From: Thermodesulfobacteriota bacterium
GTDB lineage: Bacteria; Desulfobacterota_D; UBA1144; Nemesobacterales; JAJCZQ01
Reading direction: 5' to 3'
Length of the DNA: 64,000 bases
NCBI GenBank assembly: GCA_965215275.1
Contig: OZ244044.1
Location: 608,001-672,000 of the forward strand
In this document: positions 1 to 64,000 of the stretch, in pieces
Layout: each line of letters opens with the position of its first letter
Numbering within the stretch: position 1 is the stretch's first letter
Made by a program: the position numbers and the translations under genes
The notes under the pieces: model-generated
What the model was told of the DNA's origin: nothing
Database searches by the model: none
Seen by the model: only the letters and a program-made list of their open reading frames with translations

Positions 1-1861
1 CTTTGATACTCCACGAGTGCAAGGTCCCGACATCTCTAGAAGCAGTATCAGAGATATTAAGGGTCCATTCTCCAGCAGGATCTTCTCCTAGGTGTTTAGC
101 TGAACCAAAACGATGAGTGTAATTGGTATAAGAGGTACGTGTTCCAAAAAGAAAAGCAAAGACCATAGCTCCCTGTACATGCTCCTTTGAAAGTTTCGAC
201 ACGGTACCGTCAGGGGAGGTTATCTGTATCTCCAGATCTGCAAAGAAAGTGTGAGTGAACCTGAGATTGATCTCTACAAATTCCGTAAAAAGGTCAGTAT
301 CGGATATGTTCAGGCTGGAAATAATTTCTCCGTCTGCTCCACCTGTGTGATCGGGGATCGCTGTATTAATATTACCCGAGGAAGCAGTCAGGGTTTTCAT
401 CTGTGCAACCCGGTTCCAATTTTCGGCAAGTTCCACTGCCGCTTCAGCATCTACTACGCCAAAACCGTACTTTGGATTGTAATTATAACTGTCTGTATCA
501 GAACCGTATTTAAGTGCTCCCGTTTCCCAGCCCGGGTCGGTCGGGTCGTTCCTGCGAGCTGAAGCTGCCAGTATCAACTTCAGGTCCCTCCAGCTCAGAT
601 CACCGTTTACCTCTCTCATCAGTGCTGCTACACCTGAAACGGCCGGAGCGGAAAATGATGTTCCTTCCTCTCTAAAACCATAGCGGTCGTTATTAGCGGT
701 CGTTGTAATAAACGAACCTGGAGCACATATCCATAGACTTACTCCCTCTTCTGAAAAGGAACTTTTCCTGCCGAAACCGTCTACTGAACAGACAGAAGTT
801 ACGGCGTAGTAATTAGAATACTCTTCAAAATTAGCTTGGTCGTATAAAGTATGTCCATTTCCAGCCGACCAGACATAAAAAACTCCTTTACCACCAAACC
901 CTTCCCTGATACCCGTTTCCACTGCCAGTTCCCAGGCTCTCCCGGAATTATGAAGACTGGGACGATCTGTTGCTCCCCAGCTGTTGCTGGATACCGCTGT
1001 TATAACGTGATTACGGGTCATAGCGTCTGCTATATTAGCTGAAGTACCATTACTCCCATCTAACAAGTTATAACTGTAGATACTTGCCTGAGGTGCTACC
1101 CCTCTCACGCCCAGTTCATTATCACCCACTGCCGCTATAACGCCCCCTGTTCGTGTACCATGACCTAAAGGACTGAATACATTATCGTTTCCGGAGTAAT
1201 CATGATTGAGGTCGGAATTCACATTGTCAGCAAGGTCCTCATGATCGGAGTCTATACCATCATCGACCACCGCAACGTTAATGCCACTCGCCAATATTTC
1301 ATCATTCCAGACCCCCTCCACGTTTATATCCTCTCCGGCGGTTATTCTCTGCCCGTTAAATCTCCACTGCCCCGTATTGTTCAGATGCCACTGACAACCG
1401 TATAAAGGGTCGTCGGGAAAACCGGTGATAAGGTCCTCACAATCAGAGGAAGAAGTATTATCTCTGGTATCCGTTATAACCTGAAGCTGGTACTGGTCGG
1501 CACCACTGCTTCCCACGACGATATAGTACGTTCCCGGAACGAGAGGAGCTGAAATATTCCGATTATCGTTGCTGTCACTTGCTATCAGGTCATCACTGCT
1601 GTCACACAACTGTAAACTGTAATCGAGATTATTACTGGTAAAGACTGTCCTTATAATGACGTCAATATCGGACGCCGGGTCCATCTGAAAGTAATGCAGC
1701 CCGCCGGCACTTTCAAAACTCCCATCGTGTGCCGCTCCGTCCACTGTCAACGTGGCTTCGGTCACTGCACCGGAGTCACAGTTATTATCACTGGTCTGAC
1801 CATAGGCAGCTATGGACGTTAAAAAGCACAGCATAAAAAAGATAAAGGGAATTATATGCAT
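1..1861 (-). CDS. Secreted S8 (kexin/subtilisin-like) protease with N-terminal PPC-like domain and P-domain; surface-protein family copy A; 3' end runs off the window
   Basis: Translated by hand; absent from the ORF track because it has no stop in the window. ATG at 1861, signal-like MHIIPFIFFMLCFLTSIAAYG-Q, motifs VAVVDDGID, GHGTRTGGVIAA, SAGNGH, GTSFSAP, ending TLHSWSIK at the window edge. Paralogous to 59922..62042. Confidence 0.88.
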   Translation of the reverse strand, partial: MHIIPFIFFMLCFLTSIAAYGQTSDNNCDSGAVTEATLTVDGAAHDGSFESAGGLHYFQMDPASDIDVIIRTVFTSNNLDYSLQLCDSSDDLIASDSNDNRNISAPLVPGTYYIVVGSSGADQYQLQVITDTRDNTSSSDCEDLITGFPDDPLYGCQWHLNNTGQWRFNGQRITAGEDINVEGVWNDEILASGINVAVVDDGIDSDHEDLADNVNSDLNHDYSGNDNVFSPLGHGTRTGGVIAAVGDNELGVRGVAPQASIYSYNLLDGSNGTSANIADAMTRNHVITAVSSNSWGATDRPSLHNSGRAWELAVETGIREGFGGKGVFYVWSAGNGHTLYDQANFEEYSNYYAVTSVCSVDGFGRKSSFSEEGVSLWICAPGSFITTTANNDRYGFREEGTSFSAPAVSGVAALMREVNGDLSWRDLKLILAASARRNDPTDPGWETGALKYGSDTDSYNYNPKYGFGVVDAEAAVELAENWNRVAQMKTLTASSGNINTAIPDHTGGADGEIISSLNISDTDLFTEFVEINLRFTHTFFADLEIQITSPDGTVSKLSKEHVQGAMVFAFLFGTRTSYTNYTHRFGSAKHLGEDPAGEWTLNISDTASRDVGTLHSWSIK

Positions 1862-2087
1862 AACTTCATACACGAATAAGTCGTCAGCATCCCGCTTTGC
1901 ATGAAAAGCGGTCTCAACGACGTATCAGGATATCCGTTATAACGGTACAGTCGCTGACTGCTTTGTTTTATATTCATCAGATCCGGACTTACCCGTTTTA
2001 CTGATAAGGTTACCGGTTTTTCATAAAGTAAACCTCTGATCCCTGACGTAACGTCCATGAGTTGATTTCAGCTCACCTGATCTTCCA

Positions 2088-2954
2088 TTACCGGCTGTCC
2101 AGTAACTTTATTTCAAAAACCTTCGGCCAAAGTTTACCGGTTACAAATATCCTGCCCTTCTGCTTATCAAAGGCAATACCATTGAGAACCCCGACCTTAC
2201 CGCCTGCCTTGACCATGTAATGAAGATTTGACAGGTCGTACCGGTCAATGACCTTTCCCGTACCGGGGTCTACAGAGATTATTTTATTAGATTTCCATAT
2301 ATTTGCATAAATTTTTCCGTTTATGTATTCAAGTTCGTTAAGCAGGTTCACCGCCCTGCCATTGTAAGAGACCGTAATTACCCTGGCTTGCTCCAGGGAT
2401 ACAGGATCGTAAAAGAAAAGTCTGTCCGTGCCATTACTTATTATAAGGCTTTCTCCATCGTTGGTTATTCCCCACCCCTCAAAAGGATAATCAAAATAGC
2501 CAACTATATTGAAGTCCTCAATATCATATATTATCCCGGTCATCGCCTTCCAGGTCAGCTGGTAGATCATGTCGTTCAACACGGTTATTCCTTCACCAAA
2601 AAGGTCACGCGGGAGATCGTGGATCTTTTCGACCCTGCCAGTTCGCAGATCGATCTTACGCAGTGACGACCTGCCGTACAGACCAGTGCCTTCATACAGA
2701 TTACCGTTGTAAAATACAAGCCCCTGTGTAAACGCATCCTCACTATGAGGATATGATCTGATCACCGATACGCTTTTTATGGTGGATAAAGCAGATGCAC
2801 TCCCTGCATATGACGCACACGGAACTGTCAGGACAAACGCCAGTACGGTAAAGACAGCGTGATCGGCCCCTGAGCTAAACAACCTCATTTGAAGGTAAAT
2901 TAAATACTTCCTGAAAAAACTGCAAATCATACGGTTAAGCACCAATGCTCTCAA
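2088..2954 (-). CDS. Glutaminyl-peptide cyclotransferase (plant/bacterial beta-propeller type), probably exported; true start may be downstream
   Basis: Motifs YPHxxxAFTQGL, FGEGIT, EGWGIT, LNELEYI, VLNGIA, TGKLWP; hydrophobic N-terminal segment. Confidence 0.9.
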   Translation of the reverse strand: MRALVLNRMICSFFRKYLIYLQMRLFSSGADHAVFTVLAFVLTVPCASYAGSASALSTIKSVSVIRSYPHSEDAFTQGLVFYNGNLYEGTGLYGRSSLRKIDLRTGRVEKIHDLPRDLFGEGITVLNDMIYQLTWKAMTGIIYDIEDFNIVGYFDYPFEGWGITNDGESLIISNGTDRLFFYDPVSLEQARVITVSYNGRAVNLLNELEYINGKIYANIWKSNKIISVDPGTGKVIDRYDLSNLHYMVKAGGKVGVLNGIAFDKQKGRIFVTGKLWPKVFEIKLLDSR

Positions 2955-2983
2955 TAATTTTTTAATTTTCTTGTCTTATCCTG

Positions 2984-3030
2984 AAAATTTAGGTATAGTT
3001 AAAAATATTATTAGTATACATAAATAAATT
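2984..3030 (+). promoter_or_regulatory. Candidate DtxR/MntR-family operator(s) upstream of the metal transporter operon
   Basis: Imperfect AT-rich dyads TTTAGGTATAGTTAAA and TTATTAGTATACATAAATAA upstream of the repressor gene; resemblance only. Confidence 0.3.
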
Positions 3031-3139
3031 TTTATGCTTTACAAAAATATTATTCAGTCAGTTTTAGTTTTACAAGAAGTCATTTATTAAACGGCGGGTT
3101 CTCATAATAACAGTTGCCGATGATCCGGAGATAATAAAG

Positions 3140-3805
3140 ATGCTTACTCGATCAATAGAAGATTATTTAAAGGTCATTTATGAAGTTCAGCAGGAGAACG
3201 AAAAAGTTACAACTAACTCCCTGTCCAGGAAGTTAAACGTGGCACCTGCTTCGGTTACCGGCATGATCAAGAGACTGTCGTCAAGAAAGCTGATCACTTA
3301 TAAGAAATACCAGGGGGTAAATCTAACTCCCTCAGGGGAAAAGATAGCTCTGGAAATAATAAGACATCACAGGCTCATTGAGCTTTATCTTAAGGAGGCA
3401 CTTGGTGTGACCTGGGACAAGGTTCACGAGGAAGCAGAAAAACTGGAGCACGTAATATCAGAGGATATAGAGAACAGAATGGATGAATTCCTTGGTCATC
3501 CGACCTCAGACCCGCACGGGTCCCTGATCCCGGGAAGGAACGGGGAACTCATTGAAAGAGAATGTACAAGACTGATAGAGGTAAAACCCAGATGCACGGC
3601 CGTGGTAGCGGAGGTCAGTGACCATGACCCCGATCTGCTCAGATATCTGGGAAAGCTCGGTTTTTATCCGGGGACGGTCATCAGGATCGATTCCATTGAA
3701 CCTTTTGACGGACCAATGAAGATAGAGATCAACGACAGGACCGAGTTCATAGGCGTGGAAGTAGCCAGGTATATATCAGTAACGGAAGTTCAAATAGCAC
3801 AGTAA
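3140..3805 (+). CDS. DtxR/MntR/TroR-family metal-dependent repressor with C-terminal FeoA-like domain
   Basis: EDYLKVIY, RHHRLIELYL, EAEKLEHVIS, DPHG motifs; heads the ABC operon. Confidence 0.92.
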   Translation: MLTRSIEDYLKVIYEVQQENEKVTTNSLSRKLNVAPASVTGMIKRLSSRKLITYKKYQGVNLTPSGEKIALEIIRHHRLIELYLKEALGVTWDKVHEEAEKLEHVISEDIENRMDEFLGHPTSDPHGSLIPGRNGELIERECTRLIEVKPRCTAVVAEVSDHDPDLLRYLGKLGFYPGTVIRIDSIEPFDGPMKIEINDRTEFIGVEVARYISVTEVQIAQ

Positions 3806-3817
3806 ACAAGAAAGCCG

Positions 3818-4759
3818 ATGAGACCAGTCGTACCGATCCTGATAATTTTTTCACTGCTGTCCTGTTTTCAGAGCAGCGGTCCGGGCACTGAAGAAGATAT
3901 ATCACAGAAGATCAACGTTGTAACGACGACCGGGATGATAAATGACGTCGTTCTCAATCTGGGCGGAGACAAGGTCAGCACGCGATCCCTTATGGGACCA
4001 GGCGTTGACCCTCATCTTTACAAGGCGAGTGCATGGGACGTTCAGACATTGCTGAAAGCCGACGTTATCCTGTACAACGGACTGAACCTTGAAGGCAAAA
4101 TGACCGAAGTGTTCAGGAACATGTCCAGGCGTGGTATTTCCACTACAGCCGTTGCCGAGGAACTGGAAAGATCCAGACTCCAGAGGCCCGAATCCCTTCA
4201 AGGCTATTATTACGACCCGCACATATGGTTTGACGTGGAACTCTGGACGGACGTGGTAAAGGTCATAAAGGACGTGTTGATCAGACAGGACCGTCAGAAC
4301 AGCAAGATCTACACGGCCAACGCGGAAATCTATAAAAACAAACTAAAAGACCTGCAGGGATACGTACATGAAAGGACACATGCACTGCCCGGAGAAAAAA
4401 AAGTGCTCGTCACCGCACATGACGCGTTCGGATACTTCGGGACCGCCTACGGTTTCGAGGTTATAGGACTTCAGGGTATCAGCACTGATTCAGAGGCAGG
4501 CGTGGCAGACGTGCAGGGATTATCAAAGTTAATAGCTGAAAGAAAGATCCCCGCCATATTCGTTGAGTCATCCGTTTCACCAAAGTACATCGAGGCCGTA
4601 AAAAAGGCCGTAAAGGCAAGAGGATTTGACGTCAGGATCGGAGGGACGCTGTATTCTGACGCCCTGGGAGATCCGGGAACGCCTGAGGCGGAATATATAG
4701 GTATGTTCAAGCACAACGTAGACACGATCGTGGACGCTCTAGGTCATGAAGGAAGATAG
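3818..4759 (+). CDS. troA: Mn/Zn/Fe ABC transporter substrate-binding lipoprotein (TroA-like)
   Basis: Lipobox LLSC; GVDPHLY, DPHIWFD, TAHDAFGYF, LYSDALG. Confidence 0.9.
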   Translation: MRPVVPILIIFSLLSCFQSSGPGTEEDISQKINVVTTTGMINDVVLNLGGDKVSTRSLMGPGVDPHLYKASAWDVQTLLKADVILYNGLNLEGKMTEVFRNMSRRGISTTAVAEELERSRLQRPESLQGYYYDPHIWFDVELWTDVVKVIKDVLIRQDRQNSKIYTANAEIYKNKLKDLQGYVHERTHALPGEKKVLVTAHDAFGYFGTAYGFEVIGLQGISTDSEAGVADVQGLSKLIAERKIPAIFVESSVSPKYIEAVKKAVKARGFDVRIGGTLYSDALGDPGTPEAEYIGMFKHNVDTIVDALGHEGR

Positions 4760-5510
4760 ATCAGCATTAAACGTTACGGACCTGACGGTTGCTTATGATA
4801 ACAAACCCGCCTTGTGGGATATTGACCTTAACGTTCCCAGAGGCGTCCTAATGGCGATCATAGGTCCGAACGGTGCAGGTAAGACAACGCTGATAAAAGC
4901 GATCCAGGGTCTGGTGCCAATTACGGCAGGAAGGGTGCTGATCTTTGGAAAACCGTATCATGAAAACAGAAAACTGGTCTCATACGTCCCGCAGCGCGGA
5001 AGCGTTGACTGGGACTTTCCGACAAGCGTGCTTGACGTTGTCAAGATGGGTACGTACGGCTCCCTGGGATGGTTCAGACGTCCCGGTAAAAAGGAGCACT
5101 TACTCGCACTTGAAGCTCTTGAAAAGGTCGGAATGACCGAGTTTCAGAACAGACAGATAAGCAAACTCTCGGGCGGACAGCAGCAGAGGGTCTTTCTTGC
5201 AAGAGCACTGGTGCAGAACGCTGAAATATATATAATGGACGAACCCTTTCAGGGAGTTGACGCCACTACGGAAAAAGCGATCATCTCCATTCTGAAGGAG
5301 ATCAGATCGCTGGGAAAGACCCTTCTGATCGTTCATCACGACCTGCAGACCGTCAGGGAATATTTCGACAGCGTCGCACTTCTGAACGTCAGATTGATCG
5401 AGAGCGGGAACGTGCAGGACGTCTTTAACCCGGAAAAACTGGCCAACACCTACGGAGGCAGTATCAAGTACATTGAGAAAAAATTCAATCAGATAAGTTC
5501 GGTTTTTTAA
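4746..5510 (+). CDS. troB: Metal ABC transporter ATP-binding protein (TroB-like)
   Basis: Walker A GPNGAGKT, signature LSGGQQQR, Walker B YIMDEP. Confidence 0.92.
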   Translation: MKEDRSALNVTDLTVAYDNKPALWDIDLNVPRGVLMAIIGPNGAGKTTLIKAIQGLVPITAGRVLIFGKPYHENRKLVSYVPQRGSVDWDFPTSVLDVVKMGTYGSLGWFRRPGKKEHLLALEALEKVGMTEFQNRQISKLSGGQQQRVFLARALVQNAEIYIMDEPFQGVDATTEKAIISILKEIRSLGKTLLIVHHDLQTVREYFDSVALLNVRLIESGNVQDVFNPEKLANTYGGSIKYIEKKFNQISSVF

Positions 5511-5512
5511 TT

Positions 5513-6631
5513 ATGGTCCTTGAAGAGCTCATATTTGATTACACGTTAAGGAACATAGCTTTCGGGTCAGGCGTACTGGGTATCGTAAGCGGCTTTCTGG
5601 GTACCATAGTCGTGCTCCGAGAACAAAGTCTGCTGGGAGATACGATGTCCCACGCCGCTCTTCCCGGTATTGCGGCAGCGTTCCTGATATTCAGCACCAA
5701 GCACACCTTCGTTCTTATTCTCGGGGCAGGGACGGCAGCTTTGCTGGCAACTCTCTGTATCCACGTGACCGTTAATTATTCCAAGATAAAGTTCGATTCC
5801 GCACTTGCGATCTGGCTTTCGACTTATTTCGGTCTGGGGCTCGTTCTGCTGACGATGATACAGCATCTTCCAAACGCCAATCAGGCGGGTCTGGACAAAT
5901 TCATTTTCGGACAAGCCGCTGCCCTGACCCACGACGACCTGAGAACGATGATAATATTAGGGGTGATCTCCATTCTTGTTACACTTCTGCTCTGGAAAGA
6001 GATCAAGATACTGATCTTCGACCCAACGTACGCAAAAAGCCTGGGAATAAACGTCACTCTTATCAGTTCAGTTCTGATAGTCCTGATCGTCATAGCAATA
6101 ATGATCGGACTTCAGACGGTCGGGGTCATTCTGATGAGCTCAATGCTCATTGCCCCGGCATTAGCTGCAAGGCAGTGGACCGACCGTTTCAGTCTGATGG
6201 TCGTACTTGCAGCCGTTTTCGGATCGACCGCCGGAATGCTCGGTTCCGTTCTGAGCAGTAAGGTCACGCAACTGCCGACCGGACCGGCAATAATAGTATG
6301 TGCGTCAGCAATAGTGCTCCTTTCCATAGCCTTTTCTCCCAAATACGGTCTGATCTCCAGAAAAGTGAAGGACTACCAAGGAAAAAGAAAGATCAGATTA
6401 GACACCATACTGGTTAACCTGCTTAAACTTTCCGAAAATCACAACGACCCGTTCCATCCCCATTCGATCGGCGTTCTGAGAACGATGGACGAAGATCGGA
6501 CGCACGTGGACGCAGGGCTGAAAAAACTGCAGAAACAAAGACTCGTTACAAGTATCGGAGAGGACGAGTGGGCTCTCACGAGGCTGGGGTACGACAGGGC
6601 AAGGAACGACCTAAGGATCCTGGAAAGATGA
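5513..6631 (+). CDS. troC: Metal ABC transporter permease (TroC-like) with soluble C-terminal winged-helix-like extension
   Basis: DTMSHAALPG motif, many TM helices, about 90-aa soluble tail. Confidence 0.88.
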   Translation: MVLEELIFDYTLRNIAFGSGVLGIVSGFLGTIVVLREQSLLGDTMSHAALPGIAAAFLIFSTKHTFVLILGAGTAALLATLCIHVTVNYSKIKFDSALAIWLSTYFGLGLVLLTMIQHLPNANQAGLDKFIFGQAAALTHDDLRTMIILGVISILVTLLLWKEIKILIFDPTYAKSLGINVTLISSVLIVLIVIAIMIGLQTVGVILMSSMLIAPALAARQWTDRFSLMVVLAAVFGSTAGMLGSVLSSKVTQLPTGPAIIVCASAIVLLSIAFSPKYGLISRKVKDYQGKRKIRLDTILVNLLKLSENHNDPFHPHSIGVLRTMDEDRTHVDAGLKKLQKQRLVTSIGEDEWALTRLGYDRARNDLRILER

Positions 6632-7740
6632 ACGCCGCTCAGATAGAAATACTTATAATCGCCGTTCTTGTATCTTCCTCATGCGCGGTAATAGGTAATT
6701 TTTTAATACTGAGGTCCATGGCAATGATGTCAGATGCAATAAGTCATTCGGTCCTGCTTGGGATCGTTCTTGTATTTTTTATCGTACAAAGCCTGAACTC
6801 GCCATTTCTGATCATAGGAGCCACGCTCAGCGGCCTGGCGACCGTCCTGCTGGTAGATATTTTCAATCGGAAAAAGTACATAAAGAAAGATGCCGCGATC
6901 GGACTCGTGTTCCCCCTTCTGTTCAGTATAGCGATCATAATCATCTCCAGGTACGCAAGGAACGTACACATTGATATAGACACCGTTCTGCTTGGTGAAC
7001 TCGCGTTTGCCCCTTTTAACAGATTTGTGGTATATGGGATTGATATAGGACCAAAATCCCTCCTCGTTATGGCGACCTTGTTCGTTGTTAACGTTATGTT
7101 CGTCACCGCTTTTTACAAGGAACTTAAAATAACCACCTTTGACCGGGCCTTATCAAAGTCGTTCGGATTCCTGCCCTCCCCTATCAATCTCGGATTGATG
7201 ACAATGGTATCGGTTACGTGCGTGGCCGCTTTTGACGCCGTAGGTTCCGTGCTCGTTATCGCCTATATGATAATCCCTCCGGCAACCGCGTTCTTGATAA
7301 CTGAAAGATTATCCCTTATGATCCTTATCAGCGTAGTGGTTGGAGTACTTGCGTCTTTTACCGGCTTTCTTCTGGCAAATTTAATAAACGCCAATATTGC
7401 GGGAACCATATCGGTCGTCTGTGGAGCGCTTTTTATCCTGACGATGCTTTTTTCACCCAGGAACGGAATAATATTCAATATGAGAGAAAAGGTCAGAAAA
7501 AGATGGATCTTTGCACAAAACCTGCTTCTTTTTCACCTCTCAAACCATGAAGGAGAGCCGGATTATGATCGTGAATCAAGGATTTCACATCTATATGACC
7601 ATATGCTCTGGAGCGAAAAATTCGGGAAAAAGGTCATAAGTATGGCCCAGAAGAACGGATTTATCTTGATATCGGACGAGAACCTGGTCCTGACGGCAAA
7701 AGGGAAAAACCACGTTAAGGACATAGACCTGTCTTATTGA
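6628..7740 (+). CDS. troD: Metal ABC transporter permease (TroD-like) with soluble C-terminal extension
   Basis: DAISHSVLLG motif. ATG at 6628 overlaps the troC stop (ATGA), so it is preferred to the ORF-track start at 6568. Confidence 0.88.
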   Translation: MNAAQIEILIIAVLVSSSCAVIGNFLILRSMAMMSDAISHSVLLGIVLVFFIVQSLNSPFLIIGATLSGLATVLLVDIFNRKKYIKKDAAIGLVFPLLFSIAIIIISRYARNVHIDIDTVLLGELAFAPFNRFVVYGIDIGPKSLLVMATLFVVNVMFVTAFYKELKITTFDRALSKSFGFLPSPINLGLMTMVSVTCVAAFDAVGSVLVIAYMIIPPATAFLITERLSLMILISVVVGVLASFTGFLLANLINANIAGTISVVCGALFILTMLFSPRNGIIFNMREKVRKRWIFAQNLLLFHLSNHEGEPDYDRESRISHLYDHMLWSEKFGKKVISMAQKNGFILISDENLVLTAKGKNHVKDIDLSY

Positions 7741-7810
7741 AACCCCCTACCGCAATGAAACCAACGAAACGGATCTCATAACTCCGTTTATCCTGGGTCG
7801 CTGAAGGGAC

Positions 7811-8713
7811 CTAGGTAGAAAAACCTTCCCTGGACAGCCAGGATAAGATCACATCGACCGTACTTTCAGGGTTTTCCATACAGTCATGTCTGGCATTGGG
7901 AATGTACCTGAGTATAACGTTCTCGTTTCCGGCTTTATTGAGTATCTCCTTCAGGTCCTTTGGTTCCCAGAGGTCGACTATATCGTCGCTTTCACCATGG
8001 ATAAACAGAATGGGGACCTTAACCTTTGATATATGCCTGTAGGTCTTGGCAAGGTCAGCCTCGGGACTTCTCATAAACCACCACGTTCTGTAAGAGAACA
8101 TCTCTATATCGCCCGGACCGTAAGAATTTCCCCATGCCTTGTAAACTATAAACAGCTGGTCGTTCTTACTGCTGTCAGGGTCCTGGCCGAGGATCTGCTT
8201 CGCCCGTTTGTATATATCATCGTACTGGGGAACGCTGTTGAATTTCTTCAGTCTCCTTTTCTGTGAATCAGGTAACGAATAGGAACATCCTTCAAGTATC
8301 AGTCCTTTTATATCCTCACCACCGCTTTGGGTCACGTAATACACCGCCAGATTGGCACCAAGACTGTAGCCCAGAACGTATATGTTCTCAAACCCGTTCC
8401 TTATGAGAAGCTTCACGGACTCTTCTATATCCTGTCCGGCTTCATGATAGATGCCTTCACCAAATATCTGTCCTAAAAACCCCATTCTCGTGTTAATGGA
8501 AAGCGTGCTTATACCCCTTTCAAGTAACATGGGTGGAAGTATCTGAGGAGTACCCCGTGCGAGAAAATTGCCCAGTACCCCGTGTACATTGATAATTATC
8601 GGCTTCCTGAACATCTCCTTACTGTTTTTAAATTCAGGAGTGGTTAAAAGAGCGTTAATTTCAAATCCGTCCGGGGCGTTATAAGTTAATAATCTACGCT
8701 GTTTAGCTATCAT
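7811..8713 (-). CDS. Alpha/beta hydrolase
   Basis: VHG oxyanion segment, GYSLG nucleophile elbow, IHGESDDIV, late His (ARHD). Confidence 0.85.
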   Translation of the reverse strand: MIAKQRRLLTYNAPDGFEINALLTTPEFKNSKEMFRKPIIINVHGVLGNFLARGTPQILPPMLLERGISTLSINTRMGFLGQIFGEGIYHEAGQDIEESVKLLIRNGFENIYVLGYSLGANLAVYYVTQSGGEDIKGLILEGCSYSLPDSQKRRLKKFNSVPQYDDIYKRAKQILGQDPDSSKNDQLFIVYKAWGNSYGPGDIEMFSYRTWWFMRSPEADLAKTYRHISKVKVPILFIHGESDDIVDLWEPKDLKEILNKAGNENVILRYIPNARHDCMENPESTVDVILSWLSREGFST

Positions 8714-9640
8714 CTAATTTCTGAATCTTCTATCCAGCCACCTGACTATAATATCTCCCAGTTCCTCTTCCTTACCCGAAAGCTGATGACCCGTGTTCAG
8801 ATAAAAGGCGGACACGTCGTCATTACCGGCTTCAATAGCGACCTGGGCCAGATCGTGCATCTCGTGAGAGCGTACGAACTCGTCGCTCCAGCCCTGTATA
8901 AGCAAGATCGGTTTGGTTATGTTCCTTATCTGAACGTACCCCTTTGCATCCTCGGCTTCCGGACCTGCCAGATACCACCAGGTCCTGTAGGTGTAAACCT
9001 CGGTATGATGCGGTCTGAAAGTATCTCCCCTTGCCTTATATATCAGTATCGTTCTGTCATGGTCCGGCGCCTTTGGTCTTGACTTCAGTATCTGTTTCGC
9101 TTCCTCATAAACCTCATCGTACGAAGGTTTGCTGCCGTAATGATCCCAGCGCCTTTTGATGGAGTCGGGCATTGAATAAGGCGTTGCCAGAGCTATAACG
9201 CCTTTTAATGCTTTCAGATCATTTCTGGCCGAGGAATATTTAATAACTATACTTCCGCCAAGACTGTAGCCGGAAACGATTATTTTAGTATAGCCACTTT
9301 TTTCAAGATAGCGGATAACCCCGTCTATTTGAGGAATGGTATCCTCCAGAATGCCGTAGCCGAAGAACAGGCCAAAATTGGCCATCCTGGTATTTATAGC
9401 AATCGAAGAATAACCAGCTTTTGCAAGTATAGGTGGCAGAAACCGCTGACTTCCGTCAAGGAAGTTTCCCAAAAAACCATGAACGTGAACCACGATCGGT
9501 TCCTTGTCTTCAGTATCACTGTGTTTGAGAGCTTTGTAAAAAAGAGCGTTTACCTTACTTTTGCCAACTGGAATAGAGATCAGCTCCTGTTCCATATACT
9601 TCATGTTAACTGCCTCATCGGTCATAGAAAGATCTGCCAC
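8714..9640 (-). CDS. Alpha/beta hydrolase, tandem paralog of 7811..8713
   Basis: HVHGFLGNF, GYSLG, QGWSDE, TGH; shares INTRM and YRTWW with its neighbour. Confidence 0.85.
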   Translation of the reverse strand: MADLSMTDEAVNMKYMEQELISIPVGKSKVNALFYKALKHSDTEDKEPIVVHVHGFLGNFLDGSQRFLPPILAKAGYSSIAINTRMANFGLFFGYGILEDTIPQIDGVIRYLEKSGYTKIIVSGYSLGGSIVIKYSSARNDLKALKGVIALATPYSMPDSIKRRWDHYGSKPSYDEVYEEAKQILKSRPKAPDHDRTILIYKARGDTFRPHHTEVYTYRTWWYLAGPEAEDAKGYVQIRNITKPILLIQGWSDEFVRSHEMHDLAQVAIEAGNDDVSAFYLNTGHQLSGKEEELGDIIVRWLDRRFRN

Positions 9641-9674
9641 GATACAAGTTCTAATATGGAACAGATTACAACAA

Positions 9675-9965
9675 TTATATGATATTTTCCAACACGGCGT
9701 GGTCGCTTCTTATATCGTCAGCATGTGATTTTGCCTCTTCCCATGTCTTACATTTGCAGTACTCGGCAACCCTTTCAGAACGAGAGGACTTCAATAACAA
9801 CGTGTCAGATTTTGAATCCCAGATGATCTGCCAGTTATCCTCCTTGAAGTTCCTCACCCATCCAAACGGAAATGACGCTGCAAGTCCAATTCCACGCTCG
9901 TTTTTCATTGACGTTCCTGACAACCTCACCGGCACCAAAGTACCCTTTAAATCTGGCTCCAACAA
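9675..9965 (-). CDS. Hypothetical protein
   Basis: 96-aa ORF co-oriented with the hydrolase pair; no motif recognised. Confidence 0.5.
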   Translation of the reverse strand: MLEPDLKGTLVPVRLSGTSMKNERGIGLAASFPFGWVRNFKEDNWQIIWDSKSDTLLLKSSRSERVAEYCKCKTWEEAKSHADDIRSDHAVLENII

Positions 9966-10377
9966 GACTGCATTCTATCTTTGCAGTACATGTTCCAGGG
10001 TACCTCACGGCATCCGTCCCTGATGACCGGTTTCTGTCCTGCATTTCACTTTTATACCCTCTGTGAAAGACAAACAGATACCATGCTGCTGCCAAGCGGA
10101 TAAAACAAAAATATAAACTGGAACACGGGTTTAAATGGGCTTTTCACAGCACAAACACCAGCCGGTCATCAGCTTAGGGGTTCATATACTCTATCAGACA
10201 AATCCTTGTAACTGCTTGCTTTTCTTATTTTTCTTTGGGAATTACACCGAATAGCTGACAACCCACGGATCATTCCTCTTTTTCCTCTCCATAATACCCT
10301 GTTCAAGATCCGTTTTACCCATAAGGAACTTAATAACGCTGTCAGACGCTGTCTCGTTCATTATCTGATCCCTTATG

Positions 10378-10869
10378 TTATTGTACGTATTTACCTTCTT
10401 TTTTAGTACTGTCTCTAGCGTCTTTTAAAACCTTTAATTCTCCTTTCATAAACTTTTTACCACTTTCATCCAAAAGATCCTTATTACTTAACATGTCTTC
10501 CGCTATTTCTATTAACTCATTTACTATCTTTAAAGAAAAATCCCTGTTATCCTGAGCTACTTCTGATTCCGGATCAATTTCTAACGCCTTATTAAAATCC
10601 ATAAGCGCCTCTTCATGATGTCCGAGCTTTACTTTACCAAACCCCCTGTTGGTATAGATCTCTGCCAGATAAGAACATCTTAATGATTCATCTTCTTTGT
10701 TAATTAAGTGACTGAGCTCTATAGCCTTGGTAAGGTCCTCAACTGCCTCTTCATACTGCTCCGTTTCAAGTTTAATACAACCTCTATAACTGTATGCTTC
10801 TTGACATTGAGGATTCTGCTCTATAGCTTTATCAAGTTTTTTAATAGCTTCTTTCTGCTTTTTAGTCAT
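10378..10869 (-). CDS. TPR-repeat protein
   Basis: AYSYRGCIK...AVEDLTKAIEL and IYTNRGFGK...ALMDFNKALEIDP; upstream AGGGG RBS-like sequence. Confidence 0.85.
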   Translation of the reverse strand: MTKKQKEAIKKLDKAIEQNPQCQEAYSYRGCIKLETEQYEEAVEDLTKAIELSHLINKEDESLRCSYLAEIYTNRGFGKVKLGHHEEALMDFNKALEIDPESEVAQDNRDFSLKIVNELIEIAEDMLSNKDLLDESGKKFMKGELKVLKDARDSTKKEGKYVQ

Positions 10870-10952
10870 TACTTACCCCTTTATCTTTTACCAACCTGTT
10901 CATTATAATTCCCTTTCAGTTCATTACAGGAACGGACCGATCAGAGGTTTGT

Positions 10953-11390
10953 TCAGCCCTGTTTATTAACCGTTATTTTCCCTGTGGTTACTAACTCATT
11001 GAGCAGTGAAGTCAGTTCCGCCTTCTGCTGAGCAAATTTTTGATCAAACCTTGCATCTTGCTCAGCGAACTTTGCATCTTGCTGATCAAATCTTGCATCT
11101 TGCTTTTTAGCAAAACTATCTACTATGCTTTCAACGTCCTGTCTGAATTCTTTACCCATTTCCTTCTCCTTAATACTTAACTGGTTATCTATATATACTC
11201 TGACAAAGAAAAACGCAGTTGCAACTATTGACGTTGCTAATAATACGAACGCAACTAAATTCGTTCTTAATTTGTCATAATAATTATCATAAGTAGATAT
11301 ACCAAAAACACATATACCAAGCACAAGGTATATAAATATTAAAGCAGTTAACCAACCATCTATTTTACGTTTAATATCTTCTCTTTCCAT
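10953..11390 (-). CDS. Hypothetical membrane protein (2 TM) with short heptad-like repeats
   Basis: Two hydrophobic segments, then KQDARFD-QQDAKFA-EQDARFD (21-bp DNA repeat, about 11030-11105). Confidence 0.7.
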   Translation of the reverse strand: MEREDIKRKIDGWLTALIFIYLVLGICVFGISTYDNYYDKLRTNLVAFVLLATSIVATAFFFVRVYIDNQLSIKEKEMGKEFRQDVESIVDSFAKKQDARFDQQDAKFAEQDARFDQKFAQQKAELTSLLNELVTTGKITVNKQG

Positions 11391-11587
11391 AGTAAATTTA
11401 TATCAGACCGAGAATGTTTAGTCAACATTTTTAGCTAATTAATTCCTCGTATTTTAGCCTCTTACCTTCTAATCCTTTAACAATGTTCTCCATCTGATCC
11501 ATAAGCAGGTAAAGGTCCGTTGTTATGCCGTCCAGCATAATCATCAACATGGCGTTACAGGTGTTTCTTGCTCATCTTGAAGTTTAT

Positions 11588-12238
11588 TTATGCCACTTTA
11601 TGGTATGAAGGACAGATATTTCCTATTTTACACCGGTCGCAAAGGGGCTTTCTTGATCTGCATATTGATCTTCCATGATCGCCAAGTGCGTTTGAAAAGA
11701 ACGTACAACTGCTTTCAGGAACGATCTTTCTGAGATCAGACTCTATCCTGACCGCGTCGGTACTTCTGGTAAGACCCAATCTTCTGCTAAGTCTTCCCAC
11801 GTGGGTATCTACGATAATTCCAGGCTTGCCATAATAGTTCCCTATGATCACGTTGGCGGTCTTTCTGCCAACCCCTTTTAACTTTACCAGTTCCTCAATA
11901 GTGTCTGGTGGTTCTCCATTGTGATCCTTAACAAGCGATCTGGTACATTCTATAATGGACCTTGCCTTGGCGTTATAAAACCCTGCTGACCTTATATCGT
12001 TCTTCAGTACCTCTATATCGGCTACAGAAAGCTCATGAGCATTTGGATACTTCTTAAAAAGGTCCTTCGTTATCTTGTTGACCCTTGCGTCCGTGCACCG
12101 TGCAGATAATATAGAACCGATCAGCAACTCGAAGGCGTTTTTAAAGTTCAGGTGGCACCTGGCGTTCGGGTACTCTTTTTTAAGGAAGGCAAGAACCTTC
12201 GTTAATCTCTCTTTTCTTTGTGACAAATCGACCTTCAA
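11588..12238 (-). CDS. nth: Endonuclease III
   Basis: HhH LKGVGRKTANV, VDTHV, FeS motif CRSRKPLCDRCKIGNIC. Confidence 0.95.
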   Translation of the reverse strand: MKVDLSQRKERLTKVLAFLKKEYPNARCHLNFKNAFELLIGSILSARCTDARVNKITKDLFKKYPNAHELSVADIEVLKNDIRSAGFYNAKARSIIECTRSLVKDHNGEPPDTIEELVKLKGVGRKTANVIIGNYYGKPGIIVDTHVGRLSRRLGLTRSTDAVRIESDLRKIVPESSCTFFSNALGDHGRSICRSRKPLCDRCKIGNICPSYHKVA

Positions 12239-12365
12239 CGCTGCACGGAAAGTAACAGAGGAACCTGATCAGCGTCAACCTCGTACTGAACGGAAAACGG
12301 CAGATACGTTTGAAACAAACCACCTTTATAAGGTCACACCTTATATGAACAGGTATTAACAGTAA

Positions 12366-12635
12366 CTAATCGTCTTTACGTGCGGGTTCCAGACCTTCTT
12401 TTCCGTCAAAGAAATCTTTGTTCATATCAATGAATTTCTGCCACTTTTCAGGAAGTTCATCTTCATGGTAGATAGCATCAACAGGACAGGGGTCCACGCA
12501 TGCCCCACAGTCTATACATTCCTCAGGATGAATAAAAAGCTGATCATCACCTTCATAAATGCAATCAACGGGACATGCCTCAACGCAGGCTTTATCTTTA
12601 ACGTTGATACACGGTTCAGCAATTATGTATGCCAT
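12366..12635 (-). CDS. fdxA: Ferredoxin (7Fe type)
   Basis: [18 protein letters not shown] and [12 protein letters not shown]. Confidence 0.92.
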
Positions 12636-12721
12636 CTAACAGTACCTCTCCAATGCAGTAATTAAGTGATCTAACCGTAGAAATAATACTTTATTTGTCA
12701 AGAATAAAAAGATTCTGTGTA

Positions 12722-13183
12722 TTATTTACTTTCAGGAACTTTACTTTTCATCTGACCGTCAGGCTTTCTATTCCTGTTCAGTCCGGCCTCCGGCGTGCCA
12801 GGTCCATCCGGAGCAACGGGAGATTCCATTAAAAAGTCCACGTCCGTACCTTCATCCACGTCAGTATCCGAAACGGGGGCTTCCCGATCGTCAGAAATGA
12901 TCTCCTGGATCTCCGACGTTCCTTCAATTACGGAAGACTGTGTCTTCTGAATGGAAAAATACCCTAAGGATAAAGAAGTAATAAAGAAAACCACGGCAAG
13001 CAGTCTGGTCAGTTTTGCCAGGAAAGGGACCGCACCACTCGCGCCAAAAACCGATTCCGAGGTCCCTCCTCCAAAGACCGAGCCCAGATCACCAGACTTC
13101 CCGGGCTGCAGAAGTACCACGAGTACCAATATCAAACTCACTAATATATGAACTATTTCCACTACCGGTATTATAAACTGCAC
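12722..13183 (-). CDS. secG: Preprotein translocase subunit SecG
   Basis: LVVLLQPGK..DLGSVFGGG, two TM helices, directly downstream of tpiA. Confidence 0.92.
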   Translation of the reverse strand: MQFIIPVVEIVHILVSLILVLVVLLQPGKSGDLGSVFGGGTSESVFGASGAVPFLAKLTRLLAVVFFITSLSLGYFSIQKTQSSVIEGTSEIQEIISDDREAPVSDTDVDEGTDVDFLMESPVAPDGPGTPEAGLNRNRKPDGQMKSKVPESK

Positions 13184-13189
13184 TGTAAA

Positions 13190-13948
13190 CTAACTCCCTA
13201 TGATCTCGATCAGATTTATAAACGACTCGGCATTAAGACTGGCCCCGCCGATCAACGCCCCTTTGGCGTCCTGTGCCTTAAGTATTAAGTTAATATTATC
13301 CTGATTAACGCTCCCACCGTAAATTATCCTTATATTATCCGCATCCTTGCCGAATAGTTCAATTAATTTATCCCTTATCTCTTTATGTGACCGCTCGATC
13401 TCCTCAGGAGTGGCATTATTACCCGTTCCGACCGCCCATATCGGTTCATAGGCAACAACTATATTTTCTGCATTATCACCCTTGACGTCCTGAAGTGCAC
13501 TTTCTATCTGACGTCTTAAAACGATCGGCGTCATCCCTTTTTCTCTCTGTACCAGGGTTTCACCTATACAGATGATCGTCTTTAATCCCGCACTCAGGGA
13601 CGCAAGGACCTTCTTTCTTACGTCGTAGTCTGTTTCACCAAGGATCTGTCTCCTTTCCGAATGCCCAACGATCACCCAGGAGCAGCCTATATCCACCAGC
13701 ATCGCGGGAGATATCTCTCCAGTATAAGCTCCGGAGTCTTCCCAAAAAACGTTCTGTGCTCCCAGTGACACGTCCGTATGGTTTATGACCCTGTGAACGA
13801 TCTCCATGTTCGTAAACGGAGGGGCCAGGACGATCTCAAATTTCAGATGTGCAGGACTTACCATGTTTAAAATAGATTTCGTCAAGAACTCAGCTTCTTC
13901 TCTAAGAAGGTTCATCTTCCAATTAGCCACTATTAACTTTTTCTTCAT
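13190..13948 (-). CDS. tpiA: Triosephosphate isomerase
   Basis: NWKMN, GHSERR, AYEPIWAVGTG, YGGSV, LIGGASL. Confidence 0.97.
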   Translation of the reverse strand: MKKKLIVANWKMNLLREEAEFLTKSILNMVSPAHLKFEIVLAPPFTNMEIVHRVINHTDVSLGAQNVFWEDSGAYTGEISPAMLVDIGCSWVIVGHSERRQILGETDYDVRKKVLASLSAGLKTIICIGETLVQREKGMTPIVLRRQIESALQDVKGDNAENIVVAYEPIWAVGTGNNATPEEIERSHKEIRDKLIELFGKDADNIRIIYGGSVNQDNINLILKAQDAKGALIGGASLNAESFINLIEIIGS

Positions 13949-14159
13949 TTAAAACTCGGATCGGGTGGATTTTAATAATGTAACGCTCTTTTACAGGTAC
14001 CGTGTCGATAATAATAACAGAGAAAAAAAGTAATTAAAGAACTCTCACTATACACACCTTCTCAAAAAGGTAAAAAACTTTTTTCATAACTGCAGACACT
14101 TAACGATCAGAACGTTTAAGTTCAGGCCGAAGCGGCACAGGCCGCCAAGGTCGTCCGGT

Positions 14160-15305
14160 CTACCGTCCAGGCTGATCAAAATACTCTTTCAGTCGTCCCA
14201 TTCCTTTCTGTATCATTTCCACGGAAGTTGCATACGAGAACCTTATATAGCCTTCACCTCCGCCGCCAAAATCGATCCCGGGAGCAACGCCGACCCCGGC
14301 CCTGTTTAAAATATCAAACGCAATTGCCTTGGAGTCCATGCCTATTTCTGAAACGTTTAAAAATATATAAAAGGCCCCGTCCGGCTTATAACTGAGAGCA
14401 AAGCCCAGTTCCTCTATACCTTTGAGCATCTCTATCCTTCTCCTGTTAAAGACCTCCACCATGTTCATGTCTTCCAGACCGACCCCCTGCAGTGCCTCTA
14501 CTCCAGCTCTTTGAACAAAAGGATTTGCCGAGATAAAGAGATTTTGCTGGAGTTTCTGAACAAAACGAACAAAGCCGGCAGGTGCGATAATATAGCCAAG
14601 CCTCCAGCCCGTCATTGCATATAACTTGGAAAATCCGTTTATCACAAAGGCATTATCGGTAAATTCCAGGATCGATCTTGCTTTTTTACCGTATTCCAGC
14701 CCGTGATAGATCTCGTCTGAAATCACCATAATCCCCATATCCGCGATCTTGCTGATCAGGAACGGGTCCATCGTAACGCCCGTCGGGTTCGCAGGGGAAT
14801 TTATAATAACGGCTTTCGTTCTTTTCGTTATCGCCTTTTTCACGTCAGATATTTCCACCTGAAATCCATTTTCCTCATATATCCTTACTTTTTTAGGCAC
14901 TCCTCCCGCGACCTTGATTATCTGGGGATAGCACGAGTAATGAGGGTCGGTGATAATTATTTCATCACCGGGATCTATGACCGCCGTTACAGCAAGGAAC
15001 AGTGCCGGGGAACTTCCAAGCGTGACAATAACGTTCTCAGGACCTATACTCCGTCCATAAGCACCTTTATAGCTGCTGACGATGGCATCTCTGAGCTCCG
15101 ATATCCCGACGCTCTCCGTATATTTGGTCTCGCCCCTTTTGATCGATTCTATTGCGGCGCTGCATATATCATCGTGAGTTGCAAAATCAGGTTCCCCAAC
15201 CTCAAAATGTATGATGTCTTTCCCTTCTCTTTCAAGCCTTTTTGCACGTTCAAGGACCTCCATGACGTAAAAGGGGGAAAGATGCTTTGCCAGTTTGGAA
15301 GGCAT
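14160..15305 (-). CDS. PLP-dependent aminotransferase class I/II (aspartate aminotransferase-like)
   Basis: GEPDF, NSPANPTG, SDEIY, GFSKLYAMTGWRLG. Confidence 0.92.
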   Translation of the reverse strand: MPSKLAKHLSPFYVMEVLERAKRLEREGKDIIHFEVGEPDFATHDDICSAAIESIKRGETKYTESVGISELRDAIVSSYKGAYGRSIGPENVIVTLGSSPALFLAVTAVIDPGDEIIITDPHYSCYPQIIKVAGGVPKKVRIYEENGFQVEISDVKKAITKRTKAVIINSPANPTGVTMDPFLISKIADMGIMVISDEIYHGLEYGKKARSILEFTDNAFVINGFSKLYAMTGWRLGYIIAPAGFVRFVQKLQQNLFISANPFVQRAGVEALQGVGLEDMNMVEVFNRRRIEMLKGIEELGFALSYKPDGAFYIFLNVSEIGMDSKAIAFDILNRAGVGVAPGIDFGGGGEGYIRFSYATSVEMIQKGMGRLKEYFDQPGR

Positions 15306-15316
15306 AAGATAACCGG

Positions 15317-15826
15317 TTATTTAAGGATCAGAGCTTTTTTGATCTTTCTTTTAAACAGCTGCTTTTTAAGTCCTGACATCCTGTCAAAGAACATTATTCC
15401 GTCCAGATGATCTATTTCATGCTGTAAAACCCTGGAAAGAAAATCAGAAGCTTCAACCACCACTGTATTACCATTTCTGTTAAAAGCCTCCACGACGATG
15501 CTTGCTTTCCTTTTAATGGTGCTTTTAAAACCCGGCAGGCTCAGACACCCTTCTTCGCTCATCTGAGAACCATCTGACCGGATAATCTCAGGGTTGATGA
15601 ACTCCTGGGTATTTTTCCTGCCATCTCCCACAAAATCAACGTCAACGACCACTGCCCTGATGTTCTCACCTACCTGCGGTCCCGCCAGTCCGACGCCTTG
15701 TGCCTTGTACATTGTCTCTGCCATATCATCGAGCAGTCTGTGAAGAACGCCGTCGAAACTATTGACCGAGGCAGACCTTTTTGTCAGTCTGCGGTCAGGA
15801 TAAACCAGTATTTCACGTAAAGACAT
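15317..15826 (-). CDS. def: Peptide deformylase
   Basis: GVGLAGPQVG, EGCLS, QHEIDHLDG. Confidence 0.97.
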   Translation of the reverse strand: MSLREILVYPDRRLTKRSASVNSFDGVLHRLLDDMAETMYKAQGVGLAGPQVGENIRAVVVDVDFVGDGRKNTQEFINPEIIRSDGSQMSEEGCLSLPGFKSTIKRKASIVVEAFNRNGNTVVVEASDFLSRVLQHEIDHLDGIMFFDRMSGLKKQLFKRKIKKALILK

Positions 15827-15922
15827 TATAACTTTGAAAGATAATATATAAATAACCGTCTCAAGGCTGAAACCGGGACCCGTCCGGGACAGTCAAGACC
15901 TGGCTTTACCCGAAGTGAACGA

Positions 15923-16198
15923 TCAGCCGTTTATTCGCTTAACGAGTTCTCTGCTCACTTTGAAACGAGGGAGTTTCTTGTCAGGTACGTGAACGTGCTC
16001 GCCGGTCCTTGGGTTCCTGCCTTCGTACGAGCGGTATCCTTTAGTGAAGAAACTGCCGAATTCCCTGATCTCAATGCGCCCATCTTTTTTAAGAACGTCC
16101 AACATGCTCTCTATAAGAACGTTCAATATGCTCTCAGACTGCTCCGGCTGTAATTCAAACTTTTCAGCGATTTCCTTTTCTATATCAGACTTTCTCAT
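15923..16198 (-). CDS. ihfB: Integration host factor beta / HU-family DNA-binding protein
   Basis: RIEIREFGSF, GRNPRTGE, PRFK. Confidence 0.8.
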   Translation of the reverse strand: MRKSDIEKEIAEKFELQPEQSESILNVLIESMLDVLKKDGRIEIREFGSFFTKGYRSYEGRNPRTGEHVHVPDKKLPRFKVSRELVKRING

Positions 16199-16344
16199 CC
16201 GATCTCACGCTACCAGTAAACGGTTTTGTAAACTATTTGCTTTAAATCCGTTTGTCAAGTATATGTTTTCAGGTCCATTGGATCTTTTCAGATAAATTAC
16301 AGGTCCTAAAACGCGAGGTAAGTCGGCCAGAAGACAGATAACTG

Positions 16345-17250
16345 ATGAGCAAGGTTGAAAAATTCCTGAACGAAGCTGAACGACTTAAAGAAGATGGTAA
16401 ATTTGCCGAGGCACTGTCCACGCTGAACAAGGCCAATAAGATCTCTCCCAACAACCCCTGCGTGTTCCTGTCATACGCGGTCACCTATGATATGATGAAC
16501 CAGCTTGAAAGTTCAGCGGGATATTTTTCCAAGGCACTGAAACTGGAACCGGACAACCCCACGATATTAACCCATTACGGTATAACGCTCTGTAAGACAC
16601 ACAAGTACGAAGAGGCGATCGTTACCTTTAAAAAAGCACTTCACACGGACCCTGACCACTCCTTTGCAAAATGGCATTTAGGGATCACCTACAGAACGAT
16701 CGGACTTTATGAAGACGCCACCAGGCTGATGAAGGAGTGTCTGGCCTCCGATCATGAGGACTTTGCAGACGAGATACACTACCAGCTGGGTTCAGGTTAT
16801 TACGACATGGGATGGACCTAGGAGGCGATCAGGGAGTTCAAGGCCCATCTTGAGATAGTTCCTGACGACCCGTGGGCAAACCTGTCCCTGGGCAACTGTT
16901 TTTTAGACATGGGATGGGTCGATGAAGCAATTAAAAGATTTCAGGGGATCATCAGTCTTGATCCCGAGTTCATCCCTTCATACAACGCACTTGCCTTTTC
17001 TTTTGCTGAAAAAGGATGGTACAAGGAAGCCCTTGAGGTCCTGAAGGACGCACAGAGGATATCCCCAGAAGATCAGATGATAAAGGACAGTATTGACTAT
17101 ATAGAATCACTGATCGATAACGGTAATAAAACCGTAATGCTGATATATATACTGCTGAAGATCCATGCTGACGGCTTAAAAAAGCGGCGGGATCAATGGA
17201 CGGAGAAGCAAAGCAGGGAAGCTAAAACGTACTACCGCAGGCAGGTTTAA
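16345..17250 (+). pseudogene. TPR-repeat protein interrupted by one in-frame TAG at 16819-16821
   Basis: ORFs 16345..16821 and 16909..17250 share a frame. The intervening codons read *EAIREFKAHLEIVPDDPWANLSLGNCFLD, continuing the TPR pattern. Confidence 0.8.
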
Positions 17251-18275
17251 CCACTGCCTGGATTAAGGATCACCTTCAGGCTTTCCTTTGACCCTTCCGC
17301 TATATTAAAACCTTTCATACCTTCATCAAGAGGAAGGCGGTGAGTTATCATATCCGCAAGGTTGAGCCTCCTGTGCCTTATCAGGTCCAGTGCTAATTTC
17401 AGGTCTTTTGGTGCCGCCGCATATGAACTTATGATCTTAACTCCCGACCACCACAGGTCATTAAAGTTGATCTTCAGTTCGTACCGGGGGTCGGACGGAG
17501 CAAAGAACAGTATGGTCCCGCCTTTTTCAACGATGGATAACGCCAGATCGATGGCCGATCCGGCACCGGTGCAGACGATCACAAGGTCCATGAGTGCATT
17601 CGTATCTTTTTTTATCTTTCTGGAAATATCCTTATCAGACGCCGTGTAAACCCGGTCGGCACCAAATCTTTCCGCCATCCTGAGCTTAAATTCATTTACA
17701 TCGACGGCACAGGTATATCCCGCTCCCTGACCTATGGCGTACTGTAGATTTAACATACCCGTAACGCCGCTCCCGATCACGGCCGTGCTCATCCCGACCT
17801 CAAAACCCGCAAGCCTGTGACCTCTTACCACGCAGCCAAGTGGTTCGGTAAAAGAACCTTCATCACAGGAAACGTCATCGGGGAGCAGGAACGTTCCACT
17901 GTTCACGTTCATCTGCGGAAGTCTGATATACTCTGAAAATCCACCCGGGTCGAAATACGTCTCTTTAATGTACGGACAGACCGTATGACGGTCAGAAAGA
18001 CAGTAATTACAGGTATTGCAGGGAACATGATGGGTTGCAACTATCCTGTCACCCTTTCTGAACTCAGACACACACCTACCGGTCGCAACGACCCGGCCGG
18101 CTACCTCGTGTCCCAGAACAAGTGGTGCCTTTGGCAGTCTGTACCATTCCATGAGGTCGCTGCCGCATATTCCACTTGACTCGACCTTCATCAGGATCTC
18201 ACCATCCTTTATTTCAGGGACCGGTCGCTCCTCTAATCTGATATCGTGATTGTTATAATAGGTCAGGACCTTCAT
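17247..18275 (-). CDS. Zinc-dependent alcohol/polyol dehydrogenase (MDR family)
   Basis: CGSD, GHE, CxxCxxC...C structural Zn site, GSGVTG. Confidence 0.92.
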   Translation of the reverse strand: MKVLTYYNNHDIRLEERPVPEIKDGEILMKVESSGICGSDLMEWYRLPKAPLVLGHEVAGRVVATGRCVSEFRKGDRIVATHHVPCNTCNYCLSDRHTVCPYIKETYFDPGGFSEYIRLPQMNVNSGTFLLPDDVSCDEGSFTEPLGCVVRGHRLAGFEVGMSTAVIGSGVTGMLNLQYAIGQGAGYTCAVDVNEFKLRMAERFGADRVYTASDKDISRKIKKDTNALMDLVIVCTGAGSAIDLALSIVEKGGTILFFAPSDPRYELKINFNDLWWSGVKIISSYAAAPKDLKLALDLIRHRRLNLADMITHRLPLDEGMKGFNIAEGSKESLKVILNPGSG

Positions 18276-18309
18276 GGCGATTTGGGGTTTTAAAAAGCCT
18301 GAACTGTAT

Positions 18310-19107
18310 TTACTGCTCGTTGTTTTTTACCGACCTGAACAGTTCAAGTGCTTTTTCCGGGCCGTTATCCTCGTGCACTATGGATCTGATCGCCCTTATC
18401 ATGGCAACCGGATGGTCATGCTGCCAGATATTCCTTCCCATATCCACGCCCGCTGCTCCCTTGTTCACGGCATCGTGCACCATATTAAAGACGTCCATTT
18501 CAGTTTCAAGCTTAGGTCCGCCTGCAATTACAACGGGTACAGGACAGCTTGACGTTACTTTCTCAAAATCCTCGCAGTAATAGGTCTTTACTATATGCGC
18601 CCCAAGTTCCGCACAGATCCGGCAGCAGAGGGACAGATATCTCGAATCCCGTTTTTCAAGTTCCTTACCCACGGCCGTTATACCGAGCACGGGAATTCCA
18701 TATCTTTCTCCCTGGTTTACCAGTTCAGCAAGGTTCAAGAGCGTCTGTTTTTCGAACTTAGTACCAACGAACACCGACAGCCCTACCCCAACGACGTTCA
18801 GTCTTATGGCCTCTTCAAAGGAAGTGGTCAGTCCCTCATCCTCCAGATGTGGTCCGGTTATACTGGTTCCCCCGGATACCCTGAGCACCACGTTAGCTCC
18901 CGAGTCGGGATCAATGGAAGTTCGTAAAACCCCTCTTGTCAGCATAATGGTGTCTGCATAAGGAATGAGCGGCGTTATGGTCTGCCTTGGTATCTCCAGT
19001 CTGTGAGTGGGTCCCAGGAAATATCCATGGTCGAGAGCGAGCATGACGGACCTTCCCGTTTCAGGCTGAATTATTTTAGATAATCTGTTCTTCATCCCCC
19101 AGTCCAT
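18310..19107 (-). CDS. lsrF: LsrF-like class I aldolase/thiolase (DhnA family)
   Basis: MDWGMKNRL start at 19107 (GAGGTG RBS), ALDHGYFLGP, ELGAHIVKTYY, AGGPK, DMGRNIWQ. Confidence 0.85.
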   Translation of the reverse strand: MDWGMKNRLSKIIQPETGRSVMLALDHGYFLGPTHRLEIPRQTITPLIPYADTIMLTRGVLRTSIDPDSGANVVLRVSGGTSITGPHLEDEGLTTSFEEAIRLNVVGVGLSVFVGTKFEKQTLLNLAELVNQGERYGIPVLGITAVGKELEKRDSRYLSLCCRICAELGAHIVKTYYCEDFEKVTSSCPVPVVIAGGPKLETEMDVFNMVHDAVNKGAAGVDMGRNIWQHDHPVAMIRAIRSIVHEDNGPEKALELFRSVKNNEQ

Positions 19108-19251
19108 AGTTATCACCTCACAGGTTCTGTCAGTTTTACAGGGGAAGTATATATTCAACTAAGCAGAAATAAAAGATGGATACTGTATATTTATAGTTAT
19201 TAACTGATCCGTTGATCAGGATCTTTACAGTATGAGATATTATTTATGCAC

Positions 19252-19281
19252 TTGACATTCGGTCATTATACAGAGTAGAAT
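19252..19281 (+). promoter_or_regulatory. Sigma70-like promoter of surface-protein cassette B
   Basis: TTGACA-N18-TAGAAT; the CACTTGACATTCG.TCAT.ATA block recurs at 25463, 33683 and 44380. Confidence 0.7.
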
Positions 19282-19291
19282 AATCATTAAT

Positions 19292-20606
19292 ATGTCATTC
19301 AGAACAATACCCCCCCCCGTCTAATCTGTTAATCCATTTTTTCTTTCTTCTGTGTTTTGTATCCATTGAGGCATATGGTCAGAGCGATAATGATTGTGGT
19401 GGTGCATCCAGTGCGGCTATTGAAGCCACGTTGCAGCTGGACGGAATGCAGCAAGAGGGGGGTTTTGTCAGCGGTGGAATGCATTACTATCAGATAGACG
19501 TAACGACCCCTGTTATAGCAAATATAAGGATAGGTATATTAGTTTCTTTCAGCACTCGAGAAAAAAGTTTACAGCTGTGTGACAGCAATTATGATCTGAT
19601 AGACATTGATACTTTTGGAACTGAAAGATCTACTGGGAATATTTCAGCTCGCCTCAGAACGGGAACGTACTATGCCGTTGTGAAAGTTGGTGATACTGTG
19701 GGATACAGGGTTTCAGTTGCAACGGTCGTTAATAACTGTGACGCCAGTACAAGTACAGAAGACACGCTGGAGGTTGACGGAGGTCCGAAAAACGGAAGTC
19801 TGAGCACAGGTGAACTGGATTACTTTCAGTTAGACGTAACGGATGATACCGTAATAGATATAGAGATGGATGAACTATCATCCACCACCAGGGTCTCAAT
19901 ACAGCTGTGTGACAGCAGTGACGGTCTTATAGCCAGTGATACTTTTGGACAGTTTATTGACAGAACTGCCGGTACCATCAGGGCTTTTGTCAGAACGGGA
20001 ACGTACTACGTCTACGTGGGAAGCAATAGTGCTGTATCGTACAGGGTTTCAGTTGCAACGGCTGATGACTGTGACTTCAGTGAAACTGCTGAAGCCACGT
20101 TGATGGTGGACGCGGCGGCACATGATGGAAAGTTAAGTGCCGGTGATGAGCTTCATTATTTTCAGATAGGTCCAGCAAACGATATCAGTGTAACCATAGA
20201 GGCAGTTTTCACCCATGATAACCCTGATAACAGTTTACAGCTGTGTGACGGCAGTGATGATCTGATAGACGTTAGTGCTGACAGTATTTCAGCTCTTCTA
20301 ATACAGGGAACGAGTTACTATATAGTTGTGGGAAGCAGTGCTCCTAATGATTATATGCTTACAGTCGAAGAAAGAGATACTGATCCTCCGCCTCCTCCGA
20401 CACCGCCACCACCACCAAGACCAGACCCACCATCACCAGACCCAAGTCCAAGAGCATCAGATACTGAAGCTGGAGGTGGTGGAGGGTGTGCGATCTCAGA
20501 TCAGAACGAAGCTGTTTACGATCTGCTCGCAGCAGTGGCATCTCTGATGCTTATACCCGTATCTGTAGTTATAAGAAGGAAGATAAGGTCTCATATAAAA
20601 ACTTAG
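19292..20606 (+). CDS. Surface protein copy B: three PPC-like repeats, Pro-rich linker, GGGGC-TM-basic anchor, no protease domain; frameshifted at the 5' poly-C
   Basis: Three repeats (YFQ.D...SLQLCD...GTYY.VV), PPPPPTPPPPP linker, GGGGGCAISDQ..LMLIPVSVVIRRK..IKT. Confidence 0.8.
19310..19318 (+). repeat. Poly-C (C9) tract after the start codon; candidate phase-variation switch, currently OFF
   Basis: ATG 19292 TCA TTC AGA ACA ATA C9 GTC TAA. C8 or C11 would join the signal peptide PSNLLIHFFFLLCFVSIEAYG-Q in frame with ORF 19431. Confidence 0.75.
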
Positions 20607-20810
20607 CGATCATTCATTTCCAATGCACTGAACTAACTGAAGTTTTTCCGTCAGATATAAATTCGTTAAGAACATTGTCTTCGTTCATTCAGAATAGCTT
20701 TATATATTGTTCCTTTTACAAAGTCAGGGTCGTATTTAAGCAAAACCAAAGGTCTATCAAAGAAAAGTGGTCACACCACTTACGGGAGGAGCAGGAGAAA
20801 AAACCTGAGA

Positions 20811-21989
20811 TCAGATCATCTTTACCCTCTCTGAAACGGTCTTGAATGCTTCAATCGCCAGATCAATGTGCTCCTTGTTATGTACCGCCATAATAGAGGT
20901 ACGTATCCTGCATTTGCCGGGAGGTACGGAAGGCGGCCTTACCGCTGGAGTGAACACCCCTTCCTTTATCAGCTGATCTGCAAATCTAAGCGCCGGTTCC
21001 GGCTCTCCTATCAGGATCGGAACAATGGCCGAACTTGAGAAAATGGTCCTCAGACCTATTTTCTCAATGCCTAATCTAAACCTGTGTATCATTTTCCACA
21101 GATGATCACGCCTGCTCTTCTCCTCAGCAATTATATCGATCGCCTCCATTGACGCGGCCAAGGAGGCAGGTGGAAGGGACGTGTCGAATATATAGCTTCT
21201 TACCCGGTTCCTGATAAGGTCCACCAAGTTCCTGCTTCCTGCAACGTATCCCCCTAACGACCCGACCGCCTTGGAAAGAGTTCCCATTACGACCGGCACC
21301 TTGTCCTCCACGTTAAAATGTTCCGTTGCACCACTGCCCCTTTCACCAAGGACGCCAGTGGCATGGGCCTCGTCAACCATGAGCATTGCACCGTACCTTT
21401 CACAGATCGCAGACAGCTGTTTCAGATCAACAAGGTCACCGTCCATACTGAATACCGTGTCAGTAACGACAAGTTTTTTACCCTTGCTTTCAGAATCCTT
21501 TATAAGCAAGGTCTTAAGTTCTTCAAGGTCAAGATGGGAATAAACTCGCAAATCTGCCTTTGACAGTCTGCATCCGTCAATAATGGACGCGTGATTCAGC
21601 TGGTCACTGTAAACAAAATCGCCCTGACCTACCAGAGCGGAAATCGTGCCAACATTGGCAAGATAGCCTGAACTGAACAGTATGGCCGCCTGGGTATTTT
21701 TAAATCCGGCTATTTTTTCCTCAAGCTCCCGGTGCAGATCAGAACTGCCACTTACCAGCCTTGAACCACCGCTTCCGGTACCGTATTTTTCAAGAGCCGT
21801 CCTGGCAGCACTTATGACCCTCGGATCAACTGACAGACCCAGGTAGCTGTTCGAGGCAAAAAGTAAATACCTCCGTCCTCGTATCACTACTTCCGGGGTC
21901 TGACCTGACTGAAGTTCCGTAAGGGTCCTGAAGAGTTTCCTGTCGCAAATGTCCCTTAACTCTTCATCTATCCACTGCATACTTTCCAT
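20811..21989 (-). CDS. bioF: 8-amino-7-oxononanoate synthase
   Basis: SNSYLGL, NHASIIDG, DEAH, GTLSKA, RPPSVP. Confidence 0.95.
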   Translation of the reverse strand: MESMQWIDEELRDICDRKLFRTLTELQSGQTPEVVIRGRRYLLFASNSYLGLSVDPRVISAARTALEKYGTGSGGSRLVSGSSDLHRELEEKIAGFKNTQAAILFSSGYLANVGTISALVGQGDFVYSDQLNHASIIDGCRLSKADLRVYSHLDLEELKTLLIKDSESKGKKLVVTDTVFSMDGDLVDLKQLSAICERYGAMLMVDEAHATGVLGERGSGATEHFNVEDKVPVVMGTLSKAVGSLGGYVAGSRNLVDLIRNRVRSYIFDTSLPPASLAASMEAIDIIAEEKSRRDHLWKMIHRFRLGIEKIGLRTIFSSSAIVPILIGEPEPALRFADQLIKEGVFTPAVRPPSVPPGKCRIRTSIMAVHNKEHIDLAIEAFKTVSERVKMI

Positions 21990-22000
21990 AGTTTAAAAGA

Positions 22001-23494
22001 TCAGTCGATGCCTTCCGTGGCCTCTTTTATGGACTTATAAGTCACCTGGACGAGTTTTTTCAGATCGTCCATGGGTATTCCTACCGGAGGCATCAATACC
22101 ACTACGTCGCCAAGAGGTCTTATAAGCACCTCATCCTCCAGAGCCTTGTCGGCAACTTTCCAGCCCATTTTCAGACCCGGCTTAAATCGTTCACCGGTTT
22201 TTTTATCCTTTACCAGCTCAATACCGACCATAAATCCCTTGTTCCTGACGTTACCCACGTGATCCAAAGACAAAAACTCCTTGAGCTCGTCTTCAAGGAA
22301 CTCTATCTTATCCCGAAGTTCTTCAAGAACGTTATTGTTCCTGAAGGCCTCAAGGTTTCCCTTGGCCGCGGCACACGATAAGGGATTTCCCGCATAGCTG
22401 TGCCCGTGATAAAACGTTTTATACTCCTCGTAACTTCCCAGAAATTCATCATAGATATCCTGAGTCGTTATCGTGGCAGAAAGAGGCAGATAACCTCCGG
22501 TCAGCCCTTTGCCAAGAACTAAAATATCCGGAGTAACGTCCTCATGCTCGCAGGCGAACATCTTTCCCGTTCTGCCAAACCCGGTGGCAACTTCGTCCAG
22601 TATCATTAAAACGTCATACATGTCACAGTACTCCCTGACCCTTTTGAGATAGCCTTCAGGAGAAACTATCATTCCTCCAGCAGCCTGGACGTAAGGTTCC
22701 ATAATGACCGCCGCGATTTCCTCGTTGTTTTTCTCAAGGAGACTTCCGAGTTCATCGGCACAGGCAATATCACACTCCGGATAGGTCTTGTTAAGCGGAC
22801 ATCTGTAACAGTAATACGAAGGAGCTTTGAAAGACTCGAACAGAAGAGGCTTGAAAGTGGAATGGAACAGGTCAATTCCACCTACCGAGACCGCACCGAG
22901 CGTATCTCCGTGGTAGCCATTTTCCAGATGTACGAACCTGATCTTATTTTCCTTACCCTTGTGCTGCCAGTACTGAAAGGCCATTTTAATGGCCACTTCA
23001 ACCGCAGAAGCTCCATCACCTGAATAAAAGACCTTCTTCAGTCCAGAGGGACATATATCAATTATCTCTTTTGCCAGTTCCGCAGCAGGCGGGTTCGTAA
23101 CGCCCAGAAGCGTACTGTGAGCAAGGGTCTTTATCTGTTCATTTATGGCATCATCAATTTCAGGGACCTTATGACCGTGGACATTTACCCATAAGGATGA
23201 AACACCATCTATATATTTTTTTCCTTTGGAGTCAATAAGATAAGCCCCGTCCGAATCCTCAATAACGATCGGGTCTTTTTCCTCATATTCCTTCATCTGG
23301 GTAAAGGGATGCCAGATGTGGTCCTTATCATATTTGCTGATCTTTTTCGTGCTATCTGACATTTTGAGAAACTGTAAAAGTAAGTCCCGTAGGTAATGTA
23401 GGAGACTGATCTTGTTCGTACTATCCGACATTTTGAAAGTCATCTGTTCAAATTTCTTATCTTTACGACTGATCTTGTTCGTACTATCCGACAT
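22001..23494 (-). CDS. bioA: Adenosylmethionine-8-amino-7-oxononanoate aminotransferase; native-length start probably 23362, two further in-frame starts from the repeat array
   Basis: HIWHPFTQM, SLWVNVHGH, YHGDT, DEVATGFGRTG, GKGLTGGY, HGHSY. Confidence 0.95.
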   Translation of the reverse strand: MSDSTNKISRKDKKFEQMTFKMSDSTNKISLLHYLRDLLLQFLKMSDSTKKISKYDKDHIWHPFTQMKEYEEKDPIVIEDSDGAYLIDSKGKKYIDGVSSLWVNVHGHKVPEIDDAINEQIKTLAHSTLLGVTNPPAAELAKEIIDICPSGLKKVFYSGDGASAVEVAIKMAFQYWQHKGKENKIRFVHLENGYHGDTLGAVSVGGIDLFHSTFKPLLFESFKAPSYYCYRCPLNKTYPECDIACADELGSLLEKNNEEIAAVIMEPYVQAAGGMIVSPEGYLKRVREYCDMYDVLMILDEVATGFGRTGKMFACEHEDVTPDILVLGKGLTGGYLPLSATITTQDIYDEFLGSYEEYKTFYHGHSYAGNPLSCAAAKGNLEAFRNNNVLEELRDKIEFLEDELKEFLSLDHVGNVRNKGFMVGIELVKDKKTGERFKPGLKMGWKVADKALEDEVLIRPLGDVVVLMPPVGIPMDDLKKLVQVTYKSIKEATEGID

Positions 23495-23502
23495 TTTGAA
23501 AG
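23335..23502 (-). repeat. Three 36-bp direct repeats (two identical, one degenerate) with unique 27- and 33-bp spacers over the bioA start
   Basis: Plus-strand GACTGATCTTGTTCGTACTATCCGACATTTTGAAAG at 23404-23439 and 23467-23502; degenerate copy at 23335-23370. Confidence 0.85.
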
Positions 23503-23546
23503 CTATAACGAACCGTCCAGGTTAACAAAGCCATAGATCTCTGTAA

Positions 23547-24032
23547 TCAGTAGATCTCATGCCTTTCAGGTTTCACCTTTATAACGAGCGTCCCTGCGAT
23601 CATATCGTGTAAACCCTGTTTTCTCTTCGTAAAACCGATCATTAAAAAACCGATGCAGAGAATTAATGCGGAAAGTATCTTTGCAAAGAACCGTCCAGTC
23701 GCCCTGGCAAAAGACACGCGATTACCCTCTCCATCAACGACCTTCAGACTCAAGATCCTTTTCCCAACGGTCGCCTGCCAGGATGATGAGATCAGTACGG
23801 CCTCATAGATCCAGCCAATCAGAAAAGTCCATGAGGTAAATATGGATTCCTGTAAACCGTCAGGCAGTTCAAAGAAACCCGTTCCGATAAAAACCACGGC
23901 AAAGATCAAACACAGGAATACTGCAATAACAAACTGTATAACAGAATCAATGACGTGAGCTACGAAACGTCTGAAGAAACCGCCGAACTTGGTGGTATCC
24001 CCTACTTTATACCCCGTCTCTTGTGGGTTCAT
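23547..24032 (-). CDS. RDD-family membrane protein
   Basis: GFFRRFVAHVID, QATVGKR, QGLHDMIAGT. Confidence 0.9.
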   Translation of the reverse strand: MNPQETGYKVGDTTKFGGFFRRFVAHVIDSVIQFVIAVFLCLIFAVVFIGTGFFELPDGLQESIFTSWTFLIGWIYEAVLISSSWQATVGKRILSLKVVDGEGNRVSFARATGRFFAKILSALILCIGFLMIGFTKRKQGLHDMIAGTLVIKVKPERHEIY

Positions 24033-24056
24033 ATCTTTTCTACCTTAAGACCAGTT

Positions 24057-25046
24057 CTAATTACTTATATCGGTCCTTACAGGCATCTGCAGATCATCAA
24101 GCATTTTCAGGTCTTCTTCAGGAGACCTTCCCGGGGTCGTCAGATAGTTACCAAGTATCATTGCATTTGCACCCGCCACAAGTCCCATCGCCTGAAGGTC
24201 CCTGAGCGTTACCTCTCGTCCTCCAGCCGTCATGATGATCTTATCAGGAAGCACGAGCCTGTAAACAGATATCATCTTGACCGCGTCAAATGGAGATATC
24301 TGCTCGTAATCCCTGAAAGGCGTTCCAGGTCTTGGATTGAGAAAATTAATAGGTACCCAGGTCGGGTCCAGGTCCCTTATCTCGAATGCAAACTCAATTC
24401 TCTGCTGAACGCTCTCGCCCATACCCAGAATTCCTCCTGAACACAGGTGCATTCCGGCGTTCTTTACGTATTTTGCGGTCTGCATCCTGTCATCGTAAGT
24501 ATGGGTAGTGCAGATACTTGGGAAGTGACTGCGGCACGTTTCCATATTATGATTGTATCTCCATACCCCATGTTCGCTCAGTACGTTCGCCTGGTCCTCA
24601 GTAAGTTCCCCTAACGAACAGCCGACCTTCAGGTTCGTTTTTTCAACCAGAAGATCAACTGCTTCAAGGACCTTTTTGAATATTCTCGGCGTGGGACCCT
24701 TTGCACTTATAACGATACAAAAATCCATCGCTCCCATTTCTTCAGCTTGCCTGGCGGCACGAAGTATCCTTTCAGCCGCCATTAACGGATGAGCCTCGAC
24801 CTCCGTGTCATAGTGTGCCGACTGAGAACAAAAAGAGCAGTCCTCGGGACAGTTGCCGGTCTGTGCGCTAATGATCGACCTTAGAAACACACCGTCTCCC
24901 TTGTACTTTAAGGTTACTTTCCGTGCCAACGATATTAGATCGGGAACTTCGTTCTTTGGCAGTTCCACAAGTGCCAGTGCCTCTTCAAAATCAATTGGCT
25001 CTTTTTTATTTAATAACTTGTCTGAAACAGATCCTAAAACGTTAAT
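24057..25046 (-). CDS. bioB: Biotin synthase (start possibly ATT at 25046; ORF track uses GTG at 24968)
   Basis: Radical SAM motif CPEDCSFC, YNHNMET, CSGGILGMGE, PINFL, GNYLTT; GGAGG 7 nt before the ATT. Confidence 0.93.
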   Translation of the reverse strand: MNVLGSVSDKLLNKKEPIDFEEALALVELPKNEVPDLISLARKVTLKYKGDGVFLRSIISAQTGNCPEDCSFCSQSAHYDTEVEAHPLMAAERILRAARQAEEMGAMDFCIVISAKGPTPRIFKKVLEAVDLLVEKTNLKVGCSLGELTEDQANVLSEHGVWRYNHNMETCRSHFPSICTTHTYDDRMQTAKYVKNAGMHLCSGGILGMGESVQQRIEFAFEIRDLDPTWVPINFLNPRPGTPFRDYEQISPFDAVKMISVYRLVLPDKIIMTAGGREVTLRDLQAMGLVAGANAMILGNYLTTPGRSPEEDLKMLDDLQMPVRTDISN

Positions 25047-25252
25047 TGTAGTGCCTCCAGTAAAATTATAGTTTTATACCCGCAAACAAAACAGGCAGAT
25101 GATCAAAATGTCTTAAAGGTGTTTTAGTTTATCACAATTTTCAGGAATTGCTTATTATTTAACCAGTGAATTTGAAAATCATACAGGACTGCAGGTTGGA
25201 GGTTGGAAGAATTTCTGACAAATTAATGCTTAAACATCGCAGATTATGTAAA

Positions 25253-25325
25253 ACATGTAAAAAAAATCGCAAAATCTTTACACGTTTTGAAAATATGTAA
25301 AAAAAACAGAGAAATCTTTACATGT
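25253..25325. promoter_or_regulatory. Two tandem TGTAAA-N15-TTTACA dyads (40-bp period) upstream of bioB; BirA-operator-like
   Basis: Dyads at 25256-25282 and 25296-25322. They resemble the TGT(A/T)AAC..GTT(T/A)ACA BirA site but lack the inner C/G. Confidence 0.4.
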
Positions 25326-25429
25326 TATGGGAACCTTGCTCGTCCGTTAATATATTCAATAAAGGAATTATATACTTAATTACCAAAAAACTCAGACTAC
25401 TTCTCTGCACTAGCGTTAAAGTTTTGAAC

Positions 25430-25880
25430 AGATCTTTTCAGTATGAGATATCATTTATACACTTGACATTCGTTCATAATACGAAGTGAAATATCAATGT
25501 TATGAAAAGTTCAAATATAAAAACGAGTAGTTCCATTACCCCCCCCCATCTAAATCAGTCCTTACCTTGGTCTTATTTCTTCTGTGCTTTATGCCCATAG
25601 GTGCATATGGTCATATCAAAGCTAATTATTGTGAGTCCAGTGAAACTGCACTGACAGTGGATGGAACTGCACACGATGGAAGTTTTGAGAGTCCCGGGGG
25701 ATGAGATTATTTTCAGAGATACATGTCTCATATAAAAACATAGCAACGCAGTTCTTTCCAAAGTATTGAACGGACTGAAATTTTCTCGTCAGAATATCCG
25801 CCGGCTGCTAACGTCATGTCTGTAGTTTATATCTTCAATGGAAAAGATATGTACCCCCTTATTGACAGTAAAACTCAAGA
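25430..25880 (+). pseudogene. Internally deleted stub of the surface-protein cassette (copy C)
   Basis: TTGACA at 25463, ATG 25502, C9 at 25539-25547, signal-like LTLVLFLLCFMPIGAYG, LTVDGTAHDGSFES, then TCTCATATAAAAACATAG and a 3' flank matching the ends of 20606 and 57700. Confidence 0.8.
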
Positions 25881-26153
25881 GAGAATTATAGCCTGGTTTT
25901 CTTTTATTAATTCGTTGAGGAGAACGGATGTATTATCGTGTATTGAATTAATAAACTATTTATCAACATCTTTGAGTCTCGTGTTTGGAAAAAATTTTTT
26001 CTCCGAAAACAATTATTTAACTTATCAAGTTATCCTTATAATTTTCATATTTTATTAAAAATTGAGCAATAAGTAACTTGATTATTCCTTAATAGAATTT
26101 TTAGAAAAAGAGAAGAAACTGTGTTTTTGATTGTTGAAATAGTAAAAATTGTT

Positions 26154-26876
26154 TTAGGGTTGTTTTTTGTGGATGGGACTATAATTATCTTCCAAAATAC
26201 TCAGTATATTCTGAAATTTCTTAGGAGGGATTTTTTTCACAAAACACCTATATACTTTGTAATGAGAACCACAATCTCTAAATTTTTTCTGACTACCGCA
26301 AAAACACAAATGGTGCCCCCTATTATGATTTTTCCCTGAGCAAATTTTAATAAAATCCTTTATTTGTTCAATAGAAGTATTTTTGCCTAATTTTTCCTTA
26401 TAAAACTCTGTAATACTTTTCTTTTTATCATGTGGGTATTCCCCAAATATCCAACCTTCCTTTACCCTACTAAAGTAGGATTGAGAAAAAAAGAACGGAT
26501 AAACTAAGTTGTCAATGAAACTTTTAAAAGGAGCATCCAGATCAATTCTCATCCACTGTTCTTCATCCATTCCTAAACAACAAACACCATCAGTATAAAA
26601 ATGTTTATTGGCATTTTTATCTTTTATTCTATTTCCAGATTCTAGAACCCTAGGCAAACTTTTTGGAAAGTTTTTATAGAAAATTAGTTGAATTTCAAAA
26701 TCATCTATATGAATTTTATCCGCATAAACTCCAAGACGACCAGAAATAATTAAATTTCCGTCCTTATCACAAGAATTTTTTATTCTTTGAAAAAAACGAT
26801 GATCCTGCGATTCCTTTATTATCTTGTGATAATATTTATTATTTACTATAATCTCCTCCATAAAGCTTTGGACCAA
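26154..26876 (-). CDS. Prokaryotic E2/UBC-like protein with C-terminal SEC-C metal-binding motif (CBASS accessory; start uncertain)
   Basis: FPKSLPRV...KHFYTDGVCCLG E2-like core; LCFCGSQKKFRDCGSH; directly downstream of the CD-NTase. Confidence 0.7.
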   Translation of the reverse strand: MVQSFMEEIIVNNKYYHKIIKESQDHRFFQRIKNSCDKDGNLIISGRLGVYADKIHIDDFEIQLIFYKNFPKSLPRVLESGNRIKDKNANKHFYTDGVCCLGMDEEQWMRIDLDAPFKSFIDNLVYPFFFSQSYFSRVKEGWIFGEYPHDKKKSITEFYKEKLGKNTSIEQIKDFIKICSGKNHNRGHHLCFCGSQKKFRDCGSHYKVYRCFVKKIPPKKFQNILSILEDNYSPIHKKQP

Positions 26877-27873
26877 TCACAGCAGTACCTGATTTTACTG
26901 CTGCATCCATAGCAGATATTTTTCTTTGTTTATCGTTGTGGTCTTCTTCCAAAGGAAAATCCTCTCCAAACTGTTCTATTAAAATCTTGCAAGCCTTTTC
27001 TAAACTCTTTTCATTAATTGCTTTCTCTAAAGCTTCATCAAGTTTAGCGAATCTATCAATAAGGTTAGTCATCCCTTCGTCACTAATTTTACCAAAAACA
27101 TCTTCATCTTTAGTAGGGGGTTTTTTTACAGTAATTCTTGAGCTATTTATAGAAATTACAACACTTCTTAAAGCCTCTATATCACTAAGGTTGTCATCAG
27201 AATCAAAAACAGGCTTTTTAAGTTCTTCTATACATAAAAGAAGCAATGCTAAGCCAATGGGTTTGTCATCACTTTCGTTCGGTATTGCTTTATCATTCCA
27301 CCTTTTTAAATAACGAACAACTCTTTGTAATTGATCTGAACCACTGCTATCGTTAGAGTCGCTAAAAGGTTTTCGAGCATCTTTAATGTATTTCTTTAAA
27401 GCTTTAGGGTCTGCAGGTTTCCAAGTCCAATTTTTATGAGCAAGGTTAAAATTTTCACTCTCTTGAGAGTCATTGCTTGCATAACAAACAAGATCAACAT
27501 GGTAACCCGCTCTATAACGTACACGAATGCAAGCCCCTTTCTCTTCTACATTTTTAGTGTGATTTTTAATAGCATCCAAAACCCACTTGCGTACTTTTTC
27601 TGCTTTATAACCGTCTTCTGCGCTATAATCGTCAGACTCTATATCAAAGACTAAACCAACATCAATATCATATTCTTGATCATCAGAAATTGGCTTTATT
27701 CCTACTCCATAAATATAGCTTCCTTGGTTAAGTAGCTCTGGAACAGGTTTTTCCTGCTCCTGAAGAGATTCTTTTATTTCGTTAAACAAAATATCTCTTT
27801 TTTCTTTTAATTCGTCTTTTTCCACTTTTATATCTTTGTGGAAGCTTTCAAACTGTTTTTGTAAATTGGCCAT
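26839..27873 (-). CDS. cGAS/DncV-like nucleotidyltransferase (CBASS cyclase)
   Basis: NQGSY..G, EYDIDVGLV, YHVDLV, VRYLKRWND, FGEDFP; ATG at 27873 follows AAGGAGGT. Confidence 0.9.
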   Translation of the reverse strand: MANLQKQFESFHKDIKVEKDELKEKRDILFNEIKESLQEQEKPVPELLNQGSYIYGVGIKPISDDQEYDIDVGLVFDIESDDYSAEDGYKAEKVRKWVLDAIKNHTKNVEEKGACIRVRYRAGYHVDLVCYASNDSQESENFNLAHKNWTWKPADPKALKKYIKDARKPFSDSNDSSGSDQLQRVVRYLKRWNDKAIPNESDDKPIGLALLLLCIEELKKPVFDSDDNLSDIEALRSVVISINSSRITVKKPPTKDEDVFGKISDEGMTNLIDRFAKLDEALEKAINEKSLEKACKILIEQFGEDFPLEEDHNDKQRKISAMDAAVKSGTAVIGPKLYGGDYSK

Positions 27874-28982
27874 GGGTACCTCCTTCTGGTAAGTCATTTA
27901 AGTTAATAAAAATATTTTTTAATATATTGAGTTTTGTATCTTCAGTTTCATTACAGGTTTTACCATAAATCTCCTTTCCGTCTTCTGCTCCCAAGCTAAT
28001 TAAAGTATTACAGGCTTCTTTGGTTGCCTTATCAAGACCAATAACTTTTTCTTGAGCAGAAGATAAACACCTTTGTGGTAGTCTATAAATAGATACCTTC
28101 TTTCCTAAAGCTGACAATCTCTTCTCTAGGAAATTACATATAAATTCAACATTCTTAGCTTGAGCGTTCCCCGAAATTTCTAATATATCAACTCCCCAAC
28201 CCCAGTCTATAATACCTTTTTCTACATTCTCATCTTTAAGAGTTTCTCCAAAACTGGCTGGGCAGGTTCCAATTGAAATAATATCTATAGGCTGATTTTT
28301 ATCTGAAATCTCTAAAGCTTCAATCAAACCCATTAGTGTTGGATTATTTGCCCAAATACCCCCATCAACAAAATGTTCTGTTACATTTGAATTATCTGGT
28401 TCAGGAATAGCTACTACAGGGAAAATAATTGGTGCAGCTGAAGTAGCAAGACAAACATCTGCTAAATTCCTTTTATTATCAGCATGTTTTTTGGGATTGT
28501 GAGGAGTTTTAAATACTCTTGGCGAATAGTCCACCAGTTTAATTGATGCAATACAAAGTCCTATTTTCCTTCGAGTATAAATTTGTTCAATTGTTTCGTC
28601 TTTAAAGAGTTCTTCTAATATAACTCTTAAATGCTTATTTTCATTTGCTGGTTTTTTTTATATGACAAAAAGCCCAAATAATTTTTCTTAAAAAATTATT
28701 TGGTACCGGAGATTTAAAAATATTTTTTCCTTCTTTGTAATAAATTTCAATGATTTTATCAATCTCAATGCCTGCAACAAGACCTGCTGCTAGAATGCCA
28801 CCTGTACTTGTTCCAACTATCAGGTCAAAACCTTTGCCTATATCCTTATTGCTTGATTTGCAAAACCTCTCAGAAAGGGATTTTAGCAATGATGCAGTAT
28901 AGAGACCCCTCATTCCTCCACCATCTAAAGAAAGCACTCTATAAGGCTTAAAGTGTTCTTTGTCTTTTAATTTTTCATACAT
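27848..28982 (-). pseudogene. Patatin-like phospholipase CBASS effector (CapV-like), split by a +1 frameshift in an A8 run
   Basis: 5' part has LSLDGGGMRG and GTSTGG; 3' part has ATSAAP and FVDGGIWANNP. Removing one base from T8 at 28652-28659 fuses them into 377 aa. Confidence 0.85.
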
Positions 28983-29107
28983 TACACTACCCCTATGCTT
29001 GAAACCATATTGCCTAAATAAACAAATTTTTCTCTTGAAATATCATTGTTTTTGTTATAACATATAATTATACCTTATTGGCATATTAAAATCAAGGAAG
29101 GCTTGCT

Positions 29108-30904
29108 GTGAAAGATAAATTATTGAAAATAAGAAAAAAACTCAATCTCAGTCAAGAAGAGCTTGCCACAAGGCTAGAAGTTTCTTTCGCTACAGTCAAC
29201 CGTTGGGAAAATAGCAAGACGACCATTAGAAAGAAGGCAAAAGAAAGAATAGAAGAACTTTACAGAAATGTTGCCTACATAGACGAGACTGTAGAAACAG
29301 ATATAAGTGCAAGAAGAAAAAAAAGAGGGGTTTCCAAAAGTTCAATTCTGAGCAATAAATCTATGGAGAAAATGCTATGGAATGCGGCTTGCTCCATAAG
29401 AGGCGAAAAAGATGCTCCTAAATTTAAAGATTATATTCTTCCACTTCTTTTTATCAAACGGCTTTCAGATGTATTTGATGATGAGGTTAAGCGAATTACT
29501 GAAGAGTTAGGTGATGAACAGACAGCCTTAAAAATGATTAGGGCAGATAGGTCTCTAGTTTGGTTTTACATTCCTCCAGAAGCACATTGGTCTGTTATCA
29601 GTGGAAAAGAAAAAATTAAATACCCTAAGGGTAAAAGACCTCATAGTTTAGGAGAGCAATTAACCTTAACAATGAGAGCTATTGTTAAAGAAAACCCACA
29701 GCATTCATTAGGTGGTGTGACAGACCTTGTGGATTACAATGCCACTCAACAAGGGGAAAGAAAAATCAGTGATAGAGTTTTAAGAAGAATTATAGATGCT
29801 TTTTCTGATTCAAGATACCGCTTGGGTTTAAAGGATATTGAACCTGATTCTTTAGGTCGATCTTATGAGTATCTTCTCAGAAAATTTGCTGAAGGCAGAG
29901 GCCAAACTGCTGGAGAGTTTTTTACTCCTCGTGAAGTCGGTTTTATTATAGCAAATATTCTAAATCCGAAAGGTGGAGAGACCGCCTATGACTATGCTTG
30001 TGGTTCTTTTGGTCTTTTAGTTAAACTCCAATTGGTATTAAGACAAAATAATCCTCTGAACAGACTTCCTTTAAAACTTTACGGACAGGAATTAAACAAG
30101 GACAACTTTATATTAGGGTGCATGAATAAAATTCTTCATGACATTGATGGAGAAATTAAACGAGGGGATTCCATGCAAAAACCTAGGTTTCGCGAAAAAG
30201 ATGGAACTCTTAAAACCTTTGACATAATTATAGCCAACCCTATATGGAATCAGCCTTTCGACCCCTCTATTTATGAAAACGATCCTTTTGAGCGATTTGA
30301 AAATCATGGTGGCTTTACTGCTGGTAAAGGAGACTGGGCTTGGCTTCAACATACTGCAGCTTCTCTTAATTCAAAAGGTCGTGCTGCAATTGTTTTAGAT
30401 ACAGGAGCCGTTACTCGTGGCAGTGGCAGTAAACACGATGATAAAGAAAAGATGATTCGAAAATGGTTTATAGAAAAGGATTTAATAGAAGGAGTTATTT
30501 TATTTCCTGAAAACCTTTTCTATAACACTTCAGCTGCCGGGATTATTGTTTTCTTAAATAAAAATAAGCCAAAAAATAAAAGGGATAAAATCATATTATT
30601 AAATGCCAGCAAAGAATTCTATAAGGGAAGACCAAAAAACCATATCTCAGAAGAAGGCATTGAGCGGATCGCAGAAGCTTTTATAAAAGGAGAAGATGAA
30701 GAAAAATTTGTGAAAGTCATCACGAAAAGAGAAGCAGAAAAAAATGATTACAACCTATCCCCCTCTCTATATATTAGTTTAGTGGATACAGAAACTTATA
30801 GAGAAATCCCTGAAGTGCTTGATGAACTTAAAAACTTAAGAAAAAAATCAAACAAGCTTGATAAAGAACTTAGTGAAGTGATGTTCTTGATAGAGCTTAA
30901 TTAA
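29108..30904 (+). CDS. hsdM: Type I restriction-modification methyltransferase fused to an N-terminal XRE HTH
   Basis: LSQEELATRLEVSFATVNRWEN; LWNAACSIRG, YEYLLRKFAE, GEFFTP, DYACGS, ANPIW, NLFYNTS. Confidence 0.9.
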   Translation: MKDKLLKIRKKLNLSQEELATRLEVSFATVNRWENSKTTIRKKAKERIEELYRNVAYIDETVETDISARRKKRGVSKSSILSNKSMEKMLWNAACSIRGEKDAPKFKDYILPLLFIKRLSDVFDDEVKRITEELGDEQTALKMIRADRSLVWFYIPPEAHWSVISGKEKIKYPKGKRPHSLGEQLTLTMRAIVKENPQHSLGGVTDLVDYNATQQGERKISDRVLRRIIDAFSDSRYRLGLKDIEPDSLGRSYEYLLRKFAEGRGQTAGEFFTPREVGFIIANILNPKGGETAYDYACGSFGLLVKLQLVLRQNNPLNRLPLKLYGQELNKDNFILGCMNKILHDIDGEIKRGDSMQKPRFREKDGTLKTFDIIIANPIWNQPFDPSIYENDPFERFENHGGFTAGKGDWAWLQHTAASLNSKGRAAIVLDTGAVTRGSGSKHDDKEKMIRKWFIEKDLIEGVILFPENLFYNTSAAGIIVFLNKNKPKNKRDKIILLNASKEFYKGRPKNHISEEGIERIAEAFIKGEDEEKFVKVITKREAEKNDYNLSPSLYISLVDTETYREIPEVLDELKNLRKKSNKLDKELSEVMFLIELN

Positions 30905-31164
30905 GAGAGAAACTTTATGAAAATAAACCAAAATCAGAAGAAAAAAGATAATCTTATTTTAAAACCGTAAAATTAGAAAGGTTGGCATAATTAAAGAAAT
31001 AATACTACTCTGTAATGTATGTTTTATGAACTTTGACAGACAGTATTGATCCAACAGATTATTATAAGGAAAATACGAAAAAGAGATAGGCAAAAGAGTG
31101 ATTTTCAAAAAAACTATTTGAGCAAAACAAAGCAATTAAATTCAAAAATAAAAGGAAATATAAT

Positions 31165-31827
31165 ATGGAACAAAAGAACAATCAAACCTCCCCCAATCAA
31201 AATTATACAGCACCTGAATATGATAAAAACAATTTCCATTGCCCCCACTGCAATGTTTACGCTCATCAAATCTGGCATTATGCCAGCCGTGCAGGGTACT
31301 CCTCATATTCTATTAAAAACATTAAATTTAGCTTCTGTAGTTGTTGCAACAAATACTCTATATGGGTGGATGAAAAAATGGTTTATCCTAACCTACCTAC
31401 AGTTCCACCTCCTGTTGCTGAAATGCCAAAAAATGTAAAAGAAACCTATAATCAAGCAAGAAGTATTATAAACCTCTCCCCAATTGGAGCTTGTGCTTTG
31501 TTAAGACTATCCATTCAATTACTTATTAAAGAACTCGGAGAGGATGAAACAAATTTAAGCAAGGCTATCGGTAACTTGGTCAAAAAAGGATTGCCAGAAA
31601 GAATTACACAAGCTTTAGATTCAGTAAGGGTCATTGGAAACAACGCAGTTCATTCAGGGAAAATAAATATTGAAGATAATTCAAAAATAGCTAGTTCTTT
31701 ATTTCAACTTGTAAATTTTATTACTGAAAAAACAATTGTAGAAAACAAACAGGTTGAAAGAATTTTTAACTATTTACCTGAAAATCAAAAACAAGCAATA
31801 GAAAGAAGAGATAATAATAATAGTTAA
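31165..31827 (+). CDS. DUF4145-like (HEPN-related) protein with N-terminal Cys pairs
   Basis: CPHC...CSCC; ACALLRL; LDSVRVIGNNAVH (R-X6-H). Confidence 0.75.
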   Translation: MEQKNNQTSPNQNYTAPEYDKNNFHCPHCNVYAHQIWHYASRAGYSSYSIKNIKFSFCSCCNKYSIWVDEKMVYPNLPTVPPPVAEMPKNVKETYNQARSIINLSPIGACALLRLSIQLLIKELGEDETNLSKAIGNLVKKGLPERITQALDSVRVIGNNAVHSGKINIEDNSKIASSLFQLVNFITEKTIVENKQVERIFNYLPENQKQAIERRDNNNS

Positions 31828-31838
31828 AGTCTAAAAAT

Positions 31839-33107
31839 ATGGAAAAAACCAAGCAAACAAAAATTGGAGAAATTCCTGAGAGTTGGAATCTTAAAACTCT
31901 AAAAGAAGGGGCTAATATTAGTTCAGGAAATTCCGCTCCTCAAGAAAATAGTTTTTTTATAAATGGGAAATTTCCTTTTTGCAGAACTTCAGACGTAGCT
32001 ATAGCCCATATATCAGATAATTTTTATGAAATAAAAGATTACTTAAATGAGGATGGTATAAAAGGTCTAAAGTTATATAAAAAGGGAACGATTTTAATGC
32101 CTAAAAATGGACTTTTAAATCATCGAGTTCTATTAAGTATAAATAGTTATGTCTCAAGTCATCTAGCAATAGTATGCTCATACCCAAAAAAGTTTAATAC
32201 AAAATTTTTATTTTATTTTCTATTAGGAATAGACTCTAAAAATCTTACAAGTACTCAAGATTATCCATCACTAAAATTAGAAGAAATAAAAAAAGTTAAA
32301 ATCCCCCACCCTCCTCTTTCTGAACAAAAGAAAATTGCAGCAGTACTTAATAAAATTAAACGAAATATCAAAATTAAAGACGAACTTATTAAAAAAACTC
32401 AGGAACTCAAAAGATCCACAATGAAATATCTTTTTACTTATGGAACAAAAGTAGAAAAAACCATACAAACAGAGATTGGAAAGATTCCTGAAAGCTGGGA
32501 TGTTAAAAGCTTTTCAGAGTTGTGTAGCTTTTCAACAGGGAAAAACCCGGCAAGAAATATGGAAATATATTGGGATAATGGAACTTTTCGATGGCTTACT
32601 ATATCTGATATGAAGCAAGGACAAACCATTTCAAAAACAAAGGAAAAAGTATCACAACAAGCTATAGTAGAATGCTTTAAGGGAAAATATGTAAAAAAAG
32701 GAACTTTATTGATGAGTTTAAAACCAACTATAGGTAGAACTTGTTTTGCAGGATGTGACCTTGTGCATAACGAAGATATAATTTCTATCAATCCCAAAAA
32801 AGAATTGAATAAAACTTTTATCAGCTATTATTTGCCTATATTAGATTATAAACAATATGAAGACCGTCAGATAAAGGGACACACTTTGAATAAGGCAAAA
32901 ATAAGTAAAATCCAAATCCCCCTACCCTCTCTTCCTGAACAAAAGAAAATTGCCTCAATCCTTTCAAAACTAGATGAAAGAATTAAAAACTATGAAGAAC
33001 AAAAAACAAATATTCAGACTCTTTTTAAGTCCATGCTCAGCAAACTTACAACAGGGCAAATTCGAGTCCATAATTTAGACATTGATACCTCGGAGGTTGA
33101 GCAATGA
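31839..33107 (+). CDS. hsdS: Type I R-M specificity subunit
   Basis: Two TRDs with repeated IGEIPESW / IGKIPESW and PxLxEQKKIA conserved regions. Confidence 0.92.
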   Translation: MEKTKQTKIGEIPESWNLKTLKEGANISSGNSAPQENSFFINGKFPFCRTSDVAIAHISDNFYEIKDYLNEDGIKGLKLYKKGTILMPKNGLLNHRVLLSINSYVSSHLAIVCSYPKKFNTKFLFYFLLGIDSKNLTSTQDYPSLKLEEIKKVKIPHPPLSEQKKIAAVLNKIKRNIKIKDELIKKTQELKRSTMKYLFTYGTKVEKTIQTEIGKIPESWDVKSFSELCSFSTGKNPARNMEIYWDNGTFRWLTISDMKQGQTISKTKEKVSQQAIVECFKGKYVKKGTLLMSLKPTIGRTCFAGCDLVHNEDIISINPKKELNKTFISYYLPILDYKQYEDRQIKGHTLNKAKISKIQIPLPSLPEQKKIASILSKLDERIKNYEEQKTNIQTLFKSMLSKLTTGQIRVHNLDIDTSEVEQ

Positions 33108-33350
33108 AAAAAATGACCAAACAAATTTATTCAGTAGTCAAATTACTATATATACCTAAAGGACAAAAAAGGGAATTCAGGTTAAATTAGATAAAGAGAC
33201 GATCTGGCTATCACTAAATCAGATGGTTCTAAAAAATTTTACGATAATGCTTTAATCTCTCTAACTCTCCTTATAGCTGAAAGCAACCCTCAAGATAAAG
33301 ACCTTGTCATTAGTCTCATTGCAAATTTAATAAATAAAAGAAATAAATAG
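33104..33350 (+). pseudogene. Remnant of a RhuM/Fic-DOC-like gene (N- and C-terminal pieces joined)
   Basis: Fragments in different frames: VKLDKETIWLSLNQM and YDNALISLTLLIAESNPQDKDLVISLIANL. Confidence 0.6.
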
Positions 33351-33612
33351 TGAATAGACTTACAAAGAAAAGAAAATCCGTTCAGAATCTTTTTTGAAAT
33401 ATAATTAAAAAGCTGGGTGGAAATATATTCCCCGAGAAAAAGCTCTTTCTTATTGATGTATGAAGTAAGACAAGTTTTTTATGACATTTTAGAAAGAAAT
33501 CTTATAAGACTTAATGAAAGTTTTTTTAAGTAAAGAAAAGGTTCAAGAAATTATTAAAAAATAAAAACTGTTTCTGATTCTCTTGAGGGAAATAAACAAA
33601 TTTCAACCTCTA
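33350..33612 (+). pseudogene. Degraded 5' fragment of the type I restriction subunit HsdR
   Basis: Fragments SVQNSF, KAGWKYIPREKAL, FYDILERNLIRLN with stops and frameshifts; expected position after hsdS; ends where the cassette flank begins. Confidence 0.55.
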
Positions 33613-33682
33613 TTTAAGAGAATACTCCTTCCATCCCGAAGATCATTATCATTGCAAGAAAGGAAAGAGAAAGACGTTACAC

Positions 33683-33712
33683 TTGACATTCGTTCATAAT
33701 ACCTGTTAAAGT
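33683..33712 (+). promoter_or_regulatory. Cassette promoter, copy D
   Basis: TTGACA-N18-TAAAGT in the conserved block. Confidence 0.65.
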
Positions 33713-33721
33713 AAAAGAGTT

Positions 33722-36700
33722 ATGAAACATTTCAAAACAAAAACACGTAATTCCATTACTCCCCCCCCCCCCGTGTATACATGACCTTTCAGTCTGGTAT
33801 AAGTATTTTTTAAGAACAATGTTTAAGATAATACCCCCCCCCATCTAAGTCATTACTAACATTAGTCTTATTTCTTCTGTGTATCATGGTCATAGCTGCA
33901 AAAGGACAGAGCAGTCTGGAAGAAACATTATCTGAATGCAGAGGTAACAGTGCAGAAACGGAAGATCCGTTATACGGATGTCAGTGGCATCTGAAGAACA
34001 CGGGGCAGTTTATTTATTCAGGAAAGGAAATAACAGCAGGAGAAGATATAAACATAGAGGGGGTGTGGAACGAAGACGTATACGGTACCGGAATTAACGT
34101 AGCAATAGTAAGTGACGGTATCGACCTTTCACATGAGGACCTTTCTGCAAACGTCCGTTCCGGACCGAACTATGATCTTTCTGGAAGAAACAGTTCTGAA
34201 GAGAACAGTTCTGAAAAAGATAATTCAGAAAGAGATGATCATTCTGACGGTTCATCCTTTACCGGAACACGAGCGGCAGGTGTTATTGCAGCGGCTGGAT
34301 ATAACGGACTGGGAGTAAGAGGAACAGCACCTGGTGCGAGTATATACAGTTACAGGTTATCCGATGATCTCAGGGAAGCGGACGCGGTGGTCCGTAATAA
34401 GGAAATAACCGCTGTATCGGTTAACGGCCTGGGATCTGAGGACGGAGCTTTTTTTCAGGAGGCTTCAACTTCCTGGGAAGAAGGAGTGGAACTTGGTATA
34501 AGTAAAGGGTTTTATGGTAAAGGTGTGTTTTACGTCCGGGGAGCAGGGGACGGGCATGAGAATAACGATCAGGCTAATTTTTCTGAATATTCTAATTACT
34601 ACGGGGTAACATCTGTGTGTTCAACAGACGGTTTTGGAAAAAAGAGTATTTTTTCAGAAGAGGGAGTAAATCTATGGGTATGTGCACCTGGTTCTGATAT
34701 TGTAACCACAGATAACAACAACGATTACGTTGTAACATCCGGAACATTTCTATCAGCTTCACAGGTTGGAGGAGTGGCAGCACTGCTGAGAGAGGTAAAT
34801 GGACAGCTGAGCTGGAGGGATATAAAGCTTATACTTGCGGGTTCAGCACGTCAGAACGATTTTTCTGATATGAGCTGGGAGACTGGAACTGTTAAATACG
34901 GCTCTGATACGGAAAGATATAATTATAATCCTAAGTATGGTTTTGGAGTGGTAGACGCAGAAGCGGCGGCAGAACTTGCAAAAAGCTGGAAAGGCGTTGG
35001 AGAAATGAGGACCGTTACCGCCTTTTCAGATAAAGAGATAACAATTCCTGATGGAGAAGGAAATGGAGAAGGAGAAGCAGACGGGGTACTTGTCTCCAGA
35101 CTTATAATACCGGACCTGGAGGAAATATTTACGGAATTCGTTGAGGTAGAACTTGTTTTTTCTCATGACCGCTTACAGGACCTTGATATAAAAATAACCT
35201 CTCCTTCCGGAACAGTATCTGAACTTGTAAGGGAGTTTTCAGGGGAGGAAGAAGACGCTGAGATCAGTTACCTGAGAAGAACACATCGTTTCGGGTCGGC
35301 AAAGCACCTCGGAGAAGACCCTTCCGGAGAATGGGTCCTTAAGATATCCGATACTGCTTCCGGAGATGAAGAAGATGGAGAAAATACTGTTACCTTACAC
35401 TCATGGAGCATTAAGGTATACGGGAATTTTTATCAGGGACCTGGCAGTGAGATAAGTGCTAAACATCATGATCTTAGTTTTGGTGGTGCAACGGTAGATG
35501 AGCAGGTGTATGTTGTACGCTCAATAGCAGGTCTTCCAGTAACTCTGCCTGAAGCAACGAGAGGTACTGCTCCATATACTTACAGTTTAACTCCTCGTTT
35601 ACCTTCTGGATTGAACTTTAACAGTAACGATCGGCAAATAAATGGATTACCTACCAGTGTAAAAAGTAAAACTGAGTATACATATAAAGTAACGGACAAT
35701 GATGGAGATATGGATAATCTGACGTTCGGAATTACTGTAGAAGCTAATACCGTACCAAGCTTTACTAGCGGTGAGATGATAGATAATCTGGTGTATACAG
35801 TTGGGGTTCAAATAACACCAGTAACTCTGCCAGAGGCAACGGGAGGGAATGGAGCATTAAGATATTTACTTTCTCTTTTACCTCTTGGATTGAATTTTGA
35901 TCCTGACACCCGAGTAATAAGTGGCACACCCACCCGTGCATCTATTAGGCATATGCTATATACAGTATTAGACATAGATGGAAGTAGTGCTCAATTAGAG
36001 TTCAGGATAAGAATAACAGTAGCAGAACCAAACACGGAACCAACCTTCGGCAGTGAAACGATAGATAATAAAGTGTATATAAACGGCATTACAGCAGTAA
36101 ATGAAACACTGCCAGAAGCAACGTCAGGGAATGCTCCATTAACTTACAGTTTAACTCCTGCCTTACCTGCCGGATTGGATTTTACCCCTGCTACACAAGT
36201 TATAAGCGGAACACCGACTACTGCAACGTCTGAGACTGATTACACGTATACAGTAACGGACGCAGATAATGATACAGATGAACTGGAGTTCAGTATTACA
36301 GTGGAAGAAGACAGCATGCCGGAGATAGACGGGAGTACAATACCAGCACAGATGGAGTACAGGGCAGGGGGAGCACCATTAAGGTTTCCTGAGGCAACGG
36401 GAGGTAATGCACCTGTTACTTACAGTATAACACCTGAACTGCCAGCTGGATTGAGATTTAACGAAGTAACGCGGGAAATAAGTGGGACACCCAGGAGTGC
36501 ATTAACTGGTACTTACATGTATACGGTAACGGACAGGAATGGAGATACGGACGAGGTGAGTTTCATGCTCAGTGTAATACCAGGAACGTCAGGTACTGAT
36601 GCAGGCGGAGGTGGAGGATGTGCGATCTCTGATCAGAGCAGCGTTGTCTCTGACCTGCTCGGAGCAGTGGTATGTCTGATGCTTATACCTGTGTCAGTAA

Positions 36701-36738
36701 TGATCAGAAGGAAGAGAAGAGCTCAGATAAAGACTTAG
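33722..36738 (+). CDS. Surface protein copy D: catalytically degenerate S8 domain, P-domain, 4 Ig-like repeats, GGGGC anchor; 5' end frameshifted (long ORF 33886..36738)
   Basis: QWHLKNTGQ, YGFGVVDA, FGSAKHLGEDP, repeats TLPEATGG..LPxGLxF..ISGTP..YTYTVTD, tail GGGGGCAISDQ..RRKRRAQIKT. Confidence 0.85.
33761..33842 (+). repeat. Two poly-C tracts in series (C12 at 33761-33772, C9 at 33834-33842), each followed by a premature stop
   Basis: ATG 33722...ACT C12 GTG TAT ACA TGA; ATG 33819 TTT AAG ATA ATA C9 ATC TAA. Confidence 0.8.
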
Positions 36739-36958
36739 TAATAAGGTCCTTTCCAAAACACTGAATGAATTAAAATCTCTCAGCCAGAAGAAAGGAATAA
36801 TAGTGGAAAGACTAAATATAGATTTATCGGCAGATGGGTACCTTGATGTATTGATGCTTGTTTTTTAATCTCGGACCAAAATATATAATGTCATAAAATA
36901 AAATTACCTCTTAAGTACCCGTCTTTAGTAAACATACTTGGCAGCTGCGAGACCAGCA

Positions 36959-38161
36959 TCAATTATTCTCAAACTTGATCTTCTTATCCTTTAAGGCTTT
37001 AACAGCACCGTTAATCCCTGAAAGGGTCATAGGAAACATCCTGTCCTCAAAAAACTCTCTCAACATCCCTATGCTCTCGGTCCATTTCCAATCCTCTAGG
37101 GGAACGGGGTTCAACCACACCGTATAAGGAAAATGTTCCTTGATCCTCTGCATCCATTGAAAACCAGGTTCCTCGTTGTGATGCTCAACGCTGCCGTTCG
37201 GATACATAAGCTCCCATGGCGACATTGAAGCATCCCCAACTACAATACATTTATAATCACCGTTGTATTTGTGAAGCACTTCAAACGTAGGTATCTGCTC
37301 CTGCCAGCGCCTTGCGTTATTTTTCCACAACCTTTCGTAAACGCAGTTATGAAAATAGTAAAATTCCAAGTGTTTAAACTCATATCTGGCAGCGGAAAAC
37401 ATCCTTGAGCAGAGTTCCACGTGATCGTCCATTGAACCACCTATATCAAAAAGCATTATCACTTTTACGTTGTTCTTTTTCTCCGGAACCATCTCAAGTT
37501 CAAGAAAACCTGCATTCTTAGAGGTCTTTTCAATTGTTCCTTCCAGATCGACCTCTTCCTTCTGTCCCTCTCGGGTCAGAACGCGAAGGCGGCGAAGTGC
37601 CATTTTCATATTCCTTGTTTGAAGTTCAACTGAATCATCAAGGTCTCTGAACTCCCTTTTATCCCAGACCTTTACAGCTCTCCTGTGCCTGCTTTCATTC
37701 TGCCCTATCCTTATCCCAGCTGGATTATACCCATAAGCACCGAACGGAGAAGTTCCACCCGTGCCAAGCCATCTGTCCCCACCCTGGTGTCTGCCTTTCT
37801 GTTTTTCCATGATCTCTCTCAAACGTTCCATAAGTTCGTCCAAGTTGCCCATTGATTTGATAAGTTCTTTCTCTTCATCGCTCAGCATATTTTCAAAATT
37901 TTTCCGCAACCAGTCTTCGGGGATTTTCATGAACTCCTCGTTACTTATAAGTTCGACCCCTTTGAAGTAATGCCCGAATAACTGGTCAAATCTGTCAATG
38001 TGCTGCTCGTGTTTGATCAACGCCGACCGACTGAGATAGTAAAAATCATCCACGCTGTGATCCACAACATTTTTATCAAGAGCCTCAAGAAGGGTTAAGT
38101 ACTCTTTGATCGTGACGGGTATTCCGTCGTTTTTTAGTAGCAGGAATAAATCTAAGAACAC
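36959..38161 (-). CDS. VWA-domain protein (CoxE-like partner of MoxR ATPase)
   Basis: GTGGTSPFG, FDIGGSMDDH (MIDAS), YYFHNC, VGDASMSP, WLNP. Confidence 0.88.
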   Translation of the reverse strand: MFLDLFLLLKNDGIPVTIKEYLTLLEALDKNVVDHSVDDFYYLSRSALIKHEQHIDRFDQLFGHYFKGVELISNEEFMKIPEDWLRKNFENMLSDEEKELIKSMGNLDELMERLREIMEKQKGRHQGGDRWLGTGGTSPFGAYGYNPAGIRIGQNESRHRRAVKVWDKREFRDLDDSVELQTRNMKMALRRLRVLTREGQKEEVDLEGTIEKTSKNAGFLELEMVPEKKNNVKVIMLFDIGGSMDDHVELCSRMFSAARYEFKHLEFYYFHNCVYERLWKNNARRWQEQIPTFEVLHKYNGDYKCIVVGDASMSPWELMYPNGSVEHHNEEPGFQWMQRIKEHFPYTVWLNPVPLEDWKWTESIGMLREFFEDRMFPMTLSGINGAVKALKDKKIKFENN

Positions 38162-39576
38162 TGTCTATACTCAAAATCAATTTGCAAAGTCTTCTTGATA
38201 AAATTAATAAATGTCTTCTCTTCTTCATCCGGGGCATATTTTCCTGCTATTACTATTTTCTTTTTTCTTGTGTCGTCTTCAAAGCTATAAATATAAGAAA
38301 GAAGCTGACCTAACCCTTCTTTTATACAACGTATTGGTCTGCCAAGTTTTACTTCGTAAAGTGTAACTTGCTTGTCATTTTCTACCTTAATATCAATATA
38401 GTTCGCTTCCATCTCCACCGTGTCTGTTTCACCTTTACTGTTATATAACTTCTCATATATCTTGTTCTGCAGTTTATTATGTTCTTGCTTTACTACGATA
38501 TCCTCGCCGCCTTTCCTTAATTGGTCTTGAACAGATTTAGATTGTAATTGAACTCTTGTTTGTCTTTTCACACCTTTTGTATACTTATCTGCTTGTACGG
38601 CAGGCCAATCATCACTTCTTTCCTCAAGATGTTTTTTAATAGTCAACTCATCATCAAAATCATTTATCGTTCTTTCCTTTGTTTTATCTTTCTCTTTTGT
38701 TGCTTCAGTTCGTGAAGGCTTTGTTGCTTGATAACTACTACCTTGTCCGGCAGCTTCAACTTCAGCCATTGTTACCAAACCGCCAAAGCGGGATTCCACA
38801 TACTTAACACCGAATTTACCGGAACCTGCAAGATCAGTAGCACACCGAATGCCCCACTCGTTTTTGTGATGACCTACGGGTCGTGTTGACCTTCGTATTT
38901 CACGGTTAAGCATAAATTCACTTATACTATGCCCGTTTTTTTCAAGAAGCTCGCGACCAATAGACTTTAACTCGTCAAGGGTGTTATCACTACTTTTAAG
39001 TAGTGGTGATAAATATTTTCTTAACAAAACATACTTGTTGAGATATCGGTCTGCTTCTTCTAATTCCTCCGGTATTAATATTTCTTTATCAGCCTGTTCT
39101 TGGACTGTTTTTTTCTTATTTTTTGGAATAGACCTCACATTGTCTTTAGTTTTTACATTAGTATTTTTTTGCAGTGCACGTTCGCTGAGAATTTTATATT
39201 TGTCAATGCCTCCGTTAGCTTTAGCTGCGGATTCCAATGTATGAAATTCCACTCCGTATTTTGCTTTATAATTCGCACAGCTAAAAGTGCCGTCTGCTTC
39301 GGAATAAAGAGCATTTACTCCCAAGATGTTTTTAGGATGATCCAAGGGACGAGTTGCTCTACTTATTGTTCTATAAACCGGATTTTCAAAATCCGTCGGT
39401 GGCTTAGAACCATAGCTAATGCCTCTTTCATCAAGAAATTTACACGCCTTCACGCTTATATCAGATTTTGTATGACCGCCTTCAACCAGCATTTTAGTAA
39501 TCAGTGGAATTAAACAGTTATATTTCCCCCACCCATAACCGTGCTGATTACTTACTTGTTTTGATACTTTATCCAT
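38152..39576 (-). CDS. Hypothetical protein with duplicated N-terminal domain and C-terminal PD-(D/E)XK nuclease-like domain
   Basis: Repeats RATRPLDHPKNILGV / RSTRPVGHHKNEWGI; C-terminal E..YIDI......LYEVK..GLGQLLSY. Confidence 0.65.
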   Translation of the reverse strand: MDKVSKQVSNQHGYGWGKYNCLIPLITKMLVEGGHTKSDISVKACKFLDERGISYGSKPPTDFENPVYRTISRATRPLDHPKNILGVNALYSEADGTFSCANYKAKYGVEFHTLESAAKANGGIDKYKILSERALQKNTNVKTKDNVRSIPKNKKKTVQEQADKEILIPEELEEADRYLNKYVLLRKYLSPLLKSSDNTLDELKSIGRELLEKNGHSISEFMLNREIRRSTRPVGHHKNEWGIRCATDLAGSGKFGVKYVESRFGGLVTMAEVEAAGQGSSYQATKPSRTEATKEKDKTKERTINDFDDELTIKKHLEERSDDWPAVQADKYTKGVKRQTRVQLQSKSVQDQLRKGGEDIVVKQEHNKLQNKIYEKLYNSKGETDTVEMEANYIDIKVENDKQVTLYEVKLGRPIRCIKEGLGQLLSYIYSFEDDTRKKKIVIAGKYAPDEEEKTFINFIKKTLQIDFEYRQCS

Positions 39577-39686
39577 AGTTTATGCACCTATTGTTTGTAT
39601 TTTTGCCATAAAGACAGTGTATTGCAGTTACTGCAAGTCTCGGTTTAATCCACCGAACTTGATTATCATAATAAATTGTTTTCTCG

Positions 39687-40001
39687 TCACTTTTTAACAC
39701 TTCTATAATAAAACACCTTACCAACATTCTCTATATGCTCTAAAAGAGGCTTATACTGAATTGATTCACACCCTATAACGTCAAACTTATAAGGAAGCGG
39801 TAACTCATCAAGGGCAGTTCTAACTCTTTCTATTTCCAGACTATCTTTAATTCCATACACTGCAAAATCAATGTCGGAATTGTGCTTGAATTTACCATTC
39901 GCACGTGAACCAAAAATAACTACTTTTTCAATGCGGTCGTCGGACAAAAAAACTCCGCTAATAAGGTCTTGCTCCCTTTCGTTAAGTCCGGTATTAATCA
40001 T
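39687..40001 (-). CDS. Minimal nucleotidyltransferase (MNT antitoxin-like)
   Basis: IFGSRANG...SDIDF...KFDV. Confidence 0.88.
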   Translation of the reverse strand: MINTGLNEREQDLISGVFLSDDRIEKVVIFGSRANGKFKHNSDIDFAVYGIKDSLEIERVRTALDELPLPYKFDVIGCESIQYKPLLEHIENVGKVFYYRSVKK

Positions 40002-40422
40002 TTTTTTTCATCTCGGATAATAGTGTTTCATGTAGGTAAATAAATGCATCCATATAATATTCTTCAACTGCCGTAAGTACCTCTTGGAATTTGCTAAAAT
40101 CGTAATCATGAGAAAGTATATTGCGATGGTCCATCATATCAATCCACACTTGCCCGTCATCTATAAGTCCACTATTATATGCCTCTTTTATAACGTTTCT
40201 GGGAGTTGAAGGTTTGAAAACTATTCCTCCATATTCAAGGTAAGCTTTGATCGTTTTCCATGAGAGCTCATAAGTGTACTTAAAGCGCTGTATAATCCCC
40301 TCCTGCTCCAAGTCCGAATACTCACTAATCTTCTTTGCTCTAATAGCAGTATGAAGAAGCGTAAAAGCCTTATCAAATTTATCAAATTGCTGTCTAAACC
40401 TTACCCCTTTGCCATTGTCCAT
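39994..40422 (-). CDS. HEPN / nucleotidyltransferase substrate-binding protein (toxin-like)
   Basis: EGIIQRFKYTYELSWK, RNILSHDY (R-X4-H-X-Y); overlaps the MNT gene. Confidence 0.88.
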   Translation of the reverse strand: MDNGKGVRFRQQFDKFDKAFTLLHTAIRAKKISEYSDLEQEGIIQRFKYTYELSWKTIKAYLEYGGIVFKPSTPRNVIKEAYNSGLIDDGQVWIDMMDHRNILSHDYDFSKFQEVLTAVEEYYMDAFIYLHETLLSEMKKND

Positions 40423-40426
40423 TCCT

Positions 40427-41260
40427 TCACCCTCTTCTGTACCTCAAAACATTCAACAATTCATGGTCCTGCTCGTTTTTCAGCAGCGAACCTAAATACG
40501 GTGGCATCTTTTCTCTGAAATCAACCTCTTTCAGTTCATCTGCATTGATCTTGCCCACAGTTAATAATTTCAGCCAGTCTATAAGTTCGCTCGTGGAAGG
40601 CTTCTTCTTAAAACCATCAACCTCTCTCAAAGAATAAAAAAGCGTAAGAGCCTGATCAAGCAGTTTCTTTTCAAGATCAGGGTAGTGGACTTTTACTATC
40701 TCAGCCAGCGTTTCCCGTTCTGGAAAAGCAATGTAATGAAAAAAGCATCTCCTTAAAAAAGCGTCGGGCAACTCCTTTTCATTATTTGAAGTGATTATAA
40801 CGGCTGGACGATTTTCTGCTTTTATTGTTTTTCGCAGTTCGTAGCAATAAAACTCCATAGTATCAAGTTCAAGAAGCAGATCATTTGGAAACTCAATGTC
40901 CGCTTTATCAATCTCATCGATCAGCAGAACGCACTGCTCCTCTGACTTAAATGCTTCCCAAAGTTTTCCTTTTTTAATGTAGTTTGATATATCGTTCACC
41001 CTGTCGTCCCCAAGCTGAGAGTCTCGCAGTCTTGCAACGGCATCATACTCGTAAAGTCCCTGCTGCGCAGTTGTTGTTGATTTGACGTGCCAAGTTATTA
41101 TCTTCTTTTTTAAAGCCTTCGCCACTTCGAACGCAAGCATGGTTTTACCGGTTCCCGGCTCGCCTTTTACAAGAAGAGGTCTTTCCAAGGTGATCGAAGC
41201 ATTGACTGCAAGCGTCAGGTCCTTGGTTGATATATAACTGTCCGTTCCTTCAAATTTCAT
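40427..41260 (-). CDS. MoxR-family AAA+ ATPase
   Basis: GEPGTGKT, LLIDEIDKAD, ITSNNEKELPDAFLRRC. Confidence 0.92.
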   Translation of the reverse strand: MKFEGTDSYISTKDLTLAVNASITLERPLLVKGEPGTGKTMLAFEVAKALKKKIITWHVKSTTTAQQGLYEYDAVARLRDSQLGDDRVNDISNYIKKGKLWEAFKSEEQCVLLIDEIDKADIEFPNDLLLELDTMEFYCYELRKTIKAENRPAVIITSNNEKELPDAFLRRCFFHYIAFPERETLAEIVKVHYPDLEKKLLDQALTLFYSLREVDGFKKKPSTSELIDWLKLLTVGKINADELKEVDFREKMPPYLGSLLKNEQDHELLNVLRYRRG

Positions 41261-41482
41261 ATAAGCCCCTTTTTTCTATTTTTTGCTTACAAGAGTACTT
41301 CATTTCAAATATTTTCAATTTGCAATTTTCCTGCTCAATTAACCTGATATGTTCTCGTGATTCTTTGTCTCTTTCTTCCAAACCCTGAAAATTATAAAAA
41401 CTTTCCTAGTGGTTGACAAATGACCAGCTCCATTACCAATTCTTACAAGTAGCACACTTGCTCTCTATAAATCGTTTTCTCG

Positions 41483-41806
41483 TCACTTTTTAACACTTCT
41501 ATAATAAAACACCTTACCAACTTTCTCTATATGCTCTAAAAGAGGTTTATACTGAATTGATTCACACCCTATAACGTCAAACTTATAAGGAAGCGGTAAC
41601 TCGTCAAGGGCAGTTCTGACTCTTTCTATCTCCAGACTACCTTTAATTCCATACACTGCAAAATCAATGTCAGAATTGTGCTTGAATTTACCATTCGCAC
41701 GTGAACCGAAAATAACTACTTTTTCAATGCGGTCGTCGGACAAAAAAACTCCGCTAATAAGGTCTTGCACCCTTTTATTAAGTCCGGTATTAATCATTTT
41801 TTTCAT
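41483..41806 (-). CDS. Second, near-identical minimal nucleotidyltransferase copy
   Basis: Differs from 39687..40001 at only a few residues. Confidence 0.85.
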   Translation of the reverse strand: MKKMINTGLNKRVQDLISGVFLSDDRIEKVVIFGSRANGKFKHNSDIDFAVYGIKGSLEIERVRTALDELPLPYKFDVIGCESIQYKPLLEHIEKVGKVFYYRSVKK

Positions 41807-41929
41807 CCCGGTTCCCGACTCCTCCTTTTACAAGAAGAGGGCTTTCCAAGGTGGTCGAAGCATTGACTGCAAGCGTCAGGTCCTTGGTTAATATATAACT
41901 ATCCGTTCCTTCAAATTTCGTATAAGCCC
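41807..41929 (-). pseudogene. Duplicated 5' fragment of the MoxR ATPase gene with start codon mutated ATG>ACG
   Basis: Matches 41148-41269 with scattered substitutions. Confidence 0.85.
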
Positions 41930-42136
41930 CTTGATAATTTCACACAGAGATATCAAATTTAATCGCCAGTCTTTTTAGATTACACGCTGAGGGGCGGAAA
42001 ATAAAGGGGAGAAACAGTATTGCTGGGACGGGAAATGCGTAAGTGCTTGACTTTCAAATTAGCCAAATTTCAAAGAATATCAGTGATCTATGGAAGTAAA
42101 TGCCCTACCCTAGTGTGAAAGGATTTCTGACTAAGA

Positions 42137-42409
42137 TCACTTTTCATAATGATAACGACAGGAAATGATAGTTAGCTGATCATCGTCAAACGCATATACC
42201 AAGCGATTTTTATTATCTATACGCCGAGACCACAAACCTGTCAAATTTTTACTTCCTTTCAGGAGTTTCGGTTTACCAATGCCCTCAAATGGCGACTGCC
42301 GTGTATCATGAACGAGTTTATTAATGCGGTTTAAGGTTTTTCTGTCTTGATCTTGCCAATAAAGATAGTCCGCCCATGCTTCTCTTGTCCATGAAATAAT
42401 TTCAATCAT
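42137..42409 (-). CDS. yoeB: Txe/YoeB-family toxin
   Basis: AWADYLYWQ, PFEGIGKP, WSRRI, CRYHY. Confidence 0.93.
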   Translation of the reverse strand: MIEIISWTREAWADYLYWQDQDRKTLNRINKLVHDTRQSPFEGIGKPKLLKGSKNLTGLWSRRIDNKNRLVYAFDDDQLTIISCRYHYEK

Positions 42410-42656
42410 CCATTAATTCATGCTGTTTGGTTTTGCCCGCACGATACTGTTTTATGGACTTTGACAAATGTGCCACATTGGCAGGGCTTTTTAACAAATA
42501 AACAGTTTCCATAAGTGAATTGTACTGATTCAAGGACATAACAACTGCGTCTTCTGCATCACGACGAACAATAACCGTGTGGTTAGAGTCTTCAACGACT
42601 TGATCTAATACTCTTTTTAATTTATTTCGTGCGTCTGAAAAACTTATGGTCCTCAT
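42402..42656 (-). CDS. yefM: Phd/YefM antitoxin
   Basis: ISFSDARNKL, AVVMSL, ETVYLLKSPAN; overlaps yoeB. Confidence 0.93.
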   Translation of the reverse strand: MRTISFSDARNKLKRVLDQVVEDSNHTVIVRRDAEDAVVMSLNQYNSLMETVYLLKSPANVAHLSKSIKQYRAGKTKQHELMDD

Positions 42657-42974
42657 TTAGATACACCCACTTATATATAATGTAGGATAAATCTAACTTG
42701 TACAAGAATTTATGCAAATTAAAGCATCTTGCACTTTTTAACAAAACAGCGAGGTTCTGGAAATCCCAAGTAAGTGAAAGGAAATTTATTTCTCCCGATA
42801 TGCCCATTAAACTATTAAGCGACTTTTCCTGCCAACTCCCTTTCATTTGATTTGACACTTTTAATCATACTAAAACTCTCAAGTTCATTTATCCTTTGGC
42901 TATTTTTATGATAACCTGTTTTTATGTTACCTGTCTGAGAGAAAAGACACAGATGGACAGACAAGGAGATAAAA

Positions 42975-44045
42975 ATGATCAAGCCCATTAAAGGCATAGA
43001 CAAAATCGCTGAAATTTTGGAAGATCAAGCTGATTATCTTATAGATCATCAATGCAAAACCGTTACCAAAGACCAACTTCACCTTCCCGGTAAGGATTTT
43101 GTTGACAGGGTTTTTATTCCCACGGACAGACCGATAGCCGTACTCAGGAATTTACAGACCATATTTAATACCGGCAATCTAAAAGGAACAGGCTATATAT
43201 CAATACTGCCGGTCGATCAAGGTATTGAGCATTCTGGAGGAGCATCATTTGCCCCAAATCCCATTTATTTTGATCCCGAGAACATAGTAAAACTGGCAAT
43301 AGAAGGCGGATGTAACGCAGTTGCATCATCACTTGGCGTACTTGGTGCGGTGGCAAGAAAATACGCACATAAAATACCTTTTATTCTCAAGATCAACCAC
43401 AACGAACTCCTTACCTATCCAAACAAAGCAGACCAGATCATGTTCGCAAACGTTGACCAGGCATTTGAAATGGGCGCGGTTGCGGTGGGAGCTACTATCT
43501 ATTTTGGTTCAGAGCAAAGCTCAAGACAGATACAAGAAGTTTCAGAGGCTTTCCGGTACGCTCACAGCCTAGGACTTGTAACTGTCCTGTGGGCTTATCT
43601 GAGAAACCCAGCGTTTAAAAAAGACGGTGTTGATCACCACCTATCGGCAGACCTGGAAGGACAAGCCGATCATCTTTCCGCAACTATCGAGGCTGATATC
43701 GTCAAGCAGAAACTGGCAGAAAATAACGGTGGTTTTAACGCGATTGGCTTTGGAAAAACGGATGAGAAAGTCTATTCGGAGCTGAGTTCGGAACATCCGA
43801 TAGACTTAAATCGCTACCAGGTTATTAACTGCTATATGGGTAGAGCAGGCTTGATAAATTCCGGTGGTGCGTCAGGTTCCAACGACCTGGCTGATGCTGT
43901 AAGAACAGCGGTCATAAACAAAAGAGCAGGTGGAATGGGACTTATCTCCGGCAGAAAGGTATTTCAACGACCGGTGAAAGAAGGTGTAGCTATCCTGAAT
44001 TCAATTCAGAACGTTTATCTGGAACGAAAAATCACTGTGGCTTAA
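42975..44045 (+). CDS. fbaB: Class I fructose-bisphosphate aldolase
   Basis: [44 protein letters not shown]. Confidence 0.95.
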
Positions 44046-44379
44046 TCCTTTGGACTGTCCAATGCAGAGAAACTGAAGTACTAACCTGCAAAAGAGCAAT
44101 GCTACTGTAATTAATATTAAGCATTGTACAAAAGCGGAAGCAAACTGCCAAGGTCATAGTATTAATAATAGAGGATGGAAAGTTTTTACGGTTTATAAAA
44201 GGTTTGTTATAACCGCAACATAATAATTTGTATAGTTACAATTTGAAACCTATGTATATATCACATTGTTATACTCATGTTACAAATTAAGGGAACTATA
44301 TATTTAACTAAGAAGAGAATACTTCCTATATCCCGAATATCATTATCATTGTAAGAAAAGAAAGAAAAAGACCTTACAC

Positions 44380-44409
44380 TTGACATTCGTTCATAATACT
44401 TGGTAAAAT
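44380..44409 (+). promoter_or_regulatory. Cassette promoter, copy E
   Basis: TTGACA-N18-TAAAAT; ATG follows 9 nt after the -10 element. Confidence 0.7.
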
Positions 44410-44418
44410 ATAAATGTT

Positions 44419-47400
44419 ATGAAAAATCCAAACATAAAAACACGTAGTTCCATTACCCCCCCCCATCTAAGTCATTACTAACCTTAGTCTTATTTCTTCT
44501 GTTTATACTGGTAATAGCTGCAAAAGGGCAGAGCAGCCTGGAAGAAACATTATCTGAATGCAGAGGTATGAGTTCAGACATAGAAGATCCGTTATACGGA
44601 TGTCAGTGGCATCTGAAGAACACTGGACAGTTTATTTATTCAGGGAAGGAAATAACTGCAGGAGAAGATATAAACATAGAGGGAGTGTGGAACGAAGACG
44701 TATACGGTACCGGAATTAACTTAGCAATAGTAAGTGACGGTATCGACCTTTCACATGAGGACCTTTCTGTAAACGTCCGTTCCGGACCGAACTATGATCT
44801 TTCTGAAAGAAACAATTCTGAAAGAAACAGTTCTGAAAAAGATAATTCAGAAAGAGATGATCATTCAGACGGTTCATCCTTTACCGGAACACGAGCGGCA
44901 GGTGTTATTGCAGCAACTGGATATAACGGACTGGGAGTAAGAGGAGTTGCACCCGGTGCGAGTATATACAGTAATGAGTTAACTGGTGATAACAGGGAAG
45001 CGGACGCGGTGGTCCGTAATAAGGAAATAACTGCAGTATTGGTTAACGGCCGGGGATCTGAGGACGGAGCTTTTTTTCAGGAGGCTTCAACTTCCTGGGA
45101 AGAAGGAGTGGAACTTGGAATAAGTAAAGGGTTTTATGGTAAAGGAGTGTTTTACGTCTGGGGAGCAGGGGACGGTCATGAAAGAGGAGATCAGGCTAAT
45201 TTTTCTGAATATTCTAATTACTACGGCGTAACTGCCGTTTGTTCAACTGACGGTTTTGGAAAAAAGAGTATTTTTTCAGAAGAGGGAGTAAATCTATGGG
45301 TATGTGCACCTGGTTCTGATATTGTAACTACTGATAACAAAAACGATTACGTTGTAACTTCCGGAACATTTCTATCAGCTTCACAGGTTGGAGGAGTGGC
45401 AGCACTGCTGAGAGAGATAAACGGGAATCTGAGCTGGAGGGATATAAAGCTTATACTTGCGGGTTCAGCACGGCAGAACGATTTTTTTGATCCGAGCTGG
45501 GAGACTGGAGCTGTTAAATACGGTTCTGATACGGAAAGATATAATTCTAATCCTAAGTATGGTTTTGGCGTGGTAGACGCAGAAGCAGCTGCAGAACTTG
45601 CAAAAAGCTGGAAAGGCGTTGGAGAGATGAGGACCATTACAGCTTCTTCAGATAATGAACTGACAATTCCTGATGGAGATGGAGAAGCGGACGGGGTCCT
45701 TGTTTCCAGACTTATGATACCGGACCTTGAAGAGGTAACATTTACGGAGTTCGTTGAAGCTGAGCTTGTTCTTTCGTGTGACTGCTTACAGGACCTTAAT
45801 ATACAGATAACCTCTCCTTCCGGGACAGTATCTGAACTTGTGCGGGAGGTTGTAAGGGGATCTTCGAATGAAGAAGAAAACTGCGTCAGTTACCTGAGAA
45901 GAACACATCGTTTCGGGTCGGCTAAACACCTCGGAGAAGACCCTTCCGGAGAATGGATCCTTAAGATCTCTGATACTGCTCCCGGAGATGAAGAAGATGG
46001 AAAAAACACTGTTACCTTACACTCATGGAGCATTAAGGTATACGGGAATTTTTATCAGGGACCTGGCAGTGAGATAAGTACTAAACATCATTTCAGTTTT
46101 GGCAGTCAGACGATAGATGATCAGGTGTATACAACAAGGGTTCAGATAACACCATTAGTGCTGCCTAGGGGAACTGGAGCGAATGGATCAGTAGGTTACA
46201 GTATATCTCCTAATGTACCTGCTGGATTGAGTTTTGATCCTGACACCCGGGTGCTGAGCGGAACACCAACTACTCCACAGGGCAAGACTACTTATACATA
46301 TAGAGCAACAGACGAAAGACCCGATACGATTAGTTTGCGCTTCGGTATCACGGTAAAAGGTCCAGCCGGTGATCCGAGCTTCGGCAGTCAGACGGTAGAA
46401 AATCAGGTTTTTGTTAATGGTTCAGCAGTAACGTTAACTCTGCCTGCTGCAACGGGAGGGGATGGAACTTTAAATTACAGTTTAACTAATAGTATAGGTG
46501 ATCCAATTAAAATTAATGGATTGGATTATAACGAAAACACCAGAACGTTAAGTGGAACGCTCAACGTTTCTCCAAGTGGATTACCTATAACTCAAACTTA
46601 TACTTACAAGGTAACTGATGATGACGGTGATTCTGACAGTATTACTTTCTCTATTACTATAACGGACCTGGCCTTTGACGGTGGGCTTCCTTCTTCTTTT
46701 TATGAATTAGCAGCAAATATATTATCAATAATACCCATTGTACCGGGTAATTCGTTTCCTGTTGCAACGGGAGGTACTCCTCCATATAGATACAGTTTTA
46801 CTCCTGTATTACCAGACGGATTAGCGTATAACTCTAATGACAGAGTTATACGCGGGACACCAACTACTGCAACGCCCAGGACTACCTATGCGTATACCGT
46901 TACTGACAATAACGGACATACGGCTGAATTGATGTTCGATATTGCTGTAAGAGCAGCCTTTAGAGGAAGCACTGTGATAAATAACAAGGTGTATTTAACC
47001 GGTACAGCAGTAACGGAAGTGCTGCCTGAAGCAGATGGACATAATGGAACGTTAACGTACAGTTTAACTCCCAAATTACCTTCCGGACTGGATTTTAATG
47101 AAAACACCCGAGAGATAACCGGAACTCCAGATACTGCAACTTCCAGAAGCACTTATACTTATACGGTAACTGACACAGATGGATTTAAGACCTCAAGGAC
47201 GTTCGATATCACAGTAAGAGCAGAACCCAACACAATGCCTACCTTCGGCAGTGAGACCATAGAAAATAAGGTATATATAAACGGAGAAGCAGTAATGGAA
47301 ACACTGCCTGAAGCAACATCAGGGAATGCTCCATTAACTTACAGTTTAAGTGCTGATTTACCAACTGGATTGAACTTTAATCCTGATACCCGAGTGATAA

Positions 47401-47933
47401 GTGGCACACCTTCTACTGCAACGTCTGAGGCTGATTACACATATACGGTTACTGATATAGATGGAGACACGGATGAGAGAACGTTCAGTATAACAATAGA
47501 AGAAGACAGCGAGCCGGACTTCAGCGTGACGACGATAGAAGATCAGGTGTACATGGGGAGATCAATAAGGTTGCCGGTAGCAACGGGAGGGAATGCACCG
47601 TTAGTATACAGTATAACGCCTCCCTTACCTCCTGGGTTGAGATTGGACAGAAACACCGGGGTAATAAGCGGGACGCCCGCGAGTGCGTCGTCTGAGAGGA
47701 CCTACACGTACACGGTAACGGACAGGAATGGAGACATTAAAGAGTTGACCTTCAGGTTCAGTGCAGCGGCTCCGCCACCGACAGGTAGTGATCCAGGCGG
47801 AGGTGGAGGAGGATGTGCCGTATCAGAGCAAAGCAGCGTTGATGAAGATATTCCTGGAGTAATGGCATGTCTGATACTTATACCCGTGTCGGTATTGATC
47901 AGAAGGAAGGGAAGAGCTTATATAAAGACTTAG
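44419..47933 (+). CDS. Surface protein copy E: catalytically degenerate S8 domain, P-domain, 6 Ig-like repeats, GGGGC anchor; 5' end frameshifted (long ORF 44568..47933)
   Basis: N-terminal half very similar to copy D, repeat array different; tail GGGGGGCAVSEQ..RRKGRAYIKT. Confidence 0.85.
44456..44464 (+). repeat. Poly-C (C9) tract; candidate phase-variation switch, currently OFF
   Basis: ATG 44419 reads MKNPNIKTRSSITPPHLSHY*. C10 or C7 would join PSKSLLTLVLFLLFILVIAAKG-Q and ORF 44568. Confidence 0.78.
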
Positions 47934-48207
47934 TAATTCACTTCTTTCCAGGACATTGAACGGGCTGGAAATTCCTCTAATAAATATATTTAGTAAAGGA
48001 AACTTTATATTGTATGGGAAAGTTTATTCTCCCGATGGGTGCTAAAGATATTATAAACCAGAAGGAAACGAGAGTGAGAGAAGTATCCCGCACTCAGAAC
48101 AGTATGCTTTTTATTTAATAGTTTTTTCTTAAAACATCAGTTGAAGGTTCAAGAAGATATACTGTTTCGGGTTCTTTTTGTGAAGTGTTTTTATTATTAG
48201 CCATTTT

Positions 48208-49098
48208 TTACAACCCACACATCCCTTCGCATTCATCCCTGAGAGATGGTTGTTCCTCTTCCCTGGTGGAAACAAAATCCACTTCTTCAAGTGGAGTTCT
48301 GCTTCTGTGCAAATAAAGATGTCCTCCAAATTTATCTTTTCTTTTAATTTTTCTCAGTGACCTGTCAATTTCAACAGCCTGTTCCCAGCTCTCTATGTCG
48401 TTTTCTTTCATGTGTAGCCACTCCGCGTCCGTATGTAATGGACAACCTATACAAGCACTGCGAGGCAGATTATATCCGGGATAATGTTCTCTAAACCACT
48501 CCACGCAGTCCTTTCGCTCCATTTTCATATCGATCAAGGGCCAACAATTAACACACCACTTGTCCCTGCTACCTTTCATTCTGAACAACTCGTCATAGGA
48601 AAGTCCTATCCATTGCTCCACAACTGAGTTTTTAGGAAAACATTGCCTTTTGCTTAAACCGATCATCTGTCTAATCTGCTGTCTTATAGGCGTTATCTTA
48701 TATTCATTAGTGCATTGACGACGAGCAATTGCCTTTTTTCCATCTTGATTAAATGTATAAACAGGTATTGTAACAAAGCTGTTACCTGAGCTGTTCGTTC
48801 CGTGCATGATGTGATCCTGGATACTGGCTTTCAGAAACCGACCGTGGGCATCTCTTGGTCTCTTACGTCTGTATTTAACTTTGGTTCTATAAACTTTAAA
48901 AGGAAGTTCTTCTTCGAGCCAATCAAGATGTTTATAAACGCTTTGTGGTTCCCAACCTGTGTCAGCAAATATTGCTGCGTCAGGCAGAGGCAAAGATTCT
49001 CCATCCTTACCTGTCAATTCTTCACGAGACGCCATAAGGGCCATAACAGAAGATTGAACACCGGCACCTAAACTGATAACTCTAATTTCCGTTTTCAT
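48208..49098 (-). CDS. PAPS-reductase-like PP-loop/FeS protein of the type often found in phages and mobile DNA
   Basis: ISLGAGVQS, IFADTGWE, RQCTNEYKI, PRSACIGCP, C-terminal ECEGMCG. Confidence 0.7.
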   Translation of the reverse strand: MKTEIRVISLGAGVQSSVMALMASREELTGKDGESLPLPDAAIFADTGWEPQSVYKHLDWLEEELPFKVYRTKVKYRRKRPRDAHGRFLKASIQDHIMHGTNSSGNSFVTIPVYTFNQDGKKAIARRQCTNEYKITPIRQQIRQMIGLSKRQCFPKNSVVEQWIGLSYDELFRMKGSRDKWCVNCWPLIDMKMERKDCVEWFREHYPGYNLPRSACIGCPLHTDAEWLHMKENDIESWEQAVEIDRSLRKIKRKDKFGGHLYLHRSRTPLEEVDFVSTREEEQPSLRDECEGMCGL

Positions 49099-49336
49099 TT
49101 ACCTACTAATTGGCACAGAATTAATGATGTATTGAGTTTGAAATTTCGCTTGTGGATTTAATCTTTTCACCCGAAATTTCAATGGTCTTAATTAATTAGA
49201 ATTATACCTCAAAAATCTCCCTTTTACTACTCATCATATCCATTTTCACTGACATACTAAAAAGTTTTCGTTCTTTCACTGCAAGATCTGTCTTATAGTC
49301 TTAAAAGTTTTTTCTATAGTTTGAGATAAAGCAATT

Positions 49337-50377
49337 TTAACTGAAAAACGGCAGAACTTCCTTTGTAAGAACATCAAAAGAATGGTCAAGGTCGGGACTG
49401 AAATCCCTCAGGATAAAGTGGTTTACTCCACAGCCGATATATTCCTCGAGCCTTGCCTTAACGTCTTCCGCAGTGCCGTATATTACAAAGTCCGACAGTA
49501 TATCTCTCGTGTAATACCTCTGGCCCATCTCCCTGAACTTTGCAAGCATCTTTGCATCATTGGGCATGATAGTGGTATAGGAAAGCCCATCGTACTCTTC
49601 CGCGATGTTTAACTTGTAACCAGCTTCTCTGATAACATCGGGCCAGATCACGGCATGCTTTATGTTATCAAGGGGTTTATATGCTTCATCCTTATCTCGG
49701 GCGATCGAAACGAAAATATATATGGCTTTTTCAAATCTGCCGCCGGTGCAGATATTCTCTTTTAATCCCTCTTTTACCGTACTTATCTTGTTCGAGTAAA
49801 CCCAGGTGGGCATCGCATTGGTAACCCATCCATCACCAATTTCACCTGCAACCCTCAGGGATTTAGGTCCCGTGGCAGCTACATAAATAGGCACGGACTT
49901 GTTCACAGGGGTAATTCGCAGTTCGGCACTGTTTAACCTGAAATGATCACCGCTGTAGTTTACTTCCTCCCCTCGCCATAGCTTCCTTATAACCGCCACT
50001 GATTCTCTCAGGCGAGCAAGCGCCTTGTCCCATTTAATTCCATAATAATCAAGGTTCATCTTTTCTCCATATCCAAGACAGCTGAAAATCCTGCCGTCAG
50101 ATATATGGTCGACAGTTGCCAGCCTGTGGGCAAGAGTAGCCGGGTGCATCCTGTGAGGGTCCCCTATGGCACCCAGACCTATTTTACTGGTTACAACTGA
50201 TGCACCGGTAATTACCGACCAGACCTCGGGAGTGAGTTTTTTTGCCATGAACATTATGTGGTCGGGAAACCACACACTGTCAAAGCCACCTTTCTCACAT
50301 TTCTGCGTAAAAGCGATCAGGTCCTTAACTGCGATACCCGGTAACGGGGCAACTATCCCTATTTTTGTTTTTTCCAT
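49337..50377 (-). CDS. LLM-class flavin-dependent oxidoreductase
   Basis: GFDSVWFPDH, ATVDHISDGR, PIYVAATGP, IGDGW. Confidence 0.9.
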   Translation of the reverse strand: MEKTKIGIVAPLPGIAVKDLIAFTQKCEKGGFDSVWFPDHIMFMAKKLTPEVWSVITGASVVTSKIGLGAIGDPHRMHPATLAHRLATVDHISDGRIFSCLGYGEKMNLDYYGIKWDKALARLRESVAVIRKLWRGEEVNYSGDHFRLNSAELRITPVNKSVPIYVAATGPKSLRVAGEIGDGWVTNAMPTWVYSNKISTVKEGLKENICTGGRFEKAIYIFVSIARDKDEAYKPLDNIKHAVIWPDVIREAGYKLNIAEEYDGLSYTTIMPNDAKMLAKFREMGQRYYTRDILSDFVIYGTAEDVKARLEEYIGCGVNHFILRDFSPDLDHSFDVLTKEVLPFFS

Positions 50378-50476
50378 GACACGTCCATGTTCGGTCTTTC
50401 AGTAAAAATACTATAACGTACTGTCAGAAAGTGCAATTTGACACTAAAATAGCATCTTGGTAACGTTATTTTTGCA

Positions 50477-50773
50477 GTGAAGGTGAAAAAAGTTCACTTG
50501 ACCATTCAGGGAAGAGTTCAGGGAGTTTTCTTCAGAGCTTCGGCAAAGGAGCAAGCGGACAGGCTACGGCTTACCGGATGGGTCAGAAATCTTCCCGAAG
50601 GTTCCGTGGAAATTCAGGTCGAAGGTACGGAAGACGGTCTGGATGAGTTTATTAACTGGTGTCACAAGGGTCCGCCAGGCGCCTCGGTAACAAACGTAGA
50701 CCTGGAATATTTACAGCCGTCTGGAGATATGACTTCTTTTAGTATAGAGTATAGTTTTGAGAGAGAACAATGA
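50477..50773 (+). CDS. acyP: Acylphosphatase
   Basis: GRVQGVFFR, GWVRN, GPPGA. Confidence 0.95.
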   Translation: MKVKKVHLTIQGRVQGVFFRASAKEQADRLRLTGWVRNLPEGSVEIQVEGTEDGLDEFINWCHKGPPGASVTNVDLEYLQPSGDMTSFSIEYSFEREQ

Positions 50774-51414
50774 TAATAAAGTGTATTCCCGGAGGAATGT
50801 TTTTAGAGAACTGCTACATAGTCGGCGATGAAAGTTCGAACGAAGGTATCCTTGTAGACCCCGGCGAGCAGATCGACGATATACTGGAACAGGTAGAAAG
50901 GTCCGGACTTAACATATCAAAAATAGTGAACACGCATAACCACCTTGATCACGTAGCCGGCGTGGAAATAGCCAAGAACAGGCTCCAGATACCCTTTTAT
51001 ATACATAAAAAAGACCAGCCGGTTCTGGATGCCCTGCCGGAGGCATGCCAGAGATGGCCTCAATTCTCGGATATAGTCAAGCCGGAGGTAGATCATTATA
51101 TAGAAGAAGGGGATAAAGTGAAGATCGGTTCTCTGGAGGCAGAGGTCCTTTTAGTCCCCGGACATTCATGGGGACATATATGCCTCGTTGTAGAGGACAA
51201 TATAATTGCAGGGGACACTTTATTTGCGGGGAGCGTGGGCAGAGTGGACCTTACCGGAGGAACCAGCATGGAAGAGCTCCTGGGTTCCATAAGATCAAAA
51301 CTGTTCGTACTGCCTGATTCCTGCAACGTGTTTCCCGGACATGGTCCATCTACCACGATCGGGATAGAAAAAAATTCAAATCCTTTTTTCACAAGAAGTA
51401 TGATGAATTTTTAG
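50770..51414 (+). CDS. MBL-fold metallo-hydrolase (glyoxalase II-like)
   Basis: THNHLDH, PGHS, GDTLF, PGHG. Confidence 0.92.
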   Translation: MIIKCIPGGMFLENCYIVGDESSNEGILVDPGEQIDDILEQVERSGLNISKIVNTHNHLDHVAGVEIAKNRLQIPFYIHKKDQPVLDALPEACQRWPQFSDIVKPEVDHYIEEGDKVKIGSLEAEVLLVPGHSWGHICLVVEDNIIAGDTLFAGSVGRVDLTGGTSMEELLGSIRSKLFVLPDSCNVFPGHGPSTTIGIEKNSNPFFTRSMMNF

Positions 51415-51429
51415 CAGTTTCATGTCGTC

Positions 51430-51702
51430 ATGTACAGAAAAATAATACGAAATACACTGGTATTGAGCGCGGTGATCGGTTTCGGTTTTGTCTTTCTGTC
51501 AGAAATATCGAAACTCGATCATCTGAAAAAGCAAAACGATGCCATCACGGAAAGGATCGAAGATATAAGCAGACAGAACGAGGATTACAGGGACAAGATC
51601 AAATCCATGAACGAAGATACAAGATACGTTGAGAAGGTAATTCGTGAAGAACTCGGGATGATAAAAGAAGGTGAGAAGATCTACAAGTTTTATAATGAAT
51701 GA
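51430..51702 (+). CDS. ftsB: Septum formation initiator (FtsB/DivIC)
   Basis: TM helix, coiled coil, IREELGMIKEGE. Confidence 0.85.
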   Translation: MYRKIIRNTLVLSAVIGFGFVFLSEISKLDHLKKQNDAITERIEDISRQNEDYRDKIKSMNEDTRYVEKVIREELGMIKEGEKIYKFYNE

Positions 51703-51785
51703 ACCTTAGCTCCCGCACTTTATCACGCAGTACACGTCCTTGAGACCTTTAACCTCTGAAACCGGTGTCTTGATCACAAAATAAC

Positions 51786-52634
51786 GTGAACGTCCTGAAT
51801 AAAGAAGTTCAAAGGTTCAGACCAACGAAAAAGCTCGGGCAGAACTTTCTTAAAGACAGTACCGTCGTACACGGTATCTGCCAAGCTGCCGGGCTAAACG
51901 AGAGCGATACCGTTATAGAGGTCGGACCGGGATACGGCATACTGACAAAAAAAATACTGGAAAAAGCCGGTCTGCTCTACGCGATAGAAAAAGACACAAG
52001 GCTATACGAACGACTGAAGAACGAACTTTCAGATACAGGTAACGTCAGGATCATCAACGGTGATTTCCTTAAAATGGACATTAAGGAACTCAAGTTCAGT
52101 AACGCACTTAAGTTCGTTTCCAATATCCCATACAATATAACGTCCCCCATCTTATCAATACTCCTTAATAACGGCCGCATGTTCTCAGACGTAGTGATCA
52201 TGGTCCAAAAGGAGTTTGGTGAAAGAATGAGGTCAGCACCTGAAGGAAGGACCTACGGTTCACTTTCCGTTATCTCGCAGACGTACTTTGATATAAAAAA
52301 GGTGTGCCGGGTATCACCGGAGGCGTTCAGACCAAGACCGAAGGTGGAATCGATCGTTCTGAAGTTAAACCCCACGGACAGGTATAAGACCGAAATTACC
52401 GATCATTCTCTTTATAAGGACGTTGTCAGGGCTTCCTTTTCCTTGAAAAGAAAGATGGTCAGTAATTCCTTAAGGTCCGCCTTTAAAAAAGAAGATATAG
52501 ATATCTGCCTTGAAAGATCGGGTATTGAGGGAAAAAGAAGGGCCGAAACCATTGAAATAGAGGAATTTATCCGGCTTGCAAACAGTTTTCATCAGCTGCA
52601 GCAATCAAGCAGCTGTGCAAGAAATATCTCGTAA
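51786..52634 (+). CDS. rsmA: 16S rRNA adenine dimethyltransferase
   Basis: KKLGQNFL, IEVGPGYG, SNIPYNITSP, FRPRPKVES, RRAE. Confidence 0.95.
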   Translation: MNVLNKEVQRFRPTKKLGQNFLKDSTVVHGICQAAGLNESDTVIEVGPGYGILTKKILEKAGLLYAIEKDTRLYERLKNELSDTGNVRIINGDFLKMDIKELKFSNALKFVSNIPYNITSPILSILLNNGRMFSDVVIMVQKEFGERMRSAPEGRTYGSLSVISQTYFDIKKVCRVSPEAFRPRPKVESIVLKLNPTDRYKTEITDHSLYKDVVRASFSLKRKMVSNSLRSAFKKEDIDICLERSGIEGKRRAETIEIEEFIRLANSFHQLQQSSSCARNIS

Positions 52635-54001
52635 AAATCCTTTATCTCATCGCCAGGCCCATTGTAAATGACCGAAAATACCAATACGTTACCATTTTCA
52701 GCATAAATATAACCGGACAATGCCCTGACCTCGTTCAGATACCCCGTCTTTGCAATAACTCGTCCCTTGATCAGTGAGTTGCTGAAATTTTTCTTAAGTG
52801 TGCCATCGACTCCCGCTACCGGAAGGGATGATAAAAATTCAGAAGAAAAACCAGGGTCGTAATATGCCAGCACTAATATTTCCGCCAGTACTTTTGGAGA
52901 TACTTTATTGTATACCGAAAGACCGGAACCATCGTATATCTCCATTTTGTTCCCAATTCCCTGTTCCCGTATGAACTCCATGATCACCGAGGCACCGTCC
53001 TCCCGTGTTCCCGGAGACCGTACAAATTCCGCTCCCAGTGTCTTTACCAGTGCTTCACCTATAATGTTAACGCTGTCCTTATTGAACTCATTGATGATCT
53101 CATAAAGCGGGTCGGAGTAATGAACGTAAAGAAGCTTGGACGATCTGGGGACTTTCCTTGAGGAGATCCTGCCGTTAAACCTTATCCCTTCACTGGCAAG
53201 GAGTTCTGTAAACACCTTACCGAAATACTTCCTCGGATCTGATACTGCAACCTCAATGGTTTTTACGCCGTCTCTGGGATCTATATCGCCACTTACTTTA
53301 AGCACCTTATCGGACTTTAGTTCAACCGTCAGTTCCCCGTCCCTGGTCTTCCTGCTGGTTACCGCCCTGTTCCTTACACGCAGACCATAATGCTCAGGGT
53401 AGACCTTCACTTCCGGACGACGACCCGATCTTAAAGGAGTTACGACGACCTTCACCGTGTTGTAATTCAGGTTAAAGGCACTGATAGGCGGAGAGTAGTA
53501 ATCCCCTATCCACTCTGTTTTCCAGCCGGCAGGGTATTTAACGTTATCAAAATAGGTCTCATCAAAATACAGGTTGCCTTTTATCCTCTTGATCCCTATC
53601 GCCTTCATGCTCCTTATGATCTCTATCAGGTCTTCGGTCTTTATGCTCGGGTCCCCGTAGGCCTTTACGTATAATCCTCCCCGGAGCGATCCCTTATGAA
53701 CTTCCTCGTCTGCGTAAAATTCCGTTTTAAACCTGTAATATTTTCCAAGTAAGGAAAGTGCGGCATAGGAAGATATGAGCTTGTTATTAGAAGCAGGAAT
53801 AAAGTTTTCGCTTTCGTTGTGGCCAAATACAACCGGACCGTCGTCTTTAAGGGATCTTACATAAACGCCCAGCCTGCCGCCGCTTTCTGTACTGTAAGGT
53901 ATTAAGGCCCTGAGCTTCTGCTGATAGCCGGTAAAGCAGTAGCCGGACAGTGGAAATAAGATCAGGGCAAGGAACAGCAAACCTCTGTAAACTCTGTTCA
54001 T
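52592..54001 (-). CDS. dacB: D-Ala-D-Ala carboxypeptidase/endopeptidase PBP4 (peptidase S13)
   Basis: PASNNK (SxxK), SVN, DGSGLS, AKTG. Confidence 0.93.
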   Translation of the reverse strand: MNRVYRGLLFLALILFPLSGYCFTGYQQKLRALIPYSTESGGRLGVYVRSLKDDGPVVFGHNESENFIPASNNKLISSYAALSLLGKYYRFKTEFYADEEVHKGSLRGGLYVKAYGDPSIKTEDLIEIIRSMKAIGIKRIKGNLYFDETYFDNVKYPAGWKTEWIGDYYSPPISAFNLNYNTVKVVVTPLRSGRRPEVKVYPEHYGLRVRNRAVTSRKTRDGELTVELKSDKVLKVSGDIDPRDGVKTIEVAVSDPRKYFGKVFTELLASEGIRFNGRISSRKVPRSSKLLYVHYSDPLYEIINEFNKDSVNIIGEALVKTLGAEFVRSPGTREDGASVIMEFIREQGIGNKMEIYDGSGLSVYNKVSPKVLAEILVLAYYDPGFSSEFLSSLPVAGVDGTLKKNFSNSLIKGRVIAKTGYLNEVRALSGYIYAENGNVLVFSVIYNGPGDEIKDFYEIFLAQLLDCCS

Positions 54002-54019
54002 GATCCGTTCTTTGTATAT

Positions 54020-56719
54020 CTATGTATCCGCCCAGTTGCTTCCCTGCCCCATCTCGACCTTTACCGGTACGCTAAGCTTATAAGCATTTTCCATCTCTTC
54101 TTTTATTTTCTGCCTGAGGTCCTGAACGGCCTCTTCCTTGATCTCAAAGATCAGTTCATCGTGGACCTGCAGTATCATCTTACAGTCGGAACTCTTTATC
54201 TCTCTGTCGATATTTATCATTGCAAGGTTTATAATATCAGCGGCCGACCCCTGTATCGGAGTGTTAATAGCCGCTCTTTCCGCAATACCCCTCTGGACGC
54301 GGTTTTTCGAATCAAGCCCTGAGATCAATCTTCGTCTGCCAATGATAGTTACTGCATAACCGCAGCTTTTTGCTTCCTCAAGAGAAGCGTCCAGATAATG
54401 CCTGACTCCTGGATATCTGCTGAAATACATACCCATGTATTTCTTTGCTTCAAACACCCCGGTCCCGATCTGTTTAGACAGGCCAAACGGACTTATACCG
54501 TAAATGATCCCAAAATTTATATTTTTCGCCAGCCTTCTCATATCTTTAGTGACCATATCCTCATCCACTGAAAGTATCTCAGATGCCGTCCTGGCGTGTA
54601 TATCGCTGTCATTAATGAACGCCTCAATCAGCTTTTCATCCTGAGAGAAATGAGCCAGAAGTCTTAGCTCTATCTGTGAATAATCAGCAGACAGGAACAC
54701 GTGTCCCTGAGCGGGAACGAACGCTTCTCTGATCTTCCTGCCTTCAGCCGACTTTACCGGAATGTTCTGTAAGTTTGGGTCACTTGAACTGAGCCTGCCC
54801 GTGGAAGTTCCAACGGAGTTGTAGGAAGTATGGAGCCTTCCAGTCCTTGGATTGATCAGCCTGGGTAAGGAATCAACGTAAGTCGACTTGAGCTTTGCCA
54901 CCTCACGATATCTTAAAATAAGAGATGGAAGTTCATGTCGGGTACTAAGGTCGACCAGGACCTCATGGTCGGTGGAAGGTTCTCCTTTCTTGGTCTTTTT
55001 CTTGACTTCCAGCTTAAGTTTGCCAAACAGGATCTCCCTGAGCTGAACGGGTGATTTTATATTGAACTCCTCTCCGGCGGAACAGTATATAAGATCGGTT
55101 ATTCGCTCCAGGTCATCACTGAACTCCTGAGACAGGGCCTTTAAAACGTCCTCTCTGATCAGAACGCCGTTCATCTCTACTTTTGCAAGAACGGGAACCA
55201 GTTTAATTACCTTTTCAGAAAATGTGTACTCAAGGTCGCTTTCTGCCAGTCTGTCACGCAGGACCTTATACAGCTTCATTGATACATCGGCATTTTCGCA
55301 GGAATGCTCTTTAGCGTCATTTATATCCATGTCCGCAAATCCCAACGCGGCTTTATCTTTTTTTACAGTGTCCTTATAGACGGACATGGCAGGATCAAGA
55401 AAAACCTGCGAAAGTCTGTCCAGCTGGTAGTTCTGTCTGGACGAATTGAGCAGATGGGCGGCAAGCATCGTATCAAAAAAGATCCCATCCAGGTCTATTC
55501 CGTATCCATGAAGCACAATGATCTTATACTTCAGGTTCTGGCCGATCTTACGGACAGTACTATCCTCAAGTACCGGCTTCAGCCTGCTCAGGACAAGCTC
55601 CATGCTCAGCTGCTCCACGTCGCCTTTGTGAGCCAGAGGTATATAAAAACCCTCTCCAGGAGCCGGGGTCAGGGATATGCCGATCATCTCGGCAAACGTC
55701 GGCCAGCGTGACGTTGTCCACAGATCTATTGAGAGTTCCTTGGTACCGTGTATCTTCTCTATGACTTCACTCAGGACATCTTCAGACAGTACAAGACGGT
55801 AGCTGGAGCTGTCCGGTCTGACGTCGTCATTTTCTTCGGACGCTCCACCGCCGGTCAGACCTGACTTTAAATTCCTGAACTCAAACTCATCGAACAGAGT
55901 CAGCAGCTTTTCACTGTTGAACCCGGAATATCTGAACTTTTCATAGCCGGTCTCTATATCCACGTCAGTATCGATGGTAACGAGCCTCTTACTTAAAAAA
56001 GCATGGTCCTTATCTTCAATGAGGTTGTTCCTCTGTTTTCCTTTAACCAGATCGATCTGCTCGTACAGACCGTCCAGGGACCCGAATTCTTTTATCAGTT
56101 TTGATGCGGTCTTTTCCCCAACCCCCCTGACGCCGGGGACATTGTCCACCTGATCGCCCGAGAGGGCCAGAACGTCCGTCACCTGATCGGGATCAACCCC
56201 GAACCTTTTTAAGACCTCATCCCTGTCGGTGACACGGTCCTTCATGGTGTCAAGCATCTTTATCCTGTCCGATACCAGCTGGCAGAAATCCTTATCCCCC
56301 GTGACAAGGACTATATCAATTTCCTTATCTTCGTTTTTCTTCGCTATAGTGCCAATAAGATCATCGGCTTCATACCCTTTAAGCTGAACGAGAGGAATTG
56401 AAAAAGCTTCAACCATTTCATATATCTTATCGAACTGCGGGACCAGGTCCGACGGCGGGGAATCTCGATTAGCCTTATAAAGAGGATAGATATCGTGCCT
56501 GAACGTCCTATCGGCGGAATCGAACACCATCGCTATATAGTCAGGTTCATAGTCCTTGATAAACTTCAAGATCATCGAGGTAAAACCATACACGGCGTTC
56601 GTGGGAAACCCCCTGGAAGTGCTTAGATGGCGTATGGCATAATAAGCTCTGAATATATATGAACTGCCGTCAATGAGGTACAGGGTCTTAGAAAACATAT
56701 CTCCGTTAAGTATCCTCAC
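54020..56719 (-). CDS. polA: DNA polymerase I (start may be a few codons downstream)
   Basis: LIDGSS, EADD, TGRLSSSDPNLQNIP, ADYSQIELR, QVHDEL. Confidence 0.97.
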   Translation of the reverse strand: MRILNGDMFSKTLYLIDGSSYIFRAYYAIRHLSTSRGFPTNAVYGFTSMILKFIKDYEPDYIAMVFDSADRTFRHDIYPLYKANRDSPPSDLVPQFDKIYEMVEAFSIPLVQLKGYEADDLIGTIAKKNEDKEIDIVLVTGDKDFCQLVSDRIKMLDTMKDRVTDRDEVLKRFGVDPDQVTDVLALSGDQVDNVPGVRGVGEKTASKLIKEFGSLDGLYEQIDLVKGKQRNNLIEDKDHAFLSKRLVTIDTDVDIETGYEKFRYSGFNSEKLLTLFDEFEFRNLKSGLTGGGASEENDDVRPDSSSYRLVLSEDVLSEVIEKIHGTKELSIDLWTTSRWPTFAEMIGISLTPAPGEGFYIPLAHKGDVEQLSMELVLSRLKPVLEDSTVRKIGQNLKYKIIVLHGYGIDLDGIFFDTMLAAHLLNSSRQNYQLDRLSQVFLDPAMSVYKDTVKKDKAALGFADMDINDAKEHSCENADVSMKLYKVLRDRLAESDLEYTFSEKVIKLVPVLAKVEMNGVLIREDVLKALSQEFSDDLERITDLIYCSAGEEFNIKSPVQLREILFGKLKLEVKKKTKKGEPSTDHEVLVDLSTRHELPSLILRYREVAKLKSTYVDSLPRLINPRTGRLHTSYNSVGTSTGRLSSSDPNLQNIPVKSAEGRKIREAFVPAQGHVFLSADYSQIELRLLAHFSQDEKLIEAFINDSDIHARTASEILSVDEDMVTKDMRRLAKNINFGIIYGISPFGLSKQIGTGVFEAKKYMGMYFSRYPGVRHYLDASLEEAKSCGYAVTIIGRRRLISGLDSKNRVQRGIAERAAINTPIQGSAADIINLAMINIDREIKSSDCKMILQVHDELIFEIKEEAVQDLRQKIKEEMENAYKLSVPVKVEMGQGSNWADT

Positions 56720-56739
56720 ATATCAGGCATGTAACAATG

Positions 56740-57324
56740 CTATTTTTTTTCAGCACAATAAATAAAGGCAGGAGGCAGATTTGACCAGACCGTCTTGGTT
56801 TTAACGACCTTTGGGAATTTATCATAAAGCTTTGCCCTGAAACGCTTTGCCGTTGGAAAGGGAACTCCATATAGATATGCCATGGTAAGAAGCCTTCCAC
56901 CAGGCCTTAAGATATCATACACGGTACCCAGCAGCCTGTCCTGCATATTAGAATTGAAGATCGCCCATGGAAGACCGGATATTATACAGTCACAACTGTC
57001 CTTACCGTGCTTCCTGAGATGGAACCTGGCGTTCTCAGCCGTATCATTGTAAACAATGGCATCTGGACATCTTCTTTTAGTGGCTTCAGCAAATTCAGGG
57101 TTTATCTCAAGTGCAAAAAAAGTAGCGTCATCAGATATCTTCTGCAGGATCTTTTCAGTAAAAACCCCCGTACCGGATCCGAACTCAACCACTGTATAGG
57201 CTTTGTCAAGCTGAGCCTTATCGGTAATCAGTTCGCTCAGTTCACTACATGAAGGAGCGATCGAACCCGTCCTTGTCGGATAGCAAAGAAACTGTTTCAA
57301 GTAATGGAAAATACCATGTTTCAT
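56740..57324 (-). CDS. SAM-dependent methyltransferase, phospholipid/ornithine-lipid N-methyltransferase-like
   Basis: TGSIAPS, VEFGSGTGVFT, IISGLPW, NLPPA. Confidence 0.8.
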   Translation of the reverse strand: MKHGIFHYLKQFLCYPTRTGSIAPSCSELSELITDKAQLDKAYTVVEFGSGTGVFTEKILQKISDDATFFALEINPEFAEATKRRCPDAIVYNDTAENARFHLRKHGKDSCDCIISGLPWAIFNSNMQDRLLGTVYDILRPGGRLLTMAYLYGVPFPTAKRFRAKLYDKFPKVVKTKTVWSNLPPAFIYCAEKK

Positions 57325-58831
57325 ACACTCTTCAGAAAAACCAGCAGCACTTGGATTTTATAAAATTACTTTATTTAATCATACTTTGCAGATTTTTTCC
57401 ATAAATATTTTTGGACTATACATACTTGATTACCCGAACAGTCTAACTGCTTACCATAATTCAAACTTATCTTTTGAAGGATCTTGTTAACTCAATCAGA
57501 CATTACAACTTCTTAGCCTAGTCCATCTATTACCCATTCTTAGTTCCTCTCTTAATGCTTGCCGTCAATAAGGGTGTATATATCTTTTCCATTGAAAACA
57601 CAAACTACAGACACAACGTCAAGTTCGATTTTCCCGACAGCAGTGAACAGATATGCAAAACGGAAAATTTAGTTCGTTCTCTTGGAAATGACCGTATTAC
57701 TATGTTTTTATCTGATACCTTCTCTTCCTTTTAATTAATACTGATACAGATATCAGCATCAGACATGCCATCACTCCGAATAGATCAGAAACAACATTGC
57801 TCTGATCGGAAACCGCACATCCTCCTCCTGTACCAGTATCTGATGTTGTCGGTCTTCGTGGTGGTGACGGAGCGGGGGGAGCCTCTACACTGAGCATGAA
57901 ACTCACCTCATCCGTATCTCCATTTCTGTCCGTTACCTTATACGTGTAAGTATTAGATGATGCACGGATGGGTGTGCCACTTATAACTTGGGTAACTTCG
58001 TTAAAACTCAATCCAGCAGGTAAATCAGGAGTTATACTGTAAGTAACTGGCGGATTCCCTCCCGTTGATGCAGGCAGCGTTAATGGTCTCCCTGCTGTAT
58101 ACACCATTTGAGTTGAAATTGTCGCATCGTCAAGGTCCGGAGTGCTGTCTTCTTCTATAGTAATACTGAATGTCAAATCAGCTGTATCTCCATCTATGTC
58201 TTCTACCGTATATGTATAAGTATTCCTGCTCGTTGCAGTAGCCGGTATCCCGCTTATCTCTTGGGTAACTTCGTTAAAATCCAATCCAGTTGGTAAAGGA
58301 GGAGTTAAACTGTATCTCAATCCTCCATTCCCTCCTGTTGCCTCAGGCAGTGTTACTGGTGTTATTCGACTTCCTGCTATGTACTCCTGATCATCTATCG
58401 TCTCACCACTAAAAGTTGGCATTGCATCAGCTAATATCGTGATCCCGAACGTCAAATCAGCCGTATCTCCATCTATGTCTTCTACCATATATGTATAAGT
58501 AGTCCTGCTCGTTGCAGTAGTTGGTGTTCCACTTATCTCTCGGGCAGATGCGTCAAAATCCAATCCAGTTGGTAAAAGAGGAGTTAAACTGTACCTTAAT
58601 GTTCCATTCCATCCTGCTGCATCAGGCAGCGTTACTGGAAGGTTTATTGTTTTCCCTGCTACGTACTCCTGATCGGTTATCGTATCACTGAAGGTTGGTT
58701 CTTCATCTGTAGCTACCGTGATACCGAACGTCAAATCAGCCGTATCTCCATCTATGTCTTCTACCATATATGTATAAGTAGTTTTACTCACTGCAGTAAT
58801 AGGAGTTCCGCTTATCACTCGGGTAGCAGAG

Positions 58832-59334
58832 GTAAAATTCAACCCGGTTGGTAATGCAGGAGTTATGCTGTATCTCAATCCTCCATTCCCTCCCGTCGCT
58901 GCAGGCAGCGTTACTGGTTTTATTGGACTCCCTGCTATATACTCCTGATCATCTATCATCTCACCGCTAAAGGTTGGCATTGCGTCTGCTTCTACTGTGA
59001 TATTGAATGTCAATTCAGCCGTATCTCCATCTACATCAGTTACCGTATATGTATAAGTATTCTTACTCATCGCAATAGTGGGTGTTCCACTTAACACTCG
59101 GGTAGCAGGAGTAAAATTCAACCCGGTTGGTAATGCAGGAGTTATGCTGTATCTCAATCCTCCATTCCCTCCCGTCGCTGCAGGCAGCGTTACTGGTTTT
59201 ATTGGACTCCCTGCTATATACTCCTGATCATCTATCATCTCACCGCTAAAGGTTGGCATTGCGTCTGCTTCTACTGTGATATTGAATGTCAATTCAGCCG
59301 TATCTCCATCTACATCAGTTACCGTATATGTATA
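58832..59334 (-). repeat. Recent tandem duplication of an Ig-like unit (279-bp period)
   Basis: ADAMPTFSGEMIDDQEYIAGSPIKPVTLPAATGGNGGLRYSITPALPTGLNFT occurs twice with matching DNA (for example 58861 and 59140). Confidence 0.85.
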
Positions 59335-60425
59335 CATAGTCCTGCTCATTGCAGTAGTGGGTGTTCCATTTATCACTCGGGTAGCAGGAGTAAAATTCAA
59401 CCCGGTTGGTAATGCTGGGGTTATATTGTAGGTTAATGGAGCATTCCCTCCCGTTGCATCAGGCAGCGTCACCGGAAGGTTTATTGCTGTCCCTGCTATG
59501 TACTCCTGATCATCTATCGTCTCACCACCAAAATCCGGCATGCTGTCAGCTTCTACCGTAATCCCAAACGTCAACTCAGCCGTATCTCCTTCTTCGTCTC
59601 TTACCGTATACGTGTAAGCAGTTTTACTCATTGCAGTAGCGGGTGTGCCACTTAGCACTCGGGTAGTGGCATCAAAGATCAATCCATCCGGCACAGTATC
59701 TAAACTATAAGTTAATGCTCCATCCCCTCCCACTGCAACAGGTAGCATTTCTGTTATTGCTGTACCTGTCACATATTCCTTATCATCTATTGTCTCACCA
59801 CCAAAGGTTGGCACATCAGATCCTACAATGATCCCGAACTTTATTTGATCTGTATCTCCATCATCATCGGTAACAGTATATGTATACATAGTCTTACTCG
59901 TTACAGTAGTGGGTGTGCCGCTTATCTCGCGGCAACTTCGTCAAAATCCAATCCATCAGGTAAAGCAGGTGTTAAACTATAAGTTAATGTTCCATTTCCT
60001 TCCGTCGCCGCAGGCAGTATTTCTGTTACTGCTGTACCCGTCATATACTCTTTATCATCTATCATCTCACTGCTAAAGGTTGGCACTGTATCGTTATTCC
60101 TATGACCATAAACTTTAATGCTCCACGAGTGTAAAATTCCTGTATTGTCAGAATCAGGATCAGATATATTCAAAGTCCAGTCTCCAGCGGGATCTTCTCC
60201 CAAGTGTTTGGCTGAACCAAAACGATGAGTTCTGTTGATGAAATCAAAGTCGTCTGTACTTCTCGTAAAAATTTGCGACACAGTGCCGTTAGGGGATGTT
60301 ATTTGTATATCTGGGACATATTCGTAAGTGAACCTGATATTAATCTCTACAAATTCCGTAAAAAGATCAGTATCGGGTATGTTCAGGCTGGAGACGGTAT
60401 CTCTGTTTTTTCCATCTAGGTGATC

Positions 60426-60442
60426 GGGGGGGGGGGGGGGGG
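60426..60442 (-). repeat. G17 (C17 on the coding strand) inside the P-domain, currently in frame
   Basis: Encodes SPPPPP; paralog copy A has only IPDH at this position. Confidence 0.85.
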
Positions 60443-62365
60443 AAGGGATTATTATGTCAATATTATTCGAAGAAGCAGTAAGGGTTCTCATTGGCGGAAC
60501 GGCAGTCCAATCTTCGGCAAGTTCTACTGCTGCTTCAGCATCCACTACCCCGAAACCGTACTTTGGATTGTAATTATAACTGTCTGAATCAGAACCGTAT
60601 TTAACTGCTACTGTCTCCCAGCCTGGGTCGGTCGGGTCGTTCTTGCGAGCTGAAGCTGCCAGTATCAACTTTAAGTCTCGCCAGCTCATATCACTGTTTA
60701 TCTCTCGCATCAGTGCTGCAACCCCTGAAACAACCGGAGCAGAAAATGATGTTCCTTTAACTAAAAAATAGTGGTCGTTATTATCAGTTGTTGTAATAAT
60801 TAAACCTGGAGCACATACCCATAAATTTACTCCTTCTTCCGAAACATTAATTTTCTTACCAAAACCGTCTACTGAACAAACGGAAGTTACAGCGTAGTAA
60901 TTAGAATACTCATCAGCATTAGTTTGATCTCTATTGTAATGTCCATTTCCACCTGCCCAGACATAAAAAACTCCTTTACCACCAAACCCTTCCTTGATAC
61001 CTGTTTCCACTGCCATTTCCCAAACTCTCTCAGCAGAGTAAAGACCAGAATTATCCGGCGGTCCCCAGCTGTTGTTGGATACCGCTGTTATAATGTGATT
61101 ACGGGTCATAGCATCTGCCCTGTTAGCAGAATTATTAAAAAGATGTGGCGCCTTTAACAGATCATAACTATATATACTTGCTTGAGGTGCTACCCCTCTC
61201 ACACCAACCCCATTATCACCCATTGCTGCTATAATGCCCGCTACTTGTGTACCATGGCCACTTCTAGGATTGAAGACATTATCCTCTCCAAGGTAATCAT
61301 GATTAAGATCGGAATTTACATTGGCAGCCAGGTCCTCATGATCTGTGTCCATACCATCATCGACCACTGCCACGTTAACTCCACTACCAAATATTCCATC
61401 ATTCCAGACTTCCTCCACGTTTATATCTTCGCCGGCGGGCATTCTCCGCCTGTTGATCCTCCACTGTCCTGTATTGTTCAAATGCCACTGACAACTGTAT
61501 AAAGGATCATCGGGAAAACTGGCAGTAATAAGGTCCTCACAATCAGAGGAATAAGTATTAGGTCTTGTATCTCTTATAACTTGAAGCTGGTACTGATCGG
61601 TACCACTGCTTCCTACAACGATATAGTACGTTCCCGGAACGAGAGGAGATGAAATATTCCGATTATCGTTGCTGTCACTTGCTATCAGGTTATCACTGCT
61701 GTCACACAACTGTAAACTGTATTCGAGATTGTTATCAGTGAAAGTCGTTTCTATAGTTACATCAATATCGTTTGCCGGGTCTATCTGAAAGTAATGCAGT
61801 CCACCGGCACTTTCAAAACTTCCATCGTGTGCCTCTGCGTTTACTGTCAACGTGGCTTCGACCGGTTCACTGGAGTCACAGTTATTAACACTGGTCTGAC
61901 CATATGCACCAATGGACATAAAACACAGAAGAAAGAAAAAGGGAATTACATAAACAACTTTATATACAGGCAAGTCGTCAGTGACTTTATCTGCCCATTT
62001 CTCCCTTGAAATAAAACTACGTAATTGATGAGGGTAAAACATTGAACTAACGAAGTATTAATATTTTATCCTAACTAATATGTTAAAAATAATGTCTTTC
62101 ATGTCCAAATTATATACGTAATTCCCCTTAAATAGTATAAGTTGAAAGATCCGTTTAGAAACCGTTTCACTACTATTGGAACACTTGCTCCCTGTTACCT
62201 GTACTTGCATTTTCTTGTATTTTAATATTTTTCTCCTGCCGTTTTCACAAACCCAACGTGAAAATTACAATTATTTGACTTTAAAATACCTGTGTATGAT
62301 AATAAATTCAGTGATCAGGGGATAATTTCCGTTGCTGAAAAAGCGAAGAAACCGTACATTGATAA

Positions 62366-63700
62366 ATGTTTGAAGGCATATCTCAAAAGCTAAATACAAC
62401 GTTAAAAAAGGTCAGAGGCTACGGAAAGCTCAGTGAAGACAATATACAAAGCTCCCTTAGAGAGATAAGGCTTAGCCTGTTAGAAGCAGACGTTAACTTT
62501 GCGGTCACACGCGAGTTCATCAGTTCCATAAAAGAAAGAGCTATCGGCAGTGAAGTTGCGGAAAGCCTTACGCCGGGTCAGCAGTTTGTAAAGATCGTCC
62601 ATCAAGAACTGATCAAGGTACTTGGAGAAAGCAGTTCGGAGATCAATCTCAGTGCGGCACCACCGGTCGTAATAATGCTGGTCGGACTTCAAGGTTCTGG
62701 TAAGACCACTTCCTCGTCCAAGCTGGCTAAATACCTTGTCGGGTCTAAAAAGAAAAACCCCCTTCTGGTACCAGCCGACGTTTACAGACCAGCCGCCATT
62801 GAACAACTGAAGGTACTCGGAAAGAGCATAGATATTCCAGTGTTCGATACCAGTCCGGGTTCCAGTCCCATAGATATATGCCAGAACGCCCGAAAGAGCG
62901 CAGAACTGAACGGGAACGATGTCCTTATAATAGATACAGCCGGAAGACTGCATATAGACCAGGAACTGATGAATGAACTGATATCCATAAAAAACTCACT
63001 GGATCCCAACGAAATACTGCTTGTAGCCGATGCAATGACGGGACAGGACGCCGTGAACGCTTCAAAAAGTTTTAACGAGTCACTGGATATAGACGGAGTG
63101 ATACTAACGAAGATGGACGGAGACGCAAGAGGTGGTGCGGCACTGTCAATAAAATCAGTAACGGGAAAACCCATTAAATTCTTTGGCACGGGAGAAAAAC
63201 TTGACGCCCTTGAGGTATTTCACCCGGATAGAATAGCATCCAGAATACTGGGTATGGGGGACGTTCTGTCTTTAATAGAAAAAACCCAGAACGTCTTTGA
63301 AGAAAAAAAAGCCGAAAAGATAGCAAAGAACATTCAGAAGAAGCAGTTCTCACTGGAGGATTTCAAGGAATCAATAATGGCCATGGATAAACTCGGGTCC
63401 CTTGAAAACATCACCGCAATGCTCCCGCTAAAGAACAACGCCAGTATAGACCCAAGGGCGATGAAGACAGCAGAAAAGGATCTGAAGAAATATCTTGCCA
63501 TAATTGATTCAATGACCTCTAAAGAAAGGAAAAACCATACTATACTGAACGGAAGGAGAAGAAAAAGAATTGCCAAAGGCAGTGGTACTAAGGTGCAAGA
63601 TGTCAATAAGATGATAAAAAACTACATGCAGATGCAAAAAATGATGAAAAATATGGGAAGAACGGGTAAATTAGCAAAAAGAGTTATGAAATACATTTAA
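62366..63700 (+). CDS. ffh: Signal recognition particle protein
   Basis: LLEADV, GLQGSGKTT, DTAGR, TKMDGDARGG, RIAKGSG, Met-rich M domain. Confidence 0.97.
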   Translation: MFEGISQKLNTTLKKVRGYGKLSEDNIQSSLREIRLSLLEADVNFAVTREFISSIKERAIGSEVAESLTPGQQFVKIVHQELIKVLGESSSEINLSAAPPVVIMLVGLQGSGKTTSSSKLAKYLVGSKKKNPLLVPADVYRPAAIEQLKVLGKSIDIPVFDTSPGSSPIDICQNARKSAELNGNDVLIIDTAGRLHIDQELMNELISIKNSLDPNEILLVADAMTGQDAVNASKSFNESLDIDGVILTKMDGDARGGAALSIKSVTGKPIKFFGTGEKLDALEVFHPDRIASRILGMGDVLSLIEKTQNVFEEKKAEKIAKNIQKKQFSLEDFKESIMAMDKLGSLENITAMLPLKNNASIDPRAMKTAEKDLKKYLAIIDSMTSKERKNHTILNGRRRKRIAKGSGTKVQDVNKMIKNYMQMQKMMKNMGRTGKLAKRVMKYI

Positions 63701-63750
63701 TAATACAGTTATAATTATAGGTTATTGACCATACAGGAGGTAGGTACGTT

Positions 63751-63984
63751 TTGGTAAAATTAAGACTCACGAGACTAGGGTCCAAAAAGAGACCTTTTTA
63801 CAGGATCGTTGCAGCGGACGTTCGCGCACCTAGGGATGGAAAGTTTTTAGACATATTAGGATACTATGACCCAAGAAAGAAACCTCACGTTGTGAAAGTT
63901 GACGAGAATAAGGTTAAGTCATGGATAGGCAACGGTGCACAGCCAACGAATCGGGTAAAAAAACTCATAGCTGAGCTACTGTGA
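63751..63984 (+). CDS. rpsP: 30S ribosomal protein S16
   Basis: [33 protein letters not shown]; follows ffh. Confidence 0.97.
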
Positions 63985-64000
63985 TTTTTGAAAATAAACA

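Follow-up and report, generated by a model that had tools for sequence, protein, structure and literature searches.

What does a lone E2-like protein, encoded next to a CD-NTase in an operon without E1 or JAB gene, recognize in the tail of its cyclase, and is the copy found here still active? The window (the whole 64,000-nucleotide stretch that was analysed) includes three overlapping minus-strand genes, coding for a patatin, a CD-NTase and an E2-like protein, as stated in a preliminary description of this DNA. That description also pointed to a Gly-Gly located four residues from the end of the cyclase and proposed that the tail is trimmed to expose Gly. The features of the region are:

26154..26861, minus strand: stand-alone E2 of 235 aa, with a modelled UBC fold (residues ~1-145) carrying H87, C95 and H144, followed by a helical extension and a SEC-C knuckle
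26262..26306, minus strand: SEC-C knuckle C186-C188-C197-H200, a predicted zinc site (conserved ligands, profile matches)
26839..27873, minus strand: CD-NTase of 344 aa, with AGGAGG 5' of its start, closest to clade B (DwCdnB, BfCdnB) and ending GPKLYGGDYSK
26842..26871, minus strand: cyclase tail P335-K-L-Y-G-G-D-Y-S-K344, a variant of [KR]-P-[WYH]-x with Leu for Pro; the E2 ATG (26861-26859) lies inside its Tyr-Gly codons
27848..28657, minus strand: C-terminal piece of the patatin in a second frame, with the DGG motif and a 26 nt overlap with the cyclase start
28641..28982, minus strand: N-terminal piece (113 aa) of a CapV-like patatin phospholipase, with GGGMRG and GTSTG, start ATG at 28982 and a premature stop after a frameshift
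28652..28659, minus strand: A8 run (T8 on the plus strand), site of the patatin frame change
29067..29095, minus strand: sigma-70-like sequence 5' of the patatin, a consensus match only (10/12)
29108..33107, plus strand: divergent neighbours HTH-HsdM, a DUF4145/PD-T7-4-like gene and HsdS, in the low-GC island of the operon

PADLOC CBASS models match all three genes: the E2 (E 1e-42), the cyclase (8e-88) and, with the phospholipase model, both patatin pieces (1e-48 and 3e-34). In the genome, ThiF is matched twice and JAB once, in all cases 300-780 kb from the operon, which is therefore devoid of E1 or JAB genes as first described. The CD-NTase motifs are intact, a lone E2 adjoins the cyclase and an effector gene is present. 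The assignment of the locus, already made from the sequence, to a short type II (E2-only) CBASS composed of a patatin, a clade-B-like CD-NTase and a UBC-fold E2 is supported. No further copy of the patatin, cyclase or E2 gene was detected elsewhere in the genome by tblastn (E 1e-4). The operon lies in a low-GC island (29-36% GC between 25 and 34 kb of the window; 42.5% for the genome). A genome search gave no match to HsdR, despite the neighbouring hsdM and hsdS, and the open reading frame 3' of hsdS is broken. The promoter scan of the region returned 18 matches versus 15.4 in shuffles, which is no excess. Flanking repeats were considered as the ends of a mobile element and rejected: the right-hand copy precedes an S8-protease gene (33886) and enters that gene, and the contig joints at the repeats fit a multicopy repeat.

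The effector gene is present as announced, but as two open reading frames split at the T8 run rather than as one intact gene. The GGGMRG, GTSTG and DGG motifs, named as CapV motifs in the accessible part of PMC12480259, are retained, and the two pieces abut with zero residues missing when compared with 8 intact homologues. Since the patatin is split by the frameshift, killing of infected cells has likely been lost in this copy. The operon might nevertheless still work if the A8 run were a slippage or phase-variation switch giving some full-length lipase: the break falls in a homopolymer, the catalytic motifs survive in the two complete halves, and neither the cyclase nor the E2 frame is interrupted. 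However, no length variant occurs among the contigs that cover the site. Its letters are identical, with 0 gaps, in the whole-stretch contigs of four runs (X1-X4; 3 samples of a single study, from which the window itself may derive, so that the frameshift is supported by this one study only). Contigs can conceal minority alleles at this site, which is covered in X1-X4 and lacks coverage in runs X5-X8 from other studies. Moreover, A8 or T8 runs are common (240 genome-wide) and the island contains further signs of decay besides the frameshift: the replacement of the tail Pro by Leu, the G149S change in the E2 (Gly in 143/151 homologues and in the closest homologue), the lack of an HsdR match and the broken frame past hsdS. 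We consider such a switch unlikely; with these sequence changes, the CBASS copy in the window is probably inactive.

The cyclase scores 159 bits with the NCBIfam cGAS model NF041078 (cut-off 150) and carries QGSY at position 50, DID at positions 69-71 and HVDL. The clade assignment called for in the preliminary description places it closest to clade B: its best matches in both sequence and structure are DwCdnB (PDB 8YSN series) and BfCdnB (7LJO), with E 1e-35 and TM 0.75-0.76 at only ~30% identity. In the predicted structure, a helix (309-328) is followed by a disordered, low-confidence coil without strands (tail pLDDT 45-70). The C-terminal α-helix and three-stranded E2-binding sheet of CdnG are absent from this model.

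The E2 shows the H87..G92..C95 core and the C186-x-C188..K192K193..D196C197..H200 knuckle, in agreement with the H..G..C and CxC..KK..DC..H patterns noticed at first. In its structure model (pLDDT 92.5), a helical extension follows a UBC-type core. A word-based homologue search found one relative only, phmmer gave no match in the PDB, and Foldseek returned E2 and UEV folds but none at E<=0.001. The N-terminus of the family profile matches E2s and its C-terminus matches SecA knuckle structures. The top rows in VIA-align are tied between UFC1, Tsg101 UEV and SmE2 (8HSB_B). The SmE2 alignment (Z 9.6, rmsd 3.6, 9% identity) is the longest among the tied rows, with 133 aligned residues. The UBC fold expected for the third protein is supported by the model and the profile matches.

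The SEC-C pattern C-x-C-G-S-x-K-K-x-x-x-C-(x)-H is present, although the Pfam score of the protein itself (15.6) lies below the cut-off of 20.4. The family comprises 1265 clusters at E<=0.001. In the 151 aligned homologues, C95 and H144 are invariant (151/151) while H87, and consequently the complete triad, is found in 149. The three knuckle Cys are kept in 147 of these 151 sequences, which were picked by similarity to the whole query and thus favour knuckle-bearing members. The PADLOC models PDLC00865, 00872, 00861, 00871, 00833, 00870 and 00859 (216-241 positions) match residues 21-225, knuckle included, which means that the E2-SEC-C subfamily is already catalogued. As judged from these alignments, SEC-C is the norm of a large E2 subfamily and no peculiarity of the window's locus. 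At one locus (L192), the E2 has 167 aa, lacks the knuckle and resembles SmE2 (E 1e-9); it is paired with a tail ending F-Y-G-x.

The tails paired with this E2 family were compared in 58 non-redundant partners, leaving out two fusions and two broken loci (L186, where the E2 is fused out of place without upstream partner, and L003, where the cyclase is broken). A Pro before an aromatic residue near the C-terminus occurs in 56/58 partners versus 14/1069 background open reading frames of the genome. The aromatic residue is W in 42 tails, Y in 12 and H in 4, Lys or Arg occupies the position preceding the Pro in 49 of the 58, and the motif is situated 1-6 residues from the C-terminus in all partners. 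The residue following the aromatic (+1) is variable: 12 different amino acids are observed, Gly (12) and Arg (11) included, and Arg, Leu, Phe, Ile or Lys occupy this position in 21/58 tails. Among close cyclase homologues, 103/120 end in Pro-[W/Y/H/F]-x(2-8), with Gly at +1 in 25 and another residue in 78.

These data bear on the idea of a ubiquitin-like Gly-Gly signal, with DYSK trimmed off to expose G340. The Gly-Gly is indeed at the position described, the closest homologue P0153 (77% identical) likewise ends Y-G-G-D-Y-x-K, and type II cyclases usually conjugate via Gly or Ala according to the available text of PMC11153139. However, GG is found within the last 10 residues of only 2/58 partners, +1 differs from Gly in the 78 of 103 motif-bearing homologues mentioned above, and the Tyr-Gly-Gly codons of the window overlap the ATG-GAG-GAG (Met-Glu-Glu) of the E2. 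In Serratia, moreover, the linked Gly comes straight after Tyr. The Gly-Gly signal consequently appears improbable, and this part of the preliminary description is not retained. The conserved candidate signal in the tails is [KR]-Pro-[W/Y/H]-x, not GG. The codon overlap may fix the Gly codons (G339) in the window and, if a Gly is exposed, G339 is more likely than G340.

The same overlap could account for the motif itself as a by-product of the E2 start codon rather than a protein signal, as CCA-TGG, TAT-GG and CAT-GG all contain ATG. An in-frame E2 ATG lies in the aromatic codon at 10/58 loci, the window among them, and is not there in the other 48; at 16 loci the frame of the E2 does not open until past the motif. 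The overlap therefore does not explain the motif. In addition, the two cyclase-E2-SEC-C fusion proteins keep the Pro-aromatic motif in their linker. Such an origin is very hard to reconcile with these counts and we regard it as most improbable.

As no part of the E2 alignment was suitable for scanning contigs, loci were collected by scans starting from the cyclase and by HMM sweeps of whole genomes. The former yielded 160 cyclase loci, of which 118, with non-redundant complete cyclases, were kept after removal of 42 (20 followed by <700 bp of sequence, 12 duplicates, 8 running off a contig end and 2 broken). Tail and E2-SEC-C occur together in 18, the tail alone in 1, the E2 alone in 1, and neither in 98. 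In this last group, 73 cyclases precede an open reading frame of E1-E2 size, and ThiF was found in 6/6 of those scanned. On a quick cyclase tree built without the tails, 4 changes of tail type are seen, of which well-supported branches force at least 3. The E2-first sweeps (301, 351, 401 and 301 genomes) gave 26 loci, and in 26/26 the gene upstream of the E2 bears the tail, 4 of the loci being centre genomes or repeats of earlier loci and 2 mutually identical.

The partner is not always a CD-NTase. The same genome contains, outside the window, a second member of the E2 family (G000:C1:943125-943808) downstream of a SLATT gene and a ThsB-type TIR whose sequence ends PSPPWSS (SLATT-TIR-E2 locus, G000:C1:942196-943808). 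The TIR and SLATT proteins match PF08937, PF14015/PF18181 and NF033634, and the association of a ThsB TIR with an adjoining SLATT effector is that of type VII Thoeris (ThsB TIR and SLATT effector ThsH). In that type, cADPR made by the TIR activates the SLATT protein. Of 120 TIR homologues, the Pro-Trp-x ending is carried by 16/17 sequences of at least 140 aa and by 0/103 shorter ones. The E2 is the next gene in 4/4 tailed TIR loci (L181, L218, L219, L250) and in 0/21 untailed loci from viral contigs, 20 of which have >1.3 kb downstream. The TIR query was not found in 8/10 hand-picked genomes, and the TIR profile matched in 2/201 and 1/101 genomes. Pycsar cyclases (PycC) with the tail adjoin the E2 family at three loci (L193, L214, L216). 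The PADLOC CBASS E2 models also match the E2s beside TIR and PycC. The 4 TIR-linked E2s form one clade and the 3 PycC-linked E2s another; they therefore represent, with the CD-NTases, three partner families and not seven independent events.

Related arrangements have been described. TIRs with a Gly conjugation tail adjoin Cap2 and Cap3 in 10.64898/2025.12.03.692087, whereas the second locus has a lone E2-SEC-C and a Pro-Trp-x tail without conserved Gly, a form not mentioned in the accessible part of that preprint. SEC-C itself occurs in a different system (PMC11381338, available text). A logo of 593 type II-short cyclase tails has been published (10.1101/2022.03.31.486616, available text); together with the logos or tables of the Serratia and TIR preprints, it may already show parts of the tail pattern. 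The pairing of a TIR with a lone E2, the Pro-aromatic tail, SEC-C in CBASS E2s and biochemical work on this E2 subfamily were not found in the literature searched, in which subscription papers are sparse and which excludes figures and supplements. Taken further, the zinc-knuckle E2 and the Pro-aromatic-x tail might constitute a portable conjugation module, independent of E1 and ATP, acting on signal enzymes unrelated to one another (CD-NTases, Pycsar cyclases and Thoeris TIRs) and linking them via a non-glycine residue, with the knuckle as a phage-triggered lid; the genome would then carry a CBASS and a Thoeris version. We propose this only tentatively, its odds being somewhat below even.

How could the E2 act on the tail? 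A total of 616 E2-only CBASS systems have been catalogued and one member solved (PMC12948482, available text), SmCdnG-SmE2 of Serratia marcescens (PDB 8HSB, 8YJY, 9KKB; 10.1101/2022.05.25.493364; PMC12948482). It shares with the window's locus an effector, a CD-NTase and a lone E2 without E1 or JAB, a UBC fold with His...Cys...His, and, close to the end of the cyclase, a Gly directly after an aromatic residue, with extra residues beyond it. In the accessible text of the preprint (10.1101/2022.05.25.493364), H87 and C101 carry out catalysis in SmE2, bond exchange is under the control of H152, the isopeptide is formed on K159 and the linked residue of the cyclase is G406; deletion of the SmE2 C-terminal loop releases poly-cGAS. 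The two systems also differ. SmE2 has 162 aa without SEC-C, the window's E2 has a helical/SEC-C extension and a length of 235 aa, and the two proteins share 9% structural identity; available portions of 10.1101/2022.05.25.493364 and PMC12948482 contain no mention of zinc or SEC-C. SmCdnG belongs to clade G and has the α plus three-strand E2-binding motif, whereas the window's cyclase is clade-B-like and lacks it. The effector is a 2TM-SAVED protein in Serratia and a broken patatin here. The conserved tail feature is Gly in the SmCdnG-SmE2 subtype and Pro-aromatic in the E2-SEC-C family. The PADLOC E2 models, which represent the same subfamily as the window's E2, carry no mechanism. Type II (long) CBASS, with Cap2 (E1-E2) and Cap3 (JAB), is used by a close relative of the cyclase (L082, 63% identical), which has a Ser-rich tail ending in Ala and an associated Cap2. 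It differs by its ATP-dependent E1 chemistry and its tail, and is not in the window operon.

In Serratia, G406V/L abolishes linkage and G406R abolishes immunity (10.1101/2022.05.25.493364, available text). Given these mutants and the Arg, Leu, Phe, Ile or Lys at +1 in 21/58 tails, SmE2 chemistry cannot carry over unchanged. A restriction to Gly or Ala, the rule in Serratia, cannot apply to the E2-SEC-C family.

Our preferred reading, to which we assign a probability of about two in three, is that of a short type II CBASS with a frameshifted patatin, in a copy that likely does not kill, whose E2 likely grips the cyclase tail and would cut it without E1 or ATP and link the cyclase to a lysine. 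The zinc-knuckle E2 would grip the tail through the Pro-aromatic motif. By analogy with SmE2, Cys95 together with His87 would attack the tail to form a thioester. Once passed on to an E2 lysine (K146-K148 come after H144), the cyclase would be kept in check until phage infection frees active cyclase chains, whose cyclic dinucleotide would switch on CapV. Trimming of the cyclase tail, as first suggested, would be plausible as an activity of the E2 by the same analogy. Were cleavage to occur, the bond after G339 has a slightly better than even chance, given the register of SmCdnG Y405-G406 with the aromatic as specificity anchor; the bond after Y338 would be distinctly less probable and that after G340 the least. 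The weakest step concerns the helical/SEC-C extension, which starts where the regulatory C-terminal loop of SmE2 lies. It might be a lid or trigger or, with equal likelihood, a docking surface replacing the CdnG α/three-strand motif absent here; neither role quite attains an even chance.

Alternatively, the E2 could bind the Pro-aromatic tail non-covalently, as a clamp or sensor on the signal enzyme, with no cutting or ligation. UEV domains are peptide-binding E2 folds. They are among the top structural matches of the E2 model, where these inactive domains score level with SmE2, and a clamp would accommodate 12 different +1 residues, bulky ones included. The conservation of C95, H144 and H87 in the homologues, however, is hard to explain without catalysis, and the invariable position of the tail motif so close to the C-terminus also argues against simple binding, which we hold to be rather unlikely.

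The window's locus itself is an ordinary CBASS of known type, probably in the course of decay. It provides a way into a large E2 subfamily, that of the 1265 clusters. If the tail were cut and ligated at residues such as Arg, Ser or the aromatic itself, conjugation of the ubiquitin-like kind would be shown to need neither E1 nor a terminal Gly or Ala. The available text of the Serratia preprint (10.1101/2022.05.25.493364) declares the trigger of E2-only systems unknown; the knuckle provides a concrete candidate for it. Two E2/tail pairs, of CBASS and Thoeris type, are present within one genome and, should processing extend to the TIR, CBASS, Pycsar and Thoeris would have one regulator in common.

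The island that carries the CBASS genes is flanked by two copies of a genome-wide repeat and includes an HsdM/HsdS neighbourhood:

window 25458-25547: left repeat copy, on one side of the island
window 29108-33107: HTH-fused HsdM, DUF4145/PD-T7-4-like gene and HsdS, in that order
window 33104-33350: broken ORF remnant spread over three frames, 3' of hsdS
window 33678-33767: right repeat copy, on the other side

Of the repeat's 19-nt core, the genome contains 16 exact copies and 30 near ones. The right copy stands ahead of an S8-protease gene, and the left one ahead of a stretch resembling the decayed start of a gene. Since HsdR has no match anywhere in this genome, the HTH-HsdM/HsdS pair probably corresponds to a methylase-only remnant. 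The broken ORF may resemble a Fic/RhuM-type gene.

E2-SEC-C also occurs in TIR operons, and fused to cyclases in single-chain form:

G000:C1:942196-943808 (L181:6197-7809), same genome as the window: SLATT gene, ThsB-TIR whose tail is Pro-Trp, and E2-SEC-C
L250:824-3128, minus strand: SLATT gene with a TIR-like ORF on either side, then one E2-SEC-C
L183:3848-5467: patatin and CD-NTase-E2-SEC-C fusion
L184:4631-6232: patatin and CD-NTase-E2-SEC-C fusion

The first operon is type VII Thoeris-like, with a lone E2, and apparently intact; no ATG lies near the start of its E2 frame. At L250, both TIR-like ORFs (the second recognised by eye only) end in Pro-Trp-x.

Locus L191:5111-8673 carries small E2-like genes in tandem; after them come E1-like, JAB-like and metallo-beta-lactamase-like ORFs (assigned by eye), and the set resembles a Bil/Bub-type operon. 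At L185:3273-11001, two CBASS cassettes lie near each other, effector-cyclase-E2-SEC-C first, then a second cyclase of 496 aa.

Both single-chain fusions keep the Pro-Tyr-Ala motif in their linker and are candidates for self-cleavage.
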